A stretch of 63,117 nucleotides of DNA, filler included, from Collodictyon triciliatum (lineage: Eukaryota): assembly GCA_043381765.1 (NCBI GenBank). It is 6 parts of 6 records of this genome, joined end to end, with 100 filler letters (N's around TTAATTAATTAA, not from the genome) between each part and the next. Parts side by side here need not be neighbours in the genome. Positions count along the whole stretch, not along the records: positions 35,270 to 46,929 come from JBHJMP010002340.1; 5 more parts are not named here. One strand, written 5' to 3'. This document shows, piece by piece, positions 1 through 63,117 of the stretch (the first letter of the stretch is position 1; each line of letters opens with the position of its first letter). The translations under genes were made by a program, and so were the position numbers. The notes beneath the pieces are model-generated. The model was not told the DNA's origin. It did not search any database and was given only the letters and a program-made list of their open reading frames with translations.

Positions 1-113
<113 letters not shown>

Positions 114-165
114 CAAAAAGGAAAGAAGAGAAAGACAAAAAGTCTAAAACCATACCAACAAAGGA

Positions 166-2493
166 ATGCAACGCCCGACCAACACAAACGCAAACCTCAA
201 CGCCGCACAAACCAAGAAAGCCGCCCCAAAAACAACAACCAAGAAACCAAAGACATCTGCAGAGGCCGCACACACAGACACACACACAGACACACGCACA
301 GACACACGCACAGATGCAGAAGCTGCAACAGAAAGAAGCGAATCCGAGACAGAATCCTTCTGCAGCCCAACACCAAAGACCGCATCAAAGAAAAGCGCAC
401 CTTGCAACGCCGAAAGCCGCATCGTCCTTGGGGCGCTCGACTCAGCAGACTGGGCCGTCATAGCAGGCGTCTTTGGACTGAGCCTTGGCCTGTATTCGCA
501 GACGCTGTATCCGCACCTTCCAGGCGGAGATTCCGGGGAGCTGATTCAAGTGGCACACAGCTTGGGCTGCGCGCACCCGCCTGGATATCCGCTGTTTACG
601 CTACTCGGTTATCTCTTTTCGCATCACACGCTCCCATGGGACACGCATCCGCTGCTTTCGTTCTTTGCACACTCGCCAGCAAGAAAAATCAACTTTATGA
701 ATGCGCTCGTGGCCTCGGTTGCGGCTGCCGTGGTTTGTTTGACGGGGATTCGCTTCACTCGCTCTCGCTTTGCGGCTGCAGTGGGCGCGTCCTTGTTTGC
801 CTTCTCTGCGAATGTCTGGCTCTATGCAATCGGCGGGGAAGTCTTTGCACTAAACAATCTTTTCAATGCATGGCTTCTTGACCGCTTCGTCATCTTCTTC
901 TATGCTCGCACTGCACGCTCTGCATACGAGTTTGCTTTCTGGGCTGCACTGTCGCTCACTAATCAGCACACAAGTGTCTTCCCGATCGCCATCTATGCTG
1001 GGTACATCATGTTTCATCGCAGCATGCCCTCAGACGGATTGGAAAAAATCAACTTTTGGACAGTAAGGTATCCCGTTGATTATTTATGCCTTTTATTATA
1101 TTTATTTTCTACCATTTTCATATCTCTCTTTCTCTCTTTCTCTCTATTTCTCTCTCTTATTTTTTTGTTAATATTCTTCCTTTCAATTTTGCGCAGGATG
1201 GTGGAATTTTCATCTCTCCTTTTTTTTTTTTTAAAAAAAAAAATAATAATCGCACCATCACAACAACAATCGCTTTAACTCATTCCATTGCCATTAAAGA
1301 CATGTCATTCGTTTTCTTGGGGTTGCTGGGCTCGGGCTTTCTCTGTACGCATATCTTCCTTATGCATCCTCTTTCCATCCAATTCATTGTTGGGGTAACA
1401 CTACGACATTGAGAGGGTTTGTACGACATTTGCTACGAGAGGATTATGGAACATTCAAGGTTCTATAAAACCCAATTCGTTGTTTTTCTTCTCTTTTCAT
1501 TTTCCCATAATCCCGTTTTTTTTTTCTCTTCATATTGTTGACAACTCCCTGAAAGTCTTAACATTAACATATCGATTGATTTAAAACTATCGTTTCATGA
1601 AAATAGACAATTAAATAATTAAACAAAAATAAATAAATGTACTAGTTAGCATCGACTGGTGATGGTGGTTTCATCGAATTTATTGGGCGATACTTTCTAT
1701 ATTTTGCAAAGTAAGTTGATTGTGAAAAATATGTGTAGCAATCTTAGCGTGAGCAATCCTTTTACTTTTTTTTGTTGCTTGGTGTTCCCATTAACTCTTT
1801 CACACAAATAGCACTTTCAAGGACCTGGCATATTTTGGACTGCCTCTTGCTTTTTATGGGCTCTATACCATCTGGACAGAGAACAAAGCCTCAACTCGCA
1901 GGCTGGCTCATTGTACATTTGCCGGTATCACCACTTTCTCCTTATTTTGTTTAATTTGTTTATTTTGTTTATTTTGTTTATTTTTATCCTACTTAAATTT
2001 TATTTCTGTACATTGTATATTTGAATTAATTGAATGTGGTGTCATTTTGGTTTGGATTAACTTTTAAACGAATTCATCTGAACACAGCATATGCGTTTTA
2101 TTTAACAATATTCAACTACCTGGCAAATATTCCGCTCAATGACCCGATGAACATTGGAGTACAACTACGGTTTTATCCGCAGGTTTAGTATTATTAAGTA
2201 ATTTATCAGATCAAATATTTGAGCAAAAAATCAACAGGAACATATAATTTCTTTTTCATCTCTGAATTAGAAACTAATCAAGTTGTCTGTCCATTTTGTA
2301 GTCTACAGTTATTCTAGCCTTCTGGATTTCTCAGGCAGTCTCTGTGTTGTCATCCAGATTCGACCCGTTTAAGTTCTTTGCTATTATACTGATTGCTTTC
2401 CAGATTTCTCGAAACCATTGGTACATGGACATGCGAGAGAATTATCATATTCGTGATTTCAGTCGGGCAGTGCTGTCAAAATTACCCAAAGTA

Positions 2494-2574
<81 letters not shown>

Positions 2575-3497
2575 CATTTTTCCCCATCTAAGCCAATCCC
2601 AATTTTTCTTCTCAAATGCACTGCCAAAAATTTTAGTCCACTAAAATTAAAATCAATAGAGCTCTTTGCTTCTTTGCCGTGGAGACCTAGCAATCAATTC
2701 CTTCTTGTATGTGCAGGAAACCGAAAATTTTAGGCCTGATATTGTTGTTTTGGATACGGTCAGACTTAATTGTTGTTGCCTTTTTAAAAGCCATGACAAA
2801 ATATTGAGACAAGATATGGGCATTGGAGTTTATATTTATATCATTTTTTATTTTTCTAATATACTCTCATATTTTTGTCCTTATTCGATATATTAAAATA
2901 GGAGATGATGACTTGGGATTGGTTTTTAGAAATGCATCGCCAAAATTATCCTAGAGTTGACTTCCCTGGGAAACTCTACCATATTTATGCTCCTGGTTAT
3001 TTCCGTTTTTGAATGCATTTTCCTTGTTTTTCATTTATGTATTATTGAGAATCTGATTGCAGAAGTTGAAAAACACACAGGGGGGTTCAACATATCAAGA
3101 TTTATAGCACATAACATGCATCGTTTCTCTGGTGGAATCTACACGCACGGTGGATTTAAGCCTGGGTATTTCTTCCATTATTAATGTAGAGAAACCATCA
3201 AAGAAACATTAATACTTCACCATAGATGAATTTTTTAGTCTTATGAAATGAAACGAAACAATAAAAAGATATTTGTTCGACTACGAAAATGAAATAAAAA
3301 TTAATAAATGTAACATCTTCCGACCTCCAGCGATGAGAGCTACAAGGGCCATTACCTGGAGGTGCCCTATGGTTTATCAAACCGCATCGTGCCCGTCAGT
3401 AAGTGGAATCAAGATGATTCGAACAAAAAAATTTCGTTTTTTTTTTTTTTTTGGTATTGTTTTTGGTATTTTTGGTATTTTTGGTATTTTTGTTTTC

Positions 3498-3588
<91 letters not shown>

Positions 3589-4663
3589 GCGACCAGTTCA
3601 TCGTATAACAAAATATGTGATGTTTTTCAGTTAAAAAATGATGAATTTCTCAATTACTTGAACCTTCACGCACAGGCGTCAAGCTGAATATTGACCGATA
3701 TTATCGCGATGCAAAGAATTCATTCCCTACTGACGTAGAAATGCCACTCCCAAACCTCACTAAGTTTTCTGGTGAAGCCTGGGAGGTATGCGATAGACAT
3801 TTTTCATTTCACCTATACAAAATGTCTTACCCATTTGTTAATGATAAGAGAATCGGACGAATAATGGCATTTGGCTTTCTTTTTCCAGAGAACGATTTTT
3901 TCATATTACTTTGAACGATTGAACGGCTTTGCGATATATCTGATGCAAATGGCAGCGCAAAGAACAGACAAGAAAATATATGGGCATGCCGGTATTTGAA
4001 TGAAATATTTTGCTAACGTCGTACCAACATCGCAGAATGAGCTGAAATCCTTTATTATTACATGCGTTCGTCTTGCCACCCTCTTATATATGTTATTCAA
4101 AAGCAATGAATTTGTTGCATCTACAACGAAATGAACATTAGCCGAAATCTTCGACGATGTCATCAGAAGAGCTCCAGCAGTCGCGCCCATAGTAGTCCGC
4201 AATGCTGGGTTGTGCCACTCGCAAATTGTTGCTGGACTAGACCTCAGCGAACCTGTAAGGGTTCATTCCCACTCGTTCTTTGGCATTCATAAGGCACAAG
4301 TCTTTGTTTTATTTTCTCCTCTCTTACTCCTTTCTCTGTTAGCGAGCAATTCACCACTTGGAAGCTGCCATTGGATATTGGTCAAAATATGCTTCGGTAA
4401 GACATTTTGTGAATGAAAAAGAAAACCATGAGCCTTGTTATGGGAAAATTTGGAGTTTGCTTATTTTCTTTTCGTTTTCGTTTTTTCATGACCCACAGAT
4501 AAACCCAACAAACGACCCGATGCTTCATGAAATCGTTGCTGCTCTTCCAAAGTTCCAAGAGAATCTGGACCAAGCTCTTCGGCTGGCGTCGGTGAAGGCA
4601 AACACACAACAAGTCCAAGATGACAATTTTGGTATTTTCGATGATTTTGAACCCGCAGCTTAA
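166..4663 (+). CDS. TMEM260: TMEM260/DUF2723-family protein O-mannosyltransferase (multi-exon, multipass membrane protein)
   Basis: Exon 1 encodes the diagnostic 'PGGDSGEL...LGCAHPPGYPLFTLLG', 'EVFALNNLF' and 'LSLTNQHT' motifs. Later exons give 'WGNTTTLRGFVRHLLREDYGTFK', 'GDLAINSFLYVQETENFRPDI' and 'PYGLSNRIV'. GT-AG introns are present and the last exon ends FEPAA-TAA at 4663. Confidence 0.9.
1172..1205 (-). mobile_element. Micro-insertion family A, degenerate copy in TMEM260 intron 1
   Basis: Reverse complement TCCACCATCCTGCGCAAAATTGAAAGGAAGAATA matches the copies at 30093, 51054 and 51448. The TSD is not clean. Confidence 0.7.
2495..2572. repeat. (GTT)n intronic microsatellite
   Basis: Direct inspection. 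Confidence 0.95.
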
Positions 4664-5019
4664 TAAAATAAAGGGCCATCCCTATTTTTTTCATTCTTTT
4701 GAATACTCTCAGAACAGATTCCAAGTTTCGAAAATCCAACGCAATAAACAATAATCTAATACCTTTTGTCATGTTTTTTGTTTGGTTCTAAATGGGGAAA
4801 AAACCCCACTATTTTCCATTTTTTTTAAAAAAAAGAAGCTGAATACCACTTATATCTCTTCAGTACATCCCAATCAAGACGTCATATAAAAGACTTTTTC
4901 ATTTTGTGTGAATGTTGTTTTGCTTTATTGTAGCCAAGTGTCTGTTAGCAACCCGCCACTGGGTTCGTAGTAAGCATTCTTTGGTGTTATTTTTTGGTGC
5001 CAGATGGCCGTATTTTCCC

Positions 5020-8000
5020 CTAGTATAGGCCGGCCATGACTCCGCGAATCGTACCGCCACCAACACTTTCAAGGGTAGTGAAATCCACCACATATATTTT
5101 CGCCACATATCTTTCAATCCGGGCGAGTTGGCCTGACCTGAAGAGAAAAGCAACACCGTTCGCGAAAAAAAAAAGAGTGTTAACAAATTATTCGATTTTT
5201 CTTTGGGTGAGTATGTATTGCAGAATGATGTGCGAGCATCAAAACATACGTAAAGGCTTCGTTTGCTGTCTTAGACATCAAGAGAACTGTATTTCCTTCG
5301 CGATTGACAACTTCAACCAAACCACAGCAGAAATGGGTGGCCTGGTCATACGTGATATCAATGACGTCTCTTGGTTTCTAGTCCGCGTGATTAAAGTGAG
5401 TGTTTAGTCTTGCAATAGACATAATAGGAACCAAACAGGTTTAAGAGAATAATAATTATACGAACCATACAAATTACTCAGTACAAAAAAAAAAAAAACA
5501 TATATTTATAAACATTTCAAAACTGAATCCCAATTTTGTTTCCTCGATACTGCAAGTATAGAAGCGATATTTTGAGTGTATTCAAGAGAACCAACTTGTT
5601 CGGAACCCATACGCAAGGCAGACATCACGCTATCTCTATGCGATTCTTGGACGACTTCAGAACACACCACCACAAAGTTTGATGAAACAAAAAGCATATA
5701 TTCGGTGTAGAAAAAGTTTGGCTCCGTGTCGAAGTAGACTGGCTGATTAATATTATTATTATTTAAAGGAAAACATCCAATGAGTAAAATTCCAGCCCGA
5801 TGAATAGTCAAACAATTTTGCCGAAAACACAAAGCATATAGTACTCACCTTGTAGCCCAGTTTCTCGGCCCAGATGTCGACAAGCTCTTTGTTGCTTCTG
5901 GGACTCAGCCCAACAAAAACAGTCTTATTTGCCCTGTCCACTACAAGAGCACCATGCTCAATAGCTTTGGAGGGTTTCTTTTCAAAATCCTTGATTATAA
6001 GGGAAAAAATCAAAGATAGAAATAATACATAGAAAATATTACAAGTAAACTGTATAATATAATGTTTTTCATTAATTTTTCATTCAGAAGGATTACAGAT
6101 GGTGGCTCCAACTGTACGGCAGTGATAGACGAATTTTGTGGTTCCATTGTGATTTCCTCACACTGAAGAGAAATTGTAGCAGTAGCAGTATTGATTTCGA
6201 TATATATTCATTGAGTTAGTATTCATTGATTGCATTTATCAGTCATGTTGAGCTCACCTTGACATCTCCCCATTCGCAAGGTGTAAAGTTCAATACTCTG
6301 GTGTATTTTTTACGAAGAATCTTGATGATGTCTCTCCTTTTTTCACCACGTCTCGAAACTGGGTGCATAGAGTAGAGTACCAGAGTGTTTTCTCCGCCGA
6401 CCTAGAAGATGTGTATTCGTGTTACATCCTAGTGAAACCTTAATTTTTAACATTTTTTTTTTAATGAAGACTGAATAAAAACTCGTGATTACATCGGCCT
6501 GGGAATGTGTTGAGAACCAATCATCGCAGAATACAGCGTCGGGGGTCTACGTTTTTTTTTGTTTTGTTTTTTATGGCCAGAAAAGAATGAACAAATGAAA
6601 TTCACATATAATCTATACGGGTTAAAAGAAAAATACGTTGTGGAACACTTCGTGGGTGAACAAGAATACTGTGGCGCCAATGTCTTCTGTAATAACCTGG
6701 TACAAGGTTTTGTGTGTATTTTTTTATTCAGTTAATTATGCTGCATGCTTCATTTATTAGTTTGTGGCGAGGGGGTATAATTCAGTGAATACAATACCTT
6801 ATGTAACTTCTCAAAATCCCTCAGAACCATTTCACGAACCATGCGACGGCCGCTGCGGCTCTCAATAGACAGTTGAATGTCAAGAGCCTTTTTCATGAGA
6901 TTATTTGTCTCGACACTGGGTGGTATTCGAAATGAATGAGAATTTTAACTTTAGATAAAGATATCATTAAATTGCATGAATTAATCATGCTGTGCTGGTT
7001 TCCCGTTTGTTCTAGCTTTGCCTTTGCTACAAGAAATTAGCCTATAATCACCTCTGCTCACTGACGTAAAAGTTTACTGGTGCAATCATCAGGAAGTTAT
7101 TGGTGACATGGGGGTGGGAATGGTTCCTTGGAAGCTTTGTTATAATATGCGATGGCACGGACACTGTGATAATGAGTATTTTAGTGCTAGTTATTTTATT
7201 CTAAACCAAAGTGTTACCTAAAACTCATCGTATTCCACATTCATTATAGATAGTATCAGACTAATTCCTTTTTTCTTTCTTTCTTTTTTTGCCAACCTTC
7301 TCTAATGGCCTCTTCAAGGAATGTTGAGCTCTTTCGACTTTTACATATGGAATTATTAGGACATCAAGTTAATTATGAAGTAAAAATAGGGAAACTTGAG
7401 TTCGACGTATATTATCTTTTCAAAAGAAAAATGTTTGTGTACCTGACTACTTGAGAACAACAATGCAACGAACCGTACATAGCTGTCATGTTAGTGAACT
7501 TCAAAACTGTAATCTTTTGACATGAATGTATTTTGTCAGAAATAATAAAGAACTAACGGACATGAATATCATAACCAAAGCCGAAAAGTATACTTATTCA
7601 CATTTGCCCATATTTTAAGTGAGCGATAAAAAAACCCACCGATCCATTGAAATGGGGGGACCTAGCAACCTTCTTTGCTGATGCCTTATCGACCATGAAG
7701 ATGTGGCCATTCCCAATGTTCAACCCATTGCATCCTTTTTTCGAATAAAATAGTAATAGTCATAATAACAATCATAATAGCATTAATAGTAAAAAAAATC
7801 GTATCTATCGATAATATATTATGAATATTTTGTTTTTGATATCTGATTCTTTGCTTTATAGGACCTACCATAGTCGAATTGATTTTGATTGCTCAGCAGA
7901 ATCAGTTCATATCCATTCTCCACAAGGTATTGACCGTATTCCACATCGTTTCTGGTTAATTTATACCCAATAAAGTCGCCCTTCTCATCCTATCCCATGA

Positions 8001-10813
8001 TGGAGTTATAGCATAAAAAATGACACTTATAAAGAGTACTTAATTCCACTGTGATTAGCGAAATATCTGAGCCAATAAAAATAGAATATGAAACTATATG
8101 CTAATTCTTGACATCGTCAATATGGACAAGGATAAAACATGGAAATATCTACGTATGTATTGACAACAAACCACACAACGAGTGTACTCATCAACCAAGC
8201 GGCGAAGAGGAGATGCCTTAGTCAAATAAAATTATTTAATATCATACAGCCTGATTAAGAACATGTGTTTTATTATTTGAAAAGTCAAATTTGCTGTTGT
8301 TTGGGTTGCCTGACCTTTCCTAGGACATCCTCTAAGATGAGCATCACTTTGGGTGCGACAATGTTACATATTGTATCCAGATGCATTCTCTGTTGGTTGT
8401 TGTCGAAGTAGTCCTTCACAACAGCCTTTATGAGAAATATTCAGGTCATTATAAGTAAATCAGTGGGTTCTGTGCAATGTGGAATTATGAACAATTATGA
8501 TATCAATACCCAGGAACTTACAAATCGTGTTGTTCCCAGAAGGTCATTATCCATCAAGTAGTTGACAGCCGCCATGTTCGAGCGAAGGCCAATACCTTCA
8601 CGTCGTCAAATAAAATAATATTATTACGATACACCATGACAGATAATATTAAATATCATGGGAAAAACCACTTTAACTGAACCAAGATAACGAAAATAGC
8701 TACTGACTGTGTAATCATCTTCAGGGAGAGAGAGAGAGCCTTACCCAGCAAGCATAGGTCTCTCCCAGCAGGGAAAAAATCACCACCCTCCAACTTCCCA
8801 GGGGGTGGGACTTGTCCTATGATAGGCAGTCCCAGTTTTCGGTAGCAAAACTCCGCAATTGCAACCTTTTTTTTTCAATAGATAATGACATAGTCTTATT
8901 GATTAATAATGAAATAAGAATCACATATGTGCCGGGTTAAGGCTTTCTTCAAATAAATTGAAAATGAAAGACATTTAATGATATTTAGGACATCAACTTT
9001 ACCTCACGGTCACGACGAACAGAGCTCAGACTTCCAAGGACAATACCTTTTCGTGTAGTGATGATTTGGTCGCGAGTGAATACCTAGTTTTTTTTTATCA
9101 GATATGAAACCAATTTGTAAGAATCTTATTTAAACTATGTGTCAGCGGTTGAATCTTATTCATTGCCCATGAGGTTGGGGTGTGTATCTAAAGGCTGTGA
9201 AAAAGGCCATAAATAAGTGTGAAATTATTAACAAAAGAACGCTGCATACCAGATTGACTAGTGGTTGAAACGTATAGTTGACCGCCAAGAGATTGGTGTC
9301 TTTATCTGCCTTCTCTAGTTCAATGGTAGGATTTGTGAGTACGCAATCAACTAATTGCTCGTCGCTCATTTTCTCTACGCATTTTCTTTTGTATTCATCT
9401 CCAATCAGCTGTTTGTCCACCTCTAAAAATAAAAAAAACTTTTAAATAAAAAATAAAACACAAGGCAGTATTTGACGATTCACTTTCCCAATTTTGAATG
9501 GACTGATTCTCTCAATATATGTTATTATTACAAACCGCTAAGAGATGCCCCTCCATCAGGGCAGTTCAGTTTGTAGTTGATGCATTTGGTGGCCAAGTCT
9601 TCCAGCGCAACTCTTTCCTGAAAAATTGATTGTGTGAATAAAAATGAACGTGGTCATTTGAACAGAACATTACAAGCTATCTTGTGATGTGTGCTTCATT
9701 TCTTATAAATATTAGTGAGGATGTGATGCATATAAGACGAAAAACAATGAAATCTTATTTCCAGAGTTCTGTACAAGATACAAACATGCGCAAATAATGA
9801 TGATTTGAACCTTGACATTCCAGTCGCAATTCATCAATAGAATCTGGCGGAAAGTCAGGACAGTTACTCCATGCTTTTCTAACTCACTTCGAAAGCGACT
9901 GTGTTCATCTCGGGCGTGGTTCAAATCAAGCGGCCGTTCGTAGAGTGACCCATCTGGGTGAATGCTTTTAAATTATCGGTTAATTTTAAGACATTTTGCT
10001 GCCAATCATCTTGAAAGGGGAAAAAGGCCTGCTCATTAGATGGATGTTATTGTGAACTGAAAATGAAGCGATAATGACACGTCCCTTAGAAATGTAAATT
10101 TTTTATCAGATGAAACGTGTGGCATATCTTAGAATGTTAATATGAATGGGGATTGCAATACCTTCCCATCCAATTGCTCACGCTGGGTTCATGCAACACA
10201 ACTACTTGGGCCACGTCGTTTTCATCACATTGGGTGAATCTCCATTCGTCGTCGGCCGAGCCGTGGAATCCATGCGGAGTGACTGTATGAGTGAATAAGT
10301 AAGCAACAGACTGGTATTGATTTGCTTTATAAATCAAGAATAATTCAATACAATCGATAGCAGGCTGTTGTGAAAAAAGTAAGAATGAAAAAATGAACAG
10401 ATGTCCAGATAAGAAAAAATTTTATCAAAACAAATTAAAGCAAAAAAACAAAAACAAAAAAAAAACAAATGAAACCAAAATTAATTTTTAGTGTCAATTA
10501 TGAGACTGATGAAGGATAAACACTTTAAGAGGACACTACCAAAACATGTGCATCGCTCATGAACGACAGATATTCAAAGCAAGGAAAGGCAAAGAAAGGA
10601 TGAAGTCATAGCGATACGAATCTGTACTCCAATAGTTCAGTGATATATTAGCTAGAAAGGGATTAGAAAAGGAGTCGGAATACCCGGCGTCGATCCAGCC
10701 GAAGAAGGCCCAACTTGAAAAGAACCGCGTCCACGAGAAGACAGGAGCGCTTCCTGACGCACAGACTTTTGGATGTACTCTGTTGTGGTTTGGAAGGATA
10801 TTCGGCGACGCAT
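5020..10813 (-). CDS. Arginine deiminase (N-terminal) fused to a CtlX/amidinotransferase-like C-terminal domain; multi-exon
   Basis: Reconstructed exons: MRRRISFQ (ATG 10813), 'VVVLHEPS', 'HPDGSLYERP', 'VFTRDQI' (~9070), 'LEGGDFFP' (~8785), 'RMHLDT' (~8380), 'MYGSLHCCSQV' (~7465). The second domain has 'HVTNNFLMIAP', 'NWFSTH', 'SRRGEKRRDI' and 'VVDRANKTVFVGLSPRS', and ends 'ESVGGGTIRGVMAGLY*' at 5020. Confidence 0.85.
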
Positions 10814-11672
10814 GAGTTGTTATAGAGCGGCACAGAGGAAGCGTGTACAAGGGCAGCAACTCGAAGACATCAAAAAAAAAAAACTTTCACACTCAACACA
10901 TGGTACAAACCTTGTGCGCTTTTGGAAACAGACGACATTCTCGACACTTTGTTTTGTTCCTGCGAGTCTTTTGTGATTTTTTTTTAATTCGAATTCGTTA
11001 GTTTTGGATTATCATTTTTATTTTTGTTAGTTTTGACTTGCTCGTGGGGTGGGAGCCGCAGCCTGTGGGCTTTATGGTGTTTGATGCTCTCTGCTGTTTG
11101 CTTCTTTCAACAACCCGTCACTTCTCTTTCTGCGGTGCCTTTGAATGGCGCTTTGTTCCGCTTTGGCATTTTGCGTCGCGTCGGTGGTTTGCTTCGGTTT
11201 GTGCGAGTTTTCTTTTCTTTTTTTTTTTTAATCAGATGCACCACAGATGAAGCGACGCCACATTCAATGAAAATGTGCGATTGTGGATGTCAAATGCTGA
11301 ATAAGATTTCGTGGATATGGTAGGAGCATGCTCTGAACATATATAACGGCATCTTACATGGTATCACCAACTAGCTTTACATAGTTTTTTTTTGATTTTT
11401 GTGTTTATTTCTTTATTTGTTTATTTGTTTTAGTTTTTTATGTTTTTTATGTTTTTTTTTGTTTTTTATGTTTTTTATGTTTTTTATGTTTTTTAAGTTT
11501 TTTATGTTTTTTATGTTTTTTAAGTTTTTTTAAGTTTTTTTAAGTTTTTTTAAGTTTTTTTAAGTTTTTTTAAGTTTTTTATGTTTTTTATGTTTTTTTA
11601 TGTTTTTTTATGTTTTTTTATGTTTTTTTATGTTTTTTTATGTTTTTTTATGTTTTTTTATGTTTTTTTATG

Positions 11673-11772
11673 NNNNNNNNNNNNNNNNNNNNNNNNNNNN
11701 NNNNNNNNNNNNNNNNTTAATTAATTAANNNNNNNNNNNNNNNNNNNNNNNNNNNNNNNNNNNNNNNNNNNN
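11673..11772. other. Artificial contig linker (N44-TTAATTAATTAA-N44)
   Basis: 100-nt spacer with stop codons in all frames, identical at five positions in the window. Confidence 0.97.
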
Positions 11773-11874
11773 ACAATAAACCGAATACAATAAACCGAAT
11801 ACAATAAACCGAATACAATAAACCGAATACAATAAACCGAATACAATAAACCGAATACAATAAACCGAATACAA
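11773..11874. repeat. 14-bp minisatellite (ACAATAAACCGAAT)n at contig start
   Basis: About 7 tandem copies. Confidence 0.9.
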
Positions 11875-12170
11875 CAAATTTAACATAGAACATTAAAATA
11901 AAAACAAAGGAAAAAGGCGAACGATAAAATTCGTCCCCAAATTCTAAGCAACTTGTATTCAAAAGCATGCATTAGCTATATGAATATATATATATATATT
12001 GAAAAAATCGGGGCATCAGCTCGTTTAATATTCATTGAATTGTTATTTTGATAGAAAGAAACCCTCTGCATTAAATGCTAACGGTCTTACTTTTTTCCAA
12101 GATTTTTTATTGTTTCTGCAAAGTATATTTAATTACTGATTTGTTATTTTTATTCCCCCTCCGAAAAAAA

Positions 12171-35329: not shown

Positions 35330-37590
35330 TTTTCTGCTTCTCCAATTCTCTCCATTTTGAGAACACAACCAAACAGATGTGTAGGCCTAGCGAGAGTCCC
35401 AGAACGCGACGCAGACCCTGGCCCATCTGAAATATCCCACCCACGGCTCAGTTTTTTTTTTTTTCGACAATAAACACTCAAATCATCGCACACAAAAATG
35501 ACAATAATGATAACAAGGGCTATAACCCCGTGCTGGTAGGAAGAAAGTAGCAATATCTTTAGGCCATAACCCACGAAAAAACATGTCCTTTCGACCGAGA
35601 AGGATTCTAGCAACATTACATCTTGGAAAGTTGTCTGCATCGCCCCGCTCGTATCTTTCCGACCCAAGCAAGCAGACCAGCAAGGGGTCTCCTAAACCGT
35701 CTCATCGCCACGGACAGCCAGGAGTGCACTTTATTTGCACGGTGCTTGACATTCACTGGCGGCTGTGTCTCGCGCAAAACAGCAATCAGCTGTGCATCTG
35801 AACCAGTAATTTCTGTTTCAGACCCCATCTAAGTGATACCGACCTCTATCATGGGAGAAGTACAATAAATTCCAGAATAAATAATACCGTATAAAATATA
35901 TAGATGTTTTATCTGTCTTTAGATGTCATGCGCAAAGATTTATCAATGTCTCTATTGGGCACAAATCTCGTGGTCTCTATTGGGATAAAAATACGGTAAA
36001 TTTGTGTTTCACGGGGATAAATTCCACGTTTGTATTTCATAAGCCGAATTTACTTCATATGTCAGGTTGTCCAATCTTGTGGCTGTTCAATTTTATGTTC
36101 CAATTTAATAAACCCCAACGGAACTGATCTCAAATGTCCGTTTTTGGAATACTTTCGGCCGTGTTGATTCTTTGAAAGACTGGAAGAACACCCCAGTTCC
36201 ACCCAGCAAATGAAAAAAAACAAACAAAATAATAACAACTGAATGGCGTTGAATGAGGACACAACCAGAATTTATTTCACAAACACAATCAAGAACTTGC
36301 AAGTAACGAAGAGCACAAAAAAAATAATTCACCAAAGCCAAATTTGACCAAAGAAAAAAGGAGAAAAGTGGTGTTTTTCATAGAATTCACTGCAGGAAGT
36401 TCAAATCAGCCAAAACATAGAAAAGGCATTTCTGAACCCGTTCCGCTCGATAAAAAGCGATGGTGCTCATATGTGCCACAGAAGAGTTCAGCAATTCAAA
36501 GTGTTCACAATAACCGTGACAAAAGCACAACCATTATGACACGCTCACCCAAAACCCCCTTTCACTTGCGCCAGCTCATAGCCATCACACATGGCTGCCC
36601 AAACTCCACGTTATCTTTCAACTCTTGCCTTCGAGTTTCTTGTGAAGCAATTCCAATATCGGCCCCAGCAGAGGCCGGCAATTAAAATTGCAAATATCGC
36701 CCGAGAGAACGTCATCGTAATGTGCTTCTTTTTCTTCTTTCCACTAGAAGCGGTGACGAGAACCGAAGCGTGGTTGCCAAGCTTTCGACCTTATCTTTTG
36801 CTCAACCTGTGGGCCAGCTGTCAACCACAGTGGAGCTCCGTCAATGTCCCAGGGAACTATGGGTAAACAAAATAAGAGAAGGGAGAAGAGGGCGCGTTCA
36901 AGAGCAACAAACGCAGATGGTGGGATGCCCGTCAGGAAACGTGGCCGCCCAAAGTAAGGACTTGATAACTGGAATAAAGATTGAACACATAACAAACACA
37001 GTTATCAGAAGGTTTAAAACGCAACAGGACACAGTGCGAAGAATGCCGCAAGTCGCAGCGCCATCCAAAGTGCACCTGCACCAAGAAGCGCAGTAAGACC
37101 GACGAGCCCTCAGAAAGTAGCCCAACCTTCAGCTCGGACCTCATAAAACTTGATGGTGGGTTTTAATTGTCTGTGTTGATCCGAGATTTTATATTCGTGA
37201 ATCTCACGAGACACAACTACTGGCTCTTAAAGCCGATTCACTAGGGATATTTGAAGCGGTCGAGGAGGAGCAAACACACGAGCCACCAAACGTGCATGAG
37301 CGTCGAATAATTTGTTCGTGTGACTGTGCTGCAACTCTTTGTCCGTGCTGGGACTGCATCTCCCGACATTGCGAGTGCCTCACTCATTGGGACTTATCGG
37401 ACCATCTGAAAGCAGCTCCTCCAGTGTGCAGCCGGTTAGAAGCTGATGAATAGCCGCAGCAGTGTTTATTTTTGCTCTCCTTTTCTACTTTATAACAATA
37501 ATGTTAAATATGCTTCAAGACGAAAAATTCTCTACAATCTTTTCCGTGTTACTCTCTTCTCTGATGAAAGCGTGGCGGTTATCTTTTGAT

Positions 37591-37646
37591 TTCATAAAAT
37601 CTACTTTTTTTTCCTTTATTCGATTCAAAGTTCATAAAATCTACTT
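37591..37646 (-). mobile_element. Micro-insertion family B (24 nt) with perfect 16-bp TSD
   Basis: TTCATAAAATCTACTT (37591-37606) - TTTTTTCCTTTATTCGATTCAAAG - TTCATAAAATCTACTT (37631-37646). Confidence 0.85.
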
Positions 37647-38630
37647 GAACAAAGGCGATATTTTGGTTTTATTTTTTGGTATTTTTTTTTCATGAACGGT
37701 ATATGAAAGTGATAATATATTAGATGAAATAGCGAGTGGATGAGCGAATAGATCCTTATTGCTGTTTTTTTTTTTAAAAAAAAAAAAGTAATTAAATTAA
37801 CAGTTCTATTTAGCAATCCAGTTGTCTTTGTGAAGATGGCATCAAGTTAAGCTCCATTAAACGAAATCTGTTTAGTAGTTTTTTCCCTTGGATTCTAGAG
37901 ATATGTGAATGAATATGACTTTCAGACTGTAATTATTCACACATTTATTTTTGCAAACTCGACCCCGGATAAATTCTTATCCATTTTTGCTTTTGTGTAG
38001 AAATCGATGATAATATGTAGATTCTGCTTTTTCGGGATTAAATATAAGTGGCCTTCTTAAACATCGAGGCCGCGTTAGTTGCACAAATACTATAATTCCC
38101 TATGAGTAAGAACTGTGCACCATAAAAAAATATTAACAGCGCTTTGCTACTCAAATTCATTCGAAACGGACACGATGAAACATCCTTGGTGAGCCAATGG
38201 TGCCCAAGCACTTCCAAGCACATCCAAGAAATCAATCTGGTAAATCGCAGGCATCGCGCTGAGCTCACTCCTCCCTTTTCCAAATATGTAATCCCTCCAG
38301 TAGAAACGCGCTTCGATTTTCCACATCAGAAAGCGAGCAGCCTAGCGAAACGCGGATCGATCAGAAAGAGCCTGGTGTGAGTCACTGCTTTGTTTCCGCG
38401 CAAGGGAAGCGCATATAGGAAGAAGCTGCTTATTCTTTTTCCACTCAGCAAGTCCGCTTGGAGAAGACAACGACTCTTTTGCATTCAAGAAGGATTTTCC
38501 ACCATAAAGTTTCATGTTATTTTTTCCTTACTTTTCTTTTTTGTTTTTAAAAAGATAAATCGTTCGATTCCTGTTTTTTTTTTTTTTAATCCAAAGTCCC
38601 TGGTGACGCCAGATCTCAGAGTACTCGAGG

Positions 38631-38862
38631 ATGGCGTTTCGCCTCTACGGACTGAATGCTCGAGACGAAGCACTCAAGTATATCGAAGAGAAGGAGTATG
38701 AATTGGCAGTATCCAAATTCACCGCTGCTGCAGACTTGTTTCTTCAAGCCAGAAGGCGTATGCTTTCTAATATATTTTCTGCATTCGTATTCGCTTATTT
38801 GTTAAATGAAGTGATTTAGATGTACAAAGCAACACCATATAATAATAAGGAAATGAAGTTGC

Positions 38863-38959
<97 letters not shown>

Positions 38960-40554
38960 CCAAACAATTCCTTTATATATTCCATAATGTTTTTTCATTT
39001 GCAGGCGAGACAGACACACGAATGAAAGACAACTACTACAAGCTATCATTAGACTGCATCGAGCGGTATATTTTTTAACAAGAAAAACAAAAAAAAATTA
39101 TTTTCATTTATTTAATAGATTCATAGAATAAATAAATTCTGACAATTTATTGCAATATATCGTAAATCTTTTATACAATGGCAAATAATCTTTTTATTTA
39201 TCTTGTTCACTATTATACGGTGTGTTAGAATTACATTTCTTTTTCTCTTTCTAACGCGGTATTGAAACTTCTGTGAAACAAAGGGCAGAGGCCTTGAAAA
39301 GCAAAATCGTGCAACAAAGTTCACGTCCAATACCCAGCGCACCAGCAGCACCAAACTACCCCACAGGCCCCAACCATTCCCCTATAAACTCGTTGATTAC
39401 GCCTGGTCATCGTGCTATCCCCCGAAGGGCCGAGCACCCAAAAGAGCCAGCGCAAAGCCAAAGTCCGCACAACGAAGGTTATCCTGACTATCCCGTTTAT
39501 CCATCCGCGCCACCAGCGGCCTCGGCAAATCACTTCCCAAACAGCAGCATCGACCCAATTCAGAATGCAATCGGCGCCACAGTCTTGGTGCAGTACAAAA
39601 CATCTGCCGGTTCGGGCGCCATCATCGACAGGTCGGGTCTGATTGCCACGAACCACCACGTCATCAAAGAGTGCCAGCCAAATAGCAGCATCATCATCTC
39701 CGTCACGCCCTTGGACCCTCAAAACTCCACAGCCAGACCAAAGTATGTTGCCATGCTGGTTTTGTCTGACCCTGGTCTAGACTTTGCCATCCTTCGCGTC
39801 CGCTGTTGTCTTGATGGCAGTCCTTTATCGTCCGACCCCATTCAGTCTCATATTGAACTCGGAGATTCAGATGAACTTAAGATCGGCCAAGACATCGCGG
39901 CCATTGGTTACCCTGGGGTTGGTGGGAATGCCGTTACATACACGGTAACTTTTTCGTGTAACCAAGGCTAATGATACTTTCCCTGTAAAAAGAAAAGAGA
40001 TGAAAAGAGATGAGAAGACAAATTCTTTGAATCGCTTTTTGATTTCCCTCCTCCATTTCATGTTCCCTTCAATTATTAAAAAACCCCTTTTTTTGACTTC
40101 TAAGAGAGGAACAGTTTCCGGCTTTTTACCCACCGAAAAATTTATTAAGACAGACGCGGAGGTAAATCCAGGAAACAGGTAAATCGCTCTCATATACAAG
40201 AAATTCCAAAATATATGAACGATTCATGAATAATATTTGCTTTGAAACCTTTTCTATCAATCTTCCGTTTTTTGAAACCTTGAATGAAACATGAAATAGC
40301 ATGAAAGGGACACCCTTATAAATATTGCTGTATACGTAGTTGGCAGATACACTTTTTCTTCGTTTTTTTTTTTTAAAAAAAAAATAATAAATTAATGCAG
40401 TGGCGGACCAGCCATCAATACTTCAGGGAAACTCATCGGTATCGTAACAGCTAATTCAACCGGGTCAGAAACCCACCCCTCCGCTGGGACAGGAAAACTC
40501 GGACTGGTTCGCCCCATCAACCTTCTGAAACCACTCATATCAAAAAGTTTTTAA
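38631..40554 (+). CDS. Trypsin-like (HtrA/S1C-type) serine protease with N-terminal MIT-like helical domain, no PDZ, no signal peptide
   Basis: Triad motifs are 'GSGAIIDRSGLIATNHHVI' (His), 'DFAILRV' (Asp) and 'TDAEVNPGN|SGGP' (Ser codon split by the intron 40179-40400); also 'LGDSDELKIGQDIAAIGYP'. The N-terminus 'ARDEALKYIEEKEYELAVSKFTAAADLFLQA...YYKLSLDCIERAEALK' follows a MIT-like pattern. Stop TAA ends at 40554. Confidence 0.85.
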
Positions 40555-40899
40555 AAGCTGGCGCTACGATAACGAAAAGAATATATCTAAGCCATATCCT
40601 GCATTGAAGAATAATATCTATAAATTACTTTCCCCTTTTGATGGAAACAACCACCTAAACCTTTTTCTTTTCTTTTCTATTTGCCGTAATAAACTAAAAA
40701 ATCACTTTGCAAAGATTGTTTCCGAGTTGTGGTGAAACCAAACAAGGCTTTGACCTAAGTAAATCTGGAACATAAATATTTATGCAATTAGAATTTTCAA
40801 TAATTTATCTTAATACTAGAATGGGTATACCAATCTTTCGAAAAAAAAAAACCCGGTGCGCTAGTATACAAGGTCTCAATCCACTTTTTTCACAAAGAT

Positions 40900-42870
40900 C
40901 GTGTAGTGGTGAAGGCTGCCAGGGAAGACCCGACAGCATATTGTTTTAGAGCAAGGTGCATGCATATTTTGAAGGGTTAAAAGAACTTTGTTGAGTATAT
41001 TTTTAGCGCTGTTAAAGTCCCTTGTCAAGAATACACTTTGTTTGCTTTCTGAGCGATTACATTATTTTAATACGAGGCATCTATACAGCTTTTTTGTATT
41101 TCCTTTCGGTGTCATATATTCCAGTTCTTTTTCGCAGTTGCAACACATCTTGGAGGTTCTAAATTCATCTACGCTGACCGTTTCAAAACGTTTGGATAGT
41201 ATTTTTTGTAATCCTCCTCCAATTGTTTGCATAAAATGTTTCATCGAGATTTTCTGCTCCAGTCTCCATACGCCAGTACAACATCCTTGCCAAATGTCTT
41301 TTCGATTCAGTCCATAAACAACTGTTCCCTTCTTTTTGTATTAACGTACTGTCTCCATCTCGTCTTTCGAAAAGTCAATTGTTCATAAAATCTGGACAAT
41401 TCTATCTGGAATCTTGATTTCATAGATACATATTTTCGAAAAAAAAAAACATAATCGACTGTGCATGAATGTTGTTTACTCAGTTCTGTCTCTAAATCGA
41501 TTAAAGATACTCTTAATGTCTCAAACCGCTGATTCTCCTCAAAAGTCATGACACCAAAAGAAACAGCACTTCGTAAACCTGTTGCCATGCATATCCCAAA
41601 ATGATTGTACTTTTTCTTTTCTTTTTTTCTCGCGCAAGAGTATTTTTTGATTTTTAAGAGATTAGCTATCATGTCTTCTTTGGTGTGCCATGTAACGTAA
41701 TTTCTTACCTATATCATCCACTATGTAAGCAAAATTAAACTTGCCTGCATCTACTCCAACTATTTTTTTTTTGTCGCTAATAAAGATAACTGCTCTTCGG
41801 AAAGTTCATCTATATAAACATATTTTTGGGTTTTTTGATTATATTTTGAATTTTGAATTTGAAATAGCTTTCTTTTCAAATAATAATGATACTGCCAAGG
41901 CGTGTGTTTGTATCATGTATTTAAAATTCTAGTATCTTTGATGAAATATCCTCTTCTTCATTTCAAAGAACTTATCCCATAGGGTCTCTTTGCGTTCTGA
42001 TATATTCTTCATTAATGATGTTTTTACAGCTGATACTAATATATCTATCACACATGCAGTATCTAGAGTAATATGACATGGTATATTGTTAGTTCTTATA
42101 GAGATTGGTTGAAACAGTCGAGTTGCAATGTCCTCAAAAAATGCAATTCCTGTAAATCAAACATGGTGCGTACTTCTTTGGATTGACTTTGATGTCGTAT
42201 TCGATACCATTTACCATATCGCTGGGAATGATACGATTCAAATGCATTATAGCCCATTCCTTATATTGTTCCGGTATTTCGAGTTTCTTGAAGATGGCTT
42301 TTTTTTTAAACTTAAGTAACTCTGCCTTTTTTATTGCTTCCATAGTATTCTCATCTTTAGGAACTGTTTGATTTATATTGCACAATGACCTCTTTACAAA
42401 AAATTCCTTAATGTTATTATGATAAGCTGTTAACATTTGTTCCGCCAGGTACCGTAATACATGAGACAGTCCAACCAACGGAAAGCCTTCTTCTCGGGAC
42501 AGAAGATATCGAAAATCATAGAGATAAAAACTCATCATGTCATCTCTCAAATCTGGATTTTTTAAACTTGCGTATCTATCTTGTGAAACTATTCCGACTG
42601 TCTTTAAAGCGTACAAAAAATAAAAACAAAAAAAAACAAAAAAACAAAAATTATTTCATCGATTGTTGGGAGCTGTTGTGGTTTCAATTCGTAATATCTT
42701 GCAAACATATAAGTGATGGTAACCAAATTATGACACAATATAACCGTATCGTTGATTTCGTCATAGTCATCCGGATTCTTTACAATCGACTTTAGAGATG
42801 TTTTCACATTTCGATAGTCTGGTTTTACGAACTTTAGATTATCAGACTCGAGACGTTTTCTTTTCTTCAT
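40900..42870 (-). mobile_element. Degenerate Fanzor (eukaryotic TnpB-family RNA-guided nuclease) pseudogene
   Basis: Ordered motifs across frameshifts: 'MKKRKR...VKTSLKSIV', 'LRYLAEQMLTAYHNNIKEFF', 'LFQPISIRTNNIPCHITLDT', RuvC-I 'IVGVDAGK' (D at 41749-41751), 'KLRYMAHQRR', 'ETELSK', 'YGDWS', RuvC-II plus Zn finger 'VDEFRTSKMCCNC' (E at 41164-41166), and RuvC-III 'RDFNSAKNI' (D at 41017-41019). Several stops and frameshifts interrupt it. Confidence 0.85.
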
Positions 42871-44667
42871 GTGAAAGTATTTGGTTTACTTTTTCCTTTA
42901 GAAAACTACCGAGTTTTCAATTTTAGTAAAACTTTAGTCAATCAATCGATTTAGTAAAACTGCATAAAATCAATTTATGTAAAATTAAGCATCTACCGAG
43001 ACTCTCAAAATGTGCGCATTGTGGCAAACAAACACACAAAGTTTTCTATAAATTATTTGAGACAAGACGCTGAGAGCTGATTCGGCGAGTTCGAAAGGAC
43101 AGCCGTATAGCCATCGCGACTGAAAGTCAACATATCGGCCCAACCAACATGATTACCGCCGCAAGTGTGAATAGTATGCTTTTTTGAAATGCATGTTTGG
43201 TGGCAGGTTTATATGGTGGGTTCTGTCTGGGCCAAGACAACAGCTTGTTTGTATTTTTTTTTTTGAATTTTATTGATGTTGATAATATTGCATAAATTGA
43301 AAATAAAATACAAATTGATTAAAGGAATAAAATGAGATTATTAAGTATTTTTAACCTTATTATATATAGACTAATCATATATTATATTATTCAGGTTGTT
43401 TCTTGGATTCATCAAAACTTGCTTTTGTCAATCCAGATTTAATTTAATGGTTGTCTGTGCAATAAACTGTTATATATGGGTACACTTTCGTTGTATAAAA
43501 AGTGGTGTGTCTTGAAAGGGATAAAACCAAGTTCGTCACAAGCTCTGCAATGAAGTTTATCCATTTACAGGCTGAATGAGACCGAAGAAAAAAATGAAAG
43601 ATAAAAGATAAAGGAAAGAAAAAAGAAAAAAGATAAAGATAAAAAAATTCTCACAAACGAACAAACCCACAAACAAATAGACAAACCTTGGAAACTAATT
43701 TTCCATTTCCTTTCGCCACGGTTGTGTTAGATACCATCATGTAATTCGACAAATGTGTCTATTGTGCGTCTGATGCCCACTTCTTTATTTTCTTTTGGTG
43801 ACATTTCTATCGCAAGAGGCAGTGTGTGGGATTATCTCTGTTCTCACGCGGTATCTTTTGGCTCCCTCTCACTTCAAAGTCCCATTCTTATTTTATTTCT
43901 CTTGTTCCTTTTTGGCTTGATGTCCCAGTATCACAACAGTCGCACCGATGAGGATGGTTTCGCACATTTGATCATATTCTGCCAGGTCCGGTCATATAGC
44001 CTAAGTCCGGGCTTCTGGGGTCAAAGTTACAGTTAGATTGTATCCTGGCGTGTTGGTTTGCGATTGCCTTTTCTATTGCGGGTATTCTGAGCCTTCTCAT
44101 TATTGAGAAGTTTTATTCGAGGATGAGGTGTTTCTGGGTCACCGTACTGCTTTGCAGTGGCGTCTTGCGCAGTGCGTTAGGTTTATACTGTTTTTTTTTT
44201 TCCCCCTCTCTTCATTCGAATCGAGAGTACGGTTATAGTGTGTACGCCAGTTCCACGGAGAAAAGCTCTTCCTGGCTCAACAGTGTTGCATTACAGCATG
44301 TTGCAAAAGAATACATGGCCATCTTGTGGGGAGAGGCGTGCTGCTTCTTACCTTGAGGAACAGTTTCACTCTGCCAGTTATGTATTTGAGTTTTTCTTGC
44401 GGGGTCGCTTCCTCTAGAGTCCTTCGGACCGAAATATAAAAGTATAATGAAAGAAGAAAAAAAAAAAAAACAGATGCGAAGGGACGCTACTTGTGTGATT
44501 TCTCGGATTGCACCCAAGCGCAAGAAAACAATTAAGAGTGTACCGGATCGTCGGGTCGAAAGAAAGGAAAAGAAGGAGAAAGTGAGAAAACTAGACAGAT
44601 GAGAAGACAGAAAGAAACCCTTGGGTTAGGAGAGGTTAACGCGCCATACAGGTCTCCGCATCCAGTC

Positions 44668-45756
44668 ATGGATTTTGACGCAGTGCTCGATCTTGAAGCA
44701 GAGTTTCTTCGAGAAGGAGAGAGCGAAGGAAAGCGCGAAGGAGCGGTGAGGATCTCTTGCTAACTTTTTCCTTTTGCTCGACTGCTGTAAAGGTCGTCTT
44801 TTTGATTGGAAGCAACCTCATTCCCTCGCTTGTCTCAGCCCGCCTTTTTGGTCGCGGAAATGACATCAAATCTATCAACCCGTGCTAACTTTTTACCTTT
44901 CTTTTTATTTTGTTTTACACCCCAACAACATCCTTAGAAAAATGGCCTTGAAACAGGCTATCGTATCGGGCTGGTTAAAGGCAGAGAAGTTGGTTGGGAG
45001 CTGGGCTGCTTCCTCGGTTTGCGTAAAGTTGTAGGTCTCCAATGCGCCTCAAATCCACAGCACGCACTATCGAAAAAGTGAGCTGTTTGGCTTTTGCTTC
45101 TAAATACCGTGTGTGTCATTCGAAAAAAGAAAAAAATAGAGGAACAGCTTCCATTGTAGTGTTATTGCTATTTGATGTTTATTTGTTCCATCTTTCTTCG
45201 AGAAGAAATGAAAAGAAAAGAAAAGAAGATATTGCTACGTTCATCGTCATTCAAACATTTTAAATGCTTGTTGCATATCTCCAGGCTTGAGAAACCGCTG
45301 CAACAATTTGATGCTCTCATGAAAAAGTTTCCGATGAGAGACCCAACCCAGGAAAATCTCTTCACTATCCTGGACCAAATCCGAGGCAAGGTAAACATCA
45401 CTTTCTTTGAGCAGTAAGTGTGTGAGCTAGACCCTGTGATTATTTGAGCCTTTCAATCGCTTTGTTACATACCTTTTCTTACACTTTTCTCGGGAAAAGT
45501 GTTTTTTAAGGAAATCTTATTCGCAAAGATGTTTTTGTTGGTATTATTTAAAACAAGCGTCCCATGTCCGATATGTTTAATCAACATGTCGTCTAAGTGG
45601 TTGTTTTCATTTGAATACTTGTTTCTTTTTCACTCATAGGTGAAACAAATATGCTCGCTCATCGGAATTTCCTATGCTGATTTAATTGGAGACCACCAAT
45701 CTTCCTTCTCTTCTGAAGACCTCCGCGCTCTAGCCAGCTCAGTCTTGAGTTTCTAA
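44668..45756 (+). CDS. LTO1: LTO1/ORAOV1 (Yae1_N-domain adaptor for cytosolic Fe-S assembly on ABCE1), 4 exons
   Basis: Spliced product MDFDAVLDLEAEFLREGESEGKREGA|KNGLETGYRIGLVKGREVGWELGCFLG...|...KFPMRDPTQENLFTILDQIRGK|VKQICSLIG...VLSF*. It shows the Gx3 repeat motif and a C-terminal L-S-F tripeptide matching the [LIM]-[DES]-[WF] CIA-targeting signal. Confidence 0.8.
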
Positions 45757-46035
45757 CTTCAGATTTCTATTTTTTTTTCTCTCTTTCTATTTCTTTTGTT
45801 ACAATTCAAATAAAAATAAAGGAATTAACATAAGCATTGATTCAAAATGTTTCGGAATCCAATTTACTACTTTAGGTCAGGCGCAAAATGGGGACATAAA
45901 ACTCTGATATATATATATATATATATAACATGAGCACAGACCCTAAACATAATTGAGTAAAAATGTACATTTTTTAAAAATTTTTGGTAAAGAAAAAAAA
46001 TTAAAAAAACTGAAGATATCGAGCAAGGTTTTCAT

Positions 46036-46929
46036 TTATTCTCGAGCGAAGATGAGATGAGGACGTTCATCGGCCAGTTTCAGAATAAGCTCCCTACATA
46101 AAATAAGAATGATGTGGTCGATTGACTCGACTTAATGTAAAGAAACCTCGTTGATGGCGAGTAGGTGATGCAATTCTGTTTACATGACTCTTTATTTCAA
46201 TCAATAATATTATTCTGTATTATCATTAAATTAACATATTTTAAAAGAAATTCATTATAATTTTGTTTGGTCAGGTTGCCCGAATGATGAGTATAGTTTT
46301 ATTACCCAAAAAGCGTGTTCGTCCAAGCAAACCAGGCGCGAGTAAATCGTGAGGAATCATCCTTCCAAAAGCTTTCATGCAGAAATCCAGTACCAGCACT
46401 GCTTTGTTTGATGGTCTCAAGGCACCAGGCAATCTCTGCGTCGTCTGTGCTTGTCAATGCTACACAGTACCACCATGTTGGTTCAGACTTTTGATAAACA
46501 TTTTGTGTAAATATCAGAACAAGTATATATCTTGAAAATAGAGTACAATGTATCCATTTTTATTATTATTACTATTAAAAACCAAATAATAATTTGCTGT
46601 CAGCCAATCAAACTAACAAACCCTGCATGATTATTGCCATGGGCCAAATCCAACCGCGACCGATATGAGGTCCTCCAATGCCCCTTTATGTATGTATGTA
46701 TGTATGTATGTATGTATGTATGTATGTATGTATGTATGTATGTATGTATGTATGTATGTATGTATGTATGTATGTATGTATGTATGAATGAATGAATGAA
46801 TGAATAAATGAATGAATGAATGATAGTTGCGATTGCAATAGAATATCACATCAAAGATACGACAAATGGAATTATATAGATGTATGTTCGATTGCATCGG
46901 TCTTGCTTACTTTCCAGCAAGTCCCTCAG
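46036..46929 (-). CDS. Glycoside hydrolase family 125 (exo-alpha-1,6-mannosidase-like), 3' fragment truncated by contig end
   Basis: Exons give 'GIGGPHIGRGWIWPMAIIMQ-ALTSTDDAEIAWCLETIKQSSAGTGFLHESFWKDDSSRFTRAWFAWTNTLFG-ELILKL', the characteristic GH125 C-terminal signature. Confidence 0.85.
46687..46822. repeat. (ATGT)n-(ATGA)n intronic microsatellite
   Basis: Direct inspection. Confidence 0.9.
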
Positions 46930-47029
46930 NNNNNNNNNNNNNNNNNNNNNNNNNNNNNNNNNNNNNNNNNNNNTTAATTAATTAANNNNNNNNNNNNNNN
47001 NNNNNNNNNNNNNNNNNNNNNNNNNNNNN
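46930..47029. other. Artificial contig linker
   Basis: N44-TTAATTAATTAA-N44. Confidence 0.97.
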
Positions 47030-47300
47030 AAAGAAAAAGAGAAAGAAAAAGAGAAAGAAAAAGAGAAAGAAAAAGAGAAAGAAAAAGAGAAAGAAAAAGA
47101 GAAAGAAAAAGAGAAAGAAAAAGAGAAAGAAAAAGAGAAAGAATTTAAAGGACATTAAGCAGCCATGGGATGAATTTTTTAATTTTATTCTGTTTTCATG
47201 GAGCATCCTACTGGAAAAAAAAAACAGAGAATTTTCCATTTAAAATAATATAGTTAAACAATAAAATATTGCAATCCATTTACAGATATAACTTACCATG

Positions 47301-50300
47301 TTAAGCCGAGGCTCTCTGTCTCCATTCAGCTGCTTTCTTGATGTCCTTCTCAACACCCCATCCATTCAAAAAGCATTCAGCGACAATAGAAGCAGCTTGT
47401 GGATACGTACATCCCCAATCATCATCCATTTCGGCCATTTCTCTCAAAACACTGAATGCATTTTTTGAGCCTTGTTGTGCGAGTTTCTTCAGCCTTTCGA
47501 AGTTTTCAGCTTTTCTAAACCACTCAACTGCTTTCTTAATGTCCTTCTCAACACTCCATCCATTCATATAGCATTCAGCAACAATAGAAGCAGCTTGTGG
47601 ATATTTGTATCCACCATGTTCCTTAATTTCGGCAATTTCTCTCAAAACACTGAATGCATCTTTTGAACCTTGTTGCACAAGTTGCTTCAGTTTGTCAAAG
47701 TTTTCAGTTTTTCCACATGATATTCCCCATTCAAGAGACAGCAGAGTATCCTTCTCAACACCCCATCCATTTTCAAAGCATTCAACAACAATAGAGACAG
47801 CCGGTGGATATTTGTATTCTTCCCATCTATCCTTCATTTCAGCCATTTCTTTCAAAACACCGAATGCATCTTTTGAGCCTTGTTGCGCTAGATGCTTCAA
47901 TCCATCAAAGTCTAATGATAATTTCAAAGGAGCGATAACTCTCAAATAGTAAGCCTTCTCGGTGTCCTCATCAGCACCCCATCCATTCTCATAGCACTCA
48001 GCCATCATTTGAGCCTGGAACTTGGTGAATTTATTCTGCTCACAATACGAAACAAAGTCGGCATCATAGGAAGCAGCACCGATAGAAAATAGGAGGGATT
48101 TATTGAATTGACTCAATCCTGCGACATTTCTGATTTGGATGTTACCACCTTGCAGCTTTCTTGGGCCGATAATTTGGACGGTCTTTACATCTTGAATTCT
48201 GTTGGTATCAATAATGTCCATCGTATCATTTGTTCTTTTAAATTCTGTGATGATTTCGTCTGGCTCTTCTTTCTTGACAAGATATTTTCCTTGGGTGTAG
48301 GTCACTTCTGACTTTTGCACACTGTGTGTTTGGTTTCCTGTGGCTACATCCCAGATGCGTATTGTATTATCACCTCCAGAAGCCAACCACTTTTCACCAT
48401 TCGGTCCTTGAATATTGCAAACACTGCTGAAATAATTTGCATGAACTTCTAATGTTTTGATTTGGTTTCCTGTGGCTACATCCGAAATACAAATTGTATC
48501 TTCGCTTCCAGAAGCCAGCCAATTTTCACCATTCGGTCCTTGGATATTGCAAACACTTATGGCACCATATTCTGTATGTCTTTTTAGTGTTTTGATTTGG
48601 TTTCCTGTGGCTACATCCCAAACACGAATTGTTTCATCTTCACTTCCAGAAGCGAGCCAATTTTCACCATTCGGTCCTTGAATGCTGCAAATGCAATTGA
48701 CAGTATTCCTATGCCCTTCTAATTTCTTGATTTGGTTTCCTATTGCTATGTTCCAAATACGTATGGTTTTATCCTTACTTCCAGAAGCCAGCCAATTTTC
48801 GCCATTCGGTCCTTGAATACTGCAAACACAATTAACTTCTCTTGTATGACCTTTTAATATATTAATTTGACTCCCTGTGACTACATCCCAAATACGTATT
48901 GTGTTATCACCACTTCCAGATGCCAGCCAATTTTCGCCATTCAGTCCTTGAATACTGCAAACATTGTAGACAATACTTGTATGTCCATCCAATTTTTTGA
49001 CTTGGTTTCCTGTGGTTACATCCCAAATACGTACTGTGTTATCACCACTTCCAGAAGCCAACCAATTTTCAGCATTTGGCCCTTGAATATTGCAAACACT
49101 CTTGACAGCACTTGTATGCCCATCTAATTTTTTGACTTGGTTTCCTGTGGTTACATCCCAAATACGTACTGTGTTATCACCACTTCCAGAAGCCAACCAG
49201 TTTTCACCATTCGGTCCTTGAATACTGCAAACACTCAAGACAATATCTGTATGACCCTCTAGTTTATCATGAGGAATTCCGAATTTCACGTTATTCATTT
49301 TTGCATTATCAAATATACAATCACCAATCATCGAATTCGTGAAATCAACACCATCCAAGTTGGCGCCAGTGAAGTTTGCACCATCAAGGATTGAGTTACT
49401 GAGATTTGCATTCGGAATTTTGATGTTTGATAAATCCATTCCAGCAAACGAAACATTCATGAGATTCAAAAGTGTGATTGCATCAGATGCAGCCTTTGAT
49501 TTGCTTTCATCAGTCTTGGACATGTAGACAATGCTGAATAATGATACAATAATTTGCTCACGATTCCATTCCTCCTCTAGCTTTGCACCATAAAGAGTTT
49601 CACGAATGAAATCGTTGACTCTTGTAAACTCGACAGGCTCTTTATTGATTCCGATTTCTTTTGAATGGACGGACAAGTATTTGCATGAGTTTAATGTTCT
49701 GGGGTGAATCCATCCGAGTTTATCGGCGAATCTGTCTCTCATCTCAGCCCATAATGCCATGCCACTTTCATGCAGCTTGTTCTCTTTGCAGTGTTGATGC
49801 GCATTTTCACAAGTCAGCCAGCAGTCCCAGTTTTCATAGGTAGACTTTTCACCATGTCTAACAGCAGCTGTTTTGTAAAACTGAATGAGAGCTTCATGCT
49901 CTTTTTTGTCCTCCATGAATCGGATAATATTATCAATTTGTAAGCCATCTTTCAATGACATGATTGAATTTGTCTCCTTTCTGATAGCGGCTGCCTTCTG
50001 GAAGTATTCAAGAACTTGGTCCAATCTAAATGCGTGTTTATTAGTTATTATCAATATTTATTGTTTTTTTATAAGTGCTAATCAAATATAATTTTTTTTA
50101 ATATAATAGAGAAATGAACCTTTTAAGTTCAAAGTTTGTTCTGCCAACATATTCCAGGAAGCTAGCATTATCAACATCCGAAACATTAAATCCTTTCATA
50201 TCGATATTGAAATCCTCGACATCTTTTCTAAAATCCAACAGAAAAACATTTGCCAGCCTTGTTCTCTCGTGAATCCATCCGAGTTTATCAGCAAATCTGT

Positions 50301-53300
50301 CTCTCATCTCAGCCCAGAATGCGACGCCACTTTCATGTAGCTTGTTATCCTTGCAATGTTGGTGCGCATTTTCACAAGCCACCCAGCAGTCCCAGTTTTC
50401 AAAGGATGATTTTTCAGCATGCCTAACAGCAGCTGTTTTGTAAAGCTGAATAATGGCTTCATGCTCTTTCTTTTCCTTCATTAATCGGACAATCTTGTCA
50501 ATTTGTGAACCATCTTTCAGTGACATGATTGTCTTAGTCTCCTTTCTGATAGCAGCTGCCTTCTGGATGAATTCAACGACTTGGTCCAATCTAGATGCAT
50601 GAAAATTAGTTATTTTAGATTTAATTCTTAATTTATTAAAGCATTCGATCTTAGTATTCAATTTTAATGAATAAAGCGTTAAATTATACCTTTGAAGCTC
50701 AAAGTTGGTTCTACCAATACATTCAAGAGAAGTTCCATAATCAACATGCTTTTCACCCAATGTTCTCACGCGAATATCTAGTGTCTTCGTATAGGCCTCC
50801 AAAGCACCCTTGAAGCTAAAAAATGGTTTGAGTAAATGAATTGCTTTTTTCAATTCTAAATAGTAAAAATAATTGATAATATAAGATACTCTTTCAAATC
50901 ATGGTTGATGTCTCCAATCATTTCATAGCAGGCCAAAACATTCGGATGATTTTCACCCAAGGAATATACGAAAATATCTAGCGATTGCTTAAATGACGAT
51001 AAGGACTCAGTTTTCCTATATTGGATAATAATTATTTAATATTTAAAAATTAAGCCAACATCTCCACCATCCTGCACAAAATTGAAAGGAAGAATAAAAA
51101 AAATATTTAAAAATTAAAATTGTATTATGCAAAAATCACAGTTCCCTAAGTAGAATATACAATGAAAGATATAAAGCTAAACTACATCTTGAAAAAACTG
51201 AAAAGTATAAAGGAAAAAAAAATTATTTTTACAAAATTCAAAATCAGAAATTCTGACCTTCCACTGGAAAGATGAACGTTTGCAATAAACTGGATTGTCG
51301 AGGCAACAGATGCATGCTTAGCTCCTAATGATTTTTCAAGGATAGATTTCGCCTTCTCGTAGTTTTCAATAGACTCTTCATACCTTAATGATTTAATCAT
51401 ATTAATCTTCCAAAAAATGATAATCATATTTAAAACCAGTTTGAATCCAAAGCCAACACCCCCCCTCGGTCCTGCACAAAAGTTGAAAGGAAGAATAAAA
51501 AAAAAAACCAGTTTGAATCGAATGAATATGTGCTACTTTTTCCCAGCCAGAGAGACATGGCCATAGTTCTGGTACGATGTTGCGACAAGAGGATGCTCGT
51601 TTCCGACTCTCCTTTGGCGGATTTCCATGGCCTTTTTGTATTCAACCAGAGCTTGCTCATTCCTATCATAAAAATTGATCAGCATAAATATATATATATA
51701 CAGATTAAAAGGTAGAAGAAAATAAAATACAATAAAAATAAAATGGTTACTTTGACTGCACCACATAGATGTCTCCGAAGCGGTCATGTGATTGGGCCAC
51801 TTGCAAGTTGTTCTCACCCAGTTGTCTGATTCTCAACCCCAGTGATTTTTTGTATTCACCGAGGGCTTCGTCAATTCTATGTAAAAGAAAAATCAGGACA
51901 CCCTTTTGAAACATTATTCATAATTTATTTTACAGTTGAAAGCGAGCCTTACTTATCTTGTTGCTGGTAGATAATTCCCATCTCTTCATGAATGGTGGCA
52001 ATAAGCAGGATGTTATACTCATTTTTCTCAACTGAATTGAGACATTTCTTGTAGTAGACCATGGACTCGGCCCAGCTGTATAATTTATTTTTATTTTAGA
52101 AAAGTTAGCATTATAAACATCACGTCATGTCCTGATTATATCATTATTATTATTTTTTACTTTTGGAGGTTCTTGTAGACACGGCCAAGATGCAGGTAAT
52201 TTGCGACCTTTGAATCTGTAAATTGATGGATTATTGAACGTATCCATAAATAAACTCATATTCATGACATAAATGATTCAAAAGATAAAATATTACATAC
52301 CTTTTGTTTGATGCTTTCCAAGACGCACATTCAGAACAGACAACAAAAATGAGTTCTCAAAAGACTCCAAGAAAAATTCAACAAGCAGGTCTCCCACTTT
52401 ATCCAAAGACTGAAAAAATTTAAAAAAATAAAGGTAAATGATGATTGATGATGAGATTTTGTGAGTAGTAACCTTCAAAAAATTAATAATAAATCACTCT
52501 AGCCAAGCTTCCATAGGCATCTTTGTAGTTTGCCACTCCACTTGCGTTGATTGCTCTCCAGCATGTAAAGAACTCGTAGCGATAGCGACCACGGAGCATG
52601 ATGCTGATAACCTATGAAATATTTTAATTAATGAGTGAATGCCGTTTCATTATGACTGAAAATAATTGAATAAAATAAAAATATAACAATTACATGTTTT
52701 TGCTTCATGTATTCGACAAGCAATTCAAACGAACTGCCCTTCAGAAGCTGGTAGCAAATCTCAGCAGCAAGCTCTTCGTCCGCGTCATCAGCCTCAGAAT
52801 ATTGGCTAAACAGCCATTTACCGTATTTTTCGTGCATTTTTTCCATCTCTTGGTTTTCGGAGAAGTAAACCTTTTCGGTGGTCTCCAAGAGCAGCTGGTG
52901 GAAGTACATGTATCTATGATAAGCAGTAATTAAGTGTCTATCCAAATAAATTATACCGAAGGCACCGAATAACGAACAAAAGGATTGAGAAATAACACCA
53001 ACCTTCCATTGCGCACGAAAAGCGACTCGATGAGAGTAAAGAAGAAGGATTTCCTATTTGAATAGATACAAATAAATAAAGTTATATATAAGGTAAAATA
53101 ACAATTCGATAATTACTAATAGAGTAAACGATAAGCGAACCATTCAGCAAGCTCGAATCCTGTGCCAATCGCATCTTTCATGTACATGTCCAGATCACCT
53201 TCACTCAGGCCGATGCGGGAAACAAAGAGAACCTTCATCGAGAGAGAGACATACTCGACCTTCATTGTCTCTTTTCCATCAGATGAGGTTACTGTACAAA

Positions 53301-53326
53301 AAAAAAAAAAAAAAAAAAAAAAACAA

Positions 53327-53406
<80 letters not shown>

Positions 53407-56400
53407 CATTCAACAAAAGTGGCAATTATAATTCTTTACTTTATTGTTGAAATATGAAATCAATACTCACCTTTCCTGTCAAACTTCAATTGCCAGCGCT
53501 TGATAATGAGAGTGTAAAGCTCGATGACACCGTTGGTCGAAAGCAGCACAAACAGTTCATCATCGAGCTTCTCATAAACGCCAAAAACCCTGACTTCATC
53601 CAGAATAATGCGGAGATAGAGCGGATGGCCTATAAAAAAAATATCAGATAAGAATAAATTAATTATTCCTCGTAAAAATTTAACTAAAATATATACTCTT
53701 TAAAAAAATGTCTCACCAGTATCTTCAAAGTCATCCAGAATCATCCCAACTTGCCTTTCGCTCAGGGTCTTGTCATAGCGAATGAGGAAGGATTCGACAC
53801 CATCCTTAACTTCATCCTTGGTCAACTTAGTAACAGGAATCGGCTCCAGTCCACTTTGCTTGGCAGACTTGTGACAGATAAAATAAGTAAAGTTCCACTC
53901 AAATCATTTTATGCGAATACAAAATATTCCAAAAATAATAAATATTAAATACTGCGCAAGATTCATGGGTATGAATGGTCGACACAACCATCGCGACATT
54001 AGATGGTGTTTCTTTGGGCAACCAGGTCAGCAGATGCGGAGCTGGTGTTCCTTGCGACGGGTGGATTTGGTTGATGGCATCGATGAGAAAGACAAACTTC
54101 TCGTCCCTATAAAAGATGAATCAACTTAATATCAATATTCTTTTTTCCATTCAAAGTATTTTAATTTTAATATAATGAATAATAAAAACATAAAAAAATT
54201 AAAGAATGACTTGTTTCTCTCCTGAATCATCTTCAGCAAGCCCTGGAGTCCCTCTTTTTCGCATTCTGGTGGCCAAATAAAATGAATCCATCAATGATTA
54301 CACGAAATTTGAATCCACATATAATGAATCCACATAAAATAAATGCATGAAGAATTGTTATACGAAATTTGGATTAAAAAGATAAAGATAAAAATGATAT
54401 AAAATGCTGTAAAACCAGCTTCTTGCTTCTTTTCCCCGATGAAGTTCGCAGAGTTTGTGACCAAAGTCCAGAAGCGAATCGAAACACTAAAACAAAACAA
54501 ATATTTTTAAATAACCAAAATGAAATACATAATATCAATAAAACAAAAAGAAATAAAAGGAACTTACCTTTCCACGTAGTTGCTGAGATTGGTACATCCA
54601 ACAAAATGGAAGAAGACATGCAGCCCAGGATGCTTCAGCCCTTCGAGGTCTCTCGCTGTAGCAGCCATGAGCGACGACTTTCCAATCCCAGACTCGGCAG
54701 CAAGAACGATGATTTTGGACTTCTCGGTGTTCAGCTGATTCATGGCCTGATAATTATTTTTTTTTTAAAAAATAAGAAAAGAAAATTCAAAGGATGTTAT
54801 TGTCATTTTTAATTAATTACTCTTTATCTTACTTGCTCCGTGATTGTCTTGAGAAGCTCCTTTCTTCCGCCAAATCCAGCCAGTCGATGCATCTTGAACT
54901 GGTGCTGCGCTTGGTCTTCAGGGTCTCTCACCTAGATTATGGTTATGTCAACATAATATAAATGAAATATCTCACCAATCAATTCTGATACCCATAAATC
55001 CATAAAATTAAAAAAATATACAATTTGATTCCCAAAGTCACGCTCGATGGCGTAGGAGAGATGGTAGGTCACAAAGTCCGAATACTCATTCGCTCCTTTG
55101 TAGACAACATGCCCGAACTTTGCCTTGACTTTTCCTTTGAGCTCCTCCTGCCTCTTTCGCTAAAAAAATACATTATAATACATGTAAAAAAAAATAAAAA
55201 CATTAAATAATTATAACATAATTACTCGAAAAAGAAACTATAAGAATTGAAATAAATTTTTACAGCCTCTTCGCTTTCAGCTTGGAATAGCTTTCTTTCT
55301 TCCTCGCTCTTTGCATGTTGGACAGCATAGTTCTCATCGCGGAGGTAAAAGAAAGCTCGGCTGCATGCCGGTTTGTCAATCAGACAGGCATACTGAATCT
55401 GAATATGAATATATAATTTAGAGAATGATTGGTTAAATTTTCAATTATCATTCATAGAAAAATACAGAATAAAAATTAGATATTCGCTTCACCTCGTATT
55501 CAGTCACACTCAACCCAGCCATTCCGTCGATGAATGGGAAGCGACTATTGGTCTCACTGCGCCATTCCACCCAAACATCCTTCATGGTGGCATCAGGCTT
55601 CGTTTTCAGCAGCTCCTCGAAGCGGGCTTGTTTATTCAGCTCCGTTTTGTTTTGGTCAGGAATCCAGCCGTAGCGCGCACCGAGAGAGCACACAAAGTAT
55701 GGGCATTTTCCGATCGAATCCAAACAGCGAATCACAACCTTTGAAATATAAATAAAAGTAAATTGAAGGTTATTATTATATAAAATGCTACATATTCTAA
55801 AAAAATTTCAAAAAATAATATTAATAATATAGTATTTACCCATCCCTCGCTACTGTCCTCAGAAGTCAGTCCCCAGCGCAAATCGATTAAGACAAGGTCC
55901 ACTCCCTTCGATTTCGCAAGTCTTTTCAACCTGACATAAAGATAAAAGTGTTAGTGAAATAACAACACCAAAATCTCAATCATGAATTCATTTATTTATA
56001 AAAAAAATGTATTGAGCTTACTCAGGGGCTCCATTCTTCAAAAACTCGTCTCTTTCTTGCTGCATGTCACGGAAAGTCGAGGAAAGGAAAACACGGATGA
56101 CACGCTCGTCAAAGACAATGAGCGGCAATGGTGTCGATGTCACGTATCTTTGTGGAGCCGGGTTCCACTTCTTGTATTGCCTCTCCTTCAGGTCTTCACG
56201 AGCAAGCTTCATCTGGTTTGAAATGGACATTATATTTCACAAAGCGGAATATATTTGGTCAAATTTGATATTATTTTAAATAAATTATTAATTACCTTGT
56301 CAAGAAGAATGCAGGTGCGGATGAGCACGACAGACCCTTTTTCTTCCAGACCAAGACCTGCATCAATATATAAATTTAATTTAGTTGAGAAATAAATACA

Positions 56401-57258
56401 AAACAATAAATTCAAATAAAAATTAGAAAGGTAAATATAAAATGAATTTCAACCATGGAACGGAAATGGAGCCTTTGCTCTTTCGTAGAGCTTCTTGGCG
56501 ATATCGTACCTATCACGGCATTTTTTCTACAATTTTAAACGATTGGAAATTATATTTCGGCATGGTTCAATAAATAAATAAAAAAAATTAAAAGATGGGT
56601 TTTGTTACCCCAAGACTTCCCAAATGGCCAACGCTTTGTCCAATAAGGTACTGGAGCATTGTGTAGACCAAATCTGTAGGGATATTAATATATCAATTAC
56701 TCATACAAAATAAATCAATGATATGTGAAAAACTCCAAAAACAATTTCCTTAACAAATAAAACAAACCAGCGTAATGGGCCTGAGAAGCAACAGCGTCAT
56801 AGCGCATGTTCAATTTCAGAAACCAATCAACAATGAGTTTTTGATTCTCGTCAACAAGAACCTCCTCCTCAATAGCTTTGTCACTGATATTAATAAAGGG
56901 ATTAAATACCAATCCATGATAAAAAAAACTATAAAAATTGTGAATATCATAAATAAATCATACGCAAACAAGCGGGAATGGTAGCTTCCCAAGGACTTTC
57001 CGGTGACCGTCTCAATAAGCATGGCCAAAAAGAAACCGTCCATAAAGTCATCGCGGATGTTCTTCGCCTTGAGCTCGATTTTTCCCAGGTGGTGGTTCAC
57101 CCATTCGAGTACAGCCTGTACTCAGTAGTTGGCGTAAGTAATCAATCCTCTTCGATATATAAAATATTTATTTATGATTATATGTATATATTTGTACAAA
57201 CTTCGTCAATGGTGACAAGGCTGACGTTGGGCTCGGTGCTTGTTTCGGTTGCAGACAT
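47301..57258 (-). CDS. STAND/NLR-like protein: calponin-homology - DUF4062 - NACHT-like NTPase - TPRs - pentapeptide repeats - 7 WD40 - SEL1-like repeats
   Basis: CH 'VLEWVNHHLGKIELKAKNIRDDFMDGFFLAMLIETVTGK'; DUF4062 'RVFLSSTFRDMQQERD...IDLRWG...YFVCSLGARYGWIP...SVTEYE'; Walker A 'AESGIGKSS' (~54680-54700); Walker B 'FLIDAINQI' (~54075); TPRs such as 'LGAKHASVASTIQFIANVH'. The last exon (50025-47301) carries the pentapeptide, WD40 and SEL1-like repeats. ATG 57258 (MSATETST). Confidence 0.85.
48327..49265 (-). repeat. Seven near-identical ~135-nt WD40-coding tandem repeats
   Basis: Unit 'KKLxGHxxxVxxVCxIQGPNGENWLASGSxDxTIRIWDVxTGNQ', with high identity between copies at nucleotide level. Confidence 0.92.
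51038..51117 (+). mobile_element. Micro-insertion family A (48 nt, A-tailed) with perfect 16-bp TSD
   Basis: AATATTTAAAAATTAA (51038-51053) - GCCAACATCTCCACCATCCTGCACAAAATTGAAAGGAAGAAT(A)n - AATATTTAAAAATTAA (51102-51117). Confidence 0.85.
51432..51519 (+). mobile_element. Micro-insertion family A variant (56 nt, A-tailed) with perfect 16-bp TSD
   Basis: AAAACCAGTTTGAATC (51432-51447) - CAAAGCCAACACCCCCCCTCGGTCCTGCACAAAAGTTGAAAGGAAGAAT(A)n - AAAACCAGTTTGAATC (51504-51519). Confidence 0.85.
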
Positions 57259-58682
57259 GTTTTGATTATTCCTATTCCTTCGTGTGTGTTGCATAAAAAA
57301 CATCGTATTCATGGGTTATAATATGTGCCAATTATCAAACAAGCTATTCTCCTTTTTCATGAATGGATATTGTTTGATTTATTAAGATTCATATTTTGAA
57401 TGCATTTTGGATAGTTTCAGTAGGCTAACAAAGCTATATTGTATTAAAGCTCAAAGCTCAATATCATCACCTCTGAATATTTTTATCTTTCTTTATTATG
57501 AAATAAACTATTCGTGATTACAAATACATCTCGACATGAAATGAATTTTATATTTTAATTGCTTTCTTGTAAATAATATGGATGTGATTTGCTTATGTAT
57601 CATACAGCCACTAAACATTCTCTTAATGTTAAATATTTCGTATAATACAACAAATGTGATGTATGAAAGTCTCTGCGTGGTAGATTGATATTCTTCCAGG
57701 TCGACTTATAAAACTCCTTGAATCTATTCAAAATTTTGCAAATATCTCAAACTATATGTGATGGTTAGTATGTTCCCACAGAATGCCAAATTTACAAACA
57801 AAACGAAATTGAAATACCGATACTCATGTAATACTCTTCGTTAATTATAGCCTGAGATTTTCATCGTGAAGGCTTTACATGGGATAAAAAAAATACCAAA
57901 CCACCACCACTTAAGTTTTCCAGGCATAGGTGCTTGCCTTCCATTCAACTTTTGCATGGTTTTCCAAATGTGCCTCGCATTAACAGACAAATCATGAAAG
58001 ATAATCTTCGTTAGGAATTGTCCTTGTATATTAATACTATTCGAATGAAAAAGTAACCTTTCGTTTTGCATAAAATAAAAATAATTCTGACTTAATAATA
58101 TTGCACCTTGGATTGTTTGTCCAGATTGTTTTAGTGTGAGGCGCGTCTCCAAGAATCCGTCCGCTCTTTTTGGAGAGCCCTTGTGAAGGTTGCTCTTGCT
58201 TGAGCGATGCTTATTCTTTCATAGCTCCGGGTGGTTGGGTTTAAAAGGGTCGACATTGTCTCTCTATACTTGACAGCTCATTCTGTTCGTACTTGTGGTG
58301 GTGTTTACTATGCTACTTTTCTTTTGGCTTTTTCCTTGTGTTCTGCGACAGAGTGCGAAATAGAGAGGGAAACGTAACGTGCTAATTGATTTTCTTTTTT
58401 ACTTTGGTTAGTTTTGATGCCGAAACTTCGCCCGGTGCGTCATATACCAAAATAAGTTTTAGCCTTAGGTATACTGCGGACGATAATAATAATTGTTGTT
58501 GTTTTTCATGTACTGTCAATGTCGCCCTTGATGAAGCCCGAAGAAATGCCGCAAATAATGGGAAGCAAAAGAGCTGGCCTCTCTCGTTATGGACACGAAA
58601 AAAAAAAAAGAACAGTTAAGTATTATTTTACTCTGGTCTTGGCGTTTTTTTTTTTTTTTTTTTTTAAAGGAGTTTTTTTTTT

Positions 58683-58782
58683 NNNNNNNNNNNNNNNNNN
58701 NNNNNNNNNNNNNNNNNNNNNNNNNNTTAATTAATTAANNNNNNNNNNNNNNNNNNNNNNNNNNNNNNNNNNNNNNNNNNNN
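58683..58782. other. Artificial contig linker
   Basis: N44-TTAATTAATTAA-N44. Confidence 0.97.
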
Positions 58783-59699
58783 CCCAAAGAGAAAAAAAAA
58801 AGTTAACAAACTTTTCCGTGTTTTAAACCCCAAATACTATTTTTTTTGTTTTTTTTTTTTTTTTTTTTTTACACCTGCAACTCATTTCGTACAAAACCTG
58901 ACCAATTCATTCCTCTCGTTTCATCCCTATCTTCAATTATTTTTCTCAATCCGATCACTATCATTTACACGTTTAAACCGTTGAATAAACATGTGCTCTT
59001 TTTGAGCAGCCTTTAATACCTGGCGATTACGATTGGACTTCGAGTCGTAGAGCGAATTGAACACGCTTATCTACGACGACTACATAAAGGAAGTGAGCGC
59101 AACTTCAATCACATACTTTCAGGCACACAAAGGAGATATTTATTTTGCTTCAAAAAGCAAAGATGTAAAGACCCTTATAAATTTGTCAGTATTATTCAAA
59201 TAAGCGGGCAAGTTCCAGACAGCTTGGTTTTGGAAAATTGCCTAGTTGGATAAAAAATGATAAAGGCAAATCCATATTGCCCTCGCATTAACCTTGAATA
59301 AATCCTACGCATCCCCAGTCCTACCCCAAACAACCTACTTCAGCTTCATATTATTGTTCTTTAACAAATAAAATCCATCAACAAAATTGGAGATGTTTTT
59401 TTTTTTAAAAAAAAAAAATCAGATTCAAAGGAAATATACTGTTATGTATCGTGTCGGCTCAGAGCAAGCGTGGGACCTTTCGTCCTCACCTGCATACAAC
59501 TCAGTTTACTGAATACAAAATTCTCGCAACAGAAATAACATTGCCGCATATATTTCCTTGCATTTTTTTCATGCCTTTTGCTTGGACACTTACAATGAGA
59601 AAAATGATTGTTGTCCTGTTTCCGTGGCGAAGCCTGAGCCGTGTGCTGGCATGTGAGATACGACGAGATTACACCACTTCCCCGGCTTTCTTCCATGGT

Positions 59700-61060
59700 T
59701 CTTCCTTCTCTTTGCTTCCTATGAGCGACGCTCGTTGCGGCGACGAACAAAACTATTAAAGAATGAGATTTGTTGATACCACACTGTATACCTGCATGAA
59801 TGGATGCGTGATTAAAAACAACCATTATTTGTGCTTGCAAAAAGATCAAGAACCCACTCTTTGGCATGACGACTTATGTGGCCAATTCAAGCGCCCATGC
59901 GTTTGCGTTTGCGTTTGGGTTTGCTGGACTCCAACTCTGCTTCGTACTAGGACTGCATCGAGCGGTCTCGAGAGTCTTTTATTCAATCTGGAGGTAGGCA
60001 TCTCAAGAAAAAAACATTTGATTTGTGCTATGCTGTAAAAATATATGCTTAGCGGAATCAATCAACCGCATTTATGCAAATTGAAAATTACAGACATTTT
60101 TGACTTTTCTCCAAAGTTTGTTTGAATTAGATGAAGATTGCCGTTTCCCTTAAACCTTCAAAATCCGCTCGATCTTCTATAGCGACACAGAACTTTGGGT
60201 TGCGATGGCTCTGGAAGGGATTGCGAGGCTCGCTTTTCTTCACATCTATTGGCGAGTATGCCATGATTCGTTCCTGGGAGCTTTATGCCTCGAAGGTGTA
60301 TTGCCCATCAGTTGATTATTGAGAATTTCTGTAAAAAAAAAAATCTATTATTTGGACAACTACTCTGATTGTCGAGGTAGATTAGATTGGCATCTGATCG
60401 ATGAGTTTTTTTTGATGAGTTTTTTTTTTTAAAAAAAAAAAGTAACGAGGCACCATATGAGTTGGTCTTCGCAAAGACCGTTTCCTTACGACTCTAGGAA
60501 GCAGTCGCAGCAGTTTCTCTTCCATGGTGCGGAAGGTGGTCCAGCGCATAGTCATGATGCCATCGCCATCCTCTATACATCATACTTCTCTGGGTGATTA
60601 AGCTTCCACGATTAATGTCATTGGAATCGTCGCAATCAACCATTCTTCGATTTATTCATGCGTTGATTGCAGTAGCCTATCTTTCTTGTTTTTAATTTCT
60701 TGGTAGATGTTGTTTTCTTAGTTTTTTTTTTTTTTTCACATTCGTTGCATCTAATTAATAACCAAGAGACCGATGTAGAGTCAAGTTGAAAAAACGTATC
60801 TTGAGAGCAGAAGTGGTCCATTCCTCTCTAAAGTCCGTCGCTCGTAACAAGAAACATATCGATTGAAAAGAAACGAAGTTGGTGGATAATTTGTGGTCGT
60901 AGATTTATTCTCGAAGGCCGTATGACTTTTTGCAAAGGCTCCTCACCGAAACCAGTTATAAAACCTCCGCAGCATATGGGATTCCTACCCCGCTTCTTTG
61001 GGCTCGGCCGTTCTAATGAATGAGAAAAGAAGCAGGCTTCGACTACGGCCGCCAGCATTC
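59700..61060 (-). pseudogene. Possible highly decayed hAT-like transposase remnant
   Basis: Weak motif echoes in hAT order on the minus strand: 'MLAA..ACFFSHSL' (~61030), 'TMRWTTFRTMEEKLLRL' (~60530; compare TRWNSTxxMLxRLL) and 'LFVAATSVA' (~59740; compare PATSVxxERxFS). There is no continuous ORF and no TIRs were found. Confidence 0.3.
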
Positions 61061-61771
61061 ATGTGAATGGAGCCTTGCCCAACACACAAACGCTCTCCCT
61101 CATCGAAACTCGCATCTATGCGTCGAAGCTCTCGTCTTTTGTCGGATCCGTTTGGCAAGTCGAGGGCGACAAAGAAATTCTCGTTAGTGATTCATTGCCA
61201 AAATTAGTTTGTTTCGATGAAAAGGAATTTGCGCTTGATGAGGGGCGAAAAAAAAAAAAATACATAATATCAAATTCTCCATTAACGAGCACAATTCAAT
61301 CCGGCCACCTAAACAAAGCCATTTCAGCTGCAAGTTTCAAAGAAAAAAAAAGAGAGACCAAAGTCAAAGTAGCCTTCACGCCCATCCCCGCGCGTGGCTT
61401 ATATAATAAGAAACCTGAATCGATAATTTCCCAAGGATATTTACGTGCGCTATTAAATGGGATATTTGATAATTTTTTTTTTGATAGATGCATGACCCTT
61501 AGGCGCGGTTGCGGTGTATAAAAAGCGCAAGAGTTCATCCCCAGCTTCATTGGACTGCGCCCATTTCTTGACAGCCAACATCAAAGCTTTCATCAAGAGA
61601 TCATCAAGCCCGGCACGAACACAAGCAGAAAGACAAAAAGTGCAGCACACTTGCAGACAGCTCGCCCACAAACCCACCATGAAAATTGCACATTGCGTTG
61701 TTTGTTGTCTGTGTATTTGTTATTGAAGTGGTCGCTTGTCCTGGTGGTCCTTAATCGCTTTAACCACTCCG

Positions 61772-63117
61772 ATGCAGACTCCCGAGATGAACCCGCTCCG
61801 GACTGTCATCGCCCTGTTGTTCGCGCTTCTTTCTTTGCACATTAGCACTGTGACGCCGGCTGATGTGGACTCTATCTACCCTCTGCGCTTGGTCGAAGCT
61901 GATGCCCGATTCACCGACGCCTGCCTTGCCTTGTCCCACGCCAACCCGTCTGTTGTCTTCAAGTCTTTCCAGTACCCAGGCCTGAGTCCCGAAGGCGAGT
62001 CGCTCTTCACACGCCTGTGCATCTTTGGCGACGTGACCTCGCCCATCGTCTTCCTAACCCTCTCGGGTGTCCACGGCAACGAGTTCAACTCGCCCTCTGG
62101 TGTCCAGTTGCGAATGATGCGCGACTATCTTGTGCCCGAGGACAACACCGACCCGATTCCGAGACTGCGTATTCCCAAGGGCGTTCGTGCGGTCTTTATT
62201 CACGCTGTCTGCCCGTGGGGCGCTGCCTGGGGAACCAAGGAGGGCCACAACAACATTGACATGCTGAAGAATATCAACGGTATCTACACCGTCTCTGCAA
62301 ATCATACATCCCCTGTTCTTGTTGATCTATTCGATAACATGAATATTCGCAACGTCGGAACTGTCGAGGGCTTCCTCTCGGCCTTCCAATACTTTATGAC
62401 TGTGCAGAACGGACCCAATGGCGAGACACTTCGCAAGGAGTTGTCATACGGTCAGAATCAGCGCCAGATCGGCCTCTCGTACTACGGAACAGAGGCAACC
62501 TGGGAGACTCTGACTGTGCGCCAAATCATCAAGGAGCATCTCACGGGCGCCTGCAAGATTCTGCTGGCTGACCTTCACACGGCCGCCGGTAAGTATGGAG
62601 ACTGGTTCATAGCTGGGCATGATGTAAGGTCAGGTGAGCTTGCAGAGGAATGGAATGAAAGGTCGGCGGCAAAGGCGACTATCGAGCCCATCTATAATGC
62701 TGGAATCGGAACGGACCCGTGGCCTTTTTACGAGTTTGTGCAGGACTACTATCCCAACGCCGACTTTGTCCGCGTTGTTTGGGAGGCTGGAACTTTCCCG
62801 CAGAGCCAGTATGAAACGAACATACTCATGCTTGTGCACTGCCGGCACTATGGAGACATCAAGGTCAACGAGCCGGGCTGTGAAGATTTTTTCTCAACAC
62901 TCGACCCTGCTTCCTGGACTGGACCTTGCTGCAAGTTCCACCACGAGCGTTTGAATGAATTCTTTAATCCGCACAAAGGCATATACAGCGATTGGCCCGA
63001 GCTTGTCTATAATGCAACGGCTGCACCTTTTTCTGTGATGAAGTACGGACTGGAATCGATGCTTGCCACCCAGGACCAATGCCCTTCGACGCCCATCCCA
63101 AAGACCAACAACGGTGA
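61772..63117 (+). CDS. Secreted DUF2817 / M14-like zinc hydrolase, intronless, runs off the window end
   Basis: Open frame from ATG 61772 (or 61787) to the window end; it is missing from the ORF track because it has no stop. It has a signal peptide 'MNPLRTVIALLFALLSLHIST', then 'GLSPEGESLF', 'LSGVHGNE' (HxxE), 'FIHAVCPWG', 'GQNQRQIGLSYYG', 'ADLHTAAGKYG' and 'WEAGT'. Confidence 0.8.
   Translation, partial: MQTPEMNPLRTVIALLFALLSLHISTVTPADVDSIYPLRLVEADARFTDACLALSHANPSVVFKSFQYPGLSPEGESLFTRLCIFGDVTSPIVFLTLSGVHGNEFNSPSGVQLRMMRDYLVPEDNTDPIPRLRIPKGVRAVFIHAVCPWGAAWGTKEGHNNIDMLKNINGIYTVSANHTSPVLVDLFDNMNIRNVGTVEGFLSAFQYFMTVQNGPNGETLRKELSYGQNQRQIGLSYYGTEATWETLTVRQIIKEHLTGACKILLADLHTAAGKYGDWFIAGHDVRSGELAEEWNERSAAKATIEPIYNAGIGTDPWPFYEFVQDYYPNADFVRVVWEAGTFPQSQYETNILMLVHCRHYGDIKVNEPGCEDFFSTLDPASWTGPCCKFHHERLNEFFNPHKGIYSDWPELVYNATAAPFSVMKYGLESMLATQDQCPSTPIPKTNNG

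Follow-up and report, generated by a model that had tools for sequence, protein, structure and literature searches.

A decayed Fanzor1 gene copy of a many-copy family in a Collodictyon triciliatum genome

Fanzor1 proteins are RNA-guided DNA cutters that are borne by transposons in eukaryotes and giant viruses and that belong to the TnpB/Cas12 branch. Solved Fanzor1 proteins include those of Spizellomyces punctatus (SpuFz1), Parasitella parasitica (PpFz1), and Guillardia theta (GtFz1). Passages of Bao and Jurka (2013; PMC3627910) describe mariner elements in which Fanzor1 is accompanied by a transposase, PGv-1 and PUl-1, and an element, PUl-4, that has Fanzor1 only, with mariner terminal inverted repeats (TIRs) and TA duplications. 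The same passages single out two extra conserved Fanzor1 residues, G500 and E536, and propose large viruses as spreaders of Fanzors. The catalytic site of these proteins is rearranged: according to passages of Jiang et al. (PMC10530073), the canonical RuvC-II Glu is Pro or Gly in Fanzors, and an alternative conserved Glu about 45 residues away is essential for cleavage. N-terminal NLS activity was seen in 21 of the 22 Fanzors whose testing is described there.

Here we compare these systems with a locus in a stretch of 63,117 nucleotides from Collodictyon triciliatum (hereafter the window). For 40500-43300 we examined the minus strand together with its translations in three frames. We are highly confident that 40902..42870 on this strand is a broken, non-functional Fanzor1 gene copy, one decayed member of a many-copy family. 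An initial annotation had proposed a Fanzor relic on the basis of sequence motifs, and all of these motifs were found on the minus strand at the places it gave. The features of the locus are listed below from the 5' to the 3' end of the gene; P0001 is the relative to which the copy was aligned.

42871..43500, minus strand: 5' leader, also multi-copy (depth 125-450 in X1 and X2)
40902..42870, minus strand: Fanzor1 pseudogene, colinear with P0001 residues 1-642, with 7 frameshifts and 4 in-frame stops
42853..42870, minus strand: start codon and basic, NLS-like stretch MKKRKR, the same in P0001
42617..42650, minus strand: T/G-rich low-complexity expansion that disrupts the frame; the first frameshift site
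41743..41760, minus strand: RuvC-I motif VGVDAG, Asp codon retained (G-x-D-P-G-K in the family consensus; the Pro is Ala here)
41512..41610, minus strand: 99-nt in-frame segment that starts with GT and ends with AG; candidate intron or translated linker
41256..41273, minus strand: AYGDWS strand, with Gly at the canonical RuvC-II position, as generally in Fanzors
41149..41172, minus strand: VDEFRTSK, with the alternative catalytic Glu and the TS motif
41059..41145, minus strand: zinc-finger (TNB) region, first pair CCNC intact, second pair broken
41134..41145, minus strand: CCNC, the first zinc-finger pair
41059..41082, minus strand: RCLVLK*C, the region of the second pair
40996..41025, minus strand: RuvC-III motif TRDFNSAKNI, Arg-Asp retained
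40835..40901, minus strand: 3' tail of the repeated unit, the expected site of the omegaRNA end and of the right end

P0001 is an intact protein of 648 aa in which all catalytic and zinc residues are present. It was the sole relative found among 171 candidates (E 2.9e-44, 57% identity) in a word-indexed search that took the 155-aa fragment encoded at 42134-42601 as query and covered longer proteins only, and it carries the precomputed Pfam label PF26935.1. P0001 matches GtFz1 (E 2.1e-28), PpFz1 (E 2.7e-24), and SpuFz1 (E 3.7e-23), with matches that cover its N-terminal half and its C-terminal half. Searched against the window by tblastn, it matched this locus only, in five colinear pieces spread over three frames. 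A frameshift-aware alignment then placed residues 1-642 of its 648 from 42870 to 40902, with 385 of 639 aligned residues (60%) identical in the window copy.

An exhaustive HMMER search with the C-terminal fragment, its stop written as X, yielded 234 cluster representatives at E<=1e-3, including 38 at E<=1e-10. From 20 full-length relatives we built an alignment, A1, whose profile is 617 positions long. This profile matched PpFz1 at E 1.1e-90, SpuFz1 at E 6.5e-86 (profile positions 7-605 of 617), and GtFz1 at E 1.2e-73; the next match after the three Fanzor1 structures was TranC, at E 0.0035. The profile also matched 8 of the 1601 six-frame ORF pieces of the window (E 7e-28 to 1.5e-4), all of them on the minus strand at 40879-42885 and in profile order, covering positions 1-597 of 617, and it matched none of the pieces elsewhere. 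The matches are thus colinear at this one locus, far beyond chance. Taken alone, the window fragments match the solved structures weakly (E 8e-4 for GtFz1 and 0.059 for PpFz1), so the strong link to Fanzor1 runs via the relatives and the profile. Pfam matched one of the eight fragments, as Cas12f1-like_TNB (E 0.0016; 19 bits, with the cut-off at 26.3), and gave only E 0.11 for P0001 itself. The earlier assignment to Fanzor1 is borne out by P0001, at 60% identity, and by the A1 profile, which matches the solved proteins at 1e-90 to 1e-73. A search for Fanzor or TnpB profile matches, the outcome on which the initial annotation had staked its reading, returned the solved Fanzor1 structures as strong matches.

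The ancestral gene is thus shown to have coded for a protein of about 648 aa that started with basic residues, had an N-terminal half of the Fanzor1 type, and contained both a split RuvC and a zinc finger of the C4 type. The order within the split RuvC is Asp, Gly at the canonical Glu site, the alternative Glu, and Arg-Asp. Among the A1 relatives D364 (20 of 20 rows), G521, E555, R603, and D604 are invariant. D364 stands in G-x-D-P-G-K, G521 in Y-G-D-W-S, and E555 in N/D-E-F-x-T-S, and the spacing from G521 to E555 in the family is 34 residues. Judged by alignment, D364, G521, E555, and D604 of the family correspond to the rearranged Fanzor site and to the G500 and E536 of Bao and Jurka. In the window copy the codons for the RuvC Asp, the Gly, the alternative Glu, and the last Asp are all preserved. 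At the codon level, then, the D-E-D residues are intact, as had been claimed, with the qualification that the Glu of VDEFRTSK is the alternative Fanzor Glu and that the canonical position holds Gly.

The basic stretch MKKRKR is present at 42853-42870, as first annotated, and is identical in P0001; by analogy with the tested Fanzor N-termini described in passages of PMC10530073, it would have served as an NLS. At least four K or R in the first 12 residues were counted in 59 of 65 viral ORFs (from the best 79 loci, described below) and in 11 of 20 A1 rows.

The window copy is dead, as initially proposed, because it bears 11 disabling lesions in its alignment to P0001. Seven are frameshifts, near 42621, 42145, 41841, 41771, 41634, 41249, and 40971; these are slips of 1-2 nt, and the alignment has no intron-sized gap. 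Four are in-frame stops, at 41931, 41664, 41309, and 41064, all of which face aligned residues of P0001 and one of which lies inside the zinc finger. The gene is now in about eight pieces, and not in the four short ORFs first described. The T-rich expansion at ~42617-42650 had been noted before; it coincides with the first frameshift and falls where P0001 has no residues. Both CxxC pairs of the C4 zinc finger can be aligned between the TS motif and RD, and the second is mutated. The previously reported stop within this pair is a TAA at 41062-41064, opposite the Glu of CKEC in P0001, and the first Cys of the pair has also become Leu. In both P0001 and P0002, a second predicted protein, the pair is intact and reads CLICKEC. 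No uninterrupted frame with all four zinc ligands is present in the window copy; its 7 frameshifts, its 4 stops, and the loss of one zinc ligand make nuclease function impossible for it.

The window copy belongs to a diverged multi-copy family. At a threshold of at least 80% identity, 614, 596, 759, and 323 contigs from four public sequencing runs were placed on 40300-43500; the identity of most was 80-95%, and a minority reached at least 99%. Summed depth was ~0 in the bin 40728-40834 and ~100 or more from 40835 to 43403-43500 (X1 and X2). The repeated unit ends near 40835, ~40-65 bases beyond the coding end, and reaches at least 630 bases upstream of the ATG, past 43500. Some contigs were one base short near 42141 or had an extra G near 41245, which are two of the frameshift sites. 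These two lesions, missing from other copies, are therefore private to the window copy. P0002, which is 136 aa long, 74% identical to the C-terminal fragment, and partly in the wrong frame, is a decayed sibling copy. Neither self-blastn nor tblastn of P0001 found a second copy within the window, and scans of JGI metagenome contigs with P0001 alone and with a two-row alignment, A3, found no relatives. The 5' leader of the unit is hypervariable at 43241-43379 (139 bp) and 42906-43069 (163 bp), where other copies lack the segment or have it swapped for short unrelated letters.

Scanning IMG/VR with A1 gave at least 600 pattern matches, and 555 among the 600 listed encode relatives. We kept the best 80 of the 555 listed, which represent 79 loci, many of them on contigs labelled as giant-virus MAGs. 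In 65 of these 79 loci the Fanzor1 frame is open, at 451-654 aa. Pairs of loci share a unit of ~2.45 kb amid unrelated flanks; it begins ~510 bp upstream of the ATG and extends ~215 bp beyond the stop. Nine such loci have TIRs of ~37 bp with TA on both sides (9/9), and their unit contains a K/E-rich small ORF of 116 aa and Fanzor1, with no transposase. The six loci that are closest among those listed (L001-L004, L034, and L062; 43-47% identity to P0001) share the same TIR core and have, upstream, a divergent gene that in L002 and L004 is an open frame of 343-346 aa with HTH and DDE_3 domains in both; L034 has only a partial homologue of the transposase. The DDE_3 transposase is of the Tc1/mariner-IS630 type. 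Across the 79 loci from the best 80 of 555 listed, a homologue of this transposase was found in the fetched flank of 28, and a homologue of the small ORF in 43.

The small K/E-rich ORF, of ~116 aa (L007 2536-2886, L004 2442-2948), has no Pfam match. It lies just upstream of Fanzor1 and inside the TIRs, in elements with and without the transposase, and looks like a conserved third gene of the viral elements. The 3' ends of the viral elements (L007 4846-4929, L002 4800-4952, and their groups) have conserved stem-loops up to the right TIR, with variable loops and, by eye, apparent compensatory changes (CCC/GGG vs CTCC/GGAG). These stem-loops, which do not align to the window, are likely to be the subfamily's omegaRNA scaffold. 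For the window copy itself, neither the Rfam search nor the fold of 40835-41060 revealed an omegaRNA.

A quick maximum-likelihood tree with 57 rows pairs the window copy with P0001 (support 100), inside a 29-row clade (support 97) in which 20 of 29 rows are viral. The sister of the pair is the L034/L003/L001/L002 clade (SH-aLRT 91, unstarred); among the relatives listed, then, the nearest clade is found in giant-virus contigs. Because the tree is unrooted and its viral rows were pre-selected as the best matches to the query, no donor and no direction of transfer can be read from it.

The initial annotation had reported no transposase adjacent to the gene, and our searches agree. Viral transposases gave a best E of 1.9 by tblastn on the window, and the viral small ORF gave no homologue there at E up to 10. 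Of 26 upstream ORFs (42985-46559), one matched Pfam, as the GH125 exon of a host gene, and the other 25 (42985-46535) had no Pfam family. The viral TIR motif had 0 matches in the window at up to three mismatches, and a single 12-mer TIR match with one mismatch, at 50685, is no more than chance. Between the flanks, a short-word inverted-match search gave A/T runs only and no TIR pair. The inverted-repeat pair 40881-40905 / 43481-43505 was considered as TIRs and rejected, as one of its arms falls within the coding end and the two are oriented inside-out. No TIRs, TSD, or TAM were found for the window copy, whose left end lies past 43500, where the depth profile stopped. Nor did the window yield a DDE transposase or mariner TIRs with a TA duplication, which, with the left end not reached, does not prove their absence.

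Because no transposase gene lies beside the window copy, and because viral relatives occur with and without DDE_3 in the same TIRs, the copy probably remains from an element mobilised in trans. The mariner-type design is seen in the closest listed viral relatives; the window copy showed no sign of it in these searches. The precedent of viral Fanzor1-only elements and the lack of a transposase make plausible the Fanzor-only, non-autonomous element of the initial annotation, of which no ends were found at the window copy.

In the explanation that we favor, a DNA transposon of a many-copy, diverged family left a Fanzor1 gene in a protist chromosome, and the gene has decayed. An intact copy, if it behaved like characterised Fanzor1, would bind an omegaRNA whose template is the gene's 3' end together with the element's right end. 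It would reach the nucleus via its basic N-terminus and would cut guide-matching DNA beside a TAM, helping the element to persist.

It is very improbable, in our estimate, that the locus instead belongs to an endogenous viral element, a giant-virus fragment that has integrated, and is not a cellular transposon copy. Such an origin would fit with the nearest identifiable relatives being, among those listed, in giant-virus contigs, and with the virus-integrated Fanzor elements described in passages of Bao and Jurka (PMC3627910). However, the flanks look cellular, with a trypsin-like peptidase gene that ends at ~40554 and, upstream, a GH125 exon and a WD40/Sel1 gene, and the 25 other ORFs of 42985-46535 are without any Pfam family. 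The viral TIR motif is absent from the window, and the repeat is bounded at ~40835 and represented by hundreds of diverged short contigs, which is the pattern of a dispersed family.

The window is eukaryote-like throughout, with a GC content of ~33-43% and long ORFs with cellular domains (TMEM260-like, GT92, RasGEF/PH, trypsin-like peptidase, and WD40 with Sel1). The trypsin-like (Trypsin_2) peptidase gene, at 39255-40554 on the plus strand, has at least two exons and stands tail to tail with the Fanzor unit, ending ~280 bp from the unit's right boundary. Between the GH125 exon and the WD40 gene, at 46600-46906 and 46974-47243, are long simple-sequence arrays: one of period 4, whose protein reading is TYIH, and one of GA/GAAA type. 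Pairs of 44-N runs occur at 11673-11772, 23401-23500, 35170-35269, 46930-47029, and 58683-58782, with a regular spacing of ~11.7 kb; they look like masking rather than assembly gaps.

The window copy and P0001 have ~33 extra residues (31-33 in P0001) after the RuvC-I strand and before the helices that follow it. None of the 21 viral rows has this insert, and in 28 of 34 other rows it is short or missing. Removing 41512-41610 restores the spacing of the family (...KKEKKK joined to VSLIDLE...). In the window copy and in P0001 alike, the segment keeps the frame and has no stop. It is a candidate for either a spliceosomal intron or a translated linker.

That this 99-nt GT..AG segment could be an intron is one point in favor of a gene that is still alive, its breaks being introns, programmed frameshifts, or sequencing errors. 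Introns are possible in Fanzor genes, according to passages of PMC10530073, and two of the frameshifts are absent in other copies. We nevertheless find a living gene hardly credible. Each frameshift is a slip of 1-2 nt, and the alignment shows no gap as long as an intron; the 4 stops stand opposite aligned P0001 residues, one of them in the zinc finger, which has lost a Cys as well; and the lesions that other copies lack are private mutations of the window copy. Just as hard to credit is a locus whose protein is dead but which is maintained for its RNA or as a regulatory element, such as the source of an omegaRNA-like transcript or of a 3' end signal for its neighbor: the 3' tail does lie ~280 bp from the convergent peptidase stop and ends in a T run, but there were no Rfam matches in 40300-43700, the fold of the 226 bases 40835-41060 is no better than shuffles (z = -0.67), and nothing sets the window copy apart from its decayed siblings.

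We conclude that 40902..42870, read as a decayed transposon-borne Fanzor1 gene, is a real but ordinary relic. It represents one more lineage of an already characterised family, and the earlier suggestion that its intact relatives could be new programmable nucleases was overstated. Wherever the family was active, dead Fanzor1 copies are to be expected, and one of them matters little in itself. The lineage is defined by P0001, its intact 648-aa relative. That this lineage is nested among very abundant giant-virus copies agrees with the old proposal of viral Fanzor spread, and the viral elements with and without transposase in the same TIRs could help to define the omegaRNA and TAM of the subfamily. 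More speculatively, the window copy and P0001 may form a Fanzor1 lineage of their own in a protist group that has been little studied, a lineage that was exchanged with giant viruses, has since shed its mariner-type ends and transposase, and has gained the 99-nt segment as an intron in the RuvC region, with intact P0001-like members that are active RNA-guided nucleases; we think this full history rather unlikely.

Compared with SpuFz1 (8GKH), PpFz1 (9CF0), and GtFz1 (9CER), the family profile has full-length homology, and the likeness extends to the rearranged RuvC site (the Gly, and the Glu in E-F-x-T-S), the zinc finger, and the basic N-terminus. In contrast to these solved proteins, the window copy is a pseudogene, and the lineage that it forms with P0001 is only distantly related to them in sequence. 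The design of the elements of Bao and Jurka is that of the closest listed viral relatives (TIRs, TA on both sides, and Fanzor1 with or without DDE_3), and viral and cellular copies are intermingled in the 57-row tree, whereas no transposase, TIR, or TA duplication was found in the window. With bacterial TnpB (ISDra2) and Cas12f, the window lineage shares a split RuvC and a zinc ribbon (TNB), to which the weak Pfam match to Cas12f1-like_TNB also points. It differs from them in that the canonical RuvC-II Glu is lost and apparently replaced in function by the downstream Glu, and in its long Fanzor1-specific N-terminal half and its eukaryotic or viral setting.
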